The notes beneath the pieces are model-generated. The model saw only the letters and a program-made list of their open reading frames with translations. It had not been told where the DNA came from and made no database searches. A program made the translations under genes and the position numbers. A stretch of DNA of 64,000 nucleotides from contig CBDAOY010000007.1 of assembly GCA_965198225.1 (NCBI GenBank), positions 1,013,545-1,077,544 on the forward strand. Direction: 5' to 3'. Source of the stretch: Terriglobia bacterium. GTDB taxonomy: Bacteria; Acidobacteriota; Terriglobia; 20CM-2-55-15. Within the stretch, counting starts at the first letter, position 1; the number at the start of each line of letters is the position of its first letter. This document shows positions 1 to 64,000 of this stretch, in pieces.

Positions 1-1874
1 TCCTCCAACGCGTGACGGAGCTGTGGAACTTCGAGCGATTCGGGGTTCCGATCAGAGAGGGAGGACGCTACTTCTACTTCCGTAACAGCGGCCTGGAGAA
101 TCAGGCCGTCCTGTACACGATGGAACAACTGGATGGCGAACCGCGCGTCCTTTTGGATCCGAACACGATGTCGGTGGATGGCACGCTCGCACTTGTGGCA
201 TACGCGCCCAGCCGTGATGGAAGGTTCCTGGCCTACAGCGTGTCCACCAGCGGGTCCGACTGGCAGCATATACTCGTCCGCGACGTGGCCGGCGGAGCCG
301 ATCTTGAGGACCGTCTCGATTGGGTCAAATTCTCGGACATTTCATGGACCGCGGACCACGAAGGCTTCTTCTACAGTTGCTACGACGCCCCTTCCGGCGA
401 CGAATTCGCCGGCGAAAATTATTTCCAGAAGCTCTACTATCACCAGCTTGGAACTTCCCAGTCCGCAGATCGTCTCGTTTACGACAATCCCGACGAGCAG
501 GAGTGGGGGTTCCTGGGTCACGTGACCGAGGACGGCCGTTACCTGGTCATTCACATCCGCAAAGGCTCGGGACCCAAACACTGCGTCTATTTCAAAGATC
601 TCGACGAATCCGACGCCATGGACGATTGCGGGATCGTCAAACTGATGGACGGATTCGATGCGCGCTATGAGTTTGTCGGCAACGCTCGAGACGAGTTCTG
701 GTTCCTTACCGATCGTGACGCTCCCCGTGCGCGGCTCGTGGGGGTCGACCTGGGACGAAGCGATCCGTCCCAGTGGCGGGAGATCATCCCGGAGGGTGAT
801 GCCACGCTCGAGGCGGTCGTCGCGGCCGGCGAAGGCTTCGTCGCCCGCTTTCTCGAACACGCTCGCAGTCGAGTGGAGCTGTACGGTAGGGACGGCGGGC
901 ATGTCCGGGAGTTGGAACTCCCCGGCATCGGGTCCGTAGTGGGTTTCTTCGGTAAAGCCGGCGGCACCGAAGCGTTCTACGCGTTTACGGATTTCACCAG
1001 TGCGCCAACCATTTACCGGTACGATGTCGCGACGGGTAAGAACGAGGTTTTCCGGAGTCCTCAGATCGACGTCGTGGGGAGCCGGTTCGAAACCCGACAG
1101 GTCTTCTACCAGAGCAGCGACGGAACGACGGTTCCGATGTTTCTCGTCCACCGGACCGACCTGGAGCTGGACGGGAACAACCCGACCCTGCTCTACGGTT
1201 ACGGCGGCTTCAACATATCGATGACCCCGGCGTTCTCCGTGCGCAACCTTGCCTGGCTCGAGATGGGCGGGGTTTATGCGGTCGCAAACATCCGGGGTGG
1301 CGGCGAATACGGTGAGGAGTGGCACCAGGCCGGAATCCGCCGCAACAAGCAGAACGGGATCGATGATTTCATCGCCGCGGCCGAATGGCTGACATCGAAC
1401 CGCTACACGAGCCCCAACCGCCTCGCGATCCACGGTGGGAGCAACGGCGGAATGCTCGTCGGGGCGTGCATGACGCAGCGACCCGACCTTTTCGCGGCTG
1501 TCGTGTCGGCGGTCGGTGTGATGGACCTGCTGCGTTTCGACAAGTTCACGATCGGATGGGCATGGCGCTCTGATTACGGGTCGCCGGACGATCCGGACGA
1601 CTTCAACATCCTCCGTGCCTGTTCGCCGTACCACAATCTACGAGAAGGAACAGAATACCCGGCGACGATGATCACCACCGGCGACCACGACGACCGTGTC
1701 GTCCCCTGTCACAGTTTCAAGTTCGCGGCAGCACTGCAGTCGGCGCAAGCCGCCAGGAGCGCTGCGGTGATACGGATCGGGGTCTCCGCGGGCCACGGCA
1801 TGGGTAAGCCGACTTCGATGCAGATCGAGGAGGCCGCCGACGTCCTGACCTTCCTCAAGCACTCGGTCATGTGA
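1..1874 (+). CDS. Prolyl oligopeptidase (S9A), 5' end probably outside the window
   Basis: Beta-propeller region followed by LLYGYGGF, nucleophile motif GGSNGG, DHDDRVVP and AGHG catalytic-triad motifs. Confidence 0.95.
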   Translation, partial: LQRVTELWNFERFGVPIREGGRYFYFRNSGLENQAVLYTMEQLDGEPRVLLDPNTMSVDGTLALVAYAPSRDGRFLAYSVSTSGSDWQHILVRDVAGGADLEDRLDWVKFSDISWTADHEGFFYSCYDAPSGDEFAGENYFQKLYYHQLGTSQSADRLVYDNPDEQEWGFLGHVTEDGRYLVIHIRKGSGPKHCVYFKDLDESDAMDDCGIVKLMDGFDARYEFVGNARDEFWFLTDRDAPRARLVGVDLGRSDPSQWREIIPEGDATLEAVVAAGEGFVARFLEHARSRVELYGRDGGHVRELELPGIGSVVGFFGKAGGTEAFYAFTDFTSAPTIYRYDVATGKNEVFRSPQIDVVGSRFETRQVFYQSSDGTTVPMFLVHRTDLELDGNNPTLLYGYGGFNISMTPAFSVRNLAWLEMGGVYAVANIRGGGEYGEEWHQAGIRRNKQNGIDDFIAAAEWLTSNRYTSPNRLAIHGGSNGGMLVGACMTQRPDLFAAVVSAVGVMDLLRFDKFTIGWAWRSDYGSPDDPDDFNILRACSPYHNLREGTEYPATMITTGDHDDRVVPCHSFKFAAALQSAQAARSAAVIRIGVSAGHGMGKPTSMQIEEAADVLTFLKHSVM

Positions 1875-1881
1875 CGCTCAC

Positions 1882-1917
1882 GTAGTGGGTCAGCTTGAAT
1901 TCAAACTGAACCACTAG
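1882..1917. repeat. REP-like imperfect palindrome abutting the MITE
   Basis: GTAGTGGGTCAGCTTGAA|TTCAAACTGAACCACTAG: 17-bp arms with 2 mismatches, starting with GTAG. Confidence 0.6.
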
Positions 1918-2188
1918 TGACCTGTAACAGTGCTATCGGTACCAGCGTTCGGCGGAACGGCGTCGGATTCTAGGAGTGACGCCCGAGCCAATGCTGTTTC
2001 ATTGCGAGGGCGTTACGACACCGAAGACGGCGCCGTTCCGACGAACCCTTCGGGCCGATGGGGGTTGCGGGCGATCTCTTTGTCGGAAGCCGTCACCGAT
2101 GAAAGAGCATCGCTTTCCGTCTCCCTCCTCGACCTCGCCCGCAAGACCCATCGGCGATGGTGCCGATAGCACTGTTACAGGCCACTAG
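1914..2188. mobile_element. 275-bp MITE-like element, copy 1
   Basis: 31-bp terminal inverted repeats (CTAGTGACCTGTAACAGTGCTATCGGTACCA / TGGTGCCGATAGCACTGTTACAGGCCACTAG, 2 mismatches) including CTAG at both ends; near-identical copy at 11205-11479. Confidence 0.85.
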
Positions 2189-2260
2189 CACGCTGCCGGC
2201 TGCCTTGATCGAAAGCGTGCTGCGTGATAGTTTTCATCCCGTACGTTACGGAGAATTCCC

Positions 2261-4171
2261 ATGAAAAAGAACCGTCTTCCGGTGCGTTTGCTTACCGTTG
2301 CCGCAGCCACGCTGGCGGTGATCTCTTGCAGCGGCGTTTCAGCCGACAACGAGTTTTTCGGTCGCGTGACACCGCCTGAAGGACAGGTGATGCGCTACAT
2401 TTCGGGATCCGAGCCGGAATCGCTGGATCCGCCGGTATCTTCCGGGCAGCCCGAGGCTCGCCTCTACATGGCGCTGTTCGAGGGGTTGACCGACTACAAC
2501 CCGAAGACCGCCGGTCCGATCCCGGGTGTTGCGGAGAGCTGGGAAGCCAATGCGGACAACTCCGAGTTTGTCTTCCACCTCCGTGAAGATGCCCGTTGGA
2601 GCAATGGCGAACCGGTCAGAGCCGGGGATTTCGTCTACTCCTGGCGTCGTGCGCTATCGCCGGAGCTGGCGTCCAGAAATGCCTACCTCGCCTACGACAT
2701 CAAGTACGCGCAGGCCTACAACGAGGGCGGCGTGTTCGTCCTCGATCCTGAGACCGGGGAATTTCTCCGCGCGGTGGAGACGGCCCAGGGACCGTCCGAT
2801 TCGGAAGAGAACGATGAGTCCACCGGGGACACAGCCTTTCATGTCTTCATCCAGGGACCCACCCGTCTGACGCTCCCCGGGGACGAGGAGAGTCGTCAGG
2901 CGATGTTCGACGAAGATACTGAACTGGCGGGCCGGATGGCTGGGAAGGAATTCGTTCCCGTCCAGGCCGAGAGCATCGGCATCGAAGCCGTCGACGACCA
3001 TACCTTCCGCGCGACTCTGGCTCGACCGGCGCCGTACTTTGTCGGCCTCGTGGCGCACCAGACCTTCATGCCGGTCCTCCAGTGGGTCGTCGAACAGTAC
3101 GGTGAGGCCTGGACAAAGCCGGAAAACATCGTCACGAACGGCGCTTTCAAGCTGGAATCCCGGAAGCCGTACAACGAGATCGTCATGGTTCGGGACCCGA
3201 TGTACTGGGACGCGGACGCAGTGCGTCTCGACAAGCTCATCTTCTACCCGATGGAAGACGCAACGACGATGATGAATCTCTACAAGGCCGGAGAGGTCGA
3301 TGCTGTCTTCAATCATGTCGTTCCGGTGGCCTGGCTGGATCTGATCCGCCCCCTCGCCGACTACATGGATGCGCCCGAGAACGCGGTCGGGTACTACATG
3401 TTCAACGTGACGCGACCTCCTATGGACGACATCCGGGTGCGAAAGGCCTTCAACGCGTCCATCGACAAAGAGGCCCTGGCCCAGTACCGCCGGGTGACCA
3501 AGCCGCTGACTGCCTTCAGCCCCGAGGGAATCTACCCGGGTTACCCCCAGCCGAAGGGAGACCCGTTCGATCGGGAGCGGGCACGGAAGTGGCTCGCCGA
3601 GGCGGGCTACGTCGATGCGGCGGGCAACTACGATCCTTCCACCTTTCCGATTGAAGAGGTCGAACTGACATACAACACTTCGGAAAGCAACCGGCAGGTG
3701 GCGGAGTTCATCCAGGCGCAATGGAAGCAGAACCTGGGCTTGACGGTTCCGCTCAAGAACATGGAATGGAAGACATTCCTGGTTGTACGGGCGGCGCTGG
3801 ACTACAAGGGCATCGGGCGTGCCGGCTGGGTCGGCGACTACATGGATCCGTTTACTTTCCTCAATATCTTCTACACCGCCGGAGGGGACAACGGCACTGG
3901 CTGGTGGGACCCGGAATACGTGCGTTTGCTCGACGAGGCGAACACGACGCTGGATCCGGCGCGACGTTACGAACTGCTCGCTGAAGCCGAAGCATACATG
4001 CTCGCGGCACAGCCGATCATCCCGTTCGAGACCAACGCGACAAACTGGATGAAGAAGCCCTACGTGAAAGGTATGTATCCGAACCCGGGGACCCTCCATG
4101 CCTGGAAGTTCGTCTACATCGAACATGATCCGGCGAAATGGGACAGCGGCGTGCCGGATATGAGTCAGTAG
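2261..4171 (+). CDS. oppA: Oligopeptide ABC transporter substrate-binding lipoprotein
   Basis: Lipobox VISC; EPESLDP, LFEGLT, FHLREDARWSNGEPV, TNGAFKL and GWVGDYMDPFTFL (SBP_bac_5); first gene of an opp operon. Confidence 0.93.
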   Translation: MKKNRLPVRLLTVAAATLAVISCSGVSADNEFFGRVTPPEGQVMRYISGSEPESLDPPVSSGQPEARLYMALFEGLTDYNPKTAGPIPGVAESWEANADNSEFVFHLREDARWSNGEPVRAGDFVYSWRRALSPELASRNAYLAYDIKYAQAYNEGGVFVLDPETGEFLRAVETAQGPSDSEENDESTGDTAFHVFIQGPTRLTLPGDEESRQAMFDEDTELAGRMAGKEFVPVQAESIGIEAVDDHTFRATLARPAPYFVGLVAHQTFMPVLQWVVEQYGEAWTKPENIVTNGAFKLESRKPYNEIVMVRDPMYWDADAVRLDKLIFYPMEDATTMMNLYKAGEVDAVFNHVVPVAWLDLIRPLADYMDAPENAVGYYMFNVTRPPMDDIRVRKAFNASIDKEALAQYRRVTKPLTAFSPEGIYPGYPQPKGDPFDRERARKWLAEAGYVDAAGNYDPSTFPIEEVELTYNTSESNRQVAEFIQAQWKQNLGLTVPLKNMEWKTFLVVRAALDYKGIGRAGWVGDYMDPFTFLNIFYTAGGDNGTGWWDPEYVRLLDEANTTLDPARRYELLAEAEAYMLAAQPIIPFETNATNWMKKPYVKGMYPNPGTLHAWKFVYIEHDPAKWDSGVPDMSQ

Positions 4172-4182
4172 CGTGAGGCCCA

Positions 4183-4284
4183 ATGTCCAAAGTCCGAGGT
4201 TCAAAGTCCGAGGTCCAAAGTCCAAGGTCGAATGTCTGGAGATCAGTTAATGACGTCGGACAGTGGACTTCGGACCGTGGACTG
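4183..4284. repeat. Heptamer tandem repeat with complementary downstream arm
   Basis: Eight units such as AAGTCCG/AGGTCCA at 4183-4238, then TGGACTT-CGGACCG-TGGACTG. Confidence 0.7.
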
Positions 4285-4291
4285 ATTCCCG

Positions 4292-5212
4292 ATGTTGCAT
4301 TTCATAATCCGCCGACTGATGGTGACGCTGCCGATGGTCCTGGTTGTCGTGTCGCTGACCTGGGCTTTGATCCGGCTGGCTCCCGGCAACTTCTACACGG
4401 GCGAGAAGCCGATTCCCCCAGCGATCGAAGCAAACCTCCGCGCCAAGTACGGGCTCGACCAGCCTTGGTACGTCCAGTACGGGAAGATGATCAGCAACAC
4501 GCTGAGGGGGGACTTCGGAAACTCGTTGCGATACCAGGGACAGTCGGTGAACGAGATCCTGGCTGCCTCGCTGCCGGTGTCGGCGGGGATTGGCTTCGCG
4601 GCATACCTGCTGGCCCTTCTCATCGGCGTGCTCGTCGGCACGGTCTCGGCGGTCAAACAGAATTCCAGCATGGACTACACGTCGATGGGCTTTGCCATGG
4701 TCGGCATCTCTGTGCCCAACTTCGTTCTCGGACCGATTCTGGTGCTGGCGTTCGCACTGACGCTGTTCTGGCTGCCTCCGGCCCGGTGGGAAGGCTTTTT
4801 CAGTGTCCATACCATTCTGCCCGTGATCACGCTGTCCGCAGTCTACATGGCCTACATCGCCCGGCTTGCGAGATCGGGAATGCTCGAGGTACTCCGATCC
4901 AACTACATCCGAACCGCGCGGGCCAAGGGTTTGGATGAGAAAACCGTCGTTGTGCGGCATGGCCTGAGGGGTGGACTGCTGCCCGTCGTTTCGTTCTCGG
5001 GTCCGGCTCTGGCCCTGCTCATATCGGGCACCGTAGTCGTCGAGCGCATTTTCGCGCTGCCGGGATTGGGAAACTATTTCATCAACGCCAACCTCAACCG
5101 CGATGAACCGTTGATCATCGGAATCGTCGCGTTTATGTCGATCTCGATCCTGATCTTCAATCTGCTGGTCGACATCGCGTATGGATTCCTGGACCCCAGG
5201 GTGAGGTATTGA
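4292..5212 (+). CDS. oppB: Oligopeptide ABC permease
   Basis: YGLDQP, GDFGNS, EAA loop YIRTARAKGL, C-terminal LDPRVRY. Confidence 0.95.
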   Translation: MLHFIIRRLMVTLPMVLVVVSLTWALIRLAPGNFYTGEKPIPPAIEANLRAKYGLDQPWYVQYGKMISNTLRGDFGNSLRYQGQSVNEILAASLPVSAGIGFAAYLLALLIGVLVGTVSAVKQNSSMDYTSMGFAMVGISVPNFVLGPILVLAFALTLFWLPPARWEGFFSVHTILPVITLSAVYMAYIARLARSGMLEVLRSNYIRTARAKGLDEKTVVVRHGLRGGLLPVVSFSGPALALLISGTVVVERIFALPGLGNYFINANLNRDEPLIIGIVAFMSISILIFNLLVDIAYGFLDPRVRY

Positions 5213-5398
5213 AGAAGTTATGCGTAGGCCGTTATCCGTTGTCGGAAGAGGAGCTACCAACTCACAACGACGTACCAACGGCCTACGGCCTACTGAACCG
5301 AGGAAGTTATGAGTAGTCAGCTGTCAGTAGTCAGTTTTGGGAAAGGGATGGCGTACCGCCCAACGGCCTACGGACAACGGCTTACGACTTATTGACGA

Positions 5399-6337
5399 AT
5401 GTCCCAGGTTACCGAAACCGAAGTTGTGGCCGGAACGTCCTTGTGGCGCGACGCATGGCGCCGCCTGCTTCGCAACAGGTTGGCCGTCATCGGCATGACT
5501 TTCGTCGCCTTGATCGTTCTCGCGTCGATCGTCGGCCCACCGATCATCGAGGCGACAACCGGTTTCACGTACGACTACATACCGGCTGATTCCTCGCAGA
5601 TTCGATCGTTCCCGCCATTCACGGCGCCTGACGGTTCCTTTTCCCTGACTCACCCGATGGGAACCGACGAGGCGGGGCGGGACATCCTCGCGAGAGTTCT
5701 GTTGGGCGGGCGAATCTCTCTCATGGTCGGAAGCATTTCGACGATCGTGTCCCTGCTCATCGGTGTGACATACGGGGCGACGGCCGGTTACGTGGGCGGC
5801 CGGGTCGATGACGGGATGATGCGCATCGTCGACGTGCTCTACGCGATTCCATACATGATGGTTGTGATCGTCCTGCTGGCTTTCTTCGGAGGTCAGTCGC
5901 CGCTGGGTCAGTTGTTTCTGTTGTTCTTCGCTCTCGGCGCCGTGTCGTGGCTGACGATGGCCCGAATCGTGCGGGGACAGGTGATCTCGTTGAAGAACCA
6001 GGAATTCGTCCTCGCCGCGCGCGCCGGGGGCGTGTCGACTCCAAAGATCATCTTCAGGCATCTCGTTCCGAACACGCTCGGACCGGTCGTCGTCTACGCG
6101 ACGTTAACGATCCCGTCCGTCATGCTGCTCGAGGCGTTCCTGTCTTTCCTGGGTCTCGGTGTCCAGGCTCCGCTCGCCTCGTGGGGGAGTCTCGCCGCGG
6201 ACGGCATCCGAAACATCGCCGTCTTCCCGTGGCAGCTGATCTTTCCCGGAGTGACGATGGCCGCGACGCTGTTCTCGTTGAACTTCATGGGTGACGGGCT
6301 CCGGGACGCCTTGGATCCGCAGATGCGAAAGATGTAA
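5399..6337 (+). CDS. oppC: Oligopeptide ABC permease
   Basis: SLWRDAWRRL, HPMGTDEAGRD, EFVLAARAGG, GDGLRDALDP. Confidence 0.95.
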   Translation: MSQVTETEVVAGTSLWRDAWRRLLRNRLAVIGMTFVALIVLASIVGPPIIEATTGFTYDYIPADSSQIRSFPPFTAPDGSFSLTHPMGTDEAGRDILARVLLGGRISLMVGSISTIVSLLIGVTYGATAGYVGGRVDDGMMRIVDVLYAIPYMMVVIVLLAFFGGQSPLGQLFLLFFALGAVSWLTMARIVRGQVISLKNQEFVLAARAGGVSTPKIIFRHLVPNTLGPVVVYATLTIPSVMLLEAFLSFLGLGVQAPLASWGSLAADGIRNIAVFPWQLIFPGVTMAATLFSLNFMGDGLRDALDPQMRKM

Positions 6338-6338
6338 G

Positions 6339-6478
6339 CACGGATTACACGGATGGACTTACACATACAGGAGGAAGACAAGCCACGGATTGCACGGATT
6401 ACACGGACAGGAAGAAGCCCGTGGTCTGCATTCCGAAAAGACTACTCCTAATCCGTTAAATCCGTGTAATCCGTGGCT
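6339..6478. repeat. 9-bp-period inverted repeat (CACGGATTA)n ... (TAATCCGTG)n
   Basis: AGCCACGGATTGCACGGATTACACGGA (6381-6407) is complementary to ATCCGTTAAATCCGTGTAATCCGTGGCT (6451-6478). Confidence 0.75.
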
Positions 6479-6499
6479 TAGCAGTCTGAACATCAACGT

Positions 6500-7534
6500 A
6501 TGAACGAGGCTACGCTACTTTCGGTCCGATCACTAAGGACCTACTTCGAAACCGAGGACGGTACCGTCAGGGCGGTCGACGGTATCGATTTCGACCTCGC
6601 CTGCGGACGGACGCTCGGTATCGTCGGAGAATCCGGGTCCGGGAAGTCGGTCACCAACCTTTCGATCATGCGCCTGATCCCGTCGCCACCAGGTCGCATC
6701 GCTTCGGGCGAGATCGACTTCGACGGCCGGGATCTCCTGTCCCTGTCTGAGGAGGACATGCGCGGCGTTCGCGGCGATCGCATCGCGATGATCTTCCAGG
6801 ACCCTATGACTTCGTTGAACCCGTTCATGCGGATCTCGGACCAGCTCATGGAAGTGACCCGCCTCCACCTCGGGCACGGCAGGGCCGAGGCGCTCGAACA
6901 CGCGGTCGGAATGTTGGAGCTGGTCGGTATTCCGGATGCGCGCGAACGCGCGGGGAACTATCCACACGAGTTTTCCGGAGGAATGCGCCAACGCGTGATG
7001 ATAGCGATGGCATTATCGTGCGAGCCGAAACTGCTCATCGCCGACGAGCCAACGACGGCTCTGGACGTCACGATTCAGGCGCAGATTCTCGAACTGATCC
7101 GAAAACTGAAACGGGAGACAGGCACGAGCGTCATCCTGATCACCCACGACCTCGGCGTTGTAGCCGGTATGACCGACGACATCGTGGTCATGTACGCCGG
7201 CAAGGTCTTTGAACAGGCGCCGACACGCAGGCTGTTTGCCAATCCGGCCAATCCGTACACCGAAGGGTTGTTGCGCTCGGTCCCTGGACCGTCGTCGAAC
7301 GGCGGGGAGCTGTACCAGATTCCTGGTCTGCCTCCCGACCTCACGCGGCTCGGACCCGGCTGTCCGTTCGCGCCCCGATGCGACAGGGCGCAAGAGATCT
7401 GCAACAGCGAATTCCCGCCCTTCGTGGAACTCGGGCCCGACCATCACTCGCTGTGTCACTTCGCCGCCGAGGTTTACGCCGCGAACGGCGGGAGACAATA
7501 TGACGCCGGCTCGCCGTCCGAAACCGGTGATTGA
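6500..7534 (+). CDS. oppD: Oligopeptide ABC ATP-binding protein
   Basis: Walker [32 protein letters not shown], Cys-rich C-terminus. Confidence 0.95.
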
Positions 7535-7539
7535 GAGAC

Positions 7540-8622
7540 ATGGCTGAAAGCGCAACAGGACCGGACGTGGCCCACAACGGAACGCTTCTCTCGATCCGGG
7601 ATCTCAAGGTGCATTTCGATCTGGGCGGCGGAACCCTGTGGGATAGGGCCACAGGGGGGAGTCCGGTCCGGCGCGTCGTCAAGGCTGTCGACGGTGTGAC
7701 CATCGACATCCGCGCCGGCGAGACCCTGGGCCTGGTCGGAGAATCCGGATGCGGCAAGTCCACCCTCGGGCGTGCGCTGCTACGTTTGGAAGAGCCGACT
7801 GCCGGCGCGGTCGTTTTTCGCGGAGTGGACCTCCGCGGCCTGGCGCCGGCCGCGATGCGCGAGCAGCGGCGTCATCTGCAGATGATTTTCCAGGATCCGT
7901 ACGCGTCCCTGAACCCGCGCATGACGGTCGGGCAGATCGTCTCGGAGCCGATCGAGACCTTCGGACTGGCATCCGGCGCGGAAAAGGCCGGCCGGGTGAA
8001 TGAGCTGATGGAAACGGTCGGGCTCAGCCAGAGGTTCGTCAAGCGGTACCCGCACGAGTTCTCCGGCGGACAGCAACAGCGCATCGGCATCGCGCGCGCA
8101 CTGGCGGCCAATCCTGATTTCATTGTCGCCGACGAGCCCATATCGGCCCTGGACGTGTCGATCCAGGCGCAGATCATCAACTTGATCGAGCGGTTGCGCC
8201 GGGAACGAAACCTGACATACCTGTTCATCTCACACGATCTCCGCGCTATCCGGCACACTGCCGATCGCGTCGCGGTGATGTATCTGGGAAAGCTCGTCGA
8301 GCTGGGTGACGCCGAGACTCTCTACAACGACCCGCTCATGCCGTACACGAAGGCGCTGATCTCGGCGGTTCCCATTCCCGACCCCGAACGGGAGTTGGCG
8401 CGCGAGCGTGTCGTGCTGGAAGGTGACGTTCCGTCCCCCATCAACCCGCCCTCTGGCTGTCGCTTCCACACCCGCTGTCCTTATGCCATCCACGCTTGCA
8501 GGGAGAACGTGCCTGAGCTCGTCGAAATCAAGCCGGACCACATGGCCGCGTGCATCCGGATCAGTTCCGAGCAGCCCGACATCGACGGGGTTGCGCCTGA
8601 TTCGGCCCCGGGACTTGGTTGA
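7540..8622 (+). CDS. oppF: Oligopeptide ABC ATP-binding protein
   Basis: [46 protein letters not shown]; ATG at 7540 preferred over TTG at 7531. Confidence 0.95.
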
Positions 8623-8632
8623 GAAATTCCTG

Positions 8633-8899
8633 TCTGAAAAGTTTTGGGTAAGTAGACACCCGAGGACAGGGCTATACCCCTGTCCCCCTCACATTGGCTC
8701 TTTCACGGACTTTTCGCGTAGCGACCGGAAAACCCTCTGTGCCTCCGCGCCTTTGCGGTGAGATCGCCGCTCTGAAGAGTTCTGCGTAAGCAGACACCCG
8801 GGGACAGGGCTATACCCCTGTCCCCCTCACATTGGCTCTCTCACGGACATCCCGCGTAACGACAGGAAAACCCTCCGTGCCTCCGCGCCTCCGTGGTTA
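8633..8899. repeat. Diverged tandem duplication of a 138-bp hairpin-containing unit between convergent genes
   Basis: Units start at 8633 and 8771; each has a GGACAGGG-CTATAC-CCCTGTCC hairpin and a CCTC(T/C)GTGCCTCCGCGCCT tail. Confidence 0.8.
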
Positions 8900-10213
8900 G
8901 TCTTCTTTCATCACCAGTGTTTTTGCGTGTTTCGAGCGGAACAGGTAGGCCACGTAGCCGAGGGTGAGCGTGGCGATTCCGGTCAGAGTCGAGATCGGTT
9001 GGGACTGGATGCTCCACACGGTGATCCAGAGGGCAAAGATCGTGAAGATCAGCGGCGGGATGGGGTAGCCGATACAGATGCGGTGAGTGGAGCGGCCGGA
9101 TCGGCGGAGGCGGAACAGGCTGATCACCGTCAGCGCCGCAAAAATGTTCAGAGTGAAACCGATGTAGATCAGCAACGCGGTGAACGACGACGTCAGCGCA
9201 ATCAGCACCGCAAGGGTTGCCTGGAAGAACACGGCGAAACTGGGGACATTCCGATGATTGAGTCTGCCGAAACGCTCGGGAAGAAACCCGTCCCGGGCCA
9301 TGGCCTCGGCGACGCGCGGGCCGGTCAGGAGCATGGCGCTGATCGGAGCGATCAGGGTCACGGCGATCAAGGTCGACACGAGCCGCCCGCCCTCGGGTCC
9401 CCAGACGGTCCTCGCGACGAGGTAGCCGACTTCTTCGACGCCGGAGAGTTCCTCGAGTCCTACGGATCGCAAAAAGGAAAGGTTGACGAGAAAATACAGG
9501 AGCGTGACGCCGCCCGCGCCCCATAGCAAAGAGCGAGGCAGGTTGCGCTCCGGCCGATCGATCTCCGTCCCGATGTATGCCGCAGCATTCCAACCGCTGT
9601 AGGCGAACGAGATGAACACAAGAACGACCGCGAACGACGACGAGGTCCAGAATCCGGGATTGAACGTCAGGGGGGACCCCGACCTGACGTCCGGTCCGGC
9701 GAAGAGGATGCCGAACACGAACGCCAGGAGCAGGAGCACCTTGATGGCGATCATGATGGTCTGTACCCGGCTTCCGAGTTTCAGATCATATGCGTGGAGC
9801 AGGGCGAGCAACAGAATCGTTCCCGCCGCCATCCCCCGGACGGGCCAGTTCGGCAAAATGGTGCCGACGTAGAGATGCATGGCCATGGCCGATGCTGCGA
9901 TCGGGGCGGCAAACCCGACGATCAGGGAAACCCAGCCGGAAATGAAACCTGCGGCCGGGTGGAGAAGCCGGCTCAGATAATGGTATTCGCCGCCCGAGGC
10001 CGGGAAGTGTGCACCGATCTCCCCGTAACAGAGGGCGCCGCACAGGGCGATTGCGCCGCCGACCAGCCACCCGAGGAGAATGTCGCCGCCTTCGGCACCC
10101 ATGGACACCATCAACCCGGTCGTCGTGAAGATGCCGGTGCCGATCATGCTCGAGACGACGATCGCCGAAGCCGGTATCGCGCCCAGAACACGGCGGTTTT
10201 CGGTGTCTCTCAC
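8897..10213 (-). CDS. APC-family amino acid permease
   Basis: MIGTGIF, CYGEIGAHFPASGGEY, FAYSGWN; about 12 hydrophobic segments. Confidence 0.92.
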   Translation of the reverse strand: MRDTENRRVLGAIPASAIVVSSMIGTGIFTTTGLMVSMGAEGGDILLGWLVGGAIALCGALCYGEIGAHFPASGGEYHYLSRLLHPAAGFISGWVSLIVGFAAPIAASAMAMHLYVGTILPNWPVRGMAAGTILLLALLHAYDLKLGSRVQTIMIAIKVLLLLAFVFGILFAGPDVRSGSPLTFNPGFWTSSSFAVVLVFISFAYSGWNAAAYIGTEIDRPERNLPRSLLWGAGGVTLLYFLVNLSFLRSVGLEELSGVEEVGYLVARTVWGPEGGRLVSTLIAVTLIAPISAMLLTGPRVAEAMARDGFLPERFGRLNHRNVPSFAVFFQATLAVLIALTSSFTALLIYIGFTLNIFAALTVISLFRLRRSGRSTHRICIGYPIPPLIFTIFALWITVWSIQSQPISTLTGIATLTLGYVAYLFRSKHAKTLVMKED

Positions 10214-10283
10214 GTCCAGGGAATCCTACCAGACTTGCCACGCGGGCCAGATGAAATGATGTAATACGAGTGAGGTCTGTTCG

Positions 10284-11183
10284 ATGCGTGTCTGTTACGG
10301 TCCCGGCTACACCATCCCTCTGCCGCACACCCATCCGTTTCCGATGGGCAAGTACGAGGCGCTCTACCGGATTCTGATCGAAGAGGGCTTGATCGTTCCC
10401 GCCGACGCGCACGATCCCGGCGAAGCGGATTGGAGCGACCTGGCCTTGGTGCATACCTACCAGTACCTCGATACGCTCCGCCGAGGCAGTCTCGACAGGG
10501 ATGCTGAACGGCGTCTGGGTCTGCCGTTTTCCGAAGTTCTTCTACGCCGCTCGCGCCTGGCCGTCCAGGGTACGATCGACGCCGGACAGTTTGCCCTCGA
10601 GGAAGGAATCGCAGCCAACCTGGCCGGCGGCACCCACCACGCGTTTCCGGGCCACGGTGAAGGCTACTGCCTGCTGAACGACGTCGCCGTCGCCGTGCGG
10701 GTCTTGAAACGCTCGAAGGCAATCGAGAACACCCTGGTGGTGGATCTGGACGTACATCACGGGAACGGCAGTGCCAGCATCTTTGCCGAGGACCCATCGA
10801 CCTTCACGTTGTCGATCCACGGCGCGAAGAATTACCCGTGGGTGAAACCTCCCTCCTCGATCGATGTGGCGCTTCCGGACGGGACCGGAGACGAAGAATA
10901 TGTCACAGCGCTCGTCAGCCACCTGGATACCGCGGTATCAGAGTCCTGCCCGGACCTGATCTTCTACCTGGCCGGCGTTGACGCCGCGGCCGGAGATCGT
11001 TTCGGCCGGCTCTCGCTCAGTCCGGAAGGCCTGCGTCGGAGGGACCGCTACGTTCTGGATGCTGCGAGACGTCACGGCATTCCGATCACGCTCCTGCTCT
11101 CGGGGGGGTATGCGAAAACGCCGCAGATGACTGCCGAGTTGCATGCCATCGTTCATCGTGAACGGTGCGCCGTCTACGGGTGA
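10284..11183 (+). CDS. Histone deacetylase family protein (HDAC11/AcuC-like)
   Basis: HPFPMGKY, NLAGGTHHA, GYCLLND, VDLDVHHGNG, AGVD, SGGY. Confidence 0.93.
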   Translation: MRVCYGPGYTIPLPHTHPFPMGKYEALYRILIEEGLIVPADAHDPGEADWSDLALVHTYQYLDTLRRGSLDRDAERRLGLPFSEVLLRRSRLAVQGTIDAGQFALEEGIAANLAGGTHHAFPGHGEGYCLLNDVAVAVRVLKRSKAIENTLVVDLDVHHGNGSASIFAEDPSTFTLSIHGAKNYPWVKPPSSIDVALPDGTGDEEYVTALVSHLDTAVSESCPDLIFYLAGVDAAAGDRFGRLSLSPEGLRRRDRYVLDAARRHGIPITLLLSGGYAKTPQMTAELHAIVHRERCAVYG

Positions 11184-11204
11184 CCCAGACCGCTGCGGAG
11201 CATC

Positions 11205-11479
11205 CTAGTGACCTGTAACAGTGCTATCGGTACCAGCGTTCGGCGGAACGGCGTCGGATTCTAGGAGTGACGCTCGAGCCAATGCTGTTTCATTGCGAGG
11301 GCGTTGCGACACCGAAGACGGCGCCGTTCCGCCGAACCCTTCGGGCCGATGGGGGTTGCGGGCGATCTCTTTGTCGGAAGCCGTCACCGATGAAAGAGCA
11401 TCGCTTTCCGTCTCCCTCCTCGACCTCGCCCGCAAGACCCATCGGCGATGGTGCCGATAGCACTGCTACAGGCCACTAG
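11205..11479. mobile_element. 275-bp MITE-like element, copy 2 (same orientation as copy 1)
   Basis: Only a few substitutions versus 1914-2188; CTAG at both ends. Confidence 0.85.
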
Positions 11480-11573
11480 GGTCCTTCTGGTTGTGGTACC
11501 TCGCCGTCCGCTTGCTATAATTGCGACTCTCCAGTCACCCAGAGAAGCGTATGCCGTTCGGCAGGTTGTCAGG

Positions 11574-13388
11574 ATGGAAGAAGAGAAGCTCGACGAAATC
11601 TTGAAAGGACAGGACGAAGCGCCCGTCGTCGAAGAGAAGCTGCGCACGCCGATGACGATTCTCTTCAGCGACATCAAGGGGTCGACCGCGTACTTCGAAC
11701 GGTATGGCGACGTCGAAGGGCTCGCGATGGTCCAGCGCCACAACGATCTCCTGTTTCCCTGCGTCGAGAACAACCACGGTCGGATCATCAAAACGATCGG
11801 CGATGCGATCATGGCGCTTTTCAACAATCCTGTTGATGCCATGAAGGCGGCAGCCGCCATGCAGCGCTCACTGTTCGACGACCGGAGCAACCGGTCGGAA
11901 TCGCAACGGGTCCACATCCGCATCGGCCTTCACACCGGCTTGGGATTGATGCAGGACAACGACGTGTTCGGCGACGTCGTCAACGCCTCGGCCAGGGTAC
12001 AGAGCCAGTCCGAACCCGACCAGATACTGATCACCGACAGCCTGCTGCATGCCGCCGAGACGGCCGGCATGCAGGTGGGTAAGCTCGGGCGGGCCCGGAT
12101 GAAGGGTAAGGATGAGCCGATCGACATCTACGCGGTGGCCTGGTCCGGGTGGGCGACCCAGCAGTTGATCGACGAGCTGCAGAGGAAGTTCGACGGTGCG
12201 TTGAGGGGGGCGAAAGAGAGACACAAGGCCCTGGAGGAAGAATTCGACGCCGCCCGCGACGGGTGGCGTGATGAACGGCGCCGTCTAAACGCCGAAGTCG
12301 AGCGCCTCGAGGAAGGTGCTCTCGACGCGATGGAAACGGCGCGAAACCAGGTATCCGAAGAGTTCCAGAAACAGCACCAGTTCAAGCAGGAAGCGACCGA
12401 CAAGGCCCGCGGGCAGGCCGAGGAGGATCTCAAAGGCACTCAGGAACGATTCGAGGCCGAGCGCGTCTCACTGAAGGCTCAGATCGCCAACCTGGAGGGG
12501 CGCCTCGTCGAAGCGATGGAGCGGAGCAACAACCCTGCGCGGGCTGCGACCCAGATTCGAGAACAGGTTCAAACGCGGTTGGACCAGGCCAAGAAGGAAT
12601 GGCAAGCCCAGTGGGAAGTCGAGCGGAAAAGGCTGGAAGCCGAGATCGAGAATGCAAAGACTGCCGGTCAGCCCAAGGATCCGATGGCCGAGGCGCGCCG
12701 GTTGATGATGGAGAAAATCAAGGCCAAACAGGAGGGCCGGGAGCCGGGCACACCGGGCGCCGAACTGGCCGCTGCGAAGGAAAAAGCGGAGAAAGAGCGT
12801 GACGAACTGCAGGCTCGCGTCGCGGGTCTCGAAAAAGAGGTCCAGAATGCCGAGGAAATAATCCGCCAGGAGGTTTACAACGACCTGCGTCACAAGTACG
12901 ACCAGAAGCTCGAGGCCGCGGATCGGATCAAGAAGCAACTTCAGCACGAAGTCCAGTCGCTCTCCGAGCAGCTCCAGGGCGAACGGGAGTCGCTTTCAGC
13001 GAGAATCAATCAGCTCGAAGCGGATGTGTCCGAGGCTGAGAACGCAGCCCGCGTCCAGGCGTCGGCTGAGGTCCGTTCCGACTACGAAAGCAAACTCGAC
13101 GACGCGGAGCGCGCGCGCTCCCGGCTGGAACGCCGCCGTCAGGAAGCCGTCGAAGAGATGGAACTGGAACGTTCCCGCCTGGAGAAACAGGTGAAGACCC
13201 TCGAGGCCGGCGTGCAGGAGGCCCGTGAAATGGCCTTCAAACGATCAAGCGATCCGACGATCGAGGAGCTCAACCGGTTGAGGCATCACCTGGAAGAAGA
13301 ATTTCGCGAGAAGACCGCTGCGTGGGAAGACGAGAAGCGCCACCTGCTGGAAAAGATTGCCCGCCTCGAAAACCCTGAAGGCGATTGA
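11574..13388 (+). CDS. Class III adenylate cyclase with long C-terminal coiled coil
   Basis: FSDIKGST, KTIGDAIM, DVFGDVVNASAR; then about 400 aa of E/K/R/A-rich heptads; the ORF-track start lies inside the MITE, so ATG 11574 is preferred. Confidence 0.88.
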   Translation: MEEEKLDEILKGQDEAPVVEEKLRTPMTILFSDIKGSTAYFERYGDVEGLAMVQRHNDLLFPCVENNHGRIIKTIGDAIMALFNNPVDAMKAAAAMQRSLFDDRSNRSESQRVHIRIGLHTGLGLMQDNDVFGDVVNASARVQSQSEPDQILITDSLLHAAETAGMQVGKLGRARMKGKDEPIDIYAVAWSGWATQQLIDELQRKFDGALRGAKERHKALEEEFDAARDGWRDERRRLNAEVERLEEGALDAMETARNQVSEEFQKQHQFKQEATDKARGQAEEDLKGTQERFEAERVSLKAQIANLEGRLVEAMERSNNPARAATQIREQVQTRLDQAKKEWQAQWEVERKRLEAEIENAKTAGQPKDPMAEARRLMMEKIKAKQEGREPGTPGAELAAAKEKAEKERDELQARVAGLEKEVQNAEEIIRQEVYNDLRHKYDQKLEAADRIKKQLQHEVQSLSEQLQGERESLSARINQLEADVSEAENAARVQASAEVRSDYESKLDDAERARSRLERRRQEAVEEMELERSRLEKQVKTLEAGVQEAREMAFKRSSDPTIEELNRLRHHLEEEFREKTAAWEDEKRHLLEKIARLENPEGD

Positions 13389-13463
13389 ATACGACCATCC
13401 GAATCCCTCCTTCGCGCGTCTAACCAGTTGACGCACCAGAAACGGTCAGCCACGGTGAGAGAT

Positions 13464-13694
13464 ATGGTCAAGAATTTCATCCCGAACTGCGACCTGTGCG
13501 GTCGAGAGATTCCCGAAGGGAAGTACCCGCAACGAAGGGTGCCGACGAACGGGATCGAACTGTTGATCGTGCTCCTGGAGAATTCCGATCCGGAACTGGA
13601 ACTGCGGGAAAACGAAGACGGGACCGTCGACCTGGACACGTGTCTGGACTGCTACACGCGGATGGCTTTTTCGCATAGCCACGCGGTGAATTAA
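13464..13694 (+). CDS. Small protein with two CxxC pairs (putative Zn-binding)
   Basis: CDLC ... CLDC; directly downstream of the cyclase, same strand. Confidence 0.65.
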   Translation: MVKNFIPNCDLCGREIPEGKYPQRRVPTNGIELLIVLLENSDPELELRENEDGTVDLDTCLDCYTRMAFSHSHAVN

Positions 13695-13984
13695 GTGTGG
13701 GTGCGCTCTATATGAGCGCACATCGTTTCGGCTCAAAGAATGTGCGGTCATAGACCGCAGCTACACCTATCGCAAATTGCGATATTTGAAAGAATCCACA
13801 TTGCAGGTTGCTCATTGGAGATTGTTTCATTTTAGATTTCCGACCAATAAGAAATCGAGCAATTTGCAATCTCCAAATTTCCAATGCGGAATCGTCCAAT
13901 GACCAATCTGCAATAGCTGTCAGACGAGGTCCCAGCCACCTCCCTCGATCGAGTAGAATGTGCGGTCATAGAGCGCACCTACAC
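13695..13984. repeat. Three REP-like palindromes plus an AT-rich heptamer tract
   Basis: GTGGGTGCGCTCTATATGAGCGCAC (from 13697) and two reverse copies TGTGCGGTCATAGA(C/G)CGCA(G/C)CTACAC (13741-13766, 13959-13984). Confidence 0.7.
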
Positions 13985-13989
13985 TTCCA

Positions 13990-14805
13990 CTAATTTCCCC
14001 TCCGAATATAAATATTTCCGTTGAACGTGGTGAGCTGGAACTCCGGTCCGCCGCCGTTGATGTTGCCCGTGATCGTCTTGTCGATTCGGATTCGGCTACG
14101 GTCGCCGCGCGATTCGTCGATGACTTCCTGCGTTCCGCCGGACTGCCGCTCGATCTCGAAGTCGCTGTAGATCTCTCCGTTGTCGGTCTTCATCTTGATC
14201 GTGGCGTTGACGTTGCCGGGGAGCGTGACGTCGATTTCACCGTTGAGGGTACTGAAAGACATCGGTGTGTCGGGGGTGACGCTCGTGAACGTGACCACGA
14301 CCTCGCCGTTCAAAGCGTTCGCGATGGCCGATCCGCCGATGTTCGTCAGCCGTACTGCGCCGTTGGTGTTGTCGACCTCGATCTCGCCGCGAACATCGGA
14401 CACCACGATATCGCCTCCGCTGACCGTGTCCAGCTCCAACGAGGTGTCGAAGGGAACCCGGAGCCTCACGTTCGTGACACGGGACATCGCGCTGCTTTCG
14501 ATCGTCATCACGTTGTTCCGTTCTTCTACTTCCAGCCCGGTCGACAGGTTCGGAATTCGTCGCAGGCCGCGTGCCCTGGGAGGTGCCTCTCGCCGCGATT
14601 CAGAATCCTGCCCGGCGGCCTCGATCACGACGTCGGAACCGTCGTAGCCCTCGACGGTGATCCCTCCCATGAGGATATCGGCGACGACGCGTCCCGGACG
14701 TGATGGGTCGGAAAACGGAAGCGTGATCTGTTCCTGCGCCGCTACGGGCAGCGCCGTGGCGAGGAGCAACGGGATGATCACAGTTGCGAGATTGGCTTTG
14801 TTCAT
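13990..14805 (-). CDS. DUF4097/adhesin-like beta-strand repeat secreted protein
   Basis: Signal peptide; repeated T.NG.I motifs (TVSGGDI, NTNGAV, ALNGEV, TLNGEI, TDNGEI, TFNGNI). Confidence 0.85.
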   Translation of the reverse strand: MNKANLATVIIPLLLATALPVAAQEQITLPFSDPSRPGRVVADILMGGITVEGYDGSDVVIEAAGQDSESRREAPPRARGLRRIPNLSTGLEVEERNNVMTIESSAMSRVTNVRLRVPFDTSLELDTVSGGDIVVSDVRGEIEVDNTNGAVRLTNIGGSAIANALNGEVVVTFTSVTPDTPMSFSTLNGEIDVTLPGNVNATIKMKTDNGEIYSDFEIERQSGGTQEVIDESRGDRSRIRIDKTITGNINGGGPEFQLTTFNGNIYIRRGN

Positions 14806-14860
14806 GGTCTTCTTCCTTCGAGGCAGAATCGCCGCATTCTCCTCTAATCGTGACGAGTGA

Positions 14861-15679
14861 TCACAAGTTCAGTTGATCGAGCCCCCACGCGGCGCGTTCG
14901 CGCACGCTTTCATGGACGGCTCCGTTCTGCCTCAGTTGTTCGAAAACCCCGATAGACCGCTGCTCCCGGATGTCGACCAGAAAATTGATCAATGAGATCT
15001 GGACCAGTGGCGACTCCTGCCGGGCCAGGGAATTCAAAACCCCCTCCCGAACGGAGGGCGTGTCGCTGAATTCCACGAGAGCATCGATGACGGCGAGCCT
15101 CACGTTCACGTTGGGGTCGTAGTTCAGCGTGCTCAACAGGGAAGTCAGGATCTCTTGGTTCGGTCGAGCGATTTGCGAAGTCCAGTTCACGCCACGCAGG
15201 CGCTGGCTGGCCGATTGCTGTTCGAGAAGGGAGAGGGCGACGAGCTGTCTGAGGCTCTGGACTTCTCCCTCCAGAGTGCGCAGGTCCCCGTTCGGAGCCT
15301 CTGTCACCATGAACTGCGTACCAACGACGAGTCCGACGACGAGAAGCGTCAGTGCCGAACCGAGCTGAACCAGCGGTTGGCTGGGCCACCATCCCGCTAT
15401 CCACTCATTGAGAGATTCGTGCCATCGCGGTCCTGGATGGGCGTTGGCCAGGCCTTCCTCGTAAGCCTCCAACATGGCTTCGAAACGGGCTCGAACTTTG
15501 GGTGAAGGTTCCTCCGTCGGGATCGAACCGAGCTTCGTCCAGATGCCCCTGAGGCTATCCGCCTCCTGCTGGCATGCCGAGCAGGTGTTCCAGTGAGTCT
15601 GGAGGGCTGTCTTGGAGAGCTCATCCAGACTATCGGTCAGATAATCGGGGAGTTTTTCTCTTACTTTTGCGCATTCCAT
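14861..15679 (-). CDS. Anti-sigma factor (zf-HC2, TM helix, HEAT-like domain)
   Basis: MEC...HWNTCSAC zinc motif, one TM segment, DPNVNVRLA HEAT-like; overlaps the sigma factor gene. Confidence 0.85.
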   Translation of the reverse strand: MECAKVREKLPDYLTDSLDELSKTALQTHWNTCSACQQEADSLRGIWTKLGSIPTEEPSPKVRARFEAMLEAYEEGLANAHPGPRWHESLNEWIAGWWPSQPLVQLGSALTLLVVGLVVGTQFMVTEAPNGDLRTLEGEVQSLRQLVALSLLEQQSASQRLRGVNWTSQIARPNQEILTSLLSTLNYDPNVNVRLAVIDALVEFSDTPSVREGVLNSLARQESPLVQISLINFLVDIREQRSIGVFEQLRQNGAVHESVRERAAWGLDQLNL

Positions 15680-16245
15680 GACTTTTTCTCACCTGCAATC
15701 CTGAAATAGACCTTCCTCAGTTCCTGCGTTGCCCGGAAGACTCGAACCTTGACGGTTCCGGTGTCGCAGCCCATGACCTCGCCGATCTGATCGTATTTCA
15801 TGTTCTGAAACCGGCTCAGAATCAACACCTCGCGCTTCTCGTCGGGAAGATCCGCCAGAGCCCGTCGCAACAGCGCGGCCTCCTGCTTTTTCCCAAGGTC
15901 CTCGGGCGCGACCGACGGGCTCATCACCTCCAGCAGCGTGTCTTCGAAGTAGTACTCCCGCTTGTGCTTGTTGAGGTGGTCGATCCGGGCGTTCCGCGCG
16001 ATGTGGTACATCCACGTCGTGAACCGGCTGCTGGCTCGAAACGTAGCACGGTACTTCAGAATCCGGAAGAAGACGTCTTGAACGAGATCCTCGCTCACTT
16101 CGCGGCTGCCGGTCATCCGGATGAAGAAGTCGAACAGCTTCCTGTGATTCCGGTCAAACAGCACCCCCAGCTTGGCCACCTGCCCCTTGCTCACGTCGAG
16201 CATCAGGGCATCATCGCTGACGGAACTGACTTCCTGCGCCTTCAT
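15661..16245 (-). CDS. ECF RNA polymerase sigma factor
   Basis: EDLVQDVF, FTTWMYHIARN, LPDEKREVLIL, GTVKVRVFRA. Confidence 0.95.
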   Translation of the reverse strand: MKAQEVSSVSDDALMLDVSKGQVAKLGVLFDRNHRKLFDFFIRMTGSREVSEDLVQDVFFRILKYRATFRASSRFTTWMYHIARNARIDHLNKHKREYYFEDTLLEVMSPSVAPEDLGKKQEAALLRRALADLPDEKREVLILSRFQNMKYDQIGEVMGCDTGTVKVRVFRATQELRKVYFRIAGEKKSWNAQK

Positions 16246-16459
16246 TCTTCCGATTCCAATCCTGAAAACCGATCGATTGTCAAAAGGTTACAGAAAACCG
16301 CAACCAAAAGGGGCGATGATTTCAGAGTCGGTTTCAGAAGTTGGAGACCAGGGCTTAAAGGATTGATCACAAGCGTCTTATCGCCTGCCGACAGGCAAGA
16401 TTGCGACGACGTGGACGATGTGCCGAATGGAAAGGGACTTCGCAGTTGTGCAGGGAACG

Positions 16460-16740
16460 GCTCCAGGCCATAACCGACTTCGATCCAGATCCGGCGTTCC
16501 TCGATCGACGTCAGTATCAGGACACCGTTGTCTTCACCCCGCTGCCCGATGCCCCAGCGTTCGAAAAGACGGTTGGCGAAGTCCGCAATCTCCCCGCCCT
16601 GGAGCGACGGCAGCGTGACGACGGCCACCTGCGGACCGGTCTTCTGCTCGAGCTACGCCAGAAACGGTTCCACCTGACCCCGCTCGGCACTCATCACATT
16701 CGCGAAGTCATTGACGTATCCGCCGGGCTCCAGCTGATTG
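16460..16740 (-). pseudogene. TPM-domain (YgcG-like) gene remnant
   Basis: GYVNDFANVM...FLA*LEQKTGPQVAVVT...WGIG...DNGVL...EVGYGLE; in-frame TAG at 16653-16655; similarity ends after GYGLEP. Confidence 0.8.
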
Positions 16741-16888
16741 TGGAGCGCATCGCCCGTCTTGGGCCGAGAGCGGGGTCTGGCCGACGCAGACGGTCAGTGA
16801 CAGGAGCAGGGGCAGGAACAGCTTTGTCGTCGGGCGAAGCATCGCTCTTCCTATTGTATGCGACAGGGGAGGATGTTGTGATTTCTGG

Positions 16889-16924
16889 ATAAAATAGGGA
16901 CAGACTCCTGTGTCCCTATTTTAT
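16889..16924. repeat. Perfect 14-bp-stem hairpin (REP-like or terminator)
   Basis: ATAAAATAGGGACA-GACTCCTG-TGTCCCTATTTTAT. Confidence 0.65.
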
Positions 16925-16957
16925 CGGCAACATTTTGAACCACTTAAAATGCCGGCT

Positions 16958-17650
16958 ATGAAGATCTCTGTCATCATCCCAGCCTACAACGAAGCGGACC
17001 AGATCGGGCTGACACTGGACGCCGTCCACGCCGCAGGCCTTGATGACGTTCTGGTGGTCGACGGCGGCAGTGCCGACGAAACGGTTCTGCACGCACAGGC
17101 CGCCCGGGTGACGACGATGGAGGGTCCCCGGGGAAGGGCGAGCCAGATGAACGCCGGCGCGCGAGTCAGCAGCGGGGAGGTCCTGCTGTTTCTCCACGCC
17201 GACACGCGCCTGCCGCCGGACGCGGGCCGGCTTGTCGAGAACGCCCTCGCGGACGATCGCGTCCTCGGTGGTGCCTTCCACCTGCGATTCGACTCCGGCG
17301 GCTGGCTCATGCGTCTGGTGAGCTTCCAGACCAACGTGCGTTCCTACATTCTCGCCCCCTGGGGGGATCAAGCTCTTTTCGTCCGCCGCACCTTCTTCCT
17401 CGAAACCGAAGGCTACCGGCAATGGCGCTTGATGGAGGACGTCGAAATGGCTCATCGCATCAAGAAGAACGGACGATTCACAATGATCCGGACCCCGGTG
17501 GTGACTTCCGGTCGACGATTTCGCGAGCAAGGCTTCATCCGAAACGGAGTCCGCAACCAGATGCTGATGGCGGCATACTATGCAGGCATTGCGCCGGACC
17601 GCCTGGCTCGATTCTATTCCTATGACCGGCGAACAAGAGAGGAACGCTGA
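16958..17650 (+). CDS. GT2 glycosyltransferase, TIGR04283-type (arsenosugar/rSAM-selenodomain-associated)
   Basis: ISVIIPAYNE, VDGGSAD, GRASQMNAGA, LFLHADT, GDQALF, LMEDVE, TSGRRF. Confidence 0.9.
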   Translation: MKISVIIPAYNEADQIGLTLDAVHAAGLDDVLVVDGGSADETVLHAQAARVTTMEGPRGRASQMNAGARVSSGEVLLFLHADTRLPPDAGRLVENALADDRVLGGAFHLRFDSGGWLMRLVSFQTNVRSYILAPWGDQALFVRRTFFLETEGYRQWRLMEDVEMAHRIKKNGRFTMIRTPVVTSGRRFREQGFIRNGVRNQMLMAAYYAGIAPDRLARFYSYDRRTREER

Positions 17651-18330
17651 TGAAGGCGCCGCTGGCGACCTCGCTTGTCATCATGGCCAAGGCGCCACGT
17701 GCCGGCCGCACGAAAACGCGCCTGTTTCCCGCTTTGACCCCTGATGAAGCCGCCGGTTTGTATCGGTCGATGTTGCTGGACACGATCGAGCGGCTCCGTT
17801 CGCTGTCCGGGTTCGAGCTCTGGCTGGCATTCACGCCGGAGGACGAACGGGCCTGGTTCGAGACGAACATCGATCCGCCGATCCCGTTGATGCCTCAGCG
17901 GGGCGACGATCTGGGCCAGCGTATGCACCACATCGTCGAAGACAGGTGCTCCGATGGAGCTGAAGCTGTGCTGCTCGTCGGAACCGACCTGCCCACGCTT
18001 CCCGCCGACTATGTGCGTCAGGCGGCGGATTTACTGCACGAGGACGACAGGGTCGTCCTCGGCCCGACCGAAGACGGGGGCTACTACCTGATCGGATTGT
18101 GCGAGCCGGACATCCGTCTGTTCGAACGAATCGAATGGAGCACGGATTCGGTCTTCCAGCAGACCGTCTGTCAGGCCGAGGCGGCAGGAAAGTCCGTCTC
18201 GACGGTTCCGTCCTGGTTCGACATCGACGAGCCTGCCGACCTCGAACGTCTCCGGAGCGCGCTCGAACACAGCGACGAGCAAACCCATCCCCCGCACACC
18301 GCGAACTTTCTGGCGTGTCTCGGAGGCTAG
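17650..18330 (+). CDS. CofC-like transferase, TIGR04282/DUF2064-type
   Basis: IMAKAPRAGRTKTRL, QRGDDLGQRM, GTDLP, VLGPTEDGGYYLIG, IEWST, DIDEPADL; translationally coupled to the GT2 gene. Confidence 0.9.
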   Translation: MKAPLATSLVIMAKAPRAGRTKTRLFPALTPDEAAGLYRSMLLDTIERLRSLSGFELWLAFTPEDERAWFETNIDPPIPLMPQRGDDLGQRMHHIVEDRCSDGAEAVLLVGTDLPTLPADYVRQAADLLHEDDRVVLGPTEDGGYYLIGLCEPDIRLFERIEWSTDSVFQQTVCQAEAAGKSVSTVPSWFDIDEPADLERLRSALEHSDEQTHPPHTANFLACLGG

Positions 18331-18369
18331 ACCATTTCGGGCCGTTCGATCGCGCCATAGCTGGCTCGA

Positions 18370-19014
18370 TCACTCCTCCGCTCCCGAATCTCCTTCAGTT
18401 GCGTCCTCCGTGAACTCCGCCAGCGAACGTCGCGCCATCTGTGTCAGCAGCACGGCGACGATCACGGTAGCACCGAGCCCGAACCAATAGAGGACGGTTT
18501 CTCCGGTCGTGGCCTCGCGTTGACCCGACAACATTTCCGCAATGTTGAAAGCGACGGACCCGATGTAGACGTACATCGCGGTGGCAGGGAACATTCCCAG
18601 AAAAGACGCCAATACATAGTCACGCAGGCGGACCCGCGTCAGGCCCAGCGAATAGTTCAGGAAGACGAAAGGAAAGACGGGCGACAGGCGGAGGAGTGTG
18701 ATCAGCTTGAATCCCGATTCTTCCGCGGCCTGGTTCAGCCGGTCGAGGAACGGCTGATTGCGGATCCGCCGCTCTATCCGGTGGCGGAACGCGGTACGAA
18801 CGAGTAGAAACGCGATCGTCGCGGCCAGGACGCTCACGGGAGAAACCAGAGCCGTTCCGAGAATCGGCCCGTATATGAATCCGGCGATCAGCGTCATCGC
18901 AGAGCCTGGAATCAGGGCGATGGTTGCAACTACGTATATAAGTGCGAAAGCGAGGGGACCGATCCAGCCCAGACCCCGGATCGTTTCGACAGCGATTATG
19001 ATCCAGTCGTCCAT
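18370..19014 (-). CDS. TVP38/TMEM64 (VTT/DedA) membrane protein
   Basis: IPGSAMTLIAGFIYG, LLRLSPVFPF, LNYSLGLT, GMFPAT; ATG at 19014. Confidence 0.9.
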   Translation of the reverse strand: MDDWIIIAVETIRGLGWIGPLAFALIYVVATIALIPGSAMTLIAGFIYGPILGTALVSPVSVLAATIAFLLVRTAFRHRIERRIRNQPFLDRLNQAAEESGFKLITLLRLSPVFPFVFLNYSLGLTRVRLRDYVLASFLGMFPATAMYVYIGSVAFNIAEMLSGQREATTGETVLYWFGLGATVIVAVLLTQMARRSLAEFTEDATEGDSGAEE

Positions 19015-19123
19015 GAGTAAGTGGCCACCAGGCCATATCGCGCATGGCTTGCGCACGAACTCGACGTGGGCCATCGGCGTGAAGAAAGCGCCCGGCTCCA
19101 CAAATGTCGCCGGGTGCGGCCTA

Positions 19124-21577
19124 TCAGCAGCACTCGCCGGGTTCGCAACACTCAACGCTGGACAGCGCCGCGTCAGCATCCTTGGCCATCACCAGGAAAG
19201 ATCCCGCGTAAGGCTCTCGCGACAGTTTCGCAGCGGTATCGGTGCACACCTGGACGGGTTCGTTTCGGGGAAAGAGGTGGCCTTCCTCGTCGACGACCGC
19301 CTTCAGCGGGCCCAGATAGACGGCGCGCTGGCCTTCGAAGTTGCACACTCCGTTCTTCCCGAACTTGAAGCCCTGGATGATCAGCGAGTAGAAACGGTAG
19401 CCTTCGATCTCTTTCCAGAAGGTTTTCTCGACGAGCGACAGGCCGTAGAAACCCACCTGCTCGAGCATGGCGAAGTATTCATCTTCGGTCAGTGCTCCCG
19501 AGACGCACTCTCCCCACAGCCGGGGGTTGGCTTTCATGTGGTGGGGAATCTTCGATTCGGACACCGTGTCGGAGATGATCGCGCGGCCGTGATTCTTCAG
19601 AACCCGCCACATCTGCGAAAGTACGCGGCGTTTATCGGGCGAAAGGTTGATCACGCAGTTGGACGTCACGATATCGGCCTTCTGATCCTCCAGCGGAAGC
19701 TGTTCGAGGTATCCGCGCCGGAATTCGACGACGTCGTACCCGAGGGATTCGGCGACGATGCCCCGATTCCGTTCGGCCCGCTCGATCATTTCCGTCGTCA
19801 TGTCGATGCCGATCACACGACCGCTGGACCCGACGCGCTGTGCCGCGATAAAGCAGTCGATACCGCCTCCCGAACCGAGATCGACGTATGTTTCGCCCGG
19901 CTTGATGTCGGCGAACCGAATCGGGCTGCCGCAGCCGTAGGACACCTCGACGACTTCCTTCGGCAGTGCCCGAAGCTCGGCGGGGTCGTAGGCGGTCGGA
20001 CAGCACAGCGCTTCCTGAGGCTCGACGGCCGCCTGGGCGTAGAACTGGCGGACTTTCTCACGCGATCGTTCCAAGTCGACGGAGAGGACGCACGTGGAAC
20101 GGGATGTGGCGATCTCGAACCCCTCCGCTTCAATGGTTTCCATCTCAGAAAGCGATTCACCCATCGCGGCCACGACGGTCGGGGAATCGTATCCGGATGG
20201 GCCCTCATGGCTCTTGTTCTCAGAGGCGATCTGCTCGATCGCTCGGAGCAGCAGCCATTCGTGAACCTTCGAAAACGGGTCTTTTCCAAGGACGGTGCCG
20301 GAGTAGAAGAATGAATGTTCGACGTCACCGCCGCCGCACACGTAGCGCAGGTAGCATTCCTGACAGTCTTCTTTCGCGATGACGCTGGCTCGGCGCAGCG
20401 CGCGCGCGCGCGCGGATGTTTTCCAGATTTCCGCCAGCGGCTGTTCCTCGACGTTGCCCATAAGCAGTTCGGGGACACCGGCCAGCGCCGCGGAAGGATA
20501 GACGGTGCCGTCCGCGTAGACGCAGCAGCTGCTCGTGGCCGCGACCGACAGGTCCATCTTGACCCCGCGTCGGCCCTGAGCCCTTTCCCGGGCGACCTCG
20601 TAGTTGTCGAGCTCGATTCCCTTCGAAGATGCGTTTTCCAGGTATCGTTCCAGCATCTCGATGATGTCGGCGGTGAACGGACTCTGCATCTGGTCGTCTT
20701 CCAGAGCCCTGCCCTGTTTGTGGTCCCACAGCAGGTGATGACGCCGGACGCCGAGTTTGTCCAGGAACTCCGGGAATCGAGGAAGCGTGTCGAGGTTCGA
20801 GCGAGTCACGACAGTGGACACGGTCGGTTCAAACGCGGCGTCCAGCAGGGCGCCGATGCCTTCGACGGTTCGCTCGAACCCGGATCCGCGGATCGCGTGG
20901 TGGGTCTCGCGGTCGGGTCCGTCGATGCTGACCTGTAGGGCCACGTTGCCGTTCGCGGCGGCTTTGAGATTGGCCAGGGTATCGCCCCGGAAGAACATGG
21001 CGTTGGTCAGGATGACGAGTTCGCTGTCGGTGCAGATGGCCCGAACGATGTCGATCAGGTCGCGCCGTAAGAACGGCTCTCCACCGGTGATGTAAAATTG
21101 CCGAACACCCATCTGTTTCGCGTCGTCGACGATCTTCAGCCATCGATCAGTTGGAAGTCCCTCGATCCCTTTCGGGGAAGAATCCACGAGGCAGTGGGCG
21201 CAAGTCAGGTTGCAGCGGTTCGTCAGGTGCAGCCACATCTCTTGCGGCTCGTGGCGCTCGATCAACGCCCCGCGACCCGGATAGGTCGGGTGCTGGAACG
21301 GCTCGCTTCTCAGGAAGTCGGTCCGCAGTGCATGGTTGAGCAGCGTGCTGACGTCGAGCCAGGCTTCGGCCCAGTCCTTGCCCGCGTGGGACCGGTAGCG
21401 GCCCACAAGGTCCGAGACCCTCCGCTGTCCGTCGATCCAGCCGAGTATTTCGACGCCCGCTCGGTTCGTCACGATCCAGTTTGGCGCCTCGGGGTCGAAC
21501 ATCAGTCCGAATTCTCCGATCAGCCGCTCTTCGTAACGTGGGGGCGCGTGAAGTACCTGTTCAGGCAAGATAGTCAT
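19124..21577 (-). CDS. Fusion of PqqD-like domain, radical SAM, degenerate SPASM and ArsM-type SAM methyltransferase
   Basis: CNLTCAHC, TGGEPFL, SIDG; CQECYLRYVCGGGD; LCCP, SYGCGSP, DLGSGGG, GIDMT, SNCVINL, WGECVSGA; C-terminal CCEPGECC. Confidence 0.9.
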   Translation of the reverse strand: MTILPEQVLHAPPRYEERLIGEFGLMFDPEAPNWIVTNRAGVEILGWIDGQRRVSDLVGRYRSHAGKDWAEAWLDVSTLLNHALRTDFLRSEPFQHPTYPGRGALIERHEPQEMWLHLTNRCNLTCAHCLVDSSPKGIEGLPTDRWLKIVDDAKQMGVRQFYITGGEPFLRRDLIDIVRAICTDSELVILTNAMFFRGDTLANLKAAANGNVALQVSIDGPDRETHHAIRGSGFERTVEGIGALLDAAFEPTVSTVVTRSNLDTLPRFPEFLDKLGVRRHHLLWDHKQGRALEDDQMQSPFTADIIEMLERYLENASSKGIELDNYEVARERAQGRRGVKMDLSVAATSSCCVYADGTVYPSAALAGVPELLMGNVEEQPLAEIWKTSARARALRRASVIAKEDCQECYLRYVCGGGDVEHSFFYSGTVLGKDPFSKVHEWLLLRAIEQIASENKSHEGPSGYDSPTVVAAMGESLSEMETIEAEGFEIATSRSTCVLSVDLERSREKVRQFYAQAAVEPQEALCCPTAYDPAELRALPKEVVEVSYGCGSPIRFADIKPGETYVDLGSGGGIDCFIAAQRVGSSGRVIGIDMTTEMIERAERNRGIVAESLGYDVVEFRRGYLEQLPLEDQKADIVTSNCVINLSPDKRRVLSQMWRVLKNHGRAIISDTVSESKIPHHMKANPRLWGECVSGALTEDEYFAMLEQVGFYGLSLVEKTFWKEIEGYRFYSLIIQGFKFGKNGVCNFEGQRAVYLGPLKAVVDEEGHLFPRNEPVQVCTDTAAKLSREPYAGSFLVMAKDADAALSSVECCEPGECC

Positions 21578-21756
21578 GGGGTGTCTCCTGATTCAATGCG
21601 AAGGGCAAGTTCTCCGAACGAATCATTTGATCGACTTTTCTTCAGCCGATATTGTAAGCGAAGTCACCGAGATGGGAAGGGTAGCGTGGATGTCAAAGAC
21701 GAGAGAGGTGAGGGGCGCCGGCAGACGATGACGCGACCTGCCGGCGTCTGCGCCTT

Positions 21757-22415
21757 ATCCCGGGCGTCGACGCATCTCTTCCCGGGTGATGAATCCATCA
21801 TCGTCCGCGTCGAGGCGGTCGAAGGCCTCAGTCGGTCGGGTCCACTCGTCACGAGAAACCTTGCCGTCGCCGTCTTCATCCATCTGGAGCATCGCGGCTC
21901 CCCGGCCACGTCCGCCTCTGCCCGGGCGGGAGTTCTGCATCTCTTCGAGAGTGATGAAGCCGTCGCCATCGGCGTCCATGGTCTCGAACATCTGCGCGGG
22001 ACCCGGAAACTCCTGCTGCGACACGCGTCCATCGCCATCGCTGTCGAGCCCCTGGAAACGGGCTTGAGGGTCTGCGCCTCTTCCGCCTCTATCCCGGGCG
22101 TCGCCATCTCTTCCCGAATCCATCATCGTCCGCGTCGAGGCGGTCGAAGGCCTCAGTCGGTCGGGTCCACTCGTCACGAGAAACCTTGCCGTCGCCGTCT
22201 TCATCCATCTGGAGCATCGCGGCTCCCCGGCCACGTCCGCCTCTGCCCGGGCGGGAGTTCTGCATCTCTTCGAGAGTGATGAAGCCGTCGCCATCGGCGT
22301 CCATGGTCTCGAACATCTGCGCGGGACCCGGAAACTCCTGCTGCGACACGCGTCCATCGCCATCGCTGTCGAGCCCCTGGAAACGGGCTTGAGGGTCTGC
22401 GCCTCTTCCGCCTCT
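21757..22415. repeat. Tandem duplication of the EF-hand-coding 3' end of the selenoprotein gene
   Basis: 21757-22090 (334 bp, intact) and 22091-22415 (325 bp, with 7-nt and 2-nt deletions). Confidence 0.9.
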
Positions 22416-23246
22416 GCCGCGGCCGCCCCCGAATTGCCGCTGGATTTCGTCACGAGCGAGGAGACCATCATCGTTTCGATCGAGCCGGTCGAACGTCTCG
22501 CCGTCGCCCGTCCACTCTTCCCGTGAGATTGTACCGTCCTCGTTCGTGTCCATGACGCCCATACCGCCCGCAGTCCCGGGCCTCTGCCCCGGCCGAGGGC
22601 GCATACCACGCATGCCGCGGCCGCGACGCTGTCCCTGTTCCTGTCCGTAGGCGGTGATCTCCCCTCTGAGAGCGACCTCGAGCGCTGCCCTGGCTTCGGG
22701 GACATCGAACCCGGCCGGCCCGGGGCGTCCCTTGAAGGCGATGGTGCCGTCGGAGCCCACGACATAGATCCGGTCGGGAAACGCGGCGTACGCATTCGCC
22801 GTCCGGTCGTCGATCTTGTCCAGAATGGTCGGCATCGAGATGTCCAAGGCGGTCGTACAGATGTTGGCTGCTTCCTGGCGCTGCTCGTCGGTTTTGGCTT
22901 GTTCGATCAGGATGCCGTCGATAACATTCGCCGCTCCGAGGTTGCCGTCGGTGGGATGCGCTTCTCGAATGTAGACGAAGAAGAAATTGGCGCGGTCCTT
23001 GTAAGCCTGGTACCAGTTTTCGATGTCCACGACATCGCGGCGGAACGGGCCTCAGGTATAGCTGGCGAAGATCAGCGCGGTCGGTCTGCCCGTCATCTCA
23101 GAAAGCGTAATCTTTTGCTTTCCGTCTTTTGTACTGAGCGTGAAATCAGGCGCCGTATCTCCAGGCGTGGGGCCGCCGCCTCGCCGCTGGGCCGTGGCAG
23201 GGCTCACCAGGACGAGGACCAATAACGCAGACGCGAATGTTCTCAT
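22089..23246 (-). CDS. Iodothyronine deiodinase-like selenoprotein with signal peptide and EF-hand tail (Sec at codon 65)
   Basis: RBS GGAGGAG and ATG at 23246; ORFs 23052-23288 and 22089-23030 are in one frame joined by TGA, giving FASYT-U-GPF; then YIREAHPTDG, YAAFPDRIYV, KGRPGP; DxDxDG EF-hands. Confidence 0.88.
23021..23037 (-). promoter_or_regulatory. Candidate bacterial SECIS element
   Basis: CGAUGUC-GUG-GACAUCG hairpin; apical loop starts with GU, 21 nt downstream of the UGA at 23052-23054. Confidence 0.75.
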
Positions 23247-23345
23247 GGGTTTACTCCTCCGTCGACTATAGACAGGGCGGAGCGGCACGGGTTTAAGAGC
23301 GTTTTCAAATCGAATGAGGACCGCGTCCAGCGGTACGAGCTAGCT

Positions 23346-23516
23346 TCAGCCCCCTCCGCCAAGGAGGAAGCCTCCTGCGGCGCCGCGCGCTGTTCCCGAC
23401 GCCAGGTCTCCCAGGAGCAGACCGCCTATTGCGCCGACAACGGCAAACACCGCGATCGTGCCCATCTTGGCTGCTGCGGACTTCTTAGCGCAGCTTTGTT
23501 CTTCGTTCTCTGTCAC
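23346..23516 (-). CDS. Small (56 aa) Gly-rich membrane peptide
   Basis: GTG start with GAGG upstream; MTENEEQSCAKKSAAAKMGTIAVFAVVGAIGGLLLGDLASGTARGAAGGFLLGGGG; below the ORF-track cut-off. Confidence 0.45.
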   Translation of the reverse strand: MTENEEQSCAKKSAAAKMGTIAVFAVVGAIGGLLLGDLASGTARGAAGGFLLGGGG

Positions 23517-23652
23517 GAAAGAGCCTCAGTTTCCCCGTTCAGTCGATGATACCGGTGTTGTAACGGGATTTCTTCAAAAAAGCCGGGGTCTGCCGGGGCG
23601 TCGCCCGGATGCGGTAACATTAGGCTGACTTGAGTGTGATGGAGGCAGGTTC

Positions 23653-23931
23653 ATGAAAGCAATATGGCAGGGCGCGGTCTTGGCCGAAAGCGAAGATACC
23701 ATCGTCGTGGAAGGGAACCACTACTTCCCACCGGAGTCGACCGACACCTCCCACTTTCGGCAGAGCCGGACCCACACGGTCTGCCCGTGGAAAGGACAGG
23801 CCAGCTACTACGACATCGTCGTCGACGGCGACACCAATAAGGACGCCGCCTGGTTCTACCCCGAGACGAAGGAAGCCGCCGACCAGATTCGCGGTTATGT
23901 CGCGTTCTGGCACGGAGTCGAAATCACCTAA
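23653..23931 (+). CDS. DUF427 (NTP_transf_9) protein
   Basis: VEGNHYFPP, TVCPWKGQASYY, AAWFYP, GYVAFW; RBS GGAGG. Confidence 0.92.
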   Translation: MKAIWQGAVLAESEDTIVVEGNHYFPPESTDTSHFRQSRTHTVCPWKGQASYYDIVVDGDTNKDAAWFYPETKEAADQIRGYVAFWHGVEIT

Positions 23932-24021
23932 AACGGGGGCAGAGCCCCCATTTCCCTCTTTCGTTCTCAACTTATTTCTGTTTTGGGCAGCGTCCGACGA
24001 CGCTTCAAAACGATCTTGAGC

Positions 24022-24055
24022 TTGACAGAAAGCCACCCTATGTAGAAATCTACAT
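24022..24055 (+). promoter_or_regulatory. TTGACA box and palindromic PadR-type operator
   Basis: TTGACA at 24022; ATGTAGA-AA-TCTACAT at 24040-24055, 3 nt before the padR-family ATG. Confidence 0.65.
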
Positions 24056-24058
24056 TCG

Positions 24059-24364
24059 ATGCCTCGAAACTACATGACATATCCGTCCGGTCTGGTCCTG
24101 CAGGCAATCGCTTCGGGGCATCGGTATGGTTTCGATGTGATGGATGTGACGGGATTGCCGAGTGGTACGGTTTACCCGGCACTTCGGAAGCTGGAACGAG
24201 AGGGCTATGTCCGTTCCAGGTGGGAAGGCGAAGATGTGGCCCGCCAGGCAGGGCGTCCACCGCGGCGTTACTACGAGGTTAGCGGCCCTGGCTCGGCGGC
24301 CTTGACCCAGCTGCTGAAACGGTTTCCAGGACTGGCCCGGGCCCTTGCCGCGGAGGTCTTGTGA
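24059..24364 (+). CDS. PadR-family transcriptional regulator
   Basis: YGFDV, GTVYPALRKLE, GRPPRRYYEV. Confidence 0.92.
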   Translation: MPRNYMTYPSGLVLQAIASGHRYGFDVMDVTGLPSGTVYPALRKLEREGYVRSRWEGEDVARQAGRPPRRYYEVSGPGSAALTQLLKRFPGLARALAAEVL

Positions 24365-24975
24365 GGTGGGCAGGCGGCGAGCGGTCTCTCCGCGTCTGCC
24401 TGTTGTGGATTCGCGCTCTGTCGTTCCTCGTCCCGCCCCCGGGCCGGGACGAATGGATGCGGGAGTGGCGTGGCGAGCTTCTGCATCACTGGAGTGAGTT
24501 CGAGACAGGAGTTCAAAAGTCCCGTGCTGCAAGATTCGATTTGTTCCTACATTCGATGGGCGCCTTGCCTGATGCACTGTGTCTGCTGCGTCAGGAGTGG
24601 AGACTGGACATGCTGATGCAGGATCTGACCTATGCGGTACGGACGCTCGGCGCTCGACCGGGCTTCACCTTCGTAGTGATTTTCATTCTGGCGCTGGGTA
24701 TCGGGGCCAACACCGTCGTGTTCAGCGTCGTCGATGCCGTCCTGTTTCGACCCCTACCGTTTCCCGAGCCGGAGAGGCTGGTTGCGATCTGGGACGAAAA
24801 CACCCAAAAGTCGATGCTTCGTCAGGGTCCGGCGCCCGGCAATCTGCTGGACTGGCGTGACCAGTCACGGGTGTTCGATGGTATCGGAGCCTGGTACGCG
24901 GGCGAGCCCAGGACTGTGCGCGACGAGTCCAGTGCGGAGAAAGTGTCCGCCACTATAGGATTTTATTATGTCTAA
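24361..24975 (+). pseudogene. ADOP/MacB-like ABC permease truncated by element insertion
   Basis: QDLTYAVRTL..RPGFT, LALGIGANTVVFSVVDAVLFRPLPFPEPERLV; ends after about 200 aa at an abrupt switch to AT-rich sequence near 24952. Confidence 0.85.
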
Positions 24976-25073
24976 TAATATCCATAAGTCTTATTTATAT
25001 CAACAGTATATCGTCCTAGACAATCCAGCGCCGTCTGGTATAATCCAAGCCTGTTGGGGGATATATTGGGGGA
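24946..25073. other. Putative attL of the integrative element
   Basis: TCCGCCA (like a tRNA 3' end) at the junction, an AT-rich tract, and TTGGGGGA direct repeats at 25054 and 25066 upstream of the integrase. Confidence 0.55.
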
Positions 25074-25113
25074 GTGCTGGAGTGCCTCTGCCCCATCGGT
25101 CGAGGGCTCTGCA

Positions 25114-26292
25114 ATGGCCATTCACAAACTCTCCCAACGCAAGGTAGACACCGCCGGTCCCGGCAAATACGAAGACGGCGGCGGGCTCCGCTTGGTGGTG
25201 TCCAATTCAGGCGCCAGGAGATGGGTCCTGCGTTACACCGTCCACGGCAAACGCCGGGAAATGGGTCTGGGCCGTTATCCCGATGTCGGGTTGGCCGATG
25301 CCCGCACGCAAGCGCTACGGCACCGGAGGCAGTTGGCGACGGGCGTAGATCCCATCGCAGCCCGCCGGGCGGCCCCGGAGACGCTACCCACCTTCACCAT
25401 CTGCGCCGCCCGGTATATCCGGGCCCATCGACGGAGTTGGCACAATGCCAAGCACGCGCGGCAATGGGTCCGGAGCCTGAAGACCTATGCCCGGCCCGTC
25501 ATCGGGGCCAAACGGGTCGACGCCATTGAGACTGAAGACATTGTAAAGATACTCTCTTCGATCTGGAACACCAAGACCGAAACGGCCAAGCGCGTGCAGG
25601 GGCGCATCGAAAATGTCCTGGACTTCGCCGCCGCGCACCAATACTGCGGTCCCCTGAACCCGGCCCGCTGGCGGGGCCATCTGGACAAGTTGCTCCCGAA
25701 GCCCTCCCGGGTGAAGCAAGTCACCCACCACCCGGCCATGCCGTATCCCGAGGTGGCGGACTTCCTGCAGGAGCTGTCCGGACACCGGAGTGTATCGGCG
25801 CAGGCGCTGCGGTTTTTGATCCTGACCGCCACGCGCACCAGTGAAGTCTTAGAGGCGCAGTGGCCGGAAATCGATCGGACCGCCGGTATATGGATCCTTC
25901 CCGCCTCCCGGATGAAAGCCCGACGGGAACATCGAGTTCCCTTATCGGATGCGACCCTGGCGGTTCTGGAAGACCTACCCCGCATGGCAGGCCACCCGTA
26001 TGTCTTCGCCGGATCTCGCCACGGACGCCCTCTGTCGAACATGGCCCTACTGAAATTGATGCGAGACATGGGATATTGCGTTGAGGGTTCCCGGGCTCAC
26101 TACGTGCCGCATGGATTTCGCTCCAGTTTTCGGGATTGGTCCGGCGAGGTGTCGAGCTTCCCGCGAGAAGTTGCGGAAATGGCCTTGGCCCACGTGGTGG
26201 AGAACAAGGTGGAAGCGGCCTACCGGCGGGGGGATCTGTTCGCCAAACGGCGCAGCATGATGCAGGCCTGGGCCGACTACCTCAAGAAGTAG
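25114..26292 (+). CDS. P4-type tyrosine integrase with arm-binding domain
   Basis: DGGGLRL, MGLGRYP; catalytic R (TATRTSE), K (MKA), HGFR, LAH, AAYRRGD. Confidence 0.95.
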   Translation: MAIHKLSQRKVDTAGPGKYEDGGGLRLVVSNSGARRWVLRYTVHGKRREMGLGRYPDVGLADARTQALRHRRQLATGVDPIAARRAAPETLPTFTICAARYIRAHRRSWHNAKHARQWVRSLKTYARPVIGAKRVDAIETEDIVKILSSIWNTKTETAKRVQGRIENVLDFAAAHQYCGPLNPARWRGHLDKLLPKPSRVKQVTHHPAMPYPEVADFLQELSGHRSVSAQALRFLILTATRTSEVLEAQWPEIDRTAGIWILPASRMKARREHRVPLSDATLAVLEDLPRMAGHPYVFAGSRHGRPLSNMALLKLMRDMGYCVEGSRAHYVPHGFRSSFRDWSGEVSSFPREVAEMALAHVVENKVEAAYRRGDLFAKRRSMMQAWADYLKK

Positions 26293-26566
26293 AAGGGCGG
26301 GTGCGCAAGGTCGACGGGCGGCCAACAATTCATGCATTCCGATGATTCCTTGAAGGAGCCCACTGCTTCCGAGGTGTGAAAGAATTCAGGCTGGTGCGGA
26401 TTCGACGCGGAAGTGGTCGGCGGAGTGAAAGGAGATGCGACAGAATCTGAGGATCTACGATTCCCGACCGAACCCCAGTGGGGCTAGTGTAGGCCGTCAC
26501 CAAAGGGCACCGCGGACTCGGTCGATGTGACTTTGATCAGGGAAAATCATGGACGGAACGGGTCCC

Positions 26567-27208
26567 TCAATGGATCGTCGGCTTCTCCACGCCGATGGTG
26601 GACAGTGCGTGTTGGCGGGCTCGCGTGCAGGCAACCACAACGGCATGAAGCTCTTTCTCCGCGATCCGTGAGAGTTCCCGCACGTTCTTGAGGCTCCGCG
26701 CCAGATCCATCTCCGAGCGCGACGATGTTCTCTCCAGACACTCCACCATGCTGTGCATCATGGCGTTGATCTCCCCGAGATTGTCCATGGCTTCGTGAGC
26801 CCGTTCGGGGAGATCCAGCACCTCCTCGGCACCGAACAGGCCGTCGATGAAACCTTCCAGCTCTTCCATGCGGGTGCGGCAGAGGCGACTCAGATCATCG
26901 AGCTCCGCCTTGGCGGCCATCGGTGTCAAACGGAACGGCCGGGTTCCCGATTGATGCTTTGCCAATTCGTTCCAGAGGCCCATGAGAGCCTCAAACAGCT
27001 CGTTGGCGGCAGCGACATCGTCAAACTTCGGCAGTTCTCCTCCCCAGAAAGCTGCTACGGTCGGGAGGGGCGACGCATCAAGATTGGGACTGGCGATGTT
27101 GCCGAGGAAGCGTGTGCGCACGACATGGAATGGAGTCGGACAGGCATAACCGTCCAATAGCCCGCGGACTCGTTCGTCGCCCTGATATCTGTGGGAACGT
27201 TTCTTCAT
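26567..27208 (-). CDS. Hypothetical protein
   Basis: 213-aa ORF with protein-like composition (CPTPFHVVRTRFLGNIASP); no family recognised with confidence. Confidence 0.7.
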   Translation of the reverse strand: MKKRSHRYQGDERVRGLLDGYACPTPFHVVRTRFLGNIASPNLDASPLPTVAAFWGGELPKFDDVAAANELFEALMGLWNELAKHQSGTRPFRLTPMAAKAELDDLSRLCRTRMEELEGFIDGLFGAEEVLDLPERAHEAMDNLGEINAMMHSMVECLERTSSRSEMDLARSLKNVRELSRIAEKELHAVVVACTRARQHALSTIGVEKPTIH

Positions 27209-27295
27209 GCCCGATTAACTTCCGGCCGGCGTTGTGCCATTTCACCTTGTCCCTGCGGAAGCAGATTAGTCCGAAGAAGTTCGAGAATTTCCCGT

Positions 27296-27880
27296 TTACG
27301 TCCCACAGTTCTGGTAGTCCGAGGCCATACACGTGCGCGCCCACTCAATGGCGCGGCTGATCTGGGCACGGGTCATTTCACGTTCAAGGTTGCCCCGCGA
27401 CTCCTCGGGCCCAACGCCGGCGACGCTGACCCTCCCATTGGCGCTGGCGATATTGAACCACATGTGCGCGAGCACGTCGTCCTCGATGCCGCCCAAGCCG
27501 TTGTAGTACATCAACCCGAGGTTGAACTGCGCGCTCGCGTGCCCCTGCTCGGCCGCCATGCGGTACCATCGCGCCGCTTCCGCATCGTCTTCGATGACAC
27601 CCTCGCCGTGGGCATACATGGTTCCGAGATTGAATTGCGCACGCGCGTCCCCCTGCTCGGCCGCTATGCGGAACCACCGCATTGCTTCACGGTCATCCTC
27701 CATGGCGGCCTCGTCATCGTCGTAGGTGCTCCCGAGGCTGTCCGGCGTATCCGCGTTCCCCTGCTCGTCTTCGGCCTGAAAGCGTCCTGGTTCGTCCTGC
27801 GCCGGAACACATGCCGCGGCCAGCAGCCAGGAGCCGCAGAGCAGTGTCATCGCGATCCATCGGTTACGGTGTTTCTTCAC
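27296..27880 (-). CDS. Sel1 repeat lipoprotein
   Basis: LAAAC lipobox; AAEQGDARAQFNLGTMY and AAEQGHASAQFNLGLMY; AHMWFNIASANG. Confidence 0.9.
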   Translation of the reverse strand: MKKHRNRWIAMTLLCGSWLLAAACVPAQDEPGRFQAEDEQGNADTPDSLGSTYDDDEAAMEDDREAMRWFRIAAEQGDARAQFNLGTMYAHGEGVIEDDAEAARWYRMAAEQGHASAQFNLGLMYYNGLGGIEDDVLAHMWFNIASANGRVSVAGVGPEESRGNLEREMTRAQISRAIEWARTCMASDYQNCGT

Positions 27881-28120
27881 GGCAGCCTCCCATGTCCTGG
27901 TGATCTTATGCCTTGAGACTGGATCGTCGATTGTAGGCGATCCAGGACGCGACCCTACAAGTACTTGGCGACTCTAGTGTAATGGGATCCGCAGGTTACG
28001 TTGCGTGCCGAACACGGATCACCGCTGGAGTGTGGACACAGCGGAAGGTTCACCGTGCCGACGGACGGGTAAGCCAGCCACCTTGAGCAGGATCATCTTG
28101 GGACGCCATCGGCGGCACAC

Positions 28121-28440
28121 CTAACGTCGGCGGCCGCAGGACACGAATATCTCCACGTCGGCCCTCAGCGCGCGCTCCGTGTTGTGGCTGAAGGCACCCC
28201 GGGCCGCTTTGAAGTAGGCGGCCAGTTGGTCCCCTGCCTCCGCAGCGTATTCAACACGGAACGAGAGCGTTCTCGAGCGGGTTGGTCTGCCCGATCGCCT
28301 TGTGCAGCGTGGCGATGCTGGAGACGTAGCGGCGCACCGTCGCCGGGGCCTTGACGCGCGCCATGTCGTCGATGAAGGCGACCAGGGTGGGGGCGTTGGC
28401 GGGCAACGCCGGCACGACCTGCTGCCGGCAGCCAGGATCT
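28121..28440 (-). pseudogene. Cre-like recombinase N-terminal domain fragments, in swapped order
   Basis: AFSHNTERALRADVEIF and ALPANAPTLVAFIDDMARVKAPATVRRYVSSIATLH, in different frames. Confidence 0.7.
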
Positions 28441-28508
28441 CCATCTCGCATGTCATCTCTGAAATCAGCATCGGGCGGCCTCCGGTTCAGTCGAAAAAGG
28501 CCGCGAAT

Positions 28509-28542
28509 TTTACTCGCGATAATTCCAGTTATCGCGAGTAAA
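28509..28542. other. loxP-like recombination site (13-8-13)
   Basis: TTTACTCGCGATA-ATTCCAGT-TATCGCGAGTAAA, perfect arms. Confidence 0.7.
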
Positions 28543-29111
28543 GCCCCGAGATAACGCTTTCCTCGCCGTTGATCACACGGCGCGGCGGATTTTTTTCGAT
28601 CCGGCGCCTGCTGCCCATCAGCTCAGGGGGGGCGGGACGCAACGAGGTCTGTCTACCGAACGGGGGAGTTGTGGTGCCTTCTACGGCCCGAATGAGCGCG
28701 ACCAGATATCGCCAGCGAACCGGAGAAAGGGACATCGACTTGGCAGAACACCGTGAAATCGCGGCGTCACGCGTCACAGGGATAGACACGAAAGCGGTGG
28801 CGAAGGACTGAGGTGGCCGTATCGATACGGTCGTGGCGGCGCGCTCACCCGCAGCCGTGGCTGCGCCGATGATTTGTCCATGGGGCGATCCGCCGCGTGA
28901 CCGCAAGCCGCTGGCGATGAGTGCCTGCCCGGTTCACGGAAATCGGGCTATGGGCTCTGCCGTGCAGCGCCGCCCGCCTGTTCCGTGCCGAGCCCGTTGG
29001 CAGGACATGAGCAGTTTCGCCGCCGATACCGTCGATCAACGTGCGACCGTCATCACCGGTCCCCGGGTGTCGGTCCGCGGACGTCAATTCACAAGGGCGA
29101 CGCGCTACCGC

Positions 29112-32100
29112 ATGCGCGTGCTCTCTTTTTCGCTGCAAGGCCTTAAAACCGGGTTATTTCTGCTATTCGCATCACTGCTGGCCGTGTCGGCGCCGATTCA
29201 GGCCAGCGCGCAGGCGAACAGCCCTCCGGCGGTGACGGGGCCAACCAGCGTCGACTACGCCGAGAACAGCGAGGAGACGGTGGCCACGTATATCGCTACG
29301 GACCCGGAGGCCGAAGCAATCGCGTGGAGCGTGTCCGGGACGGACCATGCGCTGTTTTCCATCACTGCGGGTGTCCTGGAGTTCCTGAGCCCGCCGAACT
29401 ACGAGAGGCCTATCGACGAGGGCGAAGACAACGCGTATGAGGTGGGCGTCACGGCCACGGATTCCTCCGGGGCGGCCGCCACCGTTGCGGTCACCGTGAC
29501 GGTAACAGACGTCAACGACCCGAACATCGTCCTCATCATGGCGGACGATGTCGGTTATGAGGCCTTTGGGGCATACGGTAGCGCACAGTACAGAACGCCG
29601 CGAATTGATGAGCTTGCAGCCGCGGGAGTTCGCTTCACGAACGCTTACTCAAACCCGGTATGCACCCCGAGCAGAGTTGCCTTGATGACGGGTAAGAGCA
29701 GTGTCAGGAACTATGTGGATTTCGGAGTTCTACTCCCCGGAGAATACACGATTACTGATCTCTTTAGTGGGGCCGGATACGCAACGGCCATCGCCGGAAA
29801 GTGGCAGCTTCACGGTAGTGTCGTAGGTAGTGACGTAGTGGCTGGTGTCCCTGCCGGAACCGGATTCGACACGTATTCCTTGTGGAATACAGCCAACACG
29901 GGTCGTAGTCGCTACTGGAATCCTTCCATCGAACGCGACGGTGAAATCATCGATCTGGGCAGCGAGGATTACGGGCCCGACATATTCACGAATTTCCTGC
30001 TGGAATTCATAGAGTCCAACAGAGATAAACCGTTTTTCGCCTACTACCCGATGGTGCTTCCTCATGATCCGTTCGGCTCGCCGCCGCAAGCCCAATGCGT
30101 CGATACCGCTGACGGACAGTGCAATTTCGAGGACATGGTCGCGTATCTCGATTACAACGTCGGCCGCATACGCGACAAGCTGGCGGACCTGGAGCTACTC
30201 GACAACACAATCCTCATATTCACCTCCGACAACGGAACTCACGCACGCTGATCTGATTTCAGAACTCGGGGGAGAAATGATCCATGGGGATAAGAACATG
30301 CCCAACAATGGCGGCACGCGGGTACCGCTGATAGTCAGCGTTCCAGGAGGTGAGGGGGGACGGGTGTTCGACGACCTGATCGACTTCACCGACTTTCTCC
30401 CGACTCTGGCTGATGCGGCAGGTCTTACGATTCCTGACGTCAATATGCTGGACGGCGTGAGTTTTTGGGACAGGCTTCAAGGCCGAACCGGCCAACCGCG
30501 GGAATGGATATATACCTATTACTTCCCACGTCCGTTCGCCGATAGGTTCGACAATCCGCAACGTCATCCAGAGGCGTCGTATGTCCGAGACAAGCGGTAC
30601 CAGCTCTACGGAACAGGAGAGTTCTTCGACATTTCCGTAGACCCTCACCAAGTGCATCCGTTGCCGAGTGACGATGAAGAGTCCAGCGCCGCCCGTACCA
30701 AGCTGCAAGCGGTTCTCGACTCGATGCCGGGGAGAGGTGAGGAGATTTACCCATATTTGATAGGAACTGTCCCGGACTCTGAGCCGCGCCCGCGATGGCG
30801 GCCCGTCCTGTCGAAAGCAACTGTGAACGGCGGCCAATTGACGCTCACTTACGCCGGAATTCTGGACTCAAGAGAAGCGCCTCCCGCAGATTCCTTCATT
30901 GTGAACGTTGATGGTTCCGAGCGTGCGGTCTCCACAGTTTCGATAAGCAAAACAGCGGTTACGCTTACACTCGCTTCGGCGGTTACAGTTGGCCAGACGG
31001 TGACGTTGAATTACACGCCGGGAACGAATGCGATTCAGCACGCGAACAGGCCATTCGGGCACAAAGCGGCACCCCTGGTTCGCCAAGGGGTGACGAACAA
31101 CACTGTGGACACGACGGCGCCGGCGGTGTTGTCGATCACGAGCGACGCGACGCACCCGACGAAGAACGCTTTCACGGTGACGATAACCTTTTCGGAGGAG
31201 GTGAGGGGACTCACGGCGGGGGAGATCGCGGTCACCAATGGCACGGGCTCGAACTTTGCGGGCACAGGCGCGAGCTACATGCTCGACATCGAACCCAGCG
31301 ACGATATCGAAGCCGACGTGACGGTCCGGGTTCCGGCCGATGCGGCGATGGACGCCGCGAACCTCGGCAACATCGAGGGGATCGAGACCTTCGCGGTGGA
31401 CACCCAGGCGCCGGCGGTGTTGTCGATCACGAGCGACGCGACACACCCGACGAAGGATGCTTTCAGGGTGACGATCACCTTTTCGGAGGCGGTGACGGAG
31501 CTCACGTCGCAGGATATCGCGGTCATGAACGGAGTGGGCTCGAACTTCGCGGGCACGGACGCGCGCTACACGCTCGACATCGAGCCCAGCGCCAATACCG
31601 AAGACGATGTGACGGTCCGGGTTCGGGCCAACGCGGCGGTGGACGGCGTGAACATCGGCAACGTCGAGGGGATCGAAACCTTTGCGGTGGACACCCAGGT
31701 GCCGAGGGTGTTGTCGATCACAAGCGACGCGGCGCACCCGACGAAGGATACTTTCACGGTAACGATCACCTTTTCGGAAGAGGTGACGGGGCTGACGGCG
31801 AGTGAGATCGTGGTCAGCAATGGCCGTGGCTCGAACTTCGCGGGCACGGGCGCACGCTACACGCTCGACATCGCTCCGAACGCCAACCTTGAAGCCGATG
31901 TGACGGTCCGGGTTCGAGCCAACGCGGCGGTGGACGGCGCGAACAACAGCCACGTCGACGAGGGCGAGACCTTCGCTGTGGACACGCGGGCACCGGTGTT
32001 GATGAGCGCTGCGGTGGATGGCGACACGCTGACGCTGAGCTATGGGGAGGCGCTGGGCAACCCGACACCGGAGCCGGGCGATTTCACGATGAATGTGGAG

Positions 32101-35100
32101 AGCGCTGGGCGGAGCGTTTCCAGGGTGGCGGTGAGCGGAAGAGCGGTGACTTTGACGCTTGCCTCGGCCGTGGCGCATGGCGAGACGGTGAGAGTGAGCT
32201 ACAGCCCGGGGACGAACCCGATCCAGGACGCGGTGGGCAACCAGGCTCTGGGACTGAGCAACGCGTCGGCCACCAACACTACGGATGCACCCAACACGGA
32301 TCCGATGATCACGAGTCCGGGGCCGTTCAATGTCACTGAGAATCAAGCGCGGGTGACCCGGCTGATGGCGGCCGACGCCGACCCGGGGGACGAGGTCACC
32401 GGCTATACGCTTGTCGGCGGAGCCGATCGGGCCCAGTTCACGGTCGGTGAGGATACCGGAGATCTGGGCTTCCGGGCGGTTCCGAACTTTGAAGCGCCCA
32501 CGGATGCCTTCAGTAACGATCCGCCAAGTGGGGCAGGAGACAACGAGTACATCGTGGTGGTCCAGGTCAGCAGCGGGGCAGGAACGCGGGTGCGGACGGC
32601 GGAACAGACGATTCGCGTGCGGGTGAGTGACGTGGAGGAGCTTCCAGCGGCGCCGGAGGAGCCGACTTTTCCGAGGGCGACGCCGGACAGCCTGACGGTG
32701 GCGTGGACGGAGCCGGACAACACCGGGCCGCCCATCACCGGCTATGACGTGCAATACCGGGAAGGCGTCAGCGGCGGCTTCACGGATGCGCCGCACTCCG
32801 GGACGGCCCAAACCACAACGCTCATGGGGTTGAGCGAGGGCACGGCCTACCAGGTGCAGGTGCGGGCGAGGAACGCGGAAGGAACAGGTGACTGGTCGGA
32901 GCCGGGCGAAGGACGGACCGTGGCCCCGCTGAGGGTTCGGATGACGCCGGAGCTGGAGCCGCCGGTGGAGGGCCCGTTCTCGGTGAGGTTCAGCTTTTCG
33001 GAGACGGTGACGGGTTTCAGCGGAAGCGACATCGAGACGGGTCAGGACCTTGCCTGCATGGACGATCAGAACAACCCGGTGTTCTGCAACCCCGGCTTTG
33101 CGGCATTCGAGACCACGGATAGCCGGGTCTTCACCACCCGCGTGACCCCGAGGACCGGCGGGGTGGCCAATAACTACAAGCTCACGCTCACGGTGCGTGC
33201 CGGCGGAGTGAGATCGTCTGTCGGCAATAAGCCTAACGAGGAGGCGACGCTTGAGGTGCCGGTGGCGCCGCCGGGGGTGACGGTGCCGATCGGGCCGCTG
33301 GGGCTGACGGCGAGCGGGGGAAACGGCCAGGTGGCGCTCCGGTGGAATGCCCCGGGGGACACCGGGGGCGCCGCGATGGTCCGCTACGAATACCGGGTGG
33401 CGGATGGCGTCGGCGGGGAGTTCGGCGCCTGGATGCGGGTGGATGCGGCGGCGAGGTCCGCGCCGGTCCCCGATCTGACGAACGGCCGGGAATACGTCTT
33501 CGAGCTGAGGGGGGTGAACGCCCTGGGCTACGGCGGGGTGGAGACCGTGCGAGCCACCCCGGTGCGCACCACCACCGGGGACGGAGGAGGCAGAGGAGGC
33601 GGCGGGGGTGGGGGCGCCCTCCGCGGGACAGTGCCGGGCGCGCCGACGAACCTGACGGCTGAGGGCGGGGACGGCCAGGTCGTACTGAGTTGGGACGCCC
33701 CGGAAAGCGACGGCGGGGCGGCGATCACCGATTACGAGTATTGGAACGGCGGGAGTCGGACCTGGACCTCCATCGGTTCCACGAACACCACCCATACGGT
33801 CACCGGCCTCGACAACGGAACGGAATACACCTTCCAGGTGCGGGCGGTCAACCGAAGGGGCCGGAGCCGGGCTTCCAACCGGGCTACGGCGACGCCGGAC
33901 GTGTTTATCCTGGACTTTGCGCATTTCGCCAATGGCGCGTCCATTACCTCCGATCTGGTGCTGGTGAACCCGGGAAGCATCCCGATCCGGCCCGTCGTTT
34001 ATTTCTACGACACCGGGGGCAATCCAATTAACGCCGAATCGGTGGTGGACGTCACCGGTGATCTGACGGTCGCCGAGGACGGTGCCTTGACGGTCCTGGC
34101 GGATATGGAGCCACTCAGAGAACTCACGATTGCGACCCACGGTCGGGGAGCGCTCGTGAGTGGATCGGTGAAGGTTGTCTCTTACGGTCCTGTCGGCGGG
34201 TTCCTGCGCTATAACGTCCCGGATGTCGGCGTGGCCGGTGTGGGAGCGAGCCCGCCCACACGGGATGTCCTTTTCCCGGCCCGCCGCGAGGCGGGAGGCA
34301 TCAATACGGCGGCGGCGATCCAGAACCTGGGAGAGGCACCGCTGGAGGTGAGCTGCCGATTGATGCGCGCGGGCGCGGTGCTGGAAGAGGCGGAGATCGC
34401 TCTTGCGCCCAACGGGCAGTCGAGTGTCTTTATCGACGAACAATTCCCCGCCACCGATACGTCCGACTTCGCGGGGTCGATGCACTGCGACGCCCCAGCG
34501 ACGTTCACCGGTGTGGCGGTCGAGATGGATGCTGTCCACCGCATCTTTACGGCACTGCCGGTGGTTTCCGCGGATCGGCTCAGCGGCGGCAGTGCGACGG
34601 TCCTGGACTTTGCGCATTTCGCCAATGGAGGTTCCATCACCTCCGATCTGGTGTTCGTGAATCTGAAGACCCGTCCGAGCGGGCCCGCGCCCACTCCCTT
34701 TCAGATGGCCATCCCTCCGAGCCGCCCTGCCATCCATTTCTACGACACGGAGGGCAATCCGATGGCGACCGAATCGGTGGTGGACATCACCGGCGATCTG
34801 GAAGTCACCGAAGACGGCGCCCTGACGGTCCGGACGGAGATGGAGCCCTTGGGCGTGCTCACGATTTCGACTCACAGCCGGGGCGATCTGGTGACCGGAT
34901 CGGTGAAGGTGGTCTCGGAGGGTCCCATCGGCGGGATGCTCCGCTTTGACCTCCCCGGCATCGGCGAGGCCGTGGTGGGGGCCAGCGAGCCCCTCAGCGA
35001 CTTCCTCTTCCCGGTGCGCCGCCAGGAGGGAGGCATCAACACGGGGGTCGCGATCCACAACCTGGAATCGAGTCCGGAGTTGGTGCGCTGCGAACTGCTG

Positions 35101-35337
35101 CGCGAGGGCGTGCTGCTCGATACCGTGAGCATCCCTCTTGAGGCCAACGGGCAGACCTCCGGGTTCATCGACGGGCGATTCCCCAGCGTCGATACGTCCG
35201 ACTTCGTGGGGTTGGTACGCTGCAATGCAGTCGGTGAGGGGCTCTTCAGTGCCGTCGCCCTGGAACTGGATGCCGCCAACCGCATCTTTACCACACTGCC
35301 AGTGATCCCGCTGCAAGAGACGATGTCTCAGGAATAG
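29112..35337 (+). pseudogene. Giant secreted sulfatase-adhesin (cadherin-like, sulfatase, SwmB-like, 3 Ig-like, cadherin, FN3 repeats, duplicated C-terminal domain), frameshifted near 30244
   Basis: Signal peptide; PNIVLIMADD, CTPSR, AGKWQL, LPHDP, FTSDNG; removing a duplicated CACG (30240-30247) joins the two ORFs as DNGTHADLIS. Confidence 0.85.
31105..31977 (+). repeat. Three 291-bp intragenic repeats (97-aa Ig-like domains)
   Basis: VDT..P.VLSITSDA.HPTK..F.VTITFSE.V units start at 31105, 31396 and 31687. Confidence 0.9.
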
Positions 35338-35712
35338 ACGGACGCGCCTGACAGGCTAGGCGACGGCGTCGCCATGAGCTTCGAACCGGGCGTCGACGCC
35401 CAACGCGGGAGAGCCCGAGTCAGGGGGGCACGGACCACGGCATGCCTGGACGGTTCACGGCGCGCCGGCGGTAGACATCCGATCCGTGGACACCGTGGGC
35501 CGGGGGCGCCCCCGGATGCATACCGGAGGCCGGCGGGGGTCCATCATGCCTGGGATGACTGTGATGTCGATGTTGCCGTGCTCGGTCGCGTGCCTCGTCG
35601 CAGCCGGCATCCGCGGTGTTGCGGAATGGCTCCACGCGTTGAGGCTCGACGACAGCTCGCGCTGGCTGGGCCCATCCTCCGAAAACCTCTGCTATCCGTA
35701 TCGCGAAAGGCG

Positions 35713-36303
35713 CTGGCCTCCGGCGAGCCGGAAGATCCCCCCGGCTGGGAACGGATCTATGAAGGCTCGTTCCTGGAAGCAGCGCTGGTCACACAGCTTT
35801 CCGGCGACTTTCCCGGCCCGGTGCTGGCCGTGGTTTCGGTGCCCTTTTACTCGGCAGACCGGCAGCGGATTTTAGTCCCGCGAGGGGCGCGAGTCGTGGG
35901 CACGGCTCAGGCCGTGGCGAATCAGGACCAATCGCGCCTTGCCGTCAGTTTCCACCGTTTGATCTATCCGGACGGGCGTTGGGTGTCGCTGGAATTCAAC
36001 GGCCTCAATCAGGTCGGCGAGGGAGCCTTGAAAGATCAGGTCAACCGCCATTACCTATCCACGTTCGCCGCAGTCGGCGCGGTCGGCATCCTGAGCGGGC
36101 TGACCTTGCGCGGCTCCAATCCCTATGGCGGCGGGCAGCAGAGCCTTCAGGCTGGGGCCGGACAAGGGCTCGGCCAGGCCGCGACGCGCATCCTGGATCG
36201 TTTCCTGAATCGTTTGCCCACCCTCACCATTCGGGCCGGGCATCGGCTTCGCGTTTGGTTCACTTCCGACGTGCTGGTTCCCCGGCCCCAACAAGGAGAT
36301 TGA
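35713..36303 (+). pseudogene. virB10: VirB10/TrbI C-terminal domain, N-terminus missing
   Basis: GSFLEAALVTQLSGDFPG, LVPRGARVVG, RLAVSFHRLIYPDG, DQVNRHY, PTLTIRAG; the upstream part of the ORF is not protein-like. Confidence 0.8.
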
Positions 36304-36304
36304 A

Positions 36305-37222
36305 ATGAAAATGTACCGAAAAGCCTTCACCGTTGTTGTCATGGTTCCGATCCTCATCATGCTCACCACCACGCCCGCGCATGCCCTCTTCGGCTCGATC
36401 CTTGCGGGCATCCAACGCGCCCAGATGATCGCCAATCAGGGGATCCAGATCTACAAGGACACAATGGCGAAGATCACCCTGGACGGCCAATTGACCCAGA
36501 TGACGGATCAGTTCAACCACCTGCAAGAACAGGCGCTCGGAAGTGTCGGGGCGCTCACCGATCCGTTTACGCAGTTGGCTTCGGTGCCGACGCAGTTCAT
36601 CGGCGTGGGTCTCGCGTGGAAGAACGATTTTACCGGCGTTGCCGCGGAGCTTGTCTCGTCGGTGGAACAGATGGGCGAAACCGGCACGAGCTTTACCGAG
36701 TCGTGGCGTGATCGGCTCACCGCCGCCGACACGGTGACTGAGAGCGACATCATTGGTCTGTACAACTCTCAGCGGCCCGAAATGGCCCAGAGAGCGGCAC
36801 GGGGCTACCTTGCGGCGCGAGAGGAAGGCGAGAAACGCCTGGTCCTCGATCACGCCACGAGCGATGCGGCGGCGAATCTCATGATTGCGGCGCGTGAGGC
36901 TGTGGCCTCCTACGAAGGACTGCGAAACAACACCAATACTTCCAACACCGCGCTCGCTCAATCGCAGGTGGCCGGGACCCTGACCCAGGGGAACCTCACC
37001 GCGGCCATGGCGCAGTTGATGGCGTTCGATACAGCAAAGGCGGCAGCGGAAGATTACGAACGCGAGATCGCCCGGCGCGACGCGCTGGCGGAATGGGTCG
37101 AGGCCCAGCGCCGCGCGCGCGTCACCTTCGACGCGCAACAGGCCGGGCTCGATGCCCGGCGCGATGCGATGCGGGAAGGGTTGCTCTTCCAGATTCATCC
37201 GTTCTATCGCGGCGGGAACTAA
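36305..37222 (+). CDS. Secreted T4SS protein (VirB5/TrbJ-like)
   Basis: Signal peptide (PAHA), helical Q/A-rich, located between virB10 and virB6. Confidence 0.6.
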   Translation: MKMYRKAFTVVVMVPILIMLTTTPAHALFGSILAGIQRAQMIANQGIQIYKDTMAKITLDGQLTQMTDQFNHLQEQALGSVGALTDPFTQLASVPTQFIGVGLAWKNDFTGVAAELVSSVEQMGETGTSFTESWRDRLTAADTVTESDIIGLYNSQRPEMAQRAARGYLAAREEGEKRLVLDHATSDAAANLMIAAREAVASYEGLRNNTNTSNTALAQSQVAGTLTQGNLTAAMAQLMAFDTAKAAAEDYEREIARRDALAEWVEAQRRARVTFDAQQAGLDARRDAMREGLLFQIHPFYRGGN

Positions 37223-37234
37223 CCCGGTACGCCG

Positions 37235-38236
37235 ATGCAAATCCAACTCGACCCGGCGATCCCGGCCCAGGTCCCCCCGGAGCAGCTTCGGGATTTCAAG
37301 TCGTTTCTCGATACCGTTCTCGAGGGAATCATCGGCCCGGCGGCCAACCCTCTGCTGGAGACCGGAAACCTGCTGTGGACAGGGTTAGCCGCAATCGTGG
37401 TGGTGTTGACCGGCGCGAAGATCGCGTACAGCGGGAACATTCAGCCGTGGGACATCGTCCGGCTCGTCATCGGTCTGTGGGTGCCGTGGGTCATGTTGCA
37501 GTTCTACTCGACGCCCATCCCGGGGCTGGTCTTCACGTTCCCGGGGGTCATCACGGCGGGCGGGAATTGGTTGCACAATTTCTTGCTTGCGGACACGGCC
37601 TGGTCCATGCATAGCGAACTCGGAAACCTCGTCACCAACCTCGCGGAGGATCTTCAGGTGCAAGCGAATCAGGGGAGTATTCTCGGCGTGCTCACCGGCG
37701 GCGCTCACGCCGTGCTGACGCTCGTTGCCGGAGCCGTCATCATGCTGTTCGTCGTGACCTGTCTCGTCGTTTTGTTCGCGGTTACCTACGCTCAGGTGAT
37801 CTGGGCCCAGATCGCCCTGGCGATCCTCACGCTCCTGGGTCCGATCTTCATTCCCTGGCTGGTGTTTGAGCCGATGAGCTTCATGTTCTGGGGATGGTTC
37901 CGGGCGATGCTGACGTATTCGCTCTACGCCGTGATCGCCGGGGCCGTCATGCGCGTGTTTTCCGGCGTGGGCCTCGCCTACGTCACGACCCTGGGCACCG
38001 CCCAACTCAACTGGCAGTCCATTGGCGATCTCGGTTTGTGGCTCCTGGCGGTCCTGCCCCTGTTCGTGGCCGGGATCCTGTCATCGCTCAAGTGCGGGGA
38101 GCTCGCCTCGATGCTCGTCACCGGTGCCGGTGCATCGGGAAGCGGGCTCATGGGCATGGCGGGGATGGCGGGAACGGTTGCCACCGGCGCCAGCGTGCGC
38201 GCGGCCGCGAAAGCGGGGGCGGGAGGTCTGAAATGA
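37235..38236 (+). CDS. virB6: VirB6/TrbL type IV secretion membrane protein
   Basis: Multiple TM segments, LLGPIFIPWLVF, FWGWFR, Gly/Ala-rich tail. Confidence 0.85.
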   Translation: MQIQLDPAIPAQVPPEQLRDFKSFLDTVLEGIIGPAANPLLETGNLLWTGLAAIVVVLTGAKIAYSGNIQPWDIVRLVIGLWVPWVMLQFYSTPIPGLVFTFPGVITAGGNWLHNFLLADTAWSMHSELGNLVTNLAEDLQVQANQGSILGVLTGGAHAVLTLVAGAVIMLFVVTCLVVLFAVTYAQVIWAQIALAILTLLGPIFIPWLVFEPMSFMFWGWFRAMLTYSLYAVIAGAVMRVFSGVGLAYVTTLGTAQLNWQSIGDLGLWLLAVLPLFVAGILSSLKCGELASMLVTGAGASGSGLMGMAGMAGTVATGASVRAAAKAGAGGLK

Positions 38237-38904
38237 GCAAGAAGGAAACCCAAGACGCCGGGGTCGAATACGCCGAAATCTGGGGCGAGGCCATCCACGC
38301 GAACCACCACCTGCGGGTGCTCTCTGTCGGGCTGGGGGCGTTGTGCCTGTTGCTCGTCATCGTCGTCATCCGCATCGTGTCGGTCGCTCCCCCGCGCCCC
38401 ATCGTCGTGCGGGTGGATGAAGTCGGCCGCGCCGAGGCCGTCGCCTATGAAGCGATGGAGGCCCAGGCGGACCCCCTCGACCCCACCACCAAATACTTTC
38501 TCAATCGCTTTATCTATGACTTCTACTCCCGGCGGCGGGCCACGGTCGAAGAGAACTGGTCCCGGAGTCTGCGCTTCCTAACGACGGAACTTGCCGGTGC
38601 CTCGTTCCGGGCCGAGAGCCAGAACATCGCCCTTCTCGCGGCGGGCGCGGCGCGGGATGAACTGCAAGTGGATCGCGTCGTTTTGCGGATTCAAGCCAAC
38701 CCCCGGGAGCCCCACAGCGCGACGGCCGATTTCGATCTGGTGCGGCTGGTGGCGCAGAACGAAGTGGGCCGGGAACGCTGGACCCTCTCGCTTCAATTTC
38801 TGTTCCTCGATGAGATCCCGCCGGACCTGATCGTCCACAACCCGATGGGGATCGTGATCACCTATCTGCAAGGAGATCGGGCGATAGTCAGCGGCGAACC
38901 ATGA
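38233..38904 (+). CDS. virB8: VirB8/TrbF family protein
   Basis: Single TM, PIVVRVDEVG, KYFLNRFI, NPMGIVIT; ATG overlaps the virB6 stop. Confidence 0.85.
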   Translation: MSKKETQDAGVEYAEIWGEAIHANHHLRVLSVGLGALCLLLVIVVIRIVSVAPPRPIVVRVDEVGRAEAVAYEAMEAQADPLDPTTKYFLNRFIYDFYSRRRATVEENWSRSLRFLTTELAGASFRAESQNIALLAAGAARDELQVDRVVLRIQANPREPHSATADFDLVRLVAQNEVGRERWTLSLQFLFLDEIPPDLIVHNPMGIVITYLQGDRAIVSGEP

Positions 38905-39845
38905 TGATCGAGCATTTGCGGGGGAGGGAGCAAAAACTGGAACCGCTCGGTTGGACAGGGCGCGATGCGGAATGGATCGCGCTGGTGTGTTTGCATAGTG
39001 GCGTTTTCACCCGCGCACAATTCTGTTTCTACTTTGATACCCGCCGCGACCGCGCCCATCGGTTTGTACAGGCATTGGTGAAGCGGAGGTCGGCGGTCGA
39101 AACCGATGCCCTCACCTTCAATGGAGGAGGGAAGACGTGCCGGATATCGAGCAAACCGATCTACCGGGCGCTGGGGGTCGAGAACATCCGCCACCGCCGA
39201 AAAGCCCAACCGCCGGTGGTGATGCGGCGGCTCCTATCGCTGGATTTCGTTCTGGAACATCCGGGCATGAACTGGCTTCCCGCCGAGATGGAAAAGGTCG
39301 AGTTTTTTGACGGGCTCGGCCTCTCGCGGCGGTTGATTCCCCGCCGGATTTATTACGGGGCCGTGGGGGCCCAGAAACGCTACTTTGCGCTCAAACTTCC
39401 CCTTGCCGTGGACGCTCGAACCGTCACCTTCGCCTACGTCGATCCGGGGCACAGTACCGCTTCGGAATTGCACTCCTGGGGAGCCGCGCATGGGCCGCTT
39501 TGGGATGCGCTGCGGAAGACGGGGCGGCAGGTCCGGGTGATCGCCATTGCCGCCGAAAACAAGACGGTCGAGCGGGCGGAGCGGGTGTTGCGCGCATGGG
39601 CGGCGGCGGTCCCAGGGGAGCCCAGCGAGGAGCTGACGGTGAAGCGGGAAATCAAGGCGATTGACGAAGCGATGACCCACAAAGACCGGGAATTTCTGGC
39701 CCGGTACGGGGGATTCGGTGGAGCCATGAAACGGTCCGCGGCGCTCCAAAGTCTGCCCGAAGCGAAGGTGACGGAAGGGGTCTCGATTGACGACTACGGG
39801 ACGTGGTTTGCGGAGCGTTTTGCCGGTCCCGAAGGAATACTGTAA
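38901..39845 (+). CDS. Hypothetical protein with predicted N-terminal winged helix (candidate DNA-processing protein)
   Basis: 314 aa, coupled to virB8; LHSGVFTRAQF...RFVQALVKR, IYRALGVENIRHRR. Confidence 0.7.
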   Translation: MMIEHLRGREQKLEPLGWTGRDAEWIALVCLHSGVFTRAQFCFYFDTRRDRAHRFVQALVKRRSAVETDALTFNGGGKTCRISSKPIYRALGVENIRHRRKAQPPVVMRRLLSLDFVLEHPGMNWLPAEMEKVEFFDGLGLSRRLIPRRIYYGAVGAQKRYFALKLPLAVDARTVTFAYVDPGHSTASELHSWGAAHGPLWDALRKTGRQVRVIAIAAENKTVERAERVLRAWAAAVPGEPSEELTVKREIKAIDEAMTHKDREFLARYGGFGGAMKRSAALQSLPEAKVTEGVSIDDYGTWFAERFAGPEGIL

Positions 39846-39867
39846 TGGGGTTCAAAAGCAATGGGAA

Positions 39868-39979
39868 ATGTGGCAGGATTCGAGGGATTTTTTCTTGCAA
39901 CACCTTCCGATCCAGGATGCAACACCCTCAGAGAGGGGGGTGTTGCAGGATTCGGACAAAAGGTGTTGCAATGCCACAT
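39868..39979. repeat. Nested inverted repeats (candidate oriT or protein-binding site)
   Basis: TGCAACACC twice (39896, 39918), then GGTGTTGCA twice (39939, 39962); outer ATGTGGCA/TGCCACAT. Confidence 0.7.
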
Positions 39980-40088
39980 CCTCCTATCTCCTTAATTCTT
40001 TTTTGGTTATCCCATACCAATCGGCCTCCACCGTGCCGATCCAGCGAAATCGGGGAGGACGATAGCGACCCCCCTAAAAAGCGCGGGG

Positions 40089-41510
40089 TCATGTGGCCCG
40101 GATAGAGGCGAGGTGTTGCACGCCTCTATCCGGCCCCATGAGGGTCGCTATCGTCCTTAATTGATCCCTGCGGGAAGGCTCGGAAAACGCCCCCAACGGG
40201 GGCCTTGACGGAAGGGAGACAGACCTATGAAATGGCGTCGATTCATCCCTCATATCCTTCTGTTTTTCGGCGGTCTCGGCTACGCCGTGTGGAGCTTTGT
40301 CCGGCGTCCCTTCCCCATGCTTGGCCGGGCGCATGAGAAGCGCCTGGAGCCAGGCGTTCTTGAGCATGACGCCCACGGCGCGGGCCAGCGCCGGATTGAT
40401 ACCGGCGGGCATGTTCAACGCCAGCACCTTGCCCCCCTCGATCAGTTCATAGAGTGGGGGCAGATGGCGCGGCCCCTCGATTCGTTCCTCTTCGACCGGC
40501 GGAATCGACGTGGGTGCGGGTTTGTCTTCTGCCTCGCCGTCCGGCTTCTTGTCCGGCTCCTGGGTTTCCCGCACCGCCCGCATAGCGGCCCTGGCCTGGA
40601 CTGAAATGGCCTGGGGATCGTCGGGGACTTCCGGCGGTCCCGGACAGAACACCCTGGCCACATCCGGCATATCGAACATGGACAGGAACACCGAAACCCC
40701 TTCGACAATCGAGGACTTGATTTTGTTGTCCAGCGTTTGCCAGTCATGGACAAACCAGCGTTTGACCGCCGCCACCCGTTCCCGCACATCGTCGCCGCGT
40801 CCGGGCTCCCAGACCACCCGATAGGTGAGCTTGAGTTCGTCCAGTTTTTCGATCAACGGGCGGGTGTAGACGGCTTGTTGTTCGTCCGTGTCTGGAGCGT
40901 CTTTCCACACCCATTCCGCCAGTTTCATGAGTTGGGCTTTCAACACGTCCTCCGGGACGAAAACCGTCCCTGTGTTCAACTCGTCGCTGAACTCTTCTGC
41001 TTGCTTGATCGTGGCCGCGAAAAGATCCGGGTCGATGGCGCAACGGTAGACCTGCCGCAACGTCACCCACCGCTCCGGAAGCGCCCGGTGAAGCTCGATA
41101 ATCCAGCGGACCAGATTGGTATAGGCTTGTTGCCAGAATGGTTCCTTGCCCTTGCCAAACAACTGATTGAGCAGAGAGGAAACGGTGTAGGCCAGCGAGT
41201 AGGAATCGAGCCACCAGGCCGAGAGGGGGTTCCACTGCCAGTGCCCCTTCATTCCCAGCTCGATGTAATCCTTTCCACGGCCCGCCTCGATCAGGATTCG
41301 GCGGATGTCATGGCAGAAATCGCCCTTGACTTCGAGCACCAACGCCGCCGCCTGCTTCTGTGGATTCTCGGCTTGCCAGGAGAGAAGTTGCCGGGCGAAG
41401 GGGTGCATACACGCCGAAGTTTTCCCGGAGCCCACGGCCCCGAAGATCGCCACTCCGGTATACAGTCCCCGCTCCGGGATGATGAGCCAGGAAGGATTGA
41501 AGATCTCGCG
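40089..41510 (-). pseudogene. VirD4/TraD-like coupling protein, truncated at both ends
   Basis: GLYTGVAIFGAVGSGKT, LVLEVKGD, WNPL, PFWQQA, GKVLALNMP; no Walker B; 5' end replaced by IS remnants. Confidence 0.8.
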
Positions 41511-41512
41511 GG

Positions 41513-41611
41513 CGTATCTTCTCCCGTTTCGATAAACTCGACGTCATGTTCCTCGCCTTCCTTCACTTCGCTCTCATCGTCGAGGCTCTACGTTAGTGTT
41601 AACACGCCCTA
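41513..41611 (+). mobile_element. IS5-family right-end remnant
   Basis: Encodes RIFSRFDKLDVMFLAFLHFALIVEALR* (stop 41594-41596), followed by IR-like TGTTAACACGCCCTA. Confidence 0.7.
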
Positions 41612-42840
41612 ACCGAACTCGCAGAAAAGGGCTCTGACGTCGATGTCTTGCGTCAGCTGATCCAGTACGTGGCCCAGCGACTGATGGACCTCGATGTGGA
41701 GGGGCAGTGCGCCGCCGGATACGGTGAGCGGAGCCCGGACCGGGTGAACAGTCGAAACGGCTATCGCGAACGCGCCTGGGACACCCGCAGCGGCACGGTC
41801 GATCTTCGCATTCCGAAGCTCAGACAAGGCAGCTATTTCCCCGGATTCCTGGAACCACGCCGTACCGCCGAGAAGGCCCTGACGGCAGTCATTCAGGAAG
41901 CCTACATCCAGGGCGTATCCACGCGATCGGTCGACGCGCTGGTGCAGTCGATGGGTATGACCGGCATCTCGAAGAGTCAGGTGTCCCGGCTCTGTGGCGA
42001 AATCGACGAGAAGGTCCAGGCAATCCTGAACCGGCCGATCGAAGGCGACTGGCCATACCTGTGGATCGATGCCACCTACGTCAAGGTACGGAAGGCCGGG
42101 CGCATCGTCTCGGTCGCCGTAATAATCGCGGTGGCCGTCAATACCGACGGCGTCCGGGAGGTTTTGGGGATGGCCGTCGGTGCCTCCGAAGCCGAACCCT
42201 TCTGGACGGAGTTTCTGAGCAGTCTCACACGTCGTGGATTGCGTGGGGTGAAACTGGTGATATCGGATTCACACGAAGGGATCAAAGCCGCGGTTCCGAA
42301 AGTCCTGAAGGCGAGTTGGCAACGCTGCCGCGTTCATTTCCTCCGCAATGCTCTCGCTCACGCCGGCAAGGGTCAGCGCCAGATGGTGCGCGCTCTGATC
42401 AACACCATCTTCGCCCAGGACACACCTGAGGCCGCCAGCAAGCAGTGGCGGGAGGTTGCCGATCAACTCCGAGAGAAGTTCCCGAAGCTGGCGAAACTCA
42501 TGGATGACGCCGAAACTGAGGTCTTAAACTTTATGAGCTTCCCCAGTGCCCACCGCACACAGATCCACTCCACCAATCCGTTGGAGCGCCTCAATGCCGA
42601 GGTCAAACGTCGGACCCGAGTCGTCGGCATCTTCCCCAACGATCCGGCCATCGTTCGACTCGTGGGCGCTCTGTTGCTCGAACAGAACGACGAGTGGCAA
42701 CTTCATCGTCGCTACATGCAACTCGAAGGACTACAATCACTCAGCGACAATCACCAGGCTCGCTTGTCCGCTGTTGTCCAGTGAGCCTGTTCACAACCTG
42801 CCGAGTACCGCCTTCATACACCACGCCGCGGGGCACGACC
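41612..42840 (+). mobile_element. IS256-family element lacking its left end; transposase ORF ends at 42784
   Basis: [54 protein letters not shown]; right end ...TACACCACGCCGCGGGGCACGACC. Confidence 0.9.
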
Positions 42841-43505
42841 GAAGGCGAGCGAGGACCTGCGCATAAACGGAGCGACAAAATGGACAGAAAACGAGCGATC
42901 TTTCTTGTTTCCGCGTTGGTGCTGGGGATGCTCGGCCGGTGGCCGGGAGGGACCCTACAGGCCAAGGCTGTCCAGGCAGGCAGCGCCGAACGTATCACCG
43001 TCTGGAGTCGGGTTTACACGGAGGCCCAAGCAGCGAAAGGTAAATCGATATTCGACGAATTTTGCAGCTCGTGCCATGGGCAGTATCTGGAGGGTGGGGG
43101 GCAGAGGTCTCCCGGGCTTCGAGGCGACAAATTCATGGAAAGTTGGCGGGAGGACAATTTGGGAAGCCTGTTCACCAAAATCAGGACGACCATGCCTCGC
43201 CGCAGCACACGAACCATGACAGAAGATGAGTCGCTCGTCCTCGTGACTCACATATTGCATGAAAACGGCTTTCCTGCGAGTACCGACGAGCTGAGGGTCC
43301 GTATGCTCAGCACCGTCCGGATTGAAAGAGAGGATGGGCCACAGCCGTTGCCGAATTTTTCACTGATCCAAGTCGTCGGTTGCATGGCGAGAATTGACGA
43401 TAACGCCTGGGGGTTGAGCATGGCCGGTCAGCCCACCAGACTGAGAACCACGGAGAAATCGACCCCGGAGGAACTCAAAGCCGCTGAAGCAAGCCCGCTA
43501 GCTAG

Positions 43506-45241
43506 CCCGCATATTTCACCAATAGGACCAGAAAAGGCCGCCCTGTCTGGCATAAAGCGTTTTGAAATAAACGTTTAACAAGCCAAACGGAGACGGCCCT
43601 TATGAGAACAGAGTGTAACCAAGTCACGTTCGAATTTCACGGACTTCTTCAACGAAAAGTGAAGGCGCGTTTTGACGGCGGAAAGATCACCTCCGACGCT
43701 GGGGTTCTGCTGTTGAGGGAAGTGGAAAAGCGAACGGGTCTGATCGCCGGACTGGCCGAGTGTTTCAGGGATTACCGGGACGCGAGGTTGATCGAACACA
43801 CGGTGAGCGAGTTATTGGGGCAGCGCGTCTACGGACTCTGTCTGGGCTACGAGGATCTGAACGATCATGACCAACTGCGGACCGATCCGATGCTGGCCGT
43901 GACGGTGGATAAGGCCGATCCACTGGGGGAGAAGCGGCGGCAGGCCCGAGACCGGGGAAAAGCGTTGGCGGGCAAGTGTACGCTGAACCGGTTGGAACTG
44001 ACCGGGGAGCAAGTCGATGGGAAGGAGCGGTACAAGAAGATTGCCATGGACCCGGACAAGATCGACCGCTGGATGGTGGATGCATTTGTGGCGGCTCACG
44101 GATCGGCGCCCGAGGAGATTGTTCTGGACCTGGATGCGACCGATGATCCGATCCATGGCCATCAGGAAGGACGGTTCTTTCACGGCTACTACGGCAACTA
44201 CTGTTATCTGCCGCTCTACATCTTTTCGGGAGAGCAGCTGCTATGCGCCCGGTTGCGGTGCTCCAATGTCGACGGTGCGGACGGCGCCGTCGAGGAATTG
44301 AACCGCATCATCGGCCAGATCCGGCAGAGCTGGCCGGAGGTGTCGATTATCATCCGGGCCGACTCGGGCTTTTGCCGGGATGAATTGCGGAGTTGGTGCG
44401 AGGCCCACCAGGTCGATTACGTGGTGGGTCTGGCCAAGAACGATCGGCTCAAGCGCGAGATCGCTGAATCGATGAGTCAGGCCGAAGCCGAGTTTAACGA
44501 CACCGGGAACCGGCGCGGGTGTTTAACGATTTCCGGTATCGCACTCGGAAGAGCTGGACCTGCGAGCGACGCGTCATCGGCAAGGCCGAGTTCCTGGAGA
44601 AAGGCGCCAATCCTCGATTCGTTGTGACCTCACTGTCGCCGGAACGCCTGGACGCCCGCGCCCTCTATGAAGACTTTTACTGTGCGCGGGGCGACATGGA
44701 AAATCGCATCAAGGAACAGCAGTTGGATCTATTCGCCGACCGGACCAGCGCGGCAACCATGCGCGCCAATCAACTCCGGCTCTATCTGTCCTCGGCCGCC
44801 TACATGCTCCTGCACGCGTTACGCCGTCTGGGACTGAAGAATACCGATCTGGCCCGCGCTCAGTGCCAGACGATCCGCTTGAAGCTCCTCAAGATCGGAG
44901 CTCAAGTCCGTCTGACGGTTCGCAACATCTGGATCTCCATGTCGGAAGCCTATCCCTACGCCGAGGTCTTTGCCCTCGTCCATCGAAACCTGCAGGCGCT
45001 TCCTCTGCGCTGCTGAGAACCGACCCGATCCCCTGCGCCAAAATCGACTCGCTCTTTTCGGCTCCGCCGAGGTTTGTCTCAGTGCGTTTCGTCACCCTCT
45101 TCTGAACCCGAAAACGCAGCAACTCCCGCTTGTCGACACCGCCGAGTCACGCCACACATGCCCAATTCGAACCCAGATCCTCCCGAATCCGATTCTTACT
45201 GCCCAAATCCCCCTGATCGCCGGACTGGTGAAACATGCGGG
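43506..45241 (+). mobile_element. IS1380-family insertion sequence (1736 bp)
   Basis: IRs CCCGCATATTTCACCAAT / ACTGGTGAAACATGCGGG, CTAG on both flanks. Confidence 0.92.
43602..45016 (+). pseudogene. IS1380 transposase, frameshifted near 44509
   Basis: ITSDAG, GYEDLNDH, LDLDATDD, RADSGF, RGDMENRIKE; one base missing at GGG-AA-CCG. Confidence 0.9.
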
Positions 45242-45497
45242 CTAGGGACACTGACGTTTCGTCTGCAGAACTTGCTCATGCTCGGCGCCTTCAAACCCGA
45301 GGACCACGGGGGCCACAAAATGCAGGCGCGCGGTACTCTGATCAGACGAGGGAGCGGTATCGATCGCATCAGCGTTACGGAATTAGAAATGGTCGGTATG
45401 AATTGCGGGCAGTAGCTGCTCTACTTCAATAGCTTCTAGTACCGTACCCGCAAATCCCGAACCGTCTGGCCACATTTCCCTGGAAGGACCGAAAAAG

Positions 45498-45526
45498 TTG
45501 ACACACGGTCACAGTGCGGCCAGACT
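45498..45526 (+). promoter_or_regulatory. Sigma70-type promoter
   Basis: TTGACA-17 nt-CAGACT; homologous block at 52490. Confidence 0.65.
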
Positions 45527-45579
45527 CAAGTCCGCCCATCTTTGTCCCAATGATCTCGTCATTAAACAGAGGAGGTGCC

Positions 45580-45942
45580 ATGCGACTTCGCCACCTGATT
45601 GTCGGCATCGTTCTGGTGCTGGCCCAGTCGGGCGCACTCGCTCAATCTTATCCGCCGCCATGGCCGCGCGATGGCGTGACGAAGGTTTTCGAGAATGATC
45701 GTGTGATTGTCTGGGAAGTGGAATGGCTGAGGGAACCGACCGGGATGCACGAGCATCGCTACGATCTCGTCGTCATCACAACGAGAACAGGCACCATCGG
45801 TATCACTACTCCGGATGGCGAGACCATAACGCTTGAAGCCAAGGCCGGGGATGTCGGTTTCCAGGCGGCAGGTGTGATCCACGACGAACACAGCATGAGC
45901 GACCCCGCGCGCACAGCGATGGTCATCGAACTAAAGGACTGA
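45580..45942 (+). CDS. Secreted cupin-domain protein
   Basis: RBS GGAGG, signal peptide, FENDRVIVW, MHEHRYD, GVIHDE, VIELK. Confidence 0.8.
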   Translation: MRLRHLIVGIVLVLAQSGALAQSYPPPWPRDGVTKVFENDRVIVWEVEWLREPTGMHEHRYDLVVITTRTGTIGITTPDGETITLEAKAGDVGFQAAGVIHDEHSMSDPARTAMVIELKD

Positions 45943-45967
45943 TGCGGGGCCGCGCCGGCGACGAACT

Positions 45968-47371
45968 TCAGCGACCGGACGGCTCTGTCGAGACTGCCGC
46001 TTTCTCGACTTCAAAGCCGCTTGAGATCCAGGCCTGGGTTCCGCCGACCACGTTCGCGACGTTTGGAAAGCCCCGGCCCTCGAGGATGCTCGTGGCCGCG
46101 CTGGACCGGTAGCCGCTCCGGCACACGATGGCGATGGGGCGATCCGGATCGAGCTCGTTGATCCGTTTCTTGAGATCGGTCAGGGGGATGTTGAAGGCCC
46201 GTACAGCGTGCCCATCGCGGTACTCGCCAGGTCTGCGGACATCGAGGACCTGGAGTTGGGCGGTCTCCCGGATCCGATCGCGCAGCTCATCGACCGGGAT
46301 CTGCTCGATCGTGGCGGTTTCCAGGCCGGCCTTATCCCAGGCGTAAACACCGCCGTCGAGGTAGCCACGTACGGACTCGATCCCTACCCGGGCTAACCGC
46401 ATAACGGCTTCCGACACCTCATCGTGTCCTTCGGAGACGATGACGATGGGAGCATCGATCGACAGCAGGCTGCCGGCCCAGGACGCGAACTGTCCCTTCA
46501 GCGCGATGTTGATCGATCCGGGGACGTGAGCCGTTCCGTAGCTGGCTGCGGGTCGCACGTCGAGGATGACGTCGCGGTCGAGATCGATTTGTTCGGGTCG
46601 GAGTGCGTCCGGCTTGGGGAGCGCATCCAGGGGCACAGCCCCCTGTCGGTTGATCTCCGCATCCTTGGGAAAATACGCCGGCACGGGCGGAAGCTCCGAC
46701 GTCATCATCCGCACGAACTCTTCTCGCGGCATGGGCTTCAATGCGCAGTTCAGCTGGCGCTGTTGTCCGATTGTGGACGAGGTGTCCCTTGAAATATTGC
46801 GACCGCATAGAGATCCGGCGCCGTGCGCGGGATAGACTTCTACCGCGTCGTCCAGCTTCAGCAGCTTGTCGTGCAGGCTCGAGTAGAGCATCGAAGCCAT
46901 GTCTTCGGCGGAATAGCCCACGGAACCGACCAGGTCCGGGCGGCCGACGTCGCCGATGAACAGCGTGTCCCCGGTGAGAACCTTCGGCGGAGAATCCGGG
47001 GCCGACCGGTCGGTCACGAGGATCGAGATGCTTTCCGGAGTGTGCCCGGGTGTTTCGATGAATCGCAGCGTCACCTGCCCGAGTTCGATTTCGTCTCCCT
47101 CGGCGACGGGATGGAAAGGAAAGGTCGGCTCGGAGCGTCGGCCGAAAACGATCTCTGCACCGGTACGCTCGGCGAGCTCTCTGTGTCCGCTGACGAAGTC
47201 GGCATGCAGGTGCGTTTCGATCACGTAACGGATCTTGAATTGCTGCGCGTCGGCTCCGTCGACGTACTGGTCCACGTCACGTTGCGGATCGACGACGACC
47301 GCTTCGCCCTCCGAGCCAATCAGGTACGAAGCGTGTGCGAGGCAACCGAGGTAGAACTGCTTGAAATACAT
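45968..47371 (-). CDS. MBL-fold hydrolase with two rhodanese domains (persulfide dioxygenase/sulfurtransferase-like)
   Basis: ETHLHADFVSG, TPGHTPES, GDTLFIGDVGRPDL, YPAHGAGSLC, LDVR, CRSGYRS. Confidence 0.92.
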   Translation of the reverse strand: MYFKQFYLGCLAHASYLIGSEGEAVVVDPQRDVDQYVDGADAQQFKIRYVIETHLHADFVSGHRELAERTGAEIVFGRRSEPTFPFHPVAEGDEIELGQVTLRFIETPGHTPESISILVTDRSAPDSPPKVLTGDTLFIGDVGRPDLVGSVGYSAEDMASMLYSSLHDKLLKLDDAVEVYPAHGAGSLCGRNISRDTSSTIGQQRQLNCALKPMPREEFVRMMTSELPPVPAYFPKDAEINRQGAVPLDALPKPDALRPEQIDLDRDVILDVRPAASYGTAHVPGSINIALKGQFASWAGSLLSIDAPIVIVSEGHDEVSEAVMRLARVGIESVRGYLDGGVYAWDKAGLETATIEQIPVDELRDRIRETAQLQVLDVRRPGEYRDGHAVRAFNIPLTDLKKRINELDPDRPIAIVCRSGYRSSAATSILEGRGFPNVANVVGGTQAWISSGFEVEKAAVSTEPSGR

Positions 47372-47424
47372 GTCGTTCTCCGTGAGCCGGCGGGTTCAGC
47401 CCCCAGACACGGGCTGCTAGCATG

Positions 47425-47961
47425 CTAGGGAGCACTGATCTCGGTCAATTCATCCTTCACCATGTAGAAACGAGCGTTGCGGATTCTCCCCTCCCGGATT
47501 TGAAAAAAAGCAGCGCCCGGGTACATGAAACGCTTACTATTCTCCCGCAGAGTATAGACGCCGACATATTGCACCCCAACTGACGTTCCGCCCCATGGTC
47601 CTTCGGCTGAATGGAACAGTTGCCGCGACTCCTCGTTGGCGGTAGCCCACTCGATCCGGAAGGCAAGGTCTGTGTGGACCTCGGCGAACTCTTCGATCAT
47701 TCCTTGAATGGCGGCCTGCCCTTCGAGTACGACCGCGCCGATCTGATGCTCGGAAGGCGGAACTTGATGGATGGCGTTGGGCAGGTACAGTTCCAGCAGA
47801 TGGTTCGTGGTCTCTTGCGAACCATCGAGAGCGTTCCAGCGTTCGAACCATTCGCGGAGGACGTCTTCCGGTCTGCTGGACCCCCGTTCCGATTCCTGAC
47901 CCAGAATGAGAAAACTGGAAGACAAAAACAGCACAGGCAATAACGACAGCGCCTTTATCAT
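47425..47961 (-). CDS. Secreted SnoaL/NTF2-like protein
   Basis: Signal peptide; LYLPNA, GQAAI, FFQIREGRI. Confidence 0.65.
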   Translation of the reverse strand: MIKALSLLPVLFLSSSFLILGQESERGSSRPEDVLREWFERWNALDGSQETTNHLLELYLPNAIHQVPPSEHQIGAVVLEGQAAIQGMIEEFAEVHTDLAFRIEWATANEESRQLFHSAEGPWGGTSVGVQYVGVYTLRENSKRFMYPGAAFFQIREGRIRNARFYMVKDELTEISAP

Positions 47962-48044
47962 TTCTGGTCTTCCTCCGTCTACGACGCGCTCTCCACGTCA
48001 ATCTTTGAGATGTCTGATGGCGTGCTCACCTCAGTCCGTGCGAA

Positions 48045-48887
48045 TCAACGGGCTTCCAACAGCGGTTTCGCACAGCGGAATCCGATGGTCGGAGTCCGAG
48101 TCGATGGATCCGTATAGTTCCGATAGTGAACGGCGAGAATCCGGTCGTCGGGATCCGACCAACCCCCGCCACGAAGGACACGATATACGCCTGTATCGGG
48201 ACCGGGCGGGTTTCTCCTGGCGCTGCGGCTGTAGTAGTTGCGAACATACCAATCGCCCACCCATTCCCACACGTTGCCGACCACATCGTGCAGGCCGAAA
48301 GCGTTCGGTGGATAAGAGCCGACTTCCGTGGGTCCATTGGGAAAGCCGGTATGTGCCATTCGGACCGGCGTGTTTTCCGCGCCCGGCGCCTGCGGTTGGA
48401 ACTCATCACCCCACGGGAAGAGCTTCTTATCCATCCCTCCGCGAGCAGCACGTTCCCATTCGGCTTCGGTCGGGAGACGCTTGCCCGCCCACCTGCAGAA
48501 CGCGTCGGCGTCGTCCCAACTGACGTTGTAGACGGGAAATCGCCCTTTGCCCTCCGGGTATTCAGGAACCCAATGGTACGGCTTCCGATGACCAGTGAGG
48601 GCGACAAATCGCGCGTAATCTGCGTTCGTTACTTCATAGCTGTCCAAGTAGTAGGCGTCGAGGTGCACCAGATGGACCGGCCGATCATCCCTCCGATCGT
48701 GTTCTCGCCAGCCGAGCTCATCCATCAGAGTCATTTTGAAGCGACCCATCCAGAACTCACCTTCAGGTATGAGGCCCATTCCGGAGGCTTCGTCTCGATC
48801 CCTGGTCGTGTCCTGGGTCGCGTTCTTCGCGTGAAGTGCGAAGCCAAACGTTAAGGCACAACAGAGCAGCAGGAAGTGAATCTTCAT
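48045..48887 (-). CDS. FGE-sulfatase (SUMF1-like) domain protein
   Basis: GEFWMG, YEVTNADY, RLPTEAEWERAARGG, NAFGLHDVVGNVWEW, LRGGGW, IGFRC. Confidence 0.92.
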   Translation of the reverse strand: MKIHFLLLCCALTFGFALHAKNATQDTTRDRDEASGMGLIPEGEFWMGRFKMTLMDELGWREHDRRDDRPVHLVHLDAYYLDSYEVTNADYARFVALTGHRKPYHWVPEYPEGKGRFPVYNVSWDDADAFCRWAGKRLPTEAEWERAARGGMDKKLFPWGDEFQPQAPGAENTPVRMAHTGFPNGPTEVGSYPPNAFGLHDVVGNVWEWVGDWYVRNYYSRSARRNPPGPDTGVYRVLRGGGWSDPDDRILAVHYRNYTDPSTRTPTIGFRCAKPLLEAR

Positions 48888-48957
48888 ATCGAAAGGAAGG
48901 GAACAGCTCCGGCCATCGAAGCCGGATCGATGACGCGCCTGGCGGGCTGACGAAAAC

Positions 48958-50361
48958 TCATTCAAACAGCTCAGCGATCTCGTCGGTGCTGATCATCTGG
49001 TTTTGTCCGAGCCCGAACGGAGACACGTACTCATAGGTGCGGCCGGAAGGTGTGTTCTCGATGGATTTTGTCCAGTCGATTCCCAGGGCGGAATAAATCG
49101 TCGCCACGGTATTGTCCATGGCCGGCTGTTCGGGGTGTTTCCAACCGGTCTCGATGCACTTCGCACCCGTATCATCGGTCTTGCCAATGATACGACCACC
49201 CTTCACACCTCCGCCGGTGTACAGCGTCGTGTACGCGTCATTGTAATGATCCCGGCCGGCGACAGCGTTCATCGCTGGAGTGCGACCGAACTCGCTGGTG
49301 ACCACGATGAGTGTTTCGTCGTACAGGGAGCGGCCAGGTTCCGTGCCGGGCATCGCCGAAAGATCTCGCATCAGAGTAATCAGCCCTTTGTCCAGCCGAT
49401 TACACGTGACGTAATGATTCCACTCGCGGCTCCGATCGAATATGTAACTGTGGTGGTCCCAGTGGTCGCCGTCATAAATGTAAACGAAACGGGACCCGGC
49501 ATCGGCCCCCAGCAAGTTTCTCGCAAGGATGCACCCCAGGCCGAACTCATCGTCGCCGTACCGTTTTTTGTCTTCTTCTTTGGCCTGAAAGGCAGCCGAC
49601 CAACGGGGATCGCTCAACAGCGTCTGGGCCTGGTTGTAGAAAGCCTCAAATTCTGAAGTCGTGCTACCCATCGCGGCGCGCTCGGCAGCAGATACCTCGG
49701 CCAGAGAACGGAGTACCCGCCACCGTTCTTCCAGCACTCGCGTCACGCCTTCACCGTCGCCGCTTAACGCGTCAAAGACGGCCGTCGGATCCAGGTCCAG
49801 TCCCGTGTAGCGCGCGGGAAAGAATCCCGATCCGATCGATCCCGCCCGACTCCGCATCAGGTACGTACTGATGTAGGTTGGGAACGTGTCGGTCTCGCGC
49901 CGGCGCTGCTCCAATTCGTAGGCGATGACGGTGCCGAACGCCGGGATCTCCTTCGCAACGGCAACATTGATGGCCCGTCCAGTTTGCGTGTGATACTGAC
50001 CCTGAAAGTGGACGAGTTCGGGCGCCCGCATACTACGGACCAGCGAAAAGCGATTGGCTTCTTTCGAGAGCTCGGGAAACAACGTCTTCGAGAGGTAAAG
50101 ACCAGATGACGTCTTCCGGACGTCCAAGTCTCTGGGAGTGTAAGGCGTCTCTTTGAAATCCCAGCAATCCATCGGGCTGATGGCGCCGCCCATTTCGATC
50201 AGGATGCAGTTCTTGGCGGTTCCGCGTGGGATCACGTTCTGGGAGGCTCGGACGTCCAAGGGCCAGACCAGGCGGTCCACCCAGACTCCGGTCAGAGCCG
50301 CTCCACCCCATCTCAACACGTCTCTCCGCGTCGGCAATACGTCTCTAAGCTGTCGCTCCAT
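48958..50361 (-). CDS. DUF1501 protein (Tat signal)
   Basis: TRRDVL, MGGAISPMDCWD, WDHH, SEFGRTP, GRDH, GGRIIG. Confidence 0.9.
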   Translation of the reverse strand: MERQLRDVLPTRRDVLRWGGAALTGVWVDRLVWPLDVRASQNVIPRGTAKNCILIEMGGAISPMDCWDFKETPYTPRDLDVRKTSSGLYLSKTLFPELSKEANRFSLVRSMRAPELVHFQGQYHTQTGRAINVAVAKEIPAFGTVIAYELEQRRRETDTFPTYISTYLMRSRAGSIGSGFFPARYTGLDLDPTAVFDALSGDGEGVTRVLEERWRVLRSLAEVSAAERAAMGSTTSEFEAFYNQAQTLLSDPRWSAAFQAKEEDKKRYGDDEFGLGCILARNLLGADAGSRFVYIYDGDHWDHHSYIFDRSREWNHYVTCNRLDKGLITLMRDLSAMPGTEPGRSLYDETLIVVTSEFGRTPAMNAVAGRDHYNDAYTTLYTGGGVKGGRIIGKTDDTGAKCIETGWKHPEQPAMDNTVATIYSALGIDWTKSIENTPSGRTYEYVSPFGLGQNQMISTDEIAELFE

Positions 50362-50372
50362 AATTACCTTCC

Positions 50373-52283
50373 TCAATGATTCAGAACGAACTCTATTCCG
50401 TTCAGCAAGGCCCACTGCAGGTTCTCAGCCCCTTGCCTCCGATCGTTTTCCAACTCCTGCACGGCGAGCTCCTTCTCCGCCCGTGTCGGCCGCCGTGCAA
50501 GGCTGGAAAGGAAGAGCTCATCGATCACCCGATCATTCGTCATGTTGGATTCCACGAGCTGCTGGACCCTGCTGTCCTCCTCGGCCCGGACGCGATCGTT
50601 GACGAAGCTCGAACTCATCATGAGCAACGCCTGCAGAGTCGATGCTTTGTTGCCCATCACTGGCGGGGTTTGCCGGTTGCTCTGGTAGAAGCTTTGCATG
50701 ATGGCGTCGACTGCCGTCGCTTCGCCACCCTTTCTCCTGCCCCCGACATCGCTAGGACTGGACAACTGTTTGACCCTCGAAACCTGGACGCCTGAAAACT
50801 CGAACTGGCTGGGTCTGCCGGTGGCCCCCGCAATGGCATCCACGACTTCCGGCCCGGTCAACACCCGGACGAACTTACGCGCATAGTAGGGCGCATAGGC
50901 TTCCTTCCAATCCCCATCAAAGCGACTCGAGAGTTGATACGCGCTCGATTTCATGACGGCCTTGATCAGGCTTTGGACGCTGAAATCATGATCCCGAAAA
51001 TACTCGGCCAAGGCCTGCAACAGTTCCGGGGAGGTCGGTTGCACAGTCCAGGGGGCCGGAGGGGGGGCTTCGGGGTCCAGTCGATCCAGATCGAACCCAT
51101 CGTATGGCTCGACAAATGCGACGGTCATCAACTGGCCCCAGATCAGGTTCACTGTCGCACGGCTGAACTGGATGTGGTCTGTCAGGATGCGGGCAAGCTC
51201 GGCCCGCGGATTGACATCGGGGTCCGGCTCTTCTCCAGTCAACAGGAACGCGGGTTCGTAGCGCCTTCCGTCCCGCGGATAATAGATCTCGCTTGCAGTA
51301 TGAAATGGGGCATCCTTTCCCGTGTCATAACCATCGGCCAGGTCATCGATGATCATGTCGCCTTCGCTGCCATTCTTGCTGCGATCGTCCCATGTCATGA
51401 TGATGCGCGTGCGTCCGAAAAAAGCCGCCTGCCGATGGAATTCCCTCCGCGTCTTCCTCGTAAGGTACAGGTTGATGGGTTCCAGGTGGCCCGCACCGTC
51501 GTGACAGGAGATGCACGATGTATTCACTCCCAGGAAAATACGGGCCACGTCGACGCTGAACTGGTCCACTCCGTCGAGTCGATTTCCGCTGATGTAGTCG
51601 TCCTTGCTGTGTGGCATCCGGTTCGTGCCGTTGCTGTTCCTTGCCAGGAAGGCAAGAGCAGGAATCGTGCTGTGGCTTTTCGCGACCGCGGTCATCAAAT
51701 CATAGGCCACCTCGTTGTAGGGTCGGTCCAAGCGCAGCCACTCCTTGTTCCAGAAATGGAATGCATGTTTTCCTTGGCCCGACCTGCCCTCCAGGCGGAA
51801 CAGATCCCCCCAGTACCAGGCCCACTGTTCGGCAAATTCTTCAGTGCCGACCAGGTTGTCAATGAAAGTGTCCCGCTTCAGAGGATCCTCATCGGCCAGA
51901 AACTCACGCACCACGTCCGCCGGAGGAAGCTGGCCGATCGCATCGAGATAAACACGTCGGATAAACTCTTCATCGCTGCTCAGCCGCGCATGCGGAATCC
52001 CATCTCGCTCCATTCGCCCAAAGATGTGTTCATCGACAAGATTCTTGCGCACGACCTGATGCGGACCCTGTGCGGAGGGAGAAAACGTCCCAACAGCTTG
52101 TTCCGTCAACCGGCTCGCCTCCTCAGCCTTGTCGGGCCTCGGCGCAAACAAACCACGATGGGCCTCTTCAAACCGGTCGGTTTGCTGGCCACTCATTTGG
52201 GGCTTGGGCTTCTGGGCTGCAACAGAAAGCGCGACACACAACCCAAGGAACAACCCTAATCCAGCTTTCGCAAGTCTTTTCAT
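50373..52283 (-). CDS. DUF1549/DUF1553 (PSD1-type) protein
   Basis: DEEFIRRVYLD, CISCHD, PELLQALA, SSAYQLSS, WALLNGIEF. Confidence 0.9.
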   Translation of the reverse strand: MKRLAKAGLGLFLGLCVALSVAAQKPKPQMSGQQTDRFEEAHRGLFAPRPDKAEEASRLTEQAVGTFSPSAQGPHQVVRKNLVDEHIFGRMERDGIPHARLSSDEEFIRRVYLDAIGQLPPADVVREFLADEDPLKRDTFIDNLVGTEEFAEQWAWYWGDLFRLEGRSGQGKHAFHFWNKEWLRLDRPYNEVAYDLMTAVAKSHSTIPALAFLARNSNGTNRMPHSKDDYISGNRLDGVDQFSVDVARIFLGVNTSCISCHDGAGHLEPINLYLTRKTRREFHRQAAFFGRTRIIMTWDDRSKNGSEGDMIIDDLADGYDTGKDAPFHTASEIYYPRDGRRYEPAFLLTGEEPDPDVNPRAELARILTDHIQFSRATVNLIWGQLMTVAFVEPYDGFDLDRLDPEAPPPAPWTVQPTSPELLQALAEYFRDHDFSVQSLIKAVMKSSAYQLSSRFDGDWKEAYAPYYARKFVRVLTGPEVVDAIAGATGRPSQFEFSGVQVSRVKQLSSPSDVGGRRKGGEATAVDAIMQSFYQSNRQTPPVMGNKASTLQALLMMSSSFVNDRVRAEEDSRVQQLVESNMTNDRVIDELFLSSLARRPTRAEKELAVQELENDRRQGAENLQWALLNGIEFVLNH

Positions 52284-52489
52284 TTTGCCTTCTCCAGGGC
52301 GGTGTTTTTTCCGTTGGCTTTGCAGGATTTCTCTTTGTAATTGATTGTTTTGTATACGGAAACTGGCGGCATGTCAAGTTTCGGTACATACATCTTAGTG
52401 GGTAGCTCCTTTCGAAGATCCTTGACGGCGCAAGTGGAGGCTAATCCGACCGGTTACCCGATAACGAGATCCCGGAAGAGCCAAAAAAG

Positions 52490-52518
52490 TTGACACAAGG
52501 AAACTGTGAGGCCAGACT
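52490..52518 (+). promoter_or_regulatory. Sigma70-type promoter
   Basis: TTGACA-17 nt-CAGACT; homologous block at 45498. Confidence 0.65.
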
Positions 52519-52689
52519 CGAACGAGTTTGTCCGCACACCATTGTCACAATTAGAACGTGGCCAGACGATTCTGGATTCGCGGGATACAGCGGCGGGAAA
52601 AAGGCCTCCCATTGAAGGGCTTTCGAGCTGAGCGTTCCCGTTCGGCTGAGTTCAGTTCCCCTGGGTGGCTAGGTCCCGAGGAGAGGGTG

Positions 52690-55077
52690 ATGAAAGCGGT
52701 AATTCTCATTTTGACCGGCGTGGTCATAGCACCGGTGGTTGCCTGGGCGCAGGATGAGGGCACGTTCGTCGAACCCGAGCGTGCATTGGTCAACCAGTAT
52801 TGCGTGGGCTGCCACAACGACTTGGAGCCGTCGGGGGGGTTCTCGTGGACCTCTCTGGACCTGGGGCATCCCGAACAGAACGCGGAACAGGCGGAGAAAG
52901 TCATACGTAAAGTGCGTTCTGGCATGATGCCTCCCGCCGGCGCATCTCGGCCTGACGCGGCCAAACTGAAAGCCTTGGCCACGGGGCTTGAAACGCGAAT
53001 CGACCGGGCGGTCGCCACCCAGCCCCAGGTAAGCGCGCCGGACCTGCACCGACTCAATCGGACCGAATACGGAAATTTGATCCGCGATTTAGTCGGTTTC
53101 GACGTCGATGTGTCCGAGCTTCTCCCGGCGGATCCCAAGGCCGGCAGCTTTGACAACATGGCGGACGCCCTGACCGTCACTCCGGCGCTGATGCAAGGTT
53201 ACATTCGGGCGGCCGAAAAGATCAGTCGCCTGGCCGTCGGGGATCCCGAAACTTCCCCGGCGACGGTAGGCTATAACGATCTCAACAAGATCGGAAGGGC
53301 AGCCAACCAGTACCGGCGCGTCGAGGGGGCGCCGTTCGGGACGCGCGGGGGGCTGTCCGTTGTCCATAACTTCCCGGCCGACGGCGAGTACACCTTCAGG
53401 GCGTCGCTCTTTGTCTATCCCTCGGGCGTGGTGGTCGGTGCCAGACTGCCGGAGCCGCTCGAGAATCAGCAACTCGGGGTTTTCATAGATGGCGAGCAGG
53501 TGGCGATCTTTACGATTGATCCGACGATGCAGGAATTCGAACTCGATGCCGCACTGATCACGCCTCCGATCAAAGTGGAAGCGGGTCCACGCCGCGTTTC
53601 GATGGTGTTCATTTCCAAATTTGACGGGCCGGTGGAGGACCAATACTGGCTTATTGAACAGACACTGGCCGACTACACCATTGCCAACAAGCCAGGAATG
53701 ACAGGCCTTCCCCACCTGAAGAATTTCTTCATCACGGGTCCGATGAACATATCGGGGGTGTCGGACACGCCTAGTCGCACCAAGATATTCACGTGCCACC
53801 CGGTCGATGCAATTGAGGAAGAGCCGTGCGCGTCCGAGATCATTTCGCGGTTGGCGGCACAGGCTTTTCGAAGGCCGGTCACTCCCGAGGACCTGGAAGC
53901 ACTGATGACGCACTACGAGGTCGGTCGCGAAGGCGGGACCTTCGGCGGCGGAATCCAGGCAGCTCTGCAGGCAATCCTCGTAAGGCCGGAATTCGTCTTC
54001 CGGTTTGAGCGTATTCCCCCCGACATCGCGCCTGGTCAGACTTATCGCATCAGCGACCTGGAATTGGCGTCCCGTTTGTCATTTTTCCTGTGGAGCAGCG
54101 CTCCTGACGCCGAACTGCGTACCCTGGCCAGCCAGGGTAGGCTCAAGGATCCGGCGGTGCTGGAGCAGCAGGTGAAGCGTATGCTGGGGGACCGGCGGTC
54201 CGAGGCGCTGGCGAGGAACTTCGCCGGACACTGGCTCCGTTTGGGAGGCCTACAGGACGTCCTTCCCGAGGCGATGCACTATCCCCAGTTCACCAGAAAT
54301 CTGGCAGTGTCAATGAGGCGCGAAGTCGAGCTCCTTTTCGACAACATCGTGCGCGAGGACCGTGACGTCTTGGAGCTGCTCGGGGCCGATTACACGTTTG
54401 TGGACGAAGTTCTCGCCAAACATTATGGGATTCCGAACGTGTTGGGGAACAGGTTCCAGCGCGTGCAGTTGACCGATCCGAACCGGTTTGGAGTGCTGGG
54501 CAAAGCCGGCGTGCTGACCATGACAGCGCTGGCGAACCGCACCTCTCCGGTAGCGAGAGGCAAATATGTATTGGAGGTTCTGATCGGTTCACCCCCTCCA
54601 AACCCATTGCCGAATGTCCCTCCCCTGGAGGAAGCCCGCGACAACGAGAAAGTTTTATCGGTGCGCGAGCGGATGGAGCAGCACCGGGACAACCCGGCGT
54701 GCTCGGCGTGCCATCAGATCATGGACCCGATTGGCCTGGCACTCGAGAACTTCGACCCCACCGGACAGTGGCGTATCAACGACGGCGGCTTTCGTATCGA
54801 TCCTTCAGGCCAGATGTACGACGGGATGAAACTGGACGGGCCGGTCAGCGTTCGGCAGGCAGTCTTAAACTATTCCGAAGCATTTCTCGGGAATTTTGCG
54901 GAACAGCTTATGTCGTATGGTGTGGGCCGCATGTTGGATTACCGCGATATGCCCATGGTGCGATTGGTCGGACACGAAGCGGGAAAGAACAACAACCGTT
55001 TCTCGTCGTTCGTTTTGGGCATCGTCAGGAACCCTCTGTTCCAGATGTCCAGAAACAACAATGAGACCCAACATTGA
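52690..55077 (+). CDS. DUF1592-family (DUF1587/1595/1592/1588/1585) c-type heme protein
   Basis: CVGCH, MPP, RLNRTEY, ELASRLSFFLW, TSPVARG, CSACH, GLALENFD. Confidence 0.9.
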   Translation: MKAVILILTGVVIAPVVAWAQDEGTFVEPERALVNQYCVGCHNDLEPSGGFSWTSLDLGHPEQNAEQAEKVIRKVRSGMMPPAGASRPDAAKLKALATGLETRIDRAVATQPQVSAPDLHRLNRTEYGNLIRDLVGFDVDVSELLPADPKAGSFDNMADALTVTPALMQGYIRAAEKISRLAVGDPETSPATVGYNDLNKIGRAANQYRRVEGAPFGTRGGLSVVHNFPADGEYTFRASLFVYPSGVVVGARLPEPLENQQLGVFIDGEQVAIFTIDPTMQEFELDAALITPPIKVEAGPRRVSMVFISKFDGPVEDQYWLIEQTLADYTIANKPGMTGLPHLKNFFITGPMNISGVSDTPSRTKIFTCHPVDAIEEEPCASEIISRLAAQAFRRPVTPEDLEALMTHYEVGREGGTFGGGIQAALQAILVRPEFVFRFERIPPDIAPGQTYRISDLELASRLSFFLWSSAPDAELRTLASQGRLKDPAVLEQQVKRMLGDRRSEALARNFAGHWLRLGGLQDVLPEAMHYPQFTRNLAVSMRREVELLFDNIVREDRDVLELLGADYTFVDEVLAKHYGIPNVLGNRFQRVQLTDPNRFGVLGKAGVLTMTALANRTSPVARGKYVLEVLIGSPPPNPLPNVPPLEEARDNEKVLSVRERMEQHRDNPACSACHQIMDPIGLALENFDPTGQWRINDGGFRIDPSGQMYDGMKLDGPVSVRQAVLNYSEAFLGNFAEQLMSYGVGRMLDYRDMPMVRLVGHEAGKNNNRFSSFVLGIVRNPLFQMSRNNNETQH

Positions 55078-55135
55078 AGGATTGGAGTCATCAGCCGGAT
55101 TTCGCGCAGTTTACTTAGCCGATAAGGAGTCAAGA

Positions 55136-56506
55136 ATGTTCATCACGAAAAGGCATGTCTCGCGGCGCACGGTTCTACGGGGGATGGGAGCAGTAATAGC
55201 ACTGCCGTTTCTGGAAGTGATGGTGCCGGCGCAGACACCACTGAGAAAGACGGCGGCATCCCCGAAGAATCGACTGACGTGCATCGAGGTTGTGCACGGT
55301 GATGCGGGGAGCACCGAGTACGGCACAAACGAACATCTCTGGATTCCAGCGAAAGAGGGTTCGGATTTCGACTTCACGCCGATCTTGAAGCCGCTGGAGA
55401 CGTTTCGGGAACACGTGACCGTCGTCAGCATGATGGACTGCCGTATGGCCGAGCCTTTTTCACCCGAGGAGGTGGGAGCGGACCATTTCCGCTCGGCCGC
55501 GGTGTTCTTGACAGCGAGTCACCCGAAGCAGACCCATGGTTCCGACATCTATTGTGGTACGTCGATCGATCAGATGTATGCGCATGAGTTCGGCCAGGAC
55601 ACGCCCCTGCCGTCGATTCAGCATCAAGCCGAGAATGAGGACGCGTCCGGCGCCTGCGCGTTCAATTACAGCTGTGTCTATCAGAACACGATCAGTTGGT
55701 CGACGCCCACGATGCCGCTGCCGATGACCTACAACCCGCGGATGGCCTTCGAGGAACTGTTTGGCAGTGGCGGGAGCGAGGCCGATCGAGCCCAACGCCG
55801 GAAGCTCAATCGCAGTATTCTGGACGGTGTCTTGCGCTCCATGGCTCGGCTGAAGCAGGATCTGAATCCGAATGACCGAACGCGGCTCGACACGTATCTG
55901 GACAACGTCCGCGAGGTGGAGCGGCGGATTCAGGCCATTGAGACGTACAACACCAACAATCCTGATCGGGAACTGCCGAATGCACCGATTGGCGTGCCCG
56001 ACTACTGGGACGAGCATGTGAGGCTGATGTTTGACCTGCAGCATCTGGCGTTCGCGTCCGAGATCACTCGCGTTTCGACGATGAAGTTTGGGATCGATGC
56101 CCACAACCGCGTTTTTCCCGAGAGCGGTACCATGAGCCCGTTCCACTCGGCGTCGCACCACGGCAACACGCCCAGTGGGATCCGAGATTTTGCCAAGATC
56201 AACACCTACCATCACAGTCTGGTCGCGCACTATGTGGACAAGCTGAGGAGCACACCCGACGGTGACGGCAGCCTGTTAGACCATTCGCTGGTCCTCTACG
56301 GCAGCGCCATGGGCGACTCGAACGTTCACAACCACAGGCGGGTGCCGTTCACGTTGATCGGTCACGCAAGCGGTTCGGTCAAGGGTAATATGCACATCCG
56401 ATGCAGTGAAGGAACGCCACAGGGCAATGGTCTATTGGCCGTGCTGCAGAAGCTCGGGATGGACATCGACAAGGTCGGCGACAGCACGGGGGCCGTTCCG
56501 ATCTAA
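55136..56506 (+). CDS. DUF1552 protein (Tat signal)
   Basis: SRRTVLRGMG.VIALPFLE, SIDQ, SCVY.NTISW, HSASHH, SLLDHS. Confidence 0.9.
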   Translation: MFITKRHVSRRTVLRGMGAVIALPFLEVMVPAQTPLRKTAASPKNRLTCIEVVHGDAGSTEYGTNEHLWIPAKEGSDFDFTPILKPLETFREHVTVVSMMDCRMAEPFSPEEVGADHFRSAAVFLTASHPKQTHGSDIYCGTSIDQMYAHEFGQDTPLPSIQHQAENEDASGACAFNYSCVYQNTISWSTPTMPLPMTYNPRMAFEELFGSGGSEADRAQRRKLNRSILDGVLRSMARLKQDLNPNDRTRLDTYLDNVREVERRIQAIETYNTNNPDRELPNAPIGVPDYWDEHVRLMFDLQHLAFASEITRVSTMKFGIDAHNRVFPESGTMSPFHSASHHGNTPSGIRDFAKINTYHHSLVAHYVDKLRSTPDGDGSLLDHSLVLYGSAMGDSNVHNHRRVPFTLIGHASGSVKGNMHIRCSEGTPQGNGLLAVLQKLGMDIDKVGDSTGAVPI

Positions 56507-56530
56507 CGATTTGAAAGAAGGGGACTACAC

Positions 56531-58117
56531 ATGTTGGGTCAAAGCATAGTGGGCATAGTTTTGGCGATGCTGCTTGCAGCTCCCGGTGGAGATACCCGGC
56601 TGCCGGACGCAGCGATGCAGGGCGCCCGGGAGGCCGTTCAATCGCTGCTGGATCAGAACGTGGATGTGGATGCGGCGCAGGCGGACGGCAACACGGCACT
56701 GCACTGGGCGGCTTACAGGGACGACATGGAGATGGCGCGGCTGCTCATCCAGGCGGACGCCAACGTCCACGCCGGAACCAATCCTGGGGACCTTACCCCC
56801 CTGCTTATGGCCGCTCGGAACGGAAGTGCGGCAATGATCGAGTTGCTGCTCGGGGCTGGATCGGACGCGAATTCGACCAACGCGAACGGGACCACGCCGC
56901 TCATGTTCGCGGCAGCTTCGGGCAATACCGATGCGCTGAGGATACTGCTGGGTCATGGTGCCCAGGTCAACGCGACCGACATTCCGAATGGACAGACCGC
57001 GCTCATGTTTGCCGCCGCCCGAAATCGTGGCGCGGCGATCCAGCTTCTTGCCACGTATGGTGCGGATCTCAGGGCGACCTCGAGAGTATCCGCCGTCAGG
57101 CCGTTCGGACGGTTTGGTGTTCCGGGCGAGGAAGAGGACAGCAAGAAGACTACGGAGATGGGTGGAAATACTCCGCTGCACTTCGCGACTCGGGAAGGCC
57201 ACATGGATGCGGTACGTGAGTTGATTGAGGCGGGAGCCGATGTCAATCAGGTCAGTCTATCGGACAATATGACTCCCCTCACGCAGGCCATTATCAACGG
57301 CCATTTCGATATCGCGAAATTCCTGCTCGATCATGGCGCCGATCCGGATATTGCCAGTGCCAAGGACGGACTGTTTCCGCTGTGGGTCACCATCGATGCC
57401 CGATATGCGCATCGCGAGTGGTATCCGGCACCCAGTGTTGAACAAGAGAAGACCGACTATCTGGATCTGATCAAGGAACTCCTGGCTGTCGGGGCGAATC
57501 CCAACGCAACACTAGGGGCCAAACCATGGTTCAGGACCTTTGGAAACAGTAACGGGCCGGATCCGGCGGGATCAACTGCGTTCTGGCGGGCCGCCCAGGC
57601 GAATGACGTGACCGCGATGAAACTCCTGCTGGCCGCGGGCGCCGACCCTGACATTGCGACGACGCACGGATGTTCGCCGCTGCAAGTGGCCGTGGGCTTG
57701 GAAAACGACTTCCAGGGCACGAACGTCGTACCGGGCGCCCGAATGGACACAGCCAGGTTCCTGGTGGAAGAGGTCGGCGCCGATGTCAATTCAAGAGACG
57801 ACAGAGGTTATTCGGCATTGCACGGGGCGGCATTCATTGGCCGCAACGATGTCATTCTCTATCTGGTGGAAAAGGGCGCAGACGTCGGAGCCAGGGCGCA
57901 TCAGATCAGCAACGGTTCTTCCAAGCAGTCTGCGGAACCCGATCAAGGTGATACGGTCGCGGACATGGCGAATGGCTGGACAGAAAAAACTCTCCAGTTT
58001 AACGAGACGGTCGATCTCCTGGTAGAGCTGGGTTCGGAATTCTCGAATACTTGCTGGGCGTCCGTGTGCGTGAACCCGACCCGGCCCGATAAAGAGCCAA
58101 ACAAGAACCAGAAGTAG
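56531..58117 (+). CDS. Secreted ankyrin-repeat protein
   Basis: Signal peptide; many G.TPL/TALH..A...G repeats. Confidence 0.92.
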   Translation: MLGQSIVGIVLAMLLAAPGGDTRLPDAAMQGAREAVQSLLDQNVDVDAAQADGNTALHWAAYRDDMEMARLLIQADANVHAGTNPGDLTPLLMAARNGSAAMIELLLGAGSDANSTNANGTTPLMFAAASGNTDALRILLGHGAQVNATDIPNGQTALMFAAARNRGAAIQLLATYGADLRATSRVSAVRPFGRFGVPGEEEDSKKTTEMGGNTPLHFATREGHMDAVRELIEAGADVNQVSLSDNMTPLTQAIINGHFDIAKFLLDHGADPDIASAKDGLFPLWVTIDARYAHREWYPAPSVEQEKTDYLDLIKELLAVGANPNATLGAKPWFRTFGNSNGPDPAGSTAFWRAAQANDVTAMKLLLAAGADPDIATTHGCSPLQVAVGLENDFQGTNVVPGARMDTARFLVEEVGADVNSRDDRGYSALHGAAFIGRNDVILYLVEKGADVGARAHQISNGSSKQSAEPDQGDTVADMANGWTEKTLQFNETVDLLVELGSEFSNTCWASVCVNPTRPDKEPNKNQK

Positions 58118-58133
58118 AGTCGACCCATGCCGT

Positions 58134-58167
58134 AAAGGAGCCCGTCAGGCGGGCTCCTTTTTCTTTG
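58134..58167 (+). terminator. Rho-independent terminator
   Basis: AAAGGAGCCCG-TCAGG-CGGGCTCCTTT followed by TTCTTTG. Confidence 0.85.
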
Positions 58168-60147
58168 GTGCGCCAGGCATGGCGCGCAGCGCCATGAATT
58201 GGCGCTGGATAACCGGGGAGCGAAAGCGAACCGGGAAGTGACTAGGAGGTGAGAGTCCTCTGGGGGCCTTGATGACAGGAACCCTTAGCCGATGTGGCAA
58301 CTGCGTCCGAGCAATCGGGGGTGGGAAGGAAGCCATAGGCAAAACTCTGGCCCGAGGCACACGAACCGCATAAGAGGCAGGCGTCAGGTGGGCGAAGAGG
58401 CCAACAGATCGGAAGCCCAATGTCATCCGGACCGGGCGTTTGTAGATGCGGCGGGTAGATGGAGTGAAAGTCACGTGCCTTACCCTGGGAGATCCGTTGT
58501 CTTGCTGGGAACAGCTAGAGTCGTCGAGAGGCGGCGCGATGGGGCGGCGGAAGTCAGCCACGGTCATAGTAGCCCGGCGGAGCCGGGGTGAAGGACCACA
58601 CATGGAGAAGAGACCGACACGGAGCGTTCGATGCGAAACGGAGACGCAGACAAGAGGGCTGAGAAGCCGGAACCGAACCGGAAGGATAGCGGCGGAACCG
58701 TGACAGATACGGATGAGGGGCGTCAAACTCGCACGGCACGTCACGAGCAAGTCGGGATCGAGGAGGGAATGCTACTGGAGAAGGTGCTGGAACGGGAAAA
58801 CGTTCTGGCCGCATACCGACGCGTCAAGGCCAATAGCGGGGCGGCGGGAATCGACGGGATGACCGTTGAGGACCTGATGCCGCACTGTCAGATGCACTGG
58901 ACGCGAGTCCGTCAAGAACTGCTCGACGAGACGTACCGCCCCCAACCGGTGAGGAAAGTCGATATTCTGAAACCGGACGGAGGGATACGGACGCTGGGCA
59001 TTCCGACCGTGATGGACCGGATGATTCAACAGGCTCTGCTTCAGGTTCTCCAACCCCTATGGGATCGGACGTTCTCGGAAGATAGCGCTACCGACCGGGA
59101 CGAAGCGCCCAAAAGGCGGTGGTGCGTGCCCGGGAACACATTCGAGCCGGACATCGCTGGGTGGTGGACCTGGACATCGAGAAGTTCTTTGATCGCGTCA
59201 ACCATGACGTGCTGATGGCACGCGTGGCGCGACGAATCAAAGACAAACGGGTGCTTCGATTGATTCGGCGCTATCTACAGGCCGGACTGATGGAGGGCGG
59301 GCTGGTGTCGCCCCGGGCAGAAGGGACGCCGCAAGGCGGCCCCCTCTCGCCTCTGCTGTCGAACCTGTTGCTGGATGAACTGGATCGGGAGTTGGGGAAA
59401 CGTGGGCACCGCTTCGTTCGTTATGCCGACGATGTGAATGTGTACATTCGCTCCGAGGCAGCGGGTCAGCGGGTCATGGCATCGCTGGAATGTTTTCTGG
59501 ACAGGAGACTCCGGCTGAAGGTGAACCGGGCCAAAAGCGCCGTGGCGCGGCCGTGGAAGCGAAAGTTCCTCGGGTACAGTTTCAGGTGAACCGGGCCAAA
59601 AGCGCCGTGGCGCGGCCGGAAAGTTCCTCGGGTACAGTTTCACGGCGCATCGCGAGGCCAAACTGAAGGTTTCGGATTCGTCGTTAAAACGACTGAAAAT
59701 GAGACTTCGGGAGATCACGCGAGCCGGGCGAGGCCGAAGCCTCGCTCGCACGATCGGAACACTCATTCCCATCATTCGGGGTTGGGTGGCTTACTATCGC
59801 TTGGCGGAGGTTCGAGGCAGCTTCGAGCGACTGGATCAGTGGTTGCGCCGCCGGCTGCGGTCGATCTTGTGGCAGCAGTGGAAGCGGAACCGAACACGAT
59901 TCCGGGAACTCACTCGACGCGGTATTGCGACCGCTCGGGCTCGGACCTCGGTTTCCAACGGGCGCGGGCCTTGGTGGAATGCGGGCGCCAGCCATATGAA
60001 TCAGGCTGTCCCCGCCTCTGCCTTCCGTCGCCTGGGTTTGCAATCCTTCTCCGAGGTGCATTCCCGACTTCAATCTTTATGAACCGCCGTATACGGAACC
60101 GTACGTACGGTGGTGTGGGAGGCGGGCGTTAAGCCCGCCTACCCGAT
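58168..60147 (+). mobile_element. Group IIC intron
   Basis: 5' GTGCG directly after the terminator; short domain V GAACCGCCGTATACGGAACCGTACGTACGGTGGT; domain VI ending CCCGAT. Confidence 0.92.
58631..60082 (+). pseudogene. ltrA: Intron-encoded reverse transcriptase/maturase, no endonuclease domain, two frameshifts
   Basis: GAAGIDG, RTLGIPT, DLDIEKFFD, GTPQGGPLSP, RYADD, FLGY, RGWVAYY; lesions near 59087 and at 59584-59641. Confidence 0.9.
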
Positions 60148-60268
60148 GTTTGCGAGGCGCGGCGCGCTGCACGCGCCGGTTCTCGCCCGACAGGCCGGCC
60201 CTCAACGGCAGTCCTGGACCAGTGCATTCGTGAAGATCGTTCGAACACAATCGCACGCATGGGGTGAC

Positions 60269-61057
60269 ATGCCCCGAAGATTCGCGATGTCCTTCATTAC
60301 CGGGATCATGCTTCTCGTTCTGGCTGGTGTCGGTTCCGTCATGCAGACGGCGCAGACCACGACAATACCGACAGGCGACATCGGCAAGACGGTCCTGGAT
60401 GGTGTATACACGGCTGCCCAGGCCGCGAAAGGCAGAACCCAATACGAGACGAATTGCATTCGGTGCCACGAGGTCGTCGACGACGACCCCCAGGGGCCCC
60501 CACTCATGGGCCGCGGTTTCATCGATCGCTGGCGAGAAGAGAATCTGGATGTTCTGTTTGGTTATATGACGACCAACATGCCGGCCGGCAGCGATGTCCG
60601 ATTGAGCGACGAGACGTTTCTGCAGGTCCTGGCCTACATACTGGCCGCGAACGCCTTTCCCGAGGGGCCCGACGACCTGACCCCGGACAAACTCGGGAAC
60701 ATCCGGCTGGTGGGAAGCGACGGGCCAAGGCCGCTGCCGCGCAATACGCTGGTCCAGTTGATCGGCTGCCTCACCGAGGGTTCAGGCGGCAACTGGATGT
60801 TGACTAAGGCCAGCAAGCCGACCCGGATAAGAAGAGTGGAGGAGACGTCCGCAGAGGAATTGAGAGTACTCGACGCCAGGCCTCTGGGAACTCAGATATT
60901 CGGATTGCCGAGCTTCAGGAATATCCGTTTCGATTTCGACCCCGCTCCCTACAAAGGACACAAGGTGAAGGCCACAGGCGTCTTTATCCCCCGGCCGGAG
61001 GGCGACCGTATTAACCTGACCTCGCTGGAGACCGTTGCCTCGACCTGCGAGCGCTAG
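60269..61057 (+). CDS. Cytochrome c protein, paralog of the gene at 42880
   Basis: GVYTAAQAAKG, CIRCH, NMP, YILAANAFP, GCL, GHKV. Confidence 0.85.
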   Translation: MPRRFAMSFITGIMLLVLAGVGSVMQTAQTTTIPTGDIGKTVLDGVYTAAQAAKGRTQYETNCIRCHEVVDDDPQGPPLMGRGFIDRWREENLDVLFGYMTTNMPAGSDVRLSDETFLQVLAYILAANAFPEGPDDLTPDKLGNIRLVGSDGPRPLPRNTLVQLIGCLTEGSGGNWMLTKASKPTRIRRVEETSAEELRVLDARPLGTQIFGLPSFRNIRFDFDPAPYKGHKVKATGVFIPRPEGDRINLTSLETVASTCER

Positions 61058-62016
61058 GGAACCAACACAACCTTACCGTATGCCCCTTTTTCCATTACAG
61101 CCTCATGCGCGTGCGGAGCGTCAGAAAGGGGGAGTACCTGGCCGACGGCCGGCTGAAGACTTCCGTTGTCTAATCCAGCGAAGAGCGCGGAATGGATTGC
61201 GGCCAACTGCGATTCTGGTGTGTTGAAAACAAGCATTCCGAAGACCGCTGCGTCGCGAATCATCAGGTCTCGAGCGTCGATTTCAGCAGTACCCCGATTA
61301 CCAATGACAACGACGCGACCTCTCCTTGCCAAAACCTTGAGATCTTTGCCGAGATTTACGTTCGCCAGCATCTCGATGAGAACGTCGACGCCGTGACCGT
61401 CCGTCAACGTCATCACCTCATCCATATGGCCCGGACTCCCGTGGTCCAGGGCAGAGTGAGCGCCGTTCTCGGTTATTAGCGACCGTCCCCGATCGGATCC
61501 TGCCGTTCCAATAACTCTCATTCCGGCCGAGCAGGCCAATTGCAATGCGGCAATACCGACCCCACCACTTGCACCATGAACCAGAACTGTCTCTGCAGGC
61601 TTCGCGTGAGCAATATCAAAGAGAGCGCGGTATGCGGTCACATAAGGCAATGAAACTCCGGCGCCCTGCTCAAAACTGACTCGTTGTGGCAGCGGGTATA
61701 GCTGCTGGTCCGAGCACAGGCACCGCTCGGCATAAGATCCACTCAGCGTCCCAGCCGTATAAACTCTATCTCCAACTGCAAAACGCGTCACACCTTCGCC
61801 AACCGATTCGATCACGCCCGCGGCGTCCGTACCCGGGGTGTAAGGCAATTCGGGTTTCCTGGCATAAGTTCCGGCACGGATATACGTATCCACCGGATTG
61901 ACACCGGCAGCTTTCACATCCACTACGACCTGCATCGGGCCAGGCCGTGGACCGGGCAGTTCTTCGACTCGCATGACAGAAGGACTCCCGAATTCCTCAA
62001 CACGAATTGCCTTCAT
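61054..62016 (-). CDS. qor: NADPH:quinone reductase (zeta-crystallin-like MDR)
   Basis: GVNPVD, PGTDAAG, VHGASGGVG, GKVVL. Confidence 0.92.
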   Translation of the reverse strand: MKAIRVEEFGSPSVMRVEELPGPRPGPMQVVVDVKAAGVNPVDTYIRAGTYARKPELPYTPGTDAAGVIESVGEGVTRFAVGDRVYTAGTLSGSYAERCLCSDQQLYPLPQRVSFEQGAGVSLPYVTAYRALFDIAHAKPAETVLVHGASGGVGIAALQLACSAGMRVIGTAGSDRGRSLITENGAHSALDHGSPGHMDEVMTLTDGHGVDVLIEMLANVNLGKDLKVLARRGRVVVIGNRGTAEIDARDLMIRDAAVFGMLVFNTPESQLAAIHSALFAGLDNGSLQPAVGQVLPLSDAPHAHEAVMEKGAYGKVVLVP

Positions 62017-62125
62017 ATTTCTTCCCCTTGTTGTCTTTCAGTTCAATCCGGAATCAGGGTCAACACCTGCTCGTTACTCACAGACATTGCAGTTCGCACT
62101 ATGTAAATGGCCGTTAATCGACAGG

Positions 62126-62161
62126 CAGTTTTCTATACAATTTTCTATGCAGTTTTCTATA
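62126..62161. promoter_or_regulatory. Three 12-bp direct repeats in a divergent promoter region
   Basis: CAGTTTTCTATA-CAATTTTCTATG-CAGTTTTCTATA, 11 nt upstream of TTGACA (62173). Confidence 0.55.
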
Positions 62162-62460
62162 CGCAAATTAACTTGACACCCCGAGGCTACCAACTAAGTA
62201 TGGCGACTAATATTACAGAAGAGTAAGAAAATCGCCAGAGGTGGAGGAGACCCTTTCCGGAGTCACCATTGACCACCAAAGGTTGAAGATTGGATCTCAG
62301 CGTGAATGAGTTCCTGTCAACACCTCGAGAATCGATAGGCAGTGCCTATGGAGCGGCGGCGATTTGATTGAAATGAGGATCAATGCAATCGGCTCGGTCG
62401 AATGAAACGATTGCACAATCGCGTTTCCGGGGACGGGAACGCAGGTTTTAAGGAGGAGGA

Positions 62461-64000
62461 GTGAGATCTCGAACAACCATCTTTATCGTATTGGCAACCT
62501 TTATGCTGTCTTCCGCGGCTTTTGGGCAGCGAGTTACGGGGTCGATCGATGGCAGCGTCACCGACACTACAGGAGCCGTGTTGCCTGGCGTGGAGGTGAC
62601 CGTCACCAACGACGCGACCGGACTGACGCGAACCATCATTACCAACGAAATCGGTCGGTACAATGTTCTCCAGCTGCAACCAGGGACCTATTCGGTGCAG
62701 GCGTTGTTGCCGGGCTTCCGGACCGAACTCCGCCGTGGAGTCCGGGTGGAAGTGGATCGCACCGCACGAGTGGAAATACAACTTGAGGTCGGCGTGGTCA
62801 CCGAAACGGTTGAGGTCACCGCGGACGCGCCGCTGGTTCAATCCGACAACGCCGCGCTGGGTCAGGTGATCGACTCGCAGAGGGTGGCCCAGCTTCCGCT
62901 CAACGGGCGAAATTTCCTGGATCTGGCTTCGCTCACCCCCGGAGTCGTGCCGCACTCGGAAGGCAGTAATTTCGCAACCCGAGGCGGTACAATCAACGTC
63001 AACGGAGCACGGGAACAGGTCAACAACTTCATGCTCGACGGAATCGACAATAACGATGCCGGTCCCGCTTCGATCATCATCTCGCCCAGCCCCGACTCGA
63101 TTCAAGAATTCAAAGTCCAGACGAGCACTACCAGCGCCGAGTACGGACGAGCGGTCGGCGGACTTGTCAACGTCTCGACCAAGTCGGGTTCCAATGCCTT
63201 CCACGGGACGGTTTATGAGTATTTGCGGAACTCCGCCATGGACGCCAGGAACTTCTTCGACCCTGCCGATCGGGACAAACCGTCCTTCAAGAGGAATCAA
63301 TTCGGGGCCACTTTGGGTGGACCGATCGCCAGGAACAAAACGTTCTTCTTTGTGTCCTACGAAGGGACCATCGTCCGCAGGCCTGACTTCAAGAGAGCCC
63401 GAGTGCCTCCCACGGCCTTGCGCAACGGCGACTTTTCGTCCCTGGGGACGCCGATCATCGATCCCCTGACCGGAGAACCGTTTCCCGGCAACATCATCCC
63501 GCAGGATCGGATCCATCCGATCGGCAAAGGCATGTTGGATCTGTATCCGCAGCCGAACGCACCCGGGCAAACCAACAACCTGATCTCACTGTCCACTTTC
63601 ACGCAGGATCAGGACAACATCGCCACGCGCTTCGACCATACGTTTAACGAGAATGACTCGATTATGGTGCGCTACTCCCTCTCGAACCGGCCGAAGTTAG
63701 AGCCCTATACGCGTAATGGGAATTCGATCGCCGGATATGGCGTCGATGCGCTGACCCTGTCCCAGAGTGTGGTCATCAGTCAGACGCACATTTTTACTCC
63801 GAACGTGGTCAATGAATTACGCGTCGGGTTCGCGCGCCTCCACTACAAACAGGAATTCCAGGCACAGGACCACCCCGCAATCCAGGCGCTGGCGCTGCCC
63901 GGCACCCGCGTGTTTGATGACCCGGACCTGAAGAAGGAATGGCTCCAGTTTCCCGTCGTCCGTGTGTCCGGGTTCACTGGGATCCCACGTGGCGGCACCC
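62461..64000 (+). CDS. TonB-dependent receptor (Oar-like, carboxypeptidase-regulatory N-terminus), runs off the window
   Basis: Absent from the ORF track (no stop). RBS AGGAGG, GTG start; GSIDGSVTDTTGAVLPGVEVTVTN, LPLNGRNFLDL, FMLDGIDNND, QEFKVQT, KSGSNAFHG, RNQFGATLGGP. Confidence 0.93.
   Translation, partial: MRSRTTIFIVLATFMLSSAAFGQRVTGSIDGSVTDTTGAVLPGVEVTVTNDATGLTRTIITNEIGRYNVLQLQPGTYSVQALLPGFRTELRRGVRVEVDRTARVEIQLEVGVVTETVEVTADAPLVQSDNAALGQVIDSQRVAQLPLNGRNFLDLASLTPGVVPHSEGSNFATRGGTINVNGAREQVNNFMLDGIDNNDAGPASIIISPSPDSIQEFKVQTSTTSAEYGRAVGGLVNVSTKSGSNAFHGTVYEYLRNSAMDARNFFDPADRDKPSFKRNQFGATLGGPIARNKTFFFVSYEGTIVRRPDFKRARVPPTALRNGDFSSLGTPIIDPLTGEPFPGNIIPQDRIHPIGKGMLDLYPQPNAPGQTNNLISLSTFTQDQDNIATRFDHTFNENDSIMVRYSLSNRPKLEPYTRNGNSIAGYGVDALTLSQSVVISQTHIFTPNVVNELRVGFARLHYKQEFQAQDHPAIQALALPGTRVFDDPDLKKEWLQFPVVRVSGFTGIPRGGT

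Follow-up and report, generated by a model that had tools for sequence, protein, structure and literature searches.

In the arsenosugar pathway of ArsM and ArsS, the radical SAM enzyme ArsS adenosylates DMAs(III) to DDMAA (PMC13598754). In the arsinothricin pathway, ArsM is paired with ArsL, another radical SAM enzyme forming a C-As bond, which is described as non-canonical and transfers a 3-amino-3-carboxypropyl group (10.1101/2024.02.01.577332). Two other groups are relevant to the locus described here, namely the RRE-bearing maturases CteB, SuiB, SkfB and PqqE, which combine an RRE, a radical SAM barrel and a C-terminal Fe-S domain, and the deiodinase-like family, which is among the predicted prokaryotic selenoproteins (PMC9312934). 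The locus lies in the window, the whole 64,000-nucleotide stretch of the genome of a soil-type Terriglobia bacterium that was analysed, and it is rather probable that it represents a variant of the arsenosugar-type organoarsenical clusters in which ArsS has been replaced by an unrelated RRE-rSAM-SPASM module on the N-terminus of ArsM.

All genes listed in the original prediction were found at their places, and two transferase genes converge on four co-oriented genes, as it had described. The first transferase gene (16910/16958-17650, plus strand) encodes a GT2 glycosyltransferase matching TIGR04283 with 238.9 bits (cut-off 182) over profile positions 1-221 of 221 and PF00535 with 66.8 bits; its ORF starts at GTG 16910, but translation probably begins at ATG 16949 or at ATG 16958, the latter being the one chosen originally. 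Its stop is overlapped by the start of the second gene (17650-18330, plus strand), encoding a TIGR04282/DUF2064 transferase (TIGR04282 195.6 bits, cut-off 134; PF09837 (DUF2064) 117.3 bits; PF01983 and PF12804 weakly) with a CofC/MobA-like nucleotidyltransferase fold. On the minus strand, the gene encoding the 817-aa radical SAM and ArsM-like fusion (19124-21577) is directly followed downstream by a gene for a VTT-type membrane protein of the TVP38/TMEM64, DedA superfamily (18370-19179; PF09335 97.7 bits). The true start of the latter is probably ATG 19074; the ORF stretch at 19100 is probably non-coding, since 10 bases are missing there from one contig of run X7. The two remaining genes encode a selenoprotein and a 56-aa peptide. 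No match to PiT, DUF547 or the 505-aa GT2, which recur near the fusion elsewhere, was found in this genome at E 1e-10.

The original prediction had named the fusion as a radical SAM protein joined to ArsM. Both parts are present, but the radical SAM part has additional domains, the order being RRE(PqqD)-like, radical SAM, reduced SPASM and a complete ArsM-type As(III) methyltransferase. The RRE/PqqD-like domain (residues 1-95; 21293-21577, minus strand) scored 17.3 bits against PF05402, below the cut-off of 23.4, and a PF05402 match was precomputed for 19 of the 120 fusion homologues listed. In the AF2 model (pLDDT 89.5, pTM 0.89) it is formed by three strands (16-20, 23-28, 33-37) followed by three helices (39-46, 54-65, 69-85). 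The radical SAM core and reduced SPASM/twitch domain (residues ~96-460; 20198-21292, minus strand; PF04055 79.5 bits, PF13186 32.5 bits) contain the radical SAM motif C122-x3-C126-x2-C129 and the SPASM cysteines C352, C405, C408 and C414, in invariant or nearly invariant columns, with an invariant Ser362 at the canonical second SPASM Cys position; the CxxCx5C cysteines are absent from three family members.

The nearest solved folds of this half in Foldseek searches were the RRE-bearing peptide maturases SkfB, SuiB and CteB, with E values of 1e-14 to 1e-17, an alignment of about 475 columns with CteB and SuiB, and a TM-score on the target of 0.69-0.71 for CteB, whereas sequence identity was only 14-22%. 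Unlike these maturases, the fusion has at most one auxiliary-cluster Cys set, missing in some members, and it is joined to an arsenic methyltransferase with no precursor peptide gene found. The best radical SAM match in NCBIfam was to the sactipeptide maturase StsB, with 139 bits where the cut-off is as high as 625. Against the ArsS model TIGR04167, the fusion scored 50.8 bits (cut-off 300), with homology in the core only, and it carries RRE-like and reduced SPASM domains where ArsS has a Cys-rich C-terminal domain. Judged by sequence, its radical SAM half is no relative of ArsS and is a different kind of radical SAM enzyme.

The linker, with an invariant C496, and the ArsM-type SAM methyltransferase occupy residues ~461-817 (19124-20197, minus strand). 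This half matched NF008823 with 241.8-245 bits (cut-off 263) and remained below every NCBIfam cut-off in the profile search, including NF038099. Motif by motif it aligned with CrArsM and human AS3MT, with the C525-C526 pair, YGC549GSP, the SAM motif DLGSGGG, SNC641VINLSPDK and WGEC691, so that the arsenic-binding cysteines and the fold are kept; its closest solved relatives (4fr0, 6cx6, 5evj and 8xt7; Foldseek E ~1e-21) are arsenic enzymes whose structures contain bound As(III). Its end is formed by a long C-terminal domain with C745 and C778 and a closing CCxPGxCC, a Cys-rich C-terminus that is nearly universal across the family and probably flexible, given the low confidence of the AF2 model there. 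The same long domain, two extra cysteines and terminal CC are found in ArsS-linked ArsMs, one of which (L096) ends in ECCEPGTDCC and the window fusion in ECCEPGECC, whereas the canonical 273-aa ArsM of this genome has no such domain. In the comparison with the ArsL and ArsM pathway, the C-terminal part of the fusion scored 211-216 bits against NF040538, far below the cut-off of 500.

Homologues of the fusion were numerous, with 2330 matches, and the best 120 of these were near full-length (748-877 aa, coverage 91-100%), 43-92% identical and had generic names only. At least 563 stretches in species-representative genomes encode a relative, and the family was found in many bacterial phyla and some archaea. 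The absence of a stand-alone ArsS claimed originally holds genome-wide, the best TIGR04167 match being the fusion itself, while the absence of a stand-alone ArsM does not, a canonical copy being encoded on a different contig of the assembly (NF008823 334 bits, cut-off 263). Among 50 genomes with the fusion, ArsS exceeded its cut-off in 3 and was lacking in 47, while TIGR04282 did so in 42 and TIGR04283 in 38. Among 251 Acidobacteriota genomes, ArsS was found in 52 (TIGR04282 in 50 of them) and the fusion in 3, with ArsS in 0/3 and TIGR04282 in 3/3. TIGR04282 was over its cut-off in 95 of the 251, and 47 of these carriers lacked both ArsS and the fusion; among those of them that were examined, the gene was without the accessory set in 10. 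The TIGR04282 name alone is thus weak evidence for arsenic, being common in Acidobacteriota and often without ArsS, the fusion or the accessory set. The coupling of the fusion to the transferases is also not obligatory: a complete chromosome encoding an 80% identical fusion (G001) had no TIGR04282 and a TIGR04283-like gene of only 125 bits, two genomes (G003, G004) had TIGR04282 far from the fusion and no TIGR04283, and another (G005), searched for TIGR04283 and ArsS, had neither.

In the gene neighbourhoods, NCBIfam-confirmed TIGR04282 lay no farther than 10 kb from the fusion in 22/80 loci with many phylum labels and TIGR04283 near it in 15/80; the association exceeds chance. The VTT protein, proposed as a cluster partner, also recurred, adjoining the fusion in 17/80 loci. 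Other genes near the fusion in the 80 loci encoded PiT (20), a pyridine-nucleotide disulfide oxidoreductase (PyrRedox; 16), the 505-aa GT2 (13), DUF547 (12) and DUF3179 (10); ArsR was directly upstream in 3 loci, and Pst-type genes were downstream in 3 in a scan covering a PstS-like representative only. Most Nitrospirota fusion loci had no accessory gene within 10 kb. The regulators varied by lineage (ArsR, Crp, PadR), and the arrangements were operon-like in many phyla, with genes on the same strand and often overlapping, and GT2+DUF2064 fusions exist (L077, L073).

The ArsM and ArsS clusters share with the fusion loci an ArsM that has the same cysteines, the long C-terminal domain and the CC tail, as well as a radical SAM partner, TIGR04282, TIGR04283, VTT, PyrRedox, PiT, DUF547 and DUF3179, and a similar genome-level tie to TIGR04282. 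For example, the order DUF3179-TIGR04282-FUSION-TIGR04283-DUF547-PyrRedox (L101) can be set beside TIGR04282, ArsM-ArsS-PiT-VTT-PyrRedox-TIGR04283 and, farther off, DUF3179 in one ArsS locus (L099), and TIGR04283-PyrRedox-VTT-ArsS(-ArsM) in two others (L100, L094). The 8 ArsS loci with this common set had been chosen because ArsS and TIGR04282 were close together, and among 4 further ArsS loci any of the set was found in 1. In the comparison with the ArsL and ArsM pathway, it counts as a difference that the accessory set of the fusion is that of ArsS clusters. Further differences from the ArsM and ArsS clusters are that the radical SAM part is covalently joined to ArsM and that the ArsM half is below the NF038099 cut-off. 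Given the same flanking genes and the lack of ArsS in 47/50 genomes, we read the fusion as ArsM linked to a non-orthologous replacement for ArsS.

The selenoprotein gene (from 23246/23288 down to 22089, minus strand; probable start ATG 23246) encodes a signal peptide, a thioredoxin-fold deiodinase-like domain with Sec in T-U-x-P-F, and C-terminal EF-hands (PF00837 64.6 bits and EF-hand families), whereas the NF038285 profile, matched at 176.8 bits below its cut-off of 250, has N-terminal EF-hands. The in-frame TGA (23054-23052) is followed by a SECIS-like 7-bp hairpin (23037-23021), the whole element spanning 23054-23021. The MFE structure includes this hairpin, but its overall fold was no better than shuffles (z 0.42), and the TGA and stem were invariant and the loop variable in 4/4 loci. 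With the UGA conserved and selA (537.5 bits) and tRNA-Sec present in the genome, the selenoprotein is real. As assembled, its frame stops at 22089 and is cut short by a perfect tandem duplication (21791-22415, unit 325 bp, 1.9 copies, 100% matches), which, with a unit length not divisible by 3, puts the last EF-hand out of frame; the undisrupted end would be 21755. Relatives end in GFVTQEEMRRG followed by further residues, as does the second repeat copy here, and in contigs of X1, X3 and X6, which come from three other studies, 21790 is followed directly by 22116, so that 325 bases are left out and the single-copy form results.

A supply of reducing power by this selenoprotein, suggested originally, is not supported, as the protein is secreted, adjoins the fusion only in the genus of the window, is unlinked to it in two relatives and occurs without it in two others; the accompanying caution that the link may be positional only proved apt. 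The 56-aa Gly-rich peptide (23346-23516, minus strand) has an acidic N-terminus, a single TM helix carrying a glycine zipper, and GGGG at its end; no family matched it above any cut-off. It had been counted as part of the cluster, but its homologues were found in only 3/80 fusion loci (L013-L015) and accompany the selenoprotein, not the fusion. On the favoured reading, the selenoprotein and the peptide are a separate secreted or membrane pair whose insertion next to the cluster took place in a single genus.

In the proposed pathway, the cysteines of the ArsM half would hold As(III) for methylation with SAM, as the conserved motifs and fold suggest. The radical SAM half would reductively cleave a second SAM and form a C-As bond, most parsimoniously by addition of the 5'-deoxyadenosyl radical to methylated arsenic, as ArsS does. 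The position of the fusion, equivalent to ArsM plus ArsS in other clusters, points to a product like 5'-deoxy-5'-dimethylarsinoyl-adenosine. A more speculative role, that of handing the arsenical from one active site to the other, might fall to the Cys-rich C-terminal domain together with the CC tail. From the conserved neighbourhood, the TIGR04283 and TIGR04282 proteins may elaborate the arsenoribose and the VTT protein may act on a membrane-bound or lipid-linked product. The one-polypeptide variant pathway of the original prediction is partly supported by the comparison of genomes, in which the fusion takes the part of ArsM plus ArsS, with the same accessory genes, rarity of ArsS, frequent transferases, recurrent VTT protein and arsenic cysteines and fold, while its chemistry and sugar elaboration are still conjectural.

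The RRE/SPASM nature of the radical SAM half, missed originally, keeps a peptide-directed reading alive. An RRE domain normally binds a peptide, and this half could be a true peptide or protein maturase whose RRE binds a Cys-rich peptide, either a separate precursor or its own CC tail, and which, acting with the ArsM half, would equip this peptide or protein with, for example, thioether or other cross-links and methyl groups, or with an arsenic-bearing modification, no free arsenosugar precursor being made. The resemblance in fold and architecture to SkfB, SuiB and CteB, which extends to the N-terminal RRE, the StsB match, the invariant Cys496 and the Cys-rich tail fit this reading, but in the family as a whole no conserved small ORF was found at up to 1.5 kb from the fusion (recurring ones were shadows of neighbour genes), the 56-aa peptide is rare, the neighbours are the transferases, transporters and membrane proteins of ArsS clusters rather than RiPP proteases or exporters, and the ArsM half retains the full arsenic site, so that we regard it as unlikely. 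There is a similarly small chance that the fusion is an arsenic-detoxifying methyltransferase whose radical SAM half has another task, such as activating, repairing or regulating it, the transferases being close by through a common stress or phosphate-starvation regulon. Many fusion loci without transferases nearby, the four complete genomes without TIGR04283 (G001, G003, G004, G005), the lineage-dependent regulators and the frequency of TIGR04282 without any arsenic enzyme agree with this. The operon-like arrangements and GT2+DUF2064 fusions, the near mutual exclusion of the fusion and ArsS, the C-terminal domain and CC tail common specifically to ArsS-partnered ArsMs, and the canonical ArsM already in the genome do not.

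It is quite improbable that the ArsM-like half methylates, and the radical SAM half alkylates, a metalloid or chalcogen other than arsenic (Sb, Se or Te). In favour of this, Sb(III) is also a substrate of ArsM enzymes, and tellurite can enter through PiT carriers; ArsS was first modelled under the name rSAM_SeCys, the NCBIfam ArsM-like selenoproteins NF041537, NF041536 and NF047649 match at 146-168 bits, and a selenoprotein gene is next door. However, neither Sec nor read-through at the tail was found in the fusion genes listed, the link to the adjacent selenoprotein is positional only, the closest solved relatives bind As(III), and the PiT, Pst and ArsR neighbours suit the entry of arsenate as a phosphate analogue; the selenium option of the original prediction gains nothing from the lack of Sec and from these neighbours. 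On the favoured reading as an arsenosugar-type variant, many bacteria and some archaea probably have in the fusion a route to arsenic-containing sugars or lipids that has gone unrecognised.

The coordinates and gene list of the original prediction were found to be correct, with six genes at 16.9-23.5 kb confirmed by open reading frames (ORFs) and profile matches. On the + strand lie a GT2 glycosyltransferase of the TIGR04283 family (238.9 bits, cut-off 182; profile positions 1-221 of 221) and, overlapping its stop, a DUF2064/CofC-like protein of the TIGR04282 family (195.6 bits, cut-off 134; PF09837, 117.3 bits), so that both transferases exceed the curated cut-offs of the families to which they had been assigned. 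The - strand genes converge on this pair and are transcribed in the order Gly-rich peptide of 56 aa (23516-23346), secreted deiodinase-like/EF-hand selenoprotein with an in-frame TGA (from 23288/23246), 817-aa fusion (21577-19124) and VTT/DedA-superfamily membrane protein (19179/19074-18370; PF09335, 97.7 bits, gathering score 33.9). The long ORF start of the VTT gene at 19179 is in doubt because the contig of a public sequencing run from another study (X7) misses 10 bases at 19100, after the stop of the fusion and ahead of the probable VTT start, which suggests that 19179 is not used. There were no Rfam matches at the gathering threshold over 16000-25500, and promoter and terminator patterns stayed at chance level (2 promoter-like sites, 1.5 expected; 10 terminator-like sites, 5.9 +/- 2.5 expected).

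Divergent from the peptide gene are a 92-aa ORF (23653-23931, +), without an NCBIfam match and presumably DUF427-like, and a PadR-type regulator (24059-24364, +; 36 bits, below cut-off). They are followed by an ORF that stops early and looks like the N-terminal portion of an FtsX/MacB-type permease (24361-24975, +), directly before a 412-aa tyrosine-recombinase-like ORF (25054-26292, +; phage integrase-type, judged by eye). The recombinase-like and cut-off permease ORFs may mark one boundary of an inserted element, at a distance of 1.5 kb from the cluster; no tRNA genes were found across the whole window.

In the N-terminal half of the fusion, PF04055 (Radical_SAM) was matched at 79.5 bits, and none of the CxxxCxxC cysteines (C122, C126, C129) varies in alignments of 24 and of 94 family members. 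PF13186 (SPASM) was matched at 32.5 bits against 21.5, and at most one auxiliary cluster is expected because, of the seven-Cys motif for two such clusters, this region retains only C352, C405, C408 and C414, the second SPASM cysteine position is an invariant Ser362, and three family members are without the CxxCx5C block. The match to PF05402 (PqqD) at residues 26-86 is weak (17.3 bits, below the cut-off of 23.4), and an RRE-like three-strand/three-helix winged topology was observed at the N-terminus in the AlphaFold2 model (94 sequences; pLDDT 89.5, pTM 0.89). The closest structures found by Foldseek for this half were the RRE-bearing peptide maturases SkfB (6efn), SuiB (5v1s) and CteB (5wgg/5why; TM-score on target 0.69-0.71 over about 475 columns), followed by PqqE and anSME. 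The ArsS profile TIGR04167 (rSAM_SeCys) gave 50.8 bits, far from its cut-off of 300, and aligned at profile positions 2-144 only, whereas ArsS has a Cys-rich C-terminal domain. No gene of the genome outscored the fusion with this profile, which bears out the earlier claim that a stand-alone ArsS is absent.

The C-terminal half was matched by Methyltransf_31 (118 bits) and retains the C525-C526 pair, YGC549GSP, DLGSGGG, SNC641VINLSPDK and WGEC691, in register with CrArsM and human AS3MT in a HMMER alignment, the conserved cysteines being the As(III) ligands of ArsM enzymes. Foldseek returned the ArsM/AS3MT structures 4fr0, 6cx6, 5evj and 8xt7 (E about 1e-21, about 300 columns), and the As-binding cysteines, SAM motif and three-domain fold of ArsM/AS3MT are all present. 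The scores were 241.8 bits (whole fusion) and 245 bits (C-terminal half) with NF008823 (cut-off 263), 171-175 bits with the arsenosugar-type ArsM model NF038099 (cut-off 400) and 211-216 bits with NF040538 (cut-off 500); by curated cut-offs, the fusion is a member of no named NCBIfam family.

This half additionally bears C745, C778 and a terminal CCxPGxCC. The canonical ArsM of the same genome (273 aa; NF008823, 334 bits) is without the long C-terminal domain. The fusion shares this domain, as well as the two extra cysteines and the CC end, with the ArsS-adjacent ArsMs of three fetched loci (L099, L096 and L103), the ends reading ECCEPGECC in the fusion and ECCEPGTDCC in L096. With NF038099, the L103 protein reached 539.8 bits, and those of L099 and L096 scored about 130 bits and fail like the fusion; these two also carry an insertion of about 45 aa. 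The L099 (9288-10436) and L096 (9222-10385) proteins scored best on the arsinothricin ArsM model, below its cut-off, and at least two types of ArsS-partnered ArsM are thus distinguished. No candidates for Sec read-through at the tail were found among the complete fusion genes examined, nearly all of which end in CC followed by a stop.

Conservation of the neighbourhood was assessed within 10 kb on either side of the fusion in 80 loci, the best of at least 563, many of them cut short by contig ends, and accessory genes were seen to recur in part of them. TIGR04282-type ORFs were present in 22/80 loci and TIGR04283-type ORFs in 15/80 (NCBIfam-confirmed, E <= 1e-10, 35 ORFs scanned). The other neighbours, taken from ORF clusters whose representatives were scanned with Pfam, were VTT (17/80), Redoxin (17/80), pyridine-nucleotide disulfide oxidoreductase (PyrRedox; 16/80), a 505-aa GT2 (13/80), DUF547 (12/80) and DUF3179 (10/80); a PiT phosphate transporter, counted from the locus gene map, lies within 5 kb in 20/80, an ArsR-family regulator directly upstream in 3/80, and a PstS-type binding-protein gene with transporter neighbours downstream in 3/80. 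Arrangements are typically tight and on one strand, for example (FUS, fusion; GT, TIGR04283; NT, TIGR04282) PiT-FUS-x-GT-NT-DUF3047-VTT-PyrRedox in L076, GT, VTT-PyrRedox-FUS-NT in L033/L037, and DUF3179-NT-FUS-GT-DUF547-PyrRedox in L101. In most Nitrospirota loci, none of the accessory genes was found within the same 10 kb.

Single ORFs joining GT2 and DUF2064/TIGR04282 were observed in L077 (5147-6493; GT2 of TIGR04283) and L073 (8560-9945), an argument for joint action of the two transferases. Immediately upstream of the fusion, in Scalindua above all, a polytopic membrane protein (430-500 aa, about 470) is encoded; it was seen at L041:8551-9999, with homologues in L040, L045, L047, L050, L051, L056, L063, L073 and L079; it has no Pfam match, apart from a weak GT87 match in L057 only, and may be a GT-C-like partner. 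In genome G000, a second VTT gene followed at once by a PyrRedox gene 63% identical to the cluster-associated type (contig C6:145348-147474) forms the pair that adjoins the fusion or ArsS in other genomes, and a near-identical PyrRedox match is also found at C1:12347-13852.

The accessory genes found around the fusion were the same as those in eight ArsS loci selected for closeness of ArsS and TIGR04282 on one contig, with the orders NT / ArsM-ArsS-PiT-VTT-PyrRedox-GT .. DUF3179 (L099), GT-PyrRedox-VTT-ArsS-ArsM / NT (L100), GT-PyrRedox-VTT-ArsS-NT (L094) and GT2(505)-DUF547 .. NT-ArsS (L093), indicating that the fusion takes the place of ArsM plus ArsS in a shared gene set. Four further ArsS loci were taken from as many finished or near-finished assemblies; ArsM and DUF3179 were present in one of them and nothing of the set in the other three, and hence ArsS clusters as variably as the fusion.

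At the genome level, 50 fusion-bearing genomes (each represented by one of the 80 loci, mostly the longer ones) had ArsS over cut-off in 3/50, TIGR04282 in 42/50 and TIGR04283 in 38/50, counts that are uncorrected for kinship, related genomes not being independent. In an Acidobacteriota sample of 251 genomes, whose tallies include three flagged unpublished (G054, G157 and G029), ArsS over cut-off was found in 52 and TIGR04282 in 95 (100 at E <= 1e-25); TIGR04282 was carried by 50 of the 52 ArsS genomes and by all three fusion genomes, none of which has ArsS. The tie between fusion and transferases is not absolute in the five complete chromosomes searched: G001, whose fusion is 80% identical, lacks TIGR04282 and has just one TIGR04283-like gene, of 125 bits; in G003 and G004, TIGR04282 lies megabases from the fusion and TIGR04283 is missing; and in G005 a search for TIGR04283 and ArsS found neither.

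A rule by which TIGR04282 is always accompanied by ArsS or the fusion was rejected, since 47 of 100 carriers in the Acidobacteriota sample have neither, and the 'arsenosugar' name of this family therefore over-reaches. In all ten fetched carriers lacking both, TIGR04282 stands without the accessory set.

On this comparative evidence, the best-supported reading is the one originally predicted, in which a single polypeptide serves both arsenic steps: the fusion probably substitutes for both ArsM and ArsS in a pathway of the arsenosugar type, judging from gene content and sequence. The chemistry is drawn by analogy. ArsS adenosylates DMAs(III) to 5'-deoxy-5'-dimethylarsinoyl-adenosine, according to a review (PMC13598754), and the context of the fusion suggests that it would likewise add 5'-deoxyadenosyl to DMAs(III). 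An RRE/SPASM scaffold would not be expected in an arsenic enzyme that acts on small molecules, so a peptide- or carrier-arm-directed reaction also has to be weighed. The RRE-rSAM-SPASM half would then not replace ArsS and would act on arsenic held by a Cys-rich peptide arm, either the CC...CC tail of the fusion itself or a partner protein, to make a new kind of C-As bond, for example to a lipid or peptide carbon. This second reading is considered unlikely. If it holds, organoarsenic chemistry guided by a peptide or run on a carrier arm would be seen for the first time, and Nitrospirota, anammox bacteria, Acidobacteriota and some archaea would have a new class of arsenic natural products. No RiPP precursor emerged when small ORFs up to 1.5 kb from the fusion were clustered, all of the clusters being shadows of neighbouring genes.

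The selenoprotein next to the fusion has the features of a deiodinase-like selenoprotein, namely PF00837 (64.6 bits), a UGA at the redox position and a genome that encodes Sec machinery (selA, 537.5 bits; tRNA-Sec found); NF038285 gave 176.8 bits (cut-off 250). Deiodinase-like proteins appear among the predicted bacterial selenoproteins in the class list of PMC9312934. The TGA (23054-23052) sits in a T-U-G-P-F context and is kept in 4/4 aligned loci, and at least one in-frame TGA is carried by 17/17 matches at the selenoprotein gene itself. Across L013-L015 and the window, codons upstream of the TGA change freely at their third positions, and the hairpin after the TGA (23037-23021) has an invariant stem and a varying loop; the fold of the SECIS region is overall no more stable than shuffles (z 0.42), and the case for the hairpin thus lies in its conservation. 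The 3' end of the gene contains a perfect 325-bp tandem repeat (21791-22415, 1.9 copies), which shifts the frame so that the protein ends in ...DADDDGFGKRWRRPG at 22089, and the second copy encodes the ending of the relatives, ...GFITREEMRRRPG, at 21755. In contigs of three public runs from three studies, 21790 is joined to 22116, leaving one copy. Contigs of this k-mer-built kind can merge repeats, and the duplication thus reflects either an artefact of assembly or variation in the source population.

A role of the selenoprotein in the pathway, which had been suggested, is not supported. Among 40 relatives, a near-full-length selenoprotein (query coverage >=85%, 63-67% identity, TGA always) was found in eight genomes: it adjoins the fusion in four, all of the window's genus and including the window's own, lies on another contig in two (G314 and G322), and is present in two where the fusion was not found (G307 and G317). 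The peptide is kept only with the selenoprotein (3/80 loci), so the link of both to the arsenic genes is positional. The pair looks like an insertion, because the same DUF427-like and PadR-type genes that here lie beyond the peptide gene abut the fusion directly in L016, where the fusion is 71% identical.

A protein search with the fusion returned 2330 matches, the best 120 of which are all 748-877 aa long, with 43-92% identity and coverage >=91%, and are named only 'methyltransferase domain-containing protein', 'radical SAM protein with 4Fe4S-binding SPASM domain' or 'PqqD family peptide modification chaperone'. At least 563 stretches of a one-genome-per-species collection encode a relative. 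The labels of the 80 loci include Terriglobia/Acidobacteriota, Nitrospirota, Scalindua and other Planctomycetota, Thermodesulfobacteriota, Gemmatimonadota, Omnitrophota, Zixibacteria, Latescibacterota, Elusimicrobia, Dadabacteria and Spirochaetia, as well as Hydrothermarchaeota and other archaea. Within the window's phylum, the fusion is rare and patchy (3/251 sampled genomes); among the 40 relatives it occurs in eight, spread over three genera. No description of an rSAM/SPASM-ArsM fusion was found in a literature search that covered mainly the main texts of non-subscription journals.

Arsenosugars and arsenolipids rank among the major natural arsenic species, and ArsM plus ArsS, the known start of their biosynthesis, has been studied mainly in cyanobacteria. 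If the fusion does the work of ArsM and ArsS, hundreds of non-phototrophic lineages would become candidate producers, including nitrite oxidisers, anammox bacteria, soil Acidobacteriota, Planctomycetota and Hydrothermarchaeota. The pathway would be easy to test in a heterologous host, because one polypeptide would carry both arsenic steps, and the recurrent pairing with PiT and Pst genes makes it testable whether the compounds are tied to phosphate scarcity. Radical SAM enzymes would then have solved C-As bond formation a second time and independently, using the scaffold of a peptide maturase.

Follow-up and report, generated by a model that had tools for sequence, protein, structure and literature searches.

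A predicted one-chain organoarsenical synthase that joins a peptide-maturase-type radical SAM enzyme to ArsM

What could a bacterium make with a single polypeptide in which a radical SAM enzyme of the peptide-maturing type is followed by an arsenite methyltransferase? The gene for such a protein lies in a 64,000-nucleotide stretch of the genome of a Terriglobia bacterium (assembly GCA_965198225.1, contig CBDAOY010000007.1), the whole of which is called the window here (Table 1). The reading frame is uninterrupted from an ATG start codon to a stop codon at 19124-19126, its product gives a 100% self-match against its own genome, and all motifs quoted in a first-pass annotation of the window are found in its translation. 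The frame encodes a genuine protein, a peptide-maturase-type radical enzyme joined to a complete ArsM, and the order of four domains given by that annotation (PqqD-like, radical SAM, SPASM, ArsM) is correct. An N-terminus unlike PqqD and a methyltransferase unlike ArsM, which it had named as evidence against itself, were neither of them found by sequence and structure comparison. Residue conservation was scored over 36 aligned members of the fusion family.

Table 1. Coordinates of the fusion gene, its parts and its neighbours in the window; residues are those of the fusion protein.
Feature	Position	Strand	Basis
zf-HC2/HEAT anti-sigma	14861-15679	-	
ECF sigma factor	15661-16245	-	
TIGR04283 family-2 glycosyltransferase ("arsenosugar biosynthesis")	16910-17650	+	238.9 bits, cut-off 182
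TIGR04282/DUF2064 "arsenosugar biosynthesis" transferase	17650-18330	+	195.6 bits, cut-off 134
VTT/DedA (TVP38-like) membrane protein, downstream on the same strand, maximal ORF	18370-19179	-	Pfam VTT_dom, E 9e-28
Whole fusion gene, 817 aa (RRE-like, radical SAM, reduced SPASM, ArsM)	19124-21577	-	ORF, translation, homologues
Flexible Cys-rich tail CC-E-P-G-E-CC, residues 810-817	19127-19150	-	pLDDT <50
Complete ArsM, residues 512-809	19151-20044	-	Profile match, Foldseek, NCBIfam, invariant Cys
Conserved linker with S-x-C-V-L-S, residues 461-511	20045-20197	-	C496 in 36/36
Reduced SPASM/twitch-like region, residues ~340-460, C352 and triad C405/C408/C414	20198-20560	-	Pfam SPASM
Radical SAM core, residues ~110-335	20573-21250	-	Pfam Radical_SAM 118-257, E 4e-22
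RRE/PqqD-like domain, residues ~13-90, beta3-alpha3	21308-21541	-	Pfam PqqD, AlphaFold, Foldseek
Shine-Dalgarno AGGAGA, 6-nt spacer to the ATG at 21577	21584-21589	-	Read from sequence

The first ~90 residues had been proposed to form a PqqD/RRE fold. The Pfam PqqD match of the window protein itself is weak (residues 26-86, E 6e-3, 17.3 bits against a cut-off of 23.4), but the proposal is upheld by the family, by the AlphaFold model and by Foldseek. PqqD (PF05402) is matched individually by 13 of the 36 members, at best with E 6e-8, and the model (pLDDT 86.2, pTM 0.85) shows a beta3-alpha3 arrangement at residues 16-85, with predicted strands at 16-20, 23-28 and 33-37 and helices at 39-47, 54-65 and 69-85; the stretch NRAGVEILGWIDGQRRVSDLV corresponds to residues 38-58. 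W34 and G41 of this domain are invariant across the family. Foldseek aligned residues ~1-480 with the whole chains of CteB (5wgg; 486 columns, TMt 0.70) and TigE (8vpo; 493 columns, TMt 0.68).

The complete CxxxCxxC radical SAM core that had been reported is likewise there: CNLTCAHC occupies residues 122-129 (nucleotides 21191-21214), and its cysteines C122, C126 and C129 as well as T164-G165-G166-E167, with the GGE motif at 165-167, are kept in 36/36 members; the core looks active. The SPASM assignment holds in part, as the region is present (Pfam SPASM, residues 348-409, E 1e-7) but reduced. The only cysteines in this part of the window protein are C352, the triad, of the form CxxCx5C, and C496, and the full seven-cysteine set of a SPASM domain with two auxiliary [4Fe-4S] clusters was not found in it. 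Across the family the pattern is a mosaic in which neither auxiliary-cluster set is kept throughout the 36 members: C352 is found in all, the triad in 25 (11 are without it), and C373 and C479 are absent from 18 and 17, respectively. In the linker S494 is as invariant as C496, and pLDDT values lie at 62-68 around residues 500-530.

The order RRE, radical SAM barrel, SPASM/twitch is that of the RiPP maturases CteB (5wgg), TigE (8vpo), SuiB (5v1t), SkfB (6efn) and PqqE/PqqD, with TMt values of ~0.7. It could be imagined that the RRE binds a leader peptide, that the radical SAM-SPASM part crosslinks or otherwise modifies the peptide, and that the ArsM half methylates this peptide or loads a metalloid onto its cysteines, a reading that we regard as improbable. 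It draws on the conservation of the RRE fold in the fusion family, on the superposition of the N-terminal 480 residues on CteB, TigE and SuiB, and on the best NCBIfam match of the radical SAM part, the sactipeptide maturase StsB, which at 139 bits is far under the cut-off of 625. There are also unfused relatives (33-40% identity), among them one whose neighbours are unrelated to arsenic. That relative (G055; 512 aa, 36% identity) was considered as a functional clue but is uninformative: it lies, without ArsM, beside a two-component system, TolB-like proteins and unknowns. Identity to the RRE-dependent maturases, however, is only 14-22%, and, unlike in them, the auxiliary cysteines are a mosaic, ArsM is fused to the chain, and the conserved context is without precursor, protease and exporter. 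When ORFs 18-100 aa long were collected from 81 loci, up to 1.5 kb away from the fusion, and clustered by blastp-short, no conserved same-strand precursor was found, although a distant precursor or one below 18 aa would escape such a search; the small-ORF clusters that did recur were rejected as precursors, all being antisense or shadow frames of conserved neighbour genes. Neither a protease nor an ABC exporter was found among the recurrent neighbour clusters. A RiPP role is therefore unsupported, and it is further opposed by the loss, in part of the family, of each of the auxiliary-cluster cysteine sets that crosslinking maturases need, and by a gene context common to ArsS/ArsM clusters.

The C-terminal part comprises an N-terminal CC, a SAM-binding Rossmann fold (Pfam Methyltransf_31, residues 558-707, E 3.5e-34), As(III)-binding cysteines and the ArsM C-terminal domain. 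The SAM-binding glycine motif D566-L-G-S-G-G-G-I-D574 is conserved in the 36-member alignment. The four cysteine motifs that had been read as typical of As(III) methyltransferases, LCC (524-526), YGCG (547-550), SNCV (639-642) and WGEC (688-691), align with their counterparts in 5evj and 8xt7, and their cysteine positions, which we take to be C44, C72, C174 and C224 in CmArsM numbering, are invariant; C525, C526, C549, C641, C691, C745 and C778 are found in 36/36 members. Judged by its sequence, the methyltransferase part is ArsM-like, with all four catalytic cysteine positions. Residues 512-809 span essentially the entire crystallised chain of ArsM/AS3MT enzymes (4fr0 CmArsM, 5evj CrArsM, 8xt7 human AS3MT): the family profile matches 4fr0 over residues 22-346 (E 6e-59) and places fusion residue 809 at 4fr0 residue 346, and Foldseek of the ArsM part against 4fs8 gave E 5e-21 and TMt 0.62-0.66. 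Unlike stand-alone ArsM or AS3MT, the domain is the C-terminal part of a longer chain, and it falls just under the whole-protein cut-off of the arsenite methyltransferase model PRK11873 (NF008823; residues 524-719, E 9e-72, 241.8 bits against 263), embedded in a fusion as it is. More specific ArsM models also stay below their cut-offs (NF040538, 211/500 bits; NF038099, 171/400 bits), the match to NF040538, the arsinothricin ArsM model, extending through the C-terminal domain to position 355 of 356.

The C-terminal CC...CC tail noticed earlier (ECCEPGECC, residues 809-817) is also real, its terminal CC being present in all 36 fusions and C811 in 34. A terminal CC tail is found in 4/4 ArsS-linked ArsMs as well, whereas a Cys-rich tail is absent from 7 of 11 other ArsMs, and the fusion differs by this invariant extra from short stand-alone ArsMs such as the paralogue in the window's genome, which is without it. 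A tree of the methyltransferases, built from every second row of the 36-member alignment (18 fusions) and 15 other ArsMs, places the fusion within mainstream ArsMs; its backbone forks are open, and neither a sister-group link to ArsS-linked ArsMs nor monophyly of the fusions was recovered from this set.

The family to which the protein belongs is large and without an existing name. It is present in at least 80 species-level reference genomes from more than 10 phyla, many of the genomes counted here being MAGs of ungauged completeness; the phyla include Nitrospirota, Gemmatimonadota and Acidobacteriota, and anammox bacteria are also carriers. The best 120 of 404 matches are all full-length. A full-text literature search, which covered neither subscription journals nor supplementary files, found no paper on a radical SAM-ArsM fusion.

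In which genetic company does the fusion occur? ArsS (TIGR04167), a radical SAM (seleno)protein, converts DMAs(III) to DDMAA by adenosylation, and TIGR04282 and TIGR04283 are accessory families of ArsS. Fusion loci share a set of genes for TIGR04283, TIGR04282/DUF2064, VTT/DedA, DUF547 and a MerA-like FAD disulfide reductase; genes for a PiT transporter and for an ECF sigma factor are often near. Of 80 listed fusion loci, 60 have one or more core accessory genes in the fetched flanks and 36 have two or more. The most frequent neighbour is PiT (32/80), a VTT/DedA homologue lies within the flanks of 27/80, and the TIGR04282 transferase and the TIGR04283 glycosyltransferase each adjoin the fusion in 22/80. 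In the window the VTT/DedA frame overlaps the fusion by 56 nt, but its conserved part covers ~18388-19014, and the overlap may therefore not be real. One operon (L043) reads PiT, fusion, GT2, DUF2064, DUF547, VTT, FAD reductase, and others of this kind are L031, L033, L024, L042, L058 and L076; a gene for an LMW-phosphatase with the ArsC-type fold lies inside two of them (L031 and L042). No core accessory gene was found in the flanks of the remaining 20 loci, mostly from Nitrospirota, where the neighbours are unrelated; the five neighbour clusters annotated in Nitrospirota-type loci comprise a PilT-like ATPase, DUF6812, a Crp regulator, FmdE and chorismate synthase, with no B12 radical SAM partner among them. 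MerR and MerA-like reductases are also among the neighbours of fusions, and in the window a gene for a deiodinase-like selenoprotein is found a short way upstream of the fusion.

Canonical loci of the same phylum hold the same genes around separate enzymes, in the order GT2, reductase, VTT, ArsS, ArsM, DUF2064, ECF sigma in one (L105) and ArsM, ArsS, DUF2064, reductase, VTT, DUF547, ECF sigma in another (L109). Two more (L107 and L108) have the shared accessory set around ArsS-ArsM, and a further one (L104) has it around ArsS, with ArsM unmatched within the fetched stretch. The fusion gene occupies the ArsS-ArsM slot of this conserved arsenosugar-type gene set.

The same pattern is seen across genomes. 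Among 50 fusion-bearing genomes, matches above cut-off were found for TIGR04283 in 47 and for TIGR04282 in 44, and for ArsS in only 4. The absence of ArsS from the other 46 suggests that a function is replaced rather than added; since it occurs alongside the fusion in those four and in one further genome (G184), the two are not strictly exclusive. In the window's genome, which is 97% complete, no ArsS above cut-off was found, and the best TIGR04167 match is the fusion itself (50.8 bits against 300, model positions 2-144 of 303). A phylum sample of 201 genomes contains 68 with TIGR04283 above cut-off, 45 with ArsS above cut-off and four with the fusion, all four of them TIGR04283-positive. Both transferase families occur together in one of 14 control genomes, that of Synechococcus elongatus, the sole control with ArsS above cut-off. 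A stricter rule, by which TIGR04283 would never occur in a genome without ArsS or the fusion, was rejected, as 42 TIGR04283-positive genomes of the sample are without ArsS and the fusion is found in only three of these (G000, G020 and G107), with the unfused relative in G055. At six TIGR04283 loci examined in ArsS-less genomes, the glycosyltransferase stands alone in four and is accompanied only by reductase, VTT, DUF547 and ECF sigma in two. The accessory genes TIGR04283, reductase, VTT and DUF547 are thus no arsenic-specific proof, being found without an arsenic enzyme at two of six loci.

This last observation is among those that would fit an ArsM-like domain and Cys tail handling antimony, selenium or tellurium, with organic derivatives being made or detoxified. 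The score under the curated arsenite methyltransferase cut-off, the many ArsM-like selenoprotein variants of unassigned substrate among the NCBIfam matches, the upstream selenoprotein gene and the MerR and MerA-like reductases point in the same direction. Such a role is nevertheless very improbable in our judgement, considering that the four As(III)-binding cysteine positions of crystallised ArsMs are invariant in the fusions, that the commonest neighbour is a phosphate/arsenate-type transporter, that ArsC-type genes lie in two operons, and that the context is common to ArsS, for which DMAs(III) is the established substrate.

Of the two options offered in the first-pass annotation, a peptide modifier that installs a metalloid and a one-chain As-C bond-forming enzyme, the former is unsupported and the latter is favoured by the ArsS-ArsM slot, by the co-occurrence with TIGR04283 and TIGR04282 and by the frequent absence of ArsS. 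We consider it fairly probable that the fusion is a bifunctional organoarsenical synthase doing the work of ArsM and ArsS in one chain, its product and even its metalloid being predictions, with an unrelated radical SAM domain presumably standing in for ArsS. As(III), maybe derived from arsenate that is imported by PiT and then reduced, would be bound by the ArsM cysteines and methylated with SAM to a trivalent species, most likely DMAs(III). The flexible CC...CC tail, which ArsS-partnered ArsMs also have, could ferry this arsenical to the radical SAM domain, where, by the chemistry of ArsS, addition of a 5'-deoxyadenosyl radical to arsenic would yield 5'-deoxy-5'-dimethylarsinoyl-adenosine or a close analogue. 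The TIGR04282 and TIGR04283 enzymes and the membrane proteins would act further on the product, and the FAD disulfide reductase may re-reduce cysteines of the fusion enzyme. As the fusion sits in the usual position of ArsS and ArsM, a second, unstudied route to carbon-arsenic compounds is probably used by many uncultured bacteria.

How far does the analogy with ArsS reach? The fusion shares with ArsS plus ArsM the neighbourhood, the slot, the co-occurrence with both transferase families and a CxxxCxxC core beside an ArsM whose tail ends in CC. It differs from ArsS in being without the C-terminal Cys/Sec domain and in matching the model at core positions only, and from the pair in its RRE-like domain, its SPASM remnant and its covalent link to ArsM. 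Beyond the common core the two radical SAM enzymes are non-homologous, and ArsS chemistry can therefore not be assumed. The chemistry of ArsS is described as redox-neutral, since the RS cluster regains its electron from the As-centred radical (PMC13598754); for ArsS-like chemistry auxiliary clusters would therefore be dispensable, which fits the non-conserved auxiliary cysteine sets of the fusion family. The conserved RRE-like domain is unaccounted for in a small-molecule enzyme and counts against the synthase reading, in which it might have been retained from an ancestor that was a peptide maturase.

To our knowledge ArsS and ArsL are the only radical SAM enzymes known to form As-C bonds, and ArsL transfers a 3-amino-3-carboxypropyl group. 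The fusion resembles ArsL in pairing a radical SAM enzyme with ArsM and in its match to the arsinothricin ArsM model, but its neighbourhood is of the arsenosugar and not of the arsinothricin type, and no ArsL model was found among the best 25 of 122 NCBIfam matches to the fusion. As described in a preprint, ArsL is the non-canonical, ArsM-partnered radical SAM enzyme of arsinothricin biosynthesis and uses other C-S bonds of SAM for As-C bond formation (10.1101/2024.02.01.577332). By such a precedent the fusion might act in the same pathway context with a different radical chemistry, arsenic not being adenosylated and the product being undescribed: a different SAM-derived or a sugar or lipid carbon radical could form the As-C bond, or an organoarsenical made by GT2 and DUF2064 could be modified. 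Outside the core the radical SAM domain shows no relationship to ArsS, and its nearest structures are CteB, TigE, SkfB, PqqE and the sugar-nucleotide enzyme BlsE; C352 and C496 stay invariant even in members that have lost the presumed clusters, which points to a dedicated binding site; and ArsS is retained in a few fusion genomes. We hold this to be unlikely all the same, as both cluster types share the accessory set, and the downstream enzymes should therefore receive a similar intermediate, and as the prevailing absence of ArsS speaks for replacement.

More tentatively, the fusion could represent a third independently evolved radical SAM route to As-C bonds after ArsS and ArsL, on an exapted RiPP-maturase scaffold. 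The RRE would then have ceased to read leader peptides and would dock the Cys-rich C-terminal arm of its own chain or of a dimer partner; this arm would carry methylated As(III) between the ArsM site and the radical SAM site, where C352 and C496 would form the receiving site. Anammox bacteria, Nitrospirota, Acidobacteriota and others in soils and anoxic habitats may in that case produce an undescribed arsenosugar or arsenolipid.

If the synthase reading is confirmed, surveys that use arsS as marker would miss a large share of the capacity for complex organoarsenicals, especially in soils, groundwater and oxygen-poor waters, and a peptide-maturase fold would have been recruited to small-molecule metalloid chemistry. 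A one-chain enzyme would moreover be an attractive model for the channelling of toxic trivalent methylarsenicals between active sites, and the fusion would offer a handle on what the module of TIGR04282, TIGR04283, VTT, DUF547 and FAD reductase does. The ECF sigma and anti-sigma pair of the window (14861-16245) possibly regulates the cluster; 15 of the 80 fusion loci have a homologue of the sigma factor nearby, as do the canonical ArsS loci L105 and L109.

The gene that the first-pass annotation had read as a fusion of PqqD-like, radical SAM, SPASM and ArsM domains is a single open reading frame, and all motifs quoted there are found in its translation (table). The four-domain description is correct, since Pfam, AlphaFold, Foldseek and searches with the PqqD model agree. 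The PqqD match of the window's own protein stays below threshold; among 36 aligned family members 13 match PF05402 (PqqD) one by one, with a best E-value of 6e-8. The AlphaFold model derived from this alignment is a confident prediction (mean pLDDT 86.2, pTM 0.85), with residues 16–85 modelled as three strands followed by three helices, the RRE/PqqD topology, and with predicted disorder limited to the final 13 residues. In Foldseek comparisons residues 1 to about 480 match, end to end, the RRE-bearing RiPP maturases CteB (486 columns, TMt 0.70), TigE (493 columns, TMt 0.68), SuiB and SkfB. Against NCBIfam the radical SAM part meets generic SPASM families only, far under their cut-offs (StsB with 139 of 625 bits, AhbD, NirJ2, MftC and PqqE), and none of the best 25 of 122 matches is a model that names the fusion. 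A search of the full-text literature, the scope of which ended before subscription journals and supplementary files, likewise found no description of it.

Features of the fusion protein, of its surroundings and of related loci (coordinates in the window unless a contig or locus is named)
Feature	Position	Strand	Remarks
Fusion gene	19124..21577	minus	single 817-codon ORF, ATG start
Shine-Dalgarno sequence AGGAGA	6-nt spacer before the ATG of the fusion	minus	read from the sequence
PqqD match, below threshold	residues 26-86		Pfam E 6e-3, 17.3 bits, cut-off 23.4
Radical_SAM domain	residues 118-257		Pfam E 4e-22
SPASM domain	residues 348-409		Pfam E 1e-7
Methyltransf_31 domain	residues 558-707		Pfam E 3.5e-34
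VTT/DedA-type membrane protein	directly downstream of the fusion	minus	same strand as the fusion
TIGR04283 glycosyltransferase (GT2)	just beyond the VTT gene	opposite	convergent with VTT; 238.9 bits, cut-off 182
TIGR04282/DUF2064 transferase	just beyond the VTT gene	opposite	convergent with VTT; 195.6 bits, cut-off 134
ECF sigma/anti-sigma pair	beyond the two transferase genes		
Tandem duplication, 300 nt	21791-22090 and 22116-22415		perfect; 325-nt spacing
Deiodinase-family gene with EF-hand repeats	22089-23030	minus	NF038285 matched only from profile position 225 on
ADOP-family permease fragment, then tyrosine integrase	24361-26292		permease: N-terminal 111 of 803 profile positions; integrase with Arm DNA-binding domain
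Second VTT gene with MerA-like FAD reductase gene	same genome, contig C6:145348-147516	minus	
Stand-alone ArsM paralogue (L002)	same genome, contig C8:946701-947252	minus	short; 282-aa open frame
GT2 and DUF2064/TIGR04282 in one ORF	L042:6354-7619		about 420-450 aa
GT2 and DUF2064/TIGR04282 in one ORF	L034:5147-6493		about 420-450 aa
GT2 and DUF2064/TIGR04282 in one ORF	L059:10813-12102		about 420-450 aa

Invariant in the alignment (36 members, 45–80% identity; numbering of the window's protein) are C122, C126 and C129 of the CxxxCxxC motif, the GGE motif, C352 and C496. The SPASM label holds insofar as the region is present, but it is reduced: a CxxCx5C triad occurs in 25 of 36 members, C373 in 18 and C479 in 19, and all seven cysteines of the region are found in a few. 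The window's fusion and its close kin carry the triad, C496 and C352; the 11 members without the triad keep C352, C373, C479 and C496. Because the pattern is mosaic over the 36 members, no single set of auxiliary-cluster cysteines appears to be conserved family-wide.

Is the fusion then a RiPP-type enzyme, as the peptide-modifying alternative of the first-pass annotation would have it? In its N-terminal half it is built like the RRE-dependent maturases, yet it lacks the full SPASM motif and an accompanying precursor. Among open reading frames of 18–100 residues within 1.5 kb of the fusion at 81 loci, a search blind to precursors that are shorter or encoded far away, every recurrent cluster proved to be the antisense shadow of a neighbouring gene. 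Moreover, no protease and no ABC exporter is recurrent among the annotated neighbour clusters, and the mosaic loss of auxiliary-cluster cysteines makes a crosslinking reaction reliant on such cysteines less likely. The RiPP reading is thus not supported.

The C-terminal third has arsenite methyltransferases as its nearest NCBIfam models. It agrees with ArsM in structure and residues and falls just short of one curated cut-off score (PRK11873, 241.8 bits against 263); NF040538, the arsinothricin ArsM model, scores 211 bits and is matched through its last residues, and NF038099, the arsenosugar ArsM model, scores 171 bits. The family profile aligns over residues 512–809 with residues 22–346 of CmArsM (4fr0; E 6e-59), almost the whole crystallised chain, and Foldseek places the C-terminal part with ArsM structures (E about 1e-20, TMt 0.62–0.66). 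The cysteine motifs line up residue by residue with CrArsM and human AS3MT, and the four ArsM sites (C525/526, C549, C641 and C691) are invariant in the 36 members, so that the earlier reading of an ArsM-type methyltransferase with four typical cysteines is borne out. In a tree of 18 of the 36 fusions and 15 other ArsMs the fusion lies within the mainstream ArsM radiation, with backbone forks lacking support, so the tree shows neither that the fusions are monophyletic nor that ArsS-linked ArsMs are their sister group.

Also invariant are C745, C778, C816 and C817, the latter two being the last residues of the protein. The terminal CC is found in 36 of 36 fusions, usually preceded by C(C)-x-P, and is shared by all four extracted ArsS-adjacent ArsMs (...GPGCC, ...PGECC, ...GGGCC). 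A cysteine-rich tail is absent from seven of 11 other ArsMs, not sorted by ArsS adjacency, among them the paralogue L002 of the window's own genome, which lies on another contig than the fusion, is 46% identical to the fusion's methyltransferase and lacks the ArsM C-terminal domain. MerA carries a C-terminal cysteine pair and ArsD vicinal cysteine pairs, and analogy with these suggests that the tail may act as a disordered vicinal-thiol arm for hand-over of a trivalent arsenical. The ArsS-linked ArsMs themselves are of two very different sequence types (L107 and L109 versus L105 and L108), one of which is set apart in the tree by a branch length of 4.5; the terminal GCC or ECC is kept in both.

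The fusion is not a one-off. Of 404 protein matches, the best 120 are essentially all fusions of about 815–866 residues with 45–92% identity, generic names only and a few truncations at contig ends. A search for homologues of 242–770 residues returned mainly contig-truncated fusions and a few relatives that seem to be truly unfused (33–40% identity), below which follow generic SPASM enzymes with 28% identity or less. Scanning one genome per species gave at least 80 loci; those listed fall into Acidobacteriota, Nitrospirota, anammox Planctomycetota, Gemmatimonadota, Elusimicrobiota, Myxococcota, Chloroflexota, Thermodesulfobacteriota, Nitrospinota, Omnitrophota, Wallbacteria and Spirochaetia. 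In a sample of 201 genomes from the window's phylum, four carry the full fusion, namely the window's own (G000), G020, G107 and, as a divergent copy, G184, and one (G055) carries an unfused relative.

Which genes accompany it? Flanking reading frames of the 80 listed loci, one of which (L064) belongs to a genome flagged unpublished (G236), were clustered de novo, cluster representatives were annotated, and neighbours were counted by the more sensitive tblastn. Near the fusion are a PiT/PHO4 transporter in 32 loci, VTT in 27, the TIGR04283 GT2 and DUF2064 in 22 each, a MerA-like FAD pyridine-nucleotide-disulfide reductase (PRK06370 type) in 20, DUF547 in 16 and ECF sigma in 15; rarer are thioredoxin-like, DUF3179, GT87, DUF309, MerR and DUF3047 genes, and an LMW-phosphatase gene (ArsC-type fold) occurs in two. 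At least one of six core families flanks the fusion in 60 of the 80 loci, and two or more do so in 36; short contigs are common in this set, and restricting the count to the 36 loci of at least 18 kb gives 26 and 18. Tight co-directional operons are seen at several loci, such as L043 with PiT, fusion, GT2, DUF2064, DUF547, VTT and reductase in this order. The 20 loci with no core neighbour belong mainly to closely related Nitrospirota with unrelated flanking genes, and in those genomes the two transferases sit elsewhere. Reading frames in which GT2 and DUF2064/TIGR04282 are fused (table) support that the two act together.

The same accessory families were searched for at six canonical ArsS loci of the window's phylum. 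L105 reads GT2, reductase, VTT, ArsS, ArsM, DUF2064, ECF sigma; L109 reads ArsM, ArsS, DUF2064, reductase, VTT, DUF547, ECF sigma; L107 reads DUF547, VTT, reductase, ArsS, ArsM, GT87, GT2; and L108 reads ArsM, PiT, ArsS, VTT. L104 and L106 have parts of this set around ArsS, with no ArsM match in the stretches searched. Because canonical ArsS loci carry the same accessory set, the fusion takes the place of ArsS+ArsM within a single conserved gene cluster. In the window's genome (97% complete) ArsS was not found, the best TIGR04167 match being the fusion itself (50.8 bits against a cut-off of 300).

Above cut-off, 47 of 50 fusion-bearing genomes have TIGR04283, 44 TIGR04282 and only four ArsS (46, 43 and four of 49 without G236); G184 is a further genome with both ArsS and fusion. 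In the 201-genome sample TIGR04283 is above cut-off in 68 (74 at E<=1e-40), ArsS in 45 and both in 32. ArsS thus occurs in 43% of TIGR04283-positive genomes generally versus 8% of fusion genomes, the latter being MAGs of unstated completeness, in part non-independent kin, from phyla other than that of the background sample. Two further genomes flagged unpublished, G049 and G024, contribute to the 201-genome tallies; the conclusions do not depend on any of the three. Of 14 control genomes, only Synechococcus elongatus has both transferase families, and it is also the sole control with ArsS above cut-off. Among the 42 of 201 genomes that are TIGR04283-positive and ArsS-negative, the fusion is found only in G000, G020 and G107, and the unfused relative in G055. 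At six TIGR04283 loci of ArsS-negative genomes GT2 stands alone in four, and in the other two it is accompanied by reductase, VTT, DUF547 and ECF sigma without an arsenic enzyme. L114 (G136) and L115 (G015) hold a module of GT2, FAD reductase and VTT without ArsS, ArsM or fusion, L115 also with DUF547 and ECF sigma. The accessory module therefore also occurs on its own, and since it is found without arsenic enzymes its 'arsenosugar' name is no proof of arsenic chemistry; its function may not depend on arsenic, and it looks as if either ArsS+ArsM or the fusion can be added to this module.

How could one chain stand in for two enzymes? According to passages on these enzymes in the literature (PMC13598754; 10.1101/2024.02.01.577332), ArsM uses the methyl C–S bond of SAM, ArsS the adenosyl C–S bond via a radical and ArsL the third; ArsS converts DMAs(III) to DDMAA by adenosylation in a redox-neutral reaction, an As-centred radical re-reducing the RS cluster. 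The fusion is probably an organoarsenical synthase that takes the place of ArsS plus ArsM; it would work like the pair, yet its radical SAM part is not an ArsS. That this part adenosylates arsenic is a less secure proposition. For the one-chain As–C bond-forming enzyme suggested at first pass, gene context speaks in favour, and the chemistry is our inference. The most economical reading, based on the ArsM, ArsS and ArsL chemistry just cited, has five steps. The ArsM half would produce DMAs(III) or MAs(III), the cysteine arm would bring the methylated arsenical to the radical SAM half, this half would add 5'-deoxyadenosyl to arsenic, accessory enzymes common to both cluster types would handle the product, and the FAD disulfide reductase would keep the cysteines reduced. 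As(III) could be supplied from arsenate through PiT and, where present, the LMW-phosphatase/ArsC-like gene. If the reaction is ArsS-like it would be redox-neutral, and it would then be understandable that auxiliary clusters are dispensable. The organoarsenical synthase reading does not account for the conserved RRE-like domain.

In the window's genome, both transferase genes next to the fusion bear the NCBI name "arsenosugar biosynthesis glycosyltransferase", and the queries used gave no homologue of PiT or DUF547 at E<=1e-15. Another contig carries a second VTT gene paired with a MerA-like FAD reductase, a pairing usual beside fusion or ArsS. Upstream of the fusion, a tandem duplication covers the 3' end of the deiodinase-like gene: the first copy ends that reading frame (stop at 22089), and the second, an out-of-frame remnant, takes up most of what looks like intergenic sequence ahead of the fusion gene. 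The repeat may reflect either recent duplication or an artefact of assembly. The deiodinase frame has no N-terminal part; an in-frame TGA (selenocysteine) upstream of it would account for this. The permease fragment and the integrase after it seem to mark the border of an integrated element, at a distance of a few kb from the arsenic cluster.

Follow-up and report, generated by a model that had tools for sequence, protein, structure and literature searches.

Deiodinase-like selenoproteins were reported in bacteria in 2005 by Zhang, Fomenko and Gladyshev (PMC1088965), and they are listed as a bacterial family in the 2022 and 2026 reviews (PMC9312934, PMC13188914). The passages of the 2005 paper devoted to them expect a function other than deiodination, because bacteria are not supposed to have thyroid hormones. 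The family is described as combining a PF00837 domain with a catalytic Sec residue, Cys-containing homologues, a SECIS element located just past the UGA and a function thought to be redox. In NCBIfam, a hypothetical equivalog, NF038285, is named 'deiodinase family protein'. For the animal deiodinases (Dio), a proton relay composed of Dio2 Ser127, Thr129, Tyr157, Glu160, His162 and His182 has been proposed (PMC11592359), and in the animal selenoprotein SELENON calcium binding is described as switching the redox activity (PMC10650576). The gene analysed here, located in a 64,000-nt window (the whole stretch of DNA analysed), resembles the 2005 bacterial family in the features listed above. It departs from the UxxC motif given for the family in the corresponding sections of the reviews (PMC9312934, PMC13188914), the residues being here U-G-P-F with no Cys at +3. 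In the passages of the three accounts that treat the bacterial family, neither a signal peptide nor an EF-hand fusion is mentioned (PMC1088965, PMC9312934, PMC13188914), and the term 'EF-hand' does not occur at all in the 2026 review. The preliminary description of this DNA, which spoke of a hidden selenoprotein, implied a novelty that does not hold, since the family was published in 2005 and NF038285 exists.

In the ORF list of the window, two ORFs of the minus strand are found at this locus, 23052..23288 and 22089..23030. Translation with TGA read as U joined both in a single frame of 385 codons, running on the minus strand from the ATG at 23246 to a TAG at 22091-22089 (CDS as assembled, 22089..23246, minus strand), with exactly one in-frame TGA at 23054-23052; in the six-frame search the locus came out as a single open frame of 416 codons containing '1 TGA'. 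The earlier proposal that the two called ORFs are one frame across this TGA, and that the locus is one selenoprotein gene, is thus confirmed. A Shine-Dalgarno-like GGAGGAG was read directly in the sequence 7 nt upstream of the ATG (23254..23260, minus strand). The UGA (23052..23054, minus strand) is the codon of residue 65, in S62-Y-T64-U65-G-P-F, and the product around it reads LIFASYT-U-GPFRRD. The motifs YIREAHPTDG (residue 92), YAAFPDRIYV (residue 153) and KGRPGP (residue 172), already pointed out in the preliminary description, are all present downstream of Sec in the translated product. Taken as a whole, our best explanation is one gene with a Sec-decoded UGA, coding for an exported selenoprotein made of a deiodinase-like domain and EF-hand pairs, and we give it a probability of about 0.8.

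The deiodinase-like thioredoxin-fold domain covers residues 27-190 (22677..23168, minus strand), and is supported by Pfam, the sequence match to PDB 4tr3, Foldseek and pLDDT. Pfam PF00837 (T4_deiodinase) was matched with 85.5 bits for a cut-off of 27 (E-value 4.5e-24) over profile positions 74-234 of 237, and mouse Dio3 (4tr3) was matched by sequence with an E-value of 1.7e-17. The AF2 model of the catalytic domain exhibited a pLDDT mostly above 90, and Foldseek placed 4tr3 first (E-value 3.8e-12, TM 0.77 normalised to target, rmsd 2.2; 31% identity to Dio3) and Dio2 (9h48) second (E-value 7.3e-11). AhpC-TSA (PF00578) reached 29.1 bits for a cut-off of 26 under the stronger PF00837 match, Redoxin 28.4 bits, and the ResA-type family models 24.9 bits for a cut-off of 170. 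With PF00837 at this score and Dio3 and Dio2 best by sequence and by structure, the assignment of the domain to the deiodinase fold family, made in the preliminary description, is supported. The match to NF038285 (247 bits) is just below its cut-off of 250 bits and concerns profile positions 174-344 of 347, to which the catalytic domain corresponds, whereas the N-terminal DUF4440 half of this family is absent here and a C-terminal EF tail is in place. Closest to our protein in the tree are G022 and G006, whose architecture is that of NF038285, with a lipoprotein signal, DUF4440 and the deiodinase-like domain.

The protein shares with Dio1-3 (4tr3, 9h48) the fold and the motifs S-x-T-U, Y-I-x-E-A-H-P, P/F-[DE]-R-[IL]-Y and G-x-G-P-x-G-[FY], and U65 aligns in sequence to the Sec of Dio3 and Dio2. 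Five of the six residues of the proposed proton relay are conserved: S62, T64, Y92, E95 and H97, equivalent to Dio2 Ser127, Thr129, Tyr157, Glu160 and His162 (PMC11592359). Y92, E95 and H97 are, with D143 and P157, invariant in 23 sequences, and in 149 homologues the relay columns hold Y in 143, E in 145 and H in 141. The sixth residue, Dio2 His182 or Dio3 His219, is replaced by Ala117, in a column occupied by Pro (113), Thr (14), Ala (11) and His (9) across the 149 homologues, and the lack of this second relay His weakens a direct transfer of the animal deiodinase mechanism. In addition, Asn stands here in place of the DGW Trp, and Pro occupies the Arg275-equivalent column. The protein differs also from Dio1-3 by a signal-peptide-like N-terminus, where these have an N-terminal membrane anchor, by its EF-hand tail and by a habitat in which iodothyronines are not expected; hydrophobic N-terminal segments were seen in more distant bacterial homologues (L034, L036, L039). 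Cys130 (codon 22857..22859, minus strand), the sole Cys of the mature protein, is a candidate resolving cysteine; Cys is found at this position in 109 of the 149 homologues and Phe or another residue in 40. In Dio2 and Dio3 the distal Cys falls in another column of the alignment. Neither CxxC nor UxxC was found in the product and its alignment, a second Cys or Sec being absent near U-G-P-F.

In the mechanism that we propose, the Sec65 selenolate would attack a small electrophilic substrate outside the cytoplasm, our best guess being a hydroperoxide or a similar oxidant, with a halogenated phenolic as the main alternative. The conserved network of Ser62, Thr64, Tyr92, Glu95 and His97 may aid this chemistry, and the oxidised selenium could be resolved by Cys130 into a selenenyl-sulfide, which an external thiol reductant would reduce again in a peroxiredoxin-like cycle. 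Such a cycle has reportedly been proposed for deiodinases. Peroxiredoxins (AhpC/TSA, AhpE) and ResA/TlpA have the thioredoxin-fold scaffold in common with the protein (structural E-values of about 1e-7 to 1e-8), but here PxxxTxxC and CxxC are missing, and the protein has the insertion specific to deiodinases as well as the E-A-H-P block. The peroxiredoxin motif is TxxC, from which the adjacency of T and U in our protein differs.

A reductive dehalogenase, in which Sec65 would abstract I+ or Br+ from halogenated phenolics (for example derived from halotyrosine) as Dio does with iodothyronines, is the functional reading favoured by the preliminary description and seems to us fairly unlikely. It would agree with Dio3 and Dio2 being the closest solved structures and sequences, with the PF00837 score far above the 29.1 bits of AhpC/TSA, and with the five relay residues kept. 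Contigs identical to the gene were also found in one RNA library labelled 'sponge metagenome', and brominated derivatives of tyrosine abound in sponges. However, the habitat is deduced from this single labelled run, none of the papers listed in the literature search ties bacterial deiodinase-like proteins to sponge dehalogenation, and Ala117 in place of a His that only 9 of the 149 homologues retain, Asn for the DGW Trp and Pro for Arg275 all speak against it, as does the other function expected by the 2005 authors (PMC1088965).

Following Dio3 and Dio2, the next structures in the comparison were ResA and DsbE/TlpA-like proteins (E-value about 1e-8, TM of at least 0.8 normalised to target), which were recovered by the sequence search too and are likewise exported; this would fit a thiol-disulfide oxidoreductase located outside the cytoplasm, whose substrates would be proteins in the maturation of cytochromes or of the envelope, and not small molecules. 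We consider this quite unlikely, as no CxxC or UxxC can be formed around U-G-P-F, the invariant Y-I-x-E-A-H-P block is a feature of deiodinases, and the ResA-type families stay at 24.9 bits for a cut-off of 170.

The N-terminus (residues 1-20, 23187..23246, minus strand) was examined by eye and has the look of a cleavable Sec-type signal peptide, MRTFASALLVLVLVSPATA-Q, with MR, a hydrophobic run and ATA followed by Q. The orthologues share this N-terminal layout, the AF2 pLDDT is below 50 over residues 1-21, and the protein is probably exported, judging from its sequence. The catalytic domain is connected to the first EF-hand by a linker with a Gly/Arg-rich stretch (22551..22676, minus strand), for which the pLDDT is below 50 at residues 209-230. 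The Gly/Arg linkers of the preliminary description, like its signal peptide, were found again, the last 190 residues counting 37 G and 27 R; we take these linkers to be disordered. Then comes the EF-hand region (22101..22550, minus strand), delimited by Pfam, loop pattern and pLDDT, with three loop pairs joined by Gly/Arg linkers (233-244/256-267, 293-304/316-327 and 348-359/371-382; pLDDT 75-93). EF-hand_5, EF-hand_1, EF-hand_6 and EF-hand_7 scored 75, 68, 65 and 59.5 bits, above their Pfam cut-offs. When the canonical loop D-x-[DNS]-x-[DNSG]-G with E at position 12 was searched, five 12-residue loops were found, at residues 233-244, 256-267, 293-304, 316-327 and 348-359, and the sixth, at 371-382, is broken in the assembly (DADDDGFGKRWR, without Glu at position 12). 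Of the six EF-hands announced in the preliminary description, five loops are therefore intact as assembled; in the sibling protein P0268 and in the orthologues all six are intact.

The EF tail is kept in 7 orthologues of 3 genera, which form one clade with a support of 0.962. In the sequences compared, the Sec form with a C-terminal EF tail is a small acidobacterial clade. The nearest relatives of this clade are without EF-hands, and for this reason the tail seems to have been acquired separately. EF-hand domains are nevertheless the commonest partner among the closest cluster representatives (53/146), usually N-terminal and together with Cys, and two or more N-terminal EF loops were counted in 38 of the 149 homologues. 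The architecture, which the preliminary description called unusual, is unusual when compared with animal deiodinases, but not among these closest representatives. The Cys-type metagenome proteins in question, such as P0022 (JGI name 'Iodothyronine deiodinase/EF hand'), have the same two domain types and look exported; unlike our protein, they carry the EF-hands at the N-terminus and Cys in place of Sec, and they occupy another part of the domain tree. Animal SELENON also associates an EF-hand and a Sec-containing thioredoxin-like domain, and it does so in a Ca-rich compartment outside the cytosol (PMC10650576), but no homology to it was detected in any search, and it is an ER membrane protein with one atypical EF-hand and another Sec motif. 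For a selenol chemistry gated by Ca, we would take it as a working analogy.

In a Ca-rich extracytoplasmic medium the EF-hands would be Ca-loaded, and their role may be in folding, solubility, tethering or gating of the activity. That the tail is instead a module for another metal, for example lanthanides as in lanmodulin, with the metal delivered to or used at the catalytic domain, is very improbable. Short EF-loop spacing and a Pro at loop position 2, the latter a hallmark, characterise lanmodulin. Adjacent loops of our protein are indeed only 11 residues apart, and there is a weak match to the NCBIfam lanmodulin model NF053806 (E-value 2.2e-10); its 40.7 bits are, however, to be set against a cut-off of 135 bits, position 2 of loops 1-6 is T, R, S, A, E and A, never Pro, and the generic EF-hand Pfam models are well above their cut-offs.

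The broken sixth loop is explained by the 3' end of the assembled gene, where we found a tandem repeat of 300 nt, exact (100% identity), with a period of 325. The first copy (22116..22415, minus strand) is in frame and codes for EF-hands 3 to 6. It is followed by the duplication junction (22091..22115, minus strand), which in the repeat comparison lacks 7 nt and 2 nt with respect to the terminal copy and makes the TAG. The second copy (21791..22090, minus strand) lies past this stop and out of frame, because a period of 325 is 3n+1. The probable natural gene end is located beyond it (21755..21790, minus strand), ending in GFITREEMRRRPG and a TAA at 21757-21755, as indicated by the siblings and orthologues. 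In fact, contigs of three DNA runs from three studies (X1, X2 and X6) join 21790 directly to 22116, skipping 325 nt, although assembly with De Bruijn graphs may in theory merge the copies of a repeat. The junction is covered by no public contig and 0 junction k-mers were found in three DNA runs. The siblings P0001 and P0268, two of the three proteins in the 90% cluster to which our protein belongs, have a normal end, and likewise the orthologues. The 325-nt duplication is thus probably foreign to the natural gene; most likely it arose in the assembly or is a variant of low frequency, the natural gene having six intact EF-hands and its end at 21755. The end coordinate 22089 given in the preliminary description is unreliable, being the stop made by a duplication that the contigs of the 3 runs and the two sibling proteins lack. 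For the same reason, programmed +1 frameshifting into the second copy, considered as an explanation, was rejected: the public contigs and sibling proteins are without the duplication. Left as it stands, the duplication at the assembly 3' end would mislead annotation.

The UGA at 23054-23052 is predicted to be decoded as selenocysteine. In a search of 40 related genomes, all 17 matches with an E-value below 1e-30 had an in-frame TGA, and at 15 of the 20 relatives' loci examined it is in the same column, in S[YFHV]T-U-[GP]PF. In a phylum sample of 301 genomes, a TGA was present in 30 of the 31 deiodinase-domain matches outside G000, or in 27 of 28 without the 3 matches of the unpublished genomes G085, G188 and G062, presence and not column being counted there. 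The Sec column is Cys in 128 of 149 homologues (top cluster representatives), among which 8 full-length Cys forms were read. Homologues thus have Cys or Sec at this codon, the alternation for which the preliminary description had proposed to look. The TGA is unchanged in public contigs from 3 DNA runs and 1 RNA library, and it is kept in a strain contig differing at 28 positions over 376 nt.

Profile search of the genome returned the four genes of the Sec machinery that the preliminary description had proposed to search for, selA (537 bits), selB (387 bits), selC, coding for tRNA-Sec (72.9 bits, anticodon TCA, the next-best matches being tRNA-Ser), and selD (372 bits), all above curated cut-offs; selD itself contains an in-frame TGA. 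The UGA would be decoded by this machinery of the genome itself, aided by the conserved hairpin located downstream. That the TGA is an ordinary stop, with a distinct short gene on either side of it or a pseudogene that a nonsense mutation has interrupted, is barely credible: gene callers do stop at it, database entries begin past it (e.g. P0001, P0003, P0006 and P0267) and TGA is also a normal stop codon in these genomes, the G005 orthologue terminating with it, but this one sits in the middle of the thioredoxin fold at the catalytic position, with 70-75% identity on both sides in 7 orthologues, and the TGA or Cys column, the complete Sec machinery and the diverged strain contig all contradict a stop.

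Downstream of the codon so read as Sec, we examined a SECIS-like hairpin by folding and conservation (23021..23037, minus strand, with the loop at 23030-23028). Its 7-bp stem, CGAUGUC/GACAUCG, involves nt 18-24 and 28-34 counted from the U of UGA and closes a GUG loop; the stem begins 14 nt and the loop 21 nt past the UGA, the latter being the distance at which the preliminary description placed the hairpin. The hairpin is included in the minimum-free-energy fold. Its stability alone is within chance (z = -0.74; 39 of 200 shuffles fold as well), and the other single-sequence z-scores are -0.03, -1.07, +0.17 and -0.44, with only two reaching -1.6 to -2.1. Over 15 related sequences, 87.9% of the 91 pair cells are paired, compared to 15.4-46.2% with a slid partner, a control biased toward the hairpin since the structure was defined on the window's own sequence. 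Three of the 7 pairs (19-33, 20-32 and 21-31) are altered on both sides, the compensatory changes stemming from few lineages. In 500 shuffles, neither the pairing nor the covariation score of the real alignment was attained once; of the five covariation measures, two do not stand out, as 225 and 481 of the 500 shuffles reach them. In the relatives the apical loop is GUG, GGU or GGC on a 7-bp stem, and in two distant homologues the hairpin is in a different register. The hairpin stands out because of this conservation, not because of its stability. Bacterial SECIS elements are described as stem-loops that directly follow the UGA and whose small apical loop includes a G (PMC1088965), and on these grounds the hairpin is a putative SECIS element. 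An Rfam search of 21500-23700 gave nothing meaningful (best E-value 0.22) and no match to a bacterial SECIS.

The gene is followed downstream by a radical SAM/ArsM-like gene and preceded by a PadR gene and a 92-aa ORF. These neighbours are common only to two genomes of the same genus with long flanks and were absent in four genomes of two other genera; as they are not conserved beyond the genus, the context gives no operon partner or functional hint. The promoter scan showed no promoter-like site upstream of the ATG and one site downstream of the gene, at 21678-21651. Right after the TAA, a GC-rich hairpin (21716..21746, minus strand) may be a terminator without a T-run: the fold of 21690-21760 has an energy of -27.7 kcal/mol, a stability reached by 4 of 200 shuffles (z = -2.24), and the terminator scan did not call it. 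From the RNA library come two contigs that match 21766-21938 and 22930-23090 at 100% identity; the latter extends over both the UGA and the hairpin. Since all the runs are available as contigs, depth is uninformative on expression, and the RNA contigs are no proof of transcription; nor do the stretches of the gene left uncovered in this library count as evidence.

Deiodinase-like selenoproteins of bacteria have figured in catalogues for two decades, and gene callers break their genes in two by splitting them at the UGA. The locus adds to them a well-supported Sec form, with a conserved SECIS-like hairpin and Sec/Cys alternation. As a speculative extension to which we attach little probability, EF-hands could be a habitual partner of the domain, acquired at least twice (N-terminal with Cys, C-terminal with Sec) to give exported Ca2+-gated enzymes, the Sec form of the sponge clade being a Ca-loaded extracellular dehalogenase. 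If this were true, bromine or iodine would be stripped from halogenated tyrosine-derived metabolites of the host, in a microbial counterpart of thyroid-hormone deiodination. The extracytoplasmic look of the protein and the EF-hands found, in two orders, in 53 of 146 representatives are leads that the sections on this family in the selenoprotein reviews do not discuss (PMC9312934, PMC13188914). Together, the exported appearance and the EF-hand partners, both read from sequence, may point to a Ca-dependent chemistry taking place outside the cell.

Two open reading frames had been listed on the minus strand, at 23052..23288 and 22089..23030. With TGA read as U, both merge into a single frame of 385 codons on that strand, which runs from an ATG at 23246, preceded by GGAGGAG (23260-23254), across its sole in-frame TGA (23054-23052) to a TAG at 22091-22089. 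The preliminary description had proposed one selenoprotein frame over this TGA, and the translation bears it out, with all of the listed motifs present at the positions claimed. The product reads, in order, MRTFASALLVLVLVSPATAQRR...LIFASYT-U-GPFRRD...YIREAHPTDGN...YAAFPDRIYV...KGRPGPAGF, followed by a Gly/Arg-rich stretch and six D-x-D-x-D-G loops. Upstream, a 56-aa ORF (23346-23516, minus strand) includes a Gly-rich hydrophobic segment and matched no NCBIfam family; another locus, L024, shows a comparable peptide upstream of its deiodinase-like gene.

Residues 27-190 matched the Pfam family T4_deiodinase PF00837 (E 4.5e-24, 85.5 bits against a cut-off of 27), and four Pfam EF-hand families exceeded their cut-offs in the tail. 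Weak Pfam matches were found to AhpC/TSA (29 bits) and Redoxin (28 bits), and NCBIfam NF038285, 'deiodinase family protein', scored 247 bits, slightly below its cut-off of 250, over the C-terminal half of the profile only. The best sequence matches of solved structure were mouse Dio3 (4tr3, E 1.7e-17) and Dio2 (9h48, E 1.3e-11), deiodinases whose Sec position is aligned with U65. The AlphaFold2 model, built from a 23-row alignment, exhibited a mean pLDDT of 78.9, mostly above 90 in the catalytic domain, 75-93 in the EF pairs and below 50 in the N-terminus and linkers. Foldseek ranked the same two structures first (4tr3, E 3.8e-12; 9h48, E 7.3e-11; target-normalised TM 0.77), ahead of ResA/TlpA-like oxidoreductases and AhpE.

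We then considered the reading of the UGA as selenocysteine. The genome carrying the window (6.4 Mb in 9 contigs) contains one tRNA-Sec with anticodon TCA (72.9 bits; the next-best matches are tRNA-Ser), together with selB (387 bits), selA (537 bits) and selD (372 bits). The selD match (L018, G000:C9:419380-420303, minus strand) holds one in-frame TGA, and the selenophosphate synthetase is probably a selenoprotein itself. In 40 related genomes, an in-frame TGA was found in 17/17 matches with E <1e-30, and a TGA in the same column, within S[YFHV]T-U-[GP]PF, in 15 of the 20 loci examined, the remaining five being weak matches where this pattern gave nothing. A phylum sample of 301 genomes gave 31 deiodinase-domain matches besides those in the window's genome, and 30 of them have a TGA somewhere in the match (27/28 when the three from unpublished genomes G085, G188 and G062 are excluded). 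When 1.84 billion cluster representatives were searched exhaustively, 3348 matched at E <=0.001, 1133 at 1e-10 and 76 at 1e-30; in the best 149 of the 3348, one further row being dropped, the Sec column is occupied by Cys (128), a gap (9), Ser (6), Trp (3), Asp (2) or Leu (1). The nine gapped rows are fragments called downstream of the TGA, and the three Trp-bearing representatives may be Sec genes translated under a TGA=Trp code. The selenoprotein reading, which the preliminary description had made dependent on Sec machinery and on Cys or UGA in homologues, stands, since the machinery is present and most homologues carry TGA or Cys at this codon.

The TGA and the hairpin behind it are covered without difference by contigs of the DNA runs X1, X2 and X6 (three studies; Logan). 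Both are also unchanged in a contig spanning 22930-23090 from X11, a 'sponge metagenome' RNA library, a contig that is no proof of transcription, and the TGA is kept in a second strain contig that has 28 differences in 376 nt. The orthologue in genome G005 (L030:433-2100, minus strand) uses TGA for Sec and also ends on a TGA, after ...MRSGRGQRP, illustrating context-dependent TGA reading inside one gene. About 4 kb from it lies a second deiodinase-like gene (L049:5650-6330, plus strand) whose frame, ...LHUFLVPSTUPPF..., is crossed by two TGAs at a distance of seven codons; this may be a gene with two Sec residues, one that has suffered a frameshift, or a pseudogene.

The minimum-free-energy fold gave the hairpin CGAUGUC-GUG-GACAUCG at 23037-23021 (minus strand), nt 18-34 from the U of UGA, with an unremarkable energy (z = -0.74; 39/200 shuffles fold equally well). 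When this structure, derived from the window's own sequence, was tested on 15 homologous stretches, 13 of them distinct, pairing held in 87.9% of the 91 cells, against 15.4-46.2% with the partner slid, and neither the observed pairing nor the covariation score was reached by any of 500 shuffles; two covariation measures were unremarkable (reached by 225/500 and 481/500). Two-sided changes, contributed by few lineages, occur at pairs 19-33, 20-32 and 21-31 and also change the encoded residues (RRDV.DIE to M[NA]SVVDTE), pointing to selection at the RNA level. Two distant homologues carry the hairpin in a different register, with single-sequence z of +0.17 to -2.06. The first loop base is G in GUG, GGU, GGC and GGUCA, and the second in CGUGAU.

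At the 3' end, an exact 300-nt tandem repeat of period 325 (22116-22415 and 21791-22090, minus strand) places EF-hands 3-6 of the second copy in a different reading frame, since 325 = 3n+1. The 25-nt junction (22091-22115, minus strand), with 7-nt and 2-nt deletions relative to the terminal copy, gives rise to the TAG and breaks the sixth EF loop, DADDDGFGKRWR. In the contigs of X1, X2 and X6, 21790 directly adjoins 22116, with 325 nt missing, and the junction is covered by none of them. Of the three proteins in the 90% cluster, that of the window has 313 aa and the two from other assemblies 316 aa, one of these being otherwise identical to it; both siblings end in ...DADDDGFITREEMRRRPG. In the orthologues, six EF-hands are present and the C-terminal end is of the same type. 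On these grounds the gene in nature most likely extends to the TAA at 21757-21755 (388 residues), after which comes a stable hairpin (z = -2.24). The 325-nt duplication is likely an assembly artefact, the 3' end of the present record then being mis-assembled, or else a rare variant.

The organism is an acidobacterium whose single named relative, a MAG, carries the label Terriglobia bacterium. Within the family, seven orthologues spread over three genera have every part of this architecture, from the putative signal peptide and the catalytic domain to the G/R linkers and all six EF-hands. Elsewhere in the class, Sec forms bear a lipoprotein signal with DUF4440, or an N-terminal hydrophobic segment, all without EF-hands, and none of the 31 deiodinase-domain matches in the 301-genome sample extends past query residue 224. 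EF-hand Pfam domains are the commonest partner of the family, in 53 of the 146 top cluster representatives scanned (the 149 minus three further rows); by loop pattern, at least two loops lie N-terminal of the domain in 38 of the 149 and C-terminal in five. The N-terminal-EF forms examined (8 of 14 proteins retrieved) are all Cys proteins, one of them named 'Iodothyronine deiodinase/EF hand' by JGI. In a midpoint-rooted FastTree of 151 domain sequences, 10 fragments <140 residues being left out, the seven Sec/C-terminal-EF proteins form one clade (support 0.962), with two EF-less Sec forms as sister (0.983) and then EF-less Cys forms. Since its neighbours lack EF-hands and the N-terminal-EF forms are placed elsewhere, the C-terminal tail looks like a separate acquisition in this one quick tree.

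Gene context is conserved within the genus only and gives no functional hint. The downstream neighbour (19124-21577, minus strand), kept beside the deiodinase-like gene within the genus only, encodes an 817-aa radical SAM/SPASM and arsenite-methyltransferase-like fusion ending in CCEPGECC (NF008823, 241.8 bits, below the cut-off of 263); related NCBIfam models include ArsM selenoprotein variants. At 24059-24975 (plus strand), a PadR-type regulator (TIGR03433 padR_acidobact, 36 bits, under cut-off) precedes a permease-like ORF, a pairing kept in the same genus and typical of Acidobacteriota.

A 2005 study (PMC1088965) described deiodinase-like selenoproteins of bacteria from the Sargasso Sea, along with their Cys homologues and bacterial SECIS elements, and expected a redox role distinct from hormone deiodination; reviews of 2022 (PMC9312934) and 2026 (PMC13188914) give the family motif as UxxC. 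The term 'EF-hand' does not occur in the 2026 review, and a literature search by title and abstract, supplements aside, returned no bacterial Sec deiodinase/EF-hand fusion; likewise, nothing relevant was found, supplements aside, on acidobacterial selenoproteins or tying the family to sponges or dehalogenation. From sequence comparison, the protein is well supported as a genuine member of a known selenoprotein family, within which its architecture is a lineage-specific variant.

The proton-relay residues proposed for deiodinases (PMC11592359, as listed there) map to S62, T64, Y92, E95 and H97; the last three are invariant in 23 sequences and kept in 143, 145 and 141 of the 149, respectively. 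The sixth, Dio2 His182, is Ala117 here (Pro in 113/149 homologues, His in only 9/149), the DGW Trp is Asn (Trp in 83/149) and the Arg275 column holds Pro. C130, the sole Cys of the mature protein, is Cys in 109/149; the distal Cys of Dio2 and Dio3 stands in another column. As substrate, a peroxide or another small oxidant is our leading candidate, at somewhat under even odds (roughly 45%); halogenated phenolics appear unlikely and protein disulfides rather less likely still, with something else taking the remainder. SELENON, an ER protein joining an EF-hand to a thioredoxin-like Sec domain and sensing Ca2+ (PMC10650576), serves as a working analogy and not as a relative. The protein would be an exported selenol enzyme in which Sec65 and Cys130 run a Prx-like cycle, and its EF-hands would be loaded with Ca2+ outside the cell.
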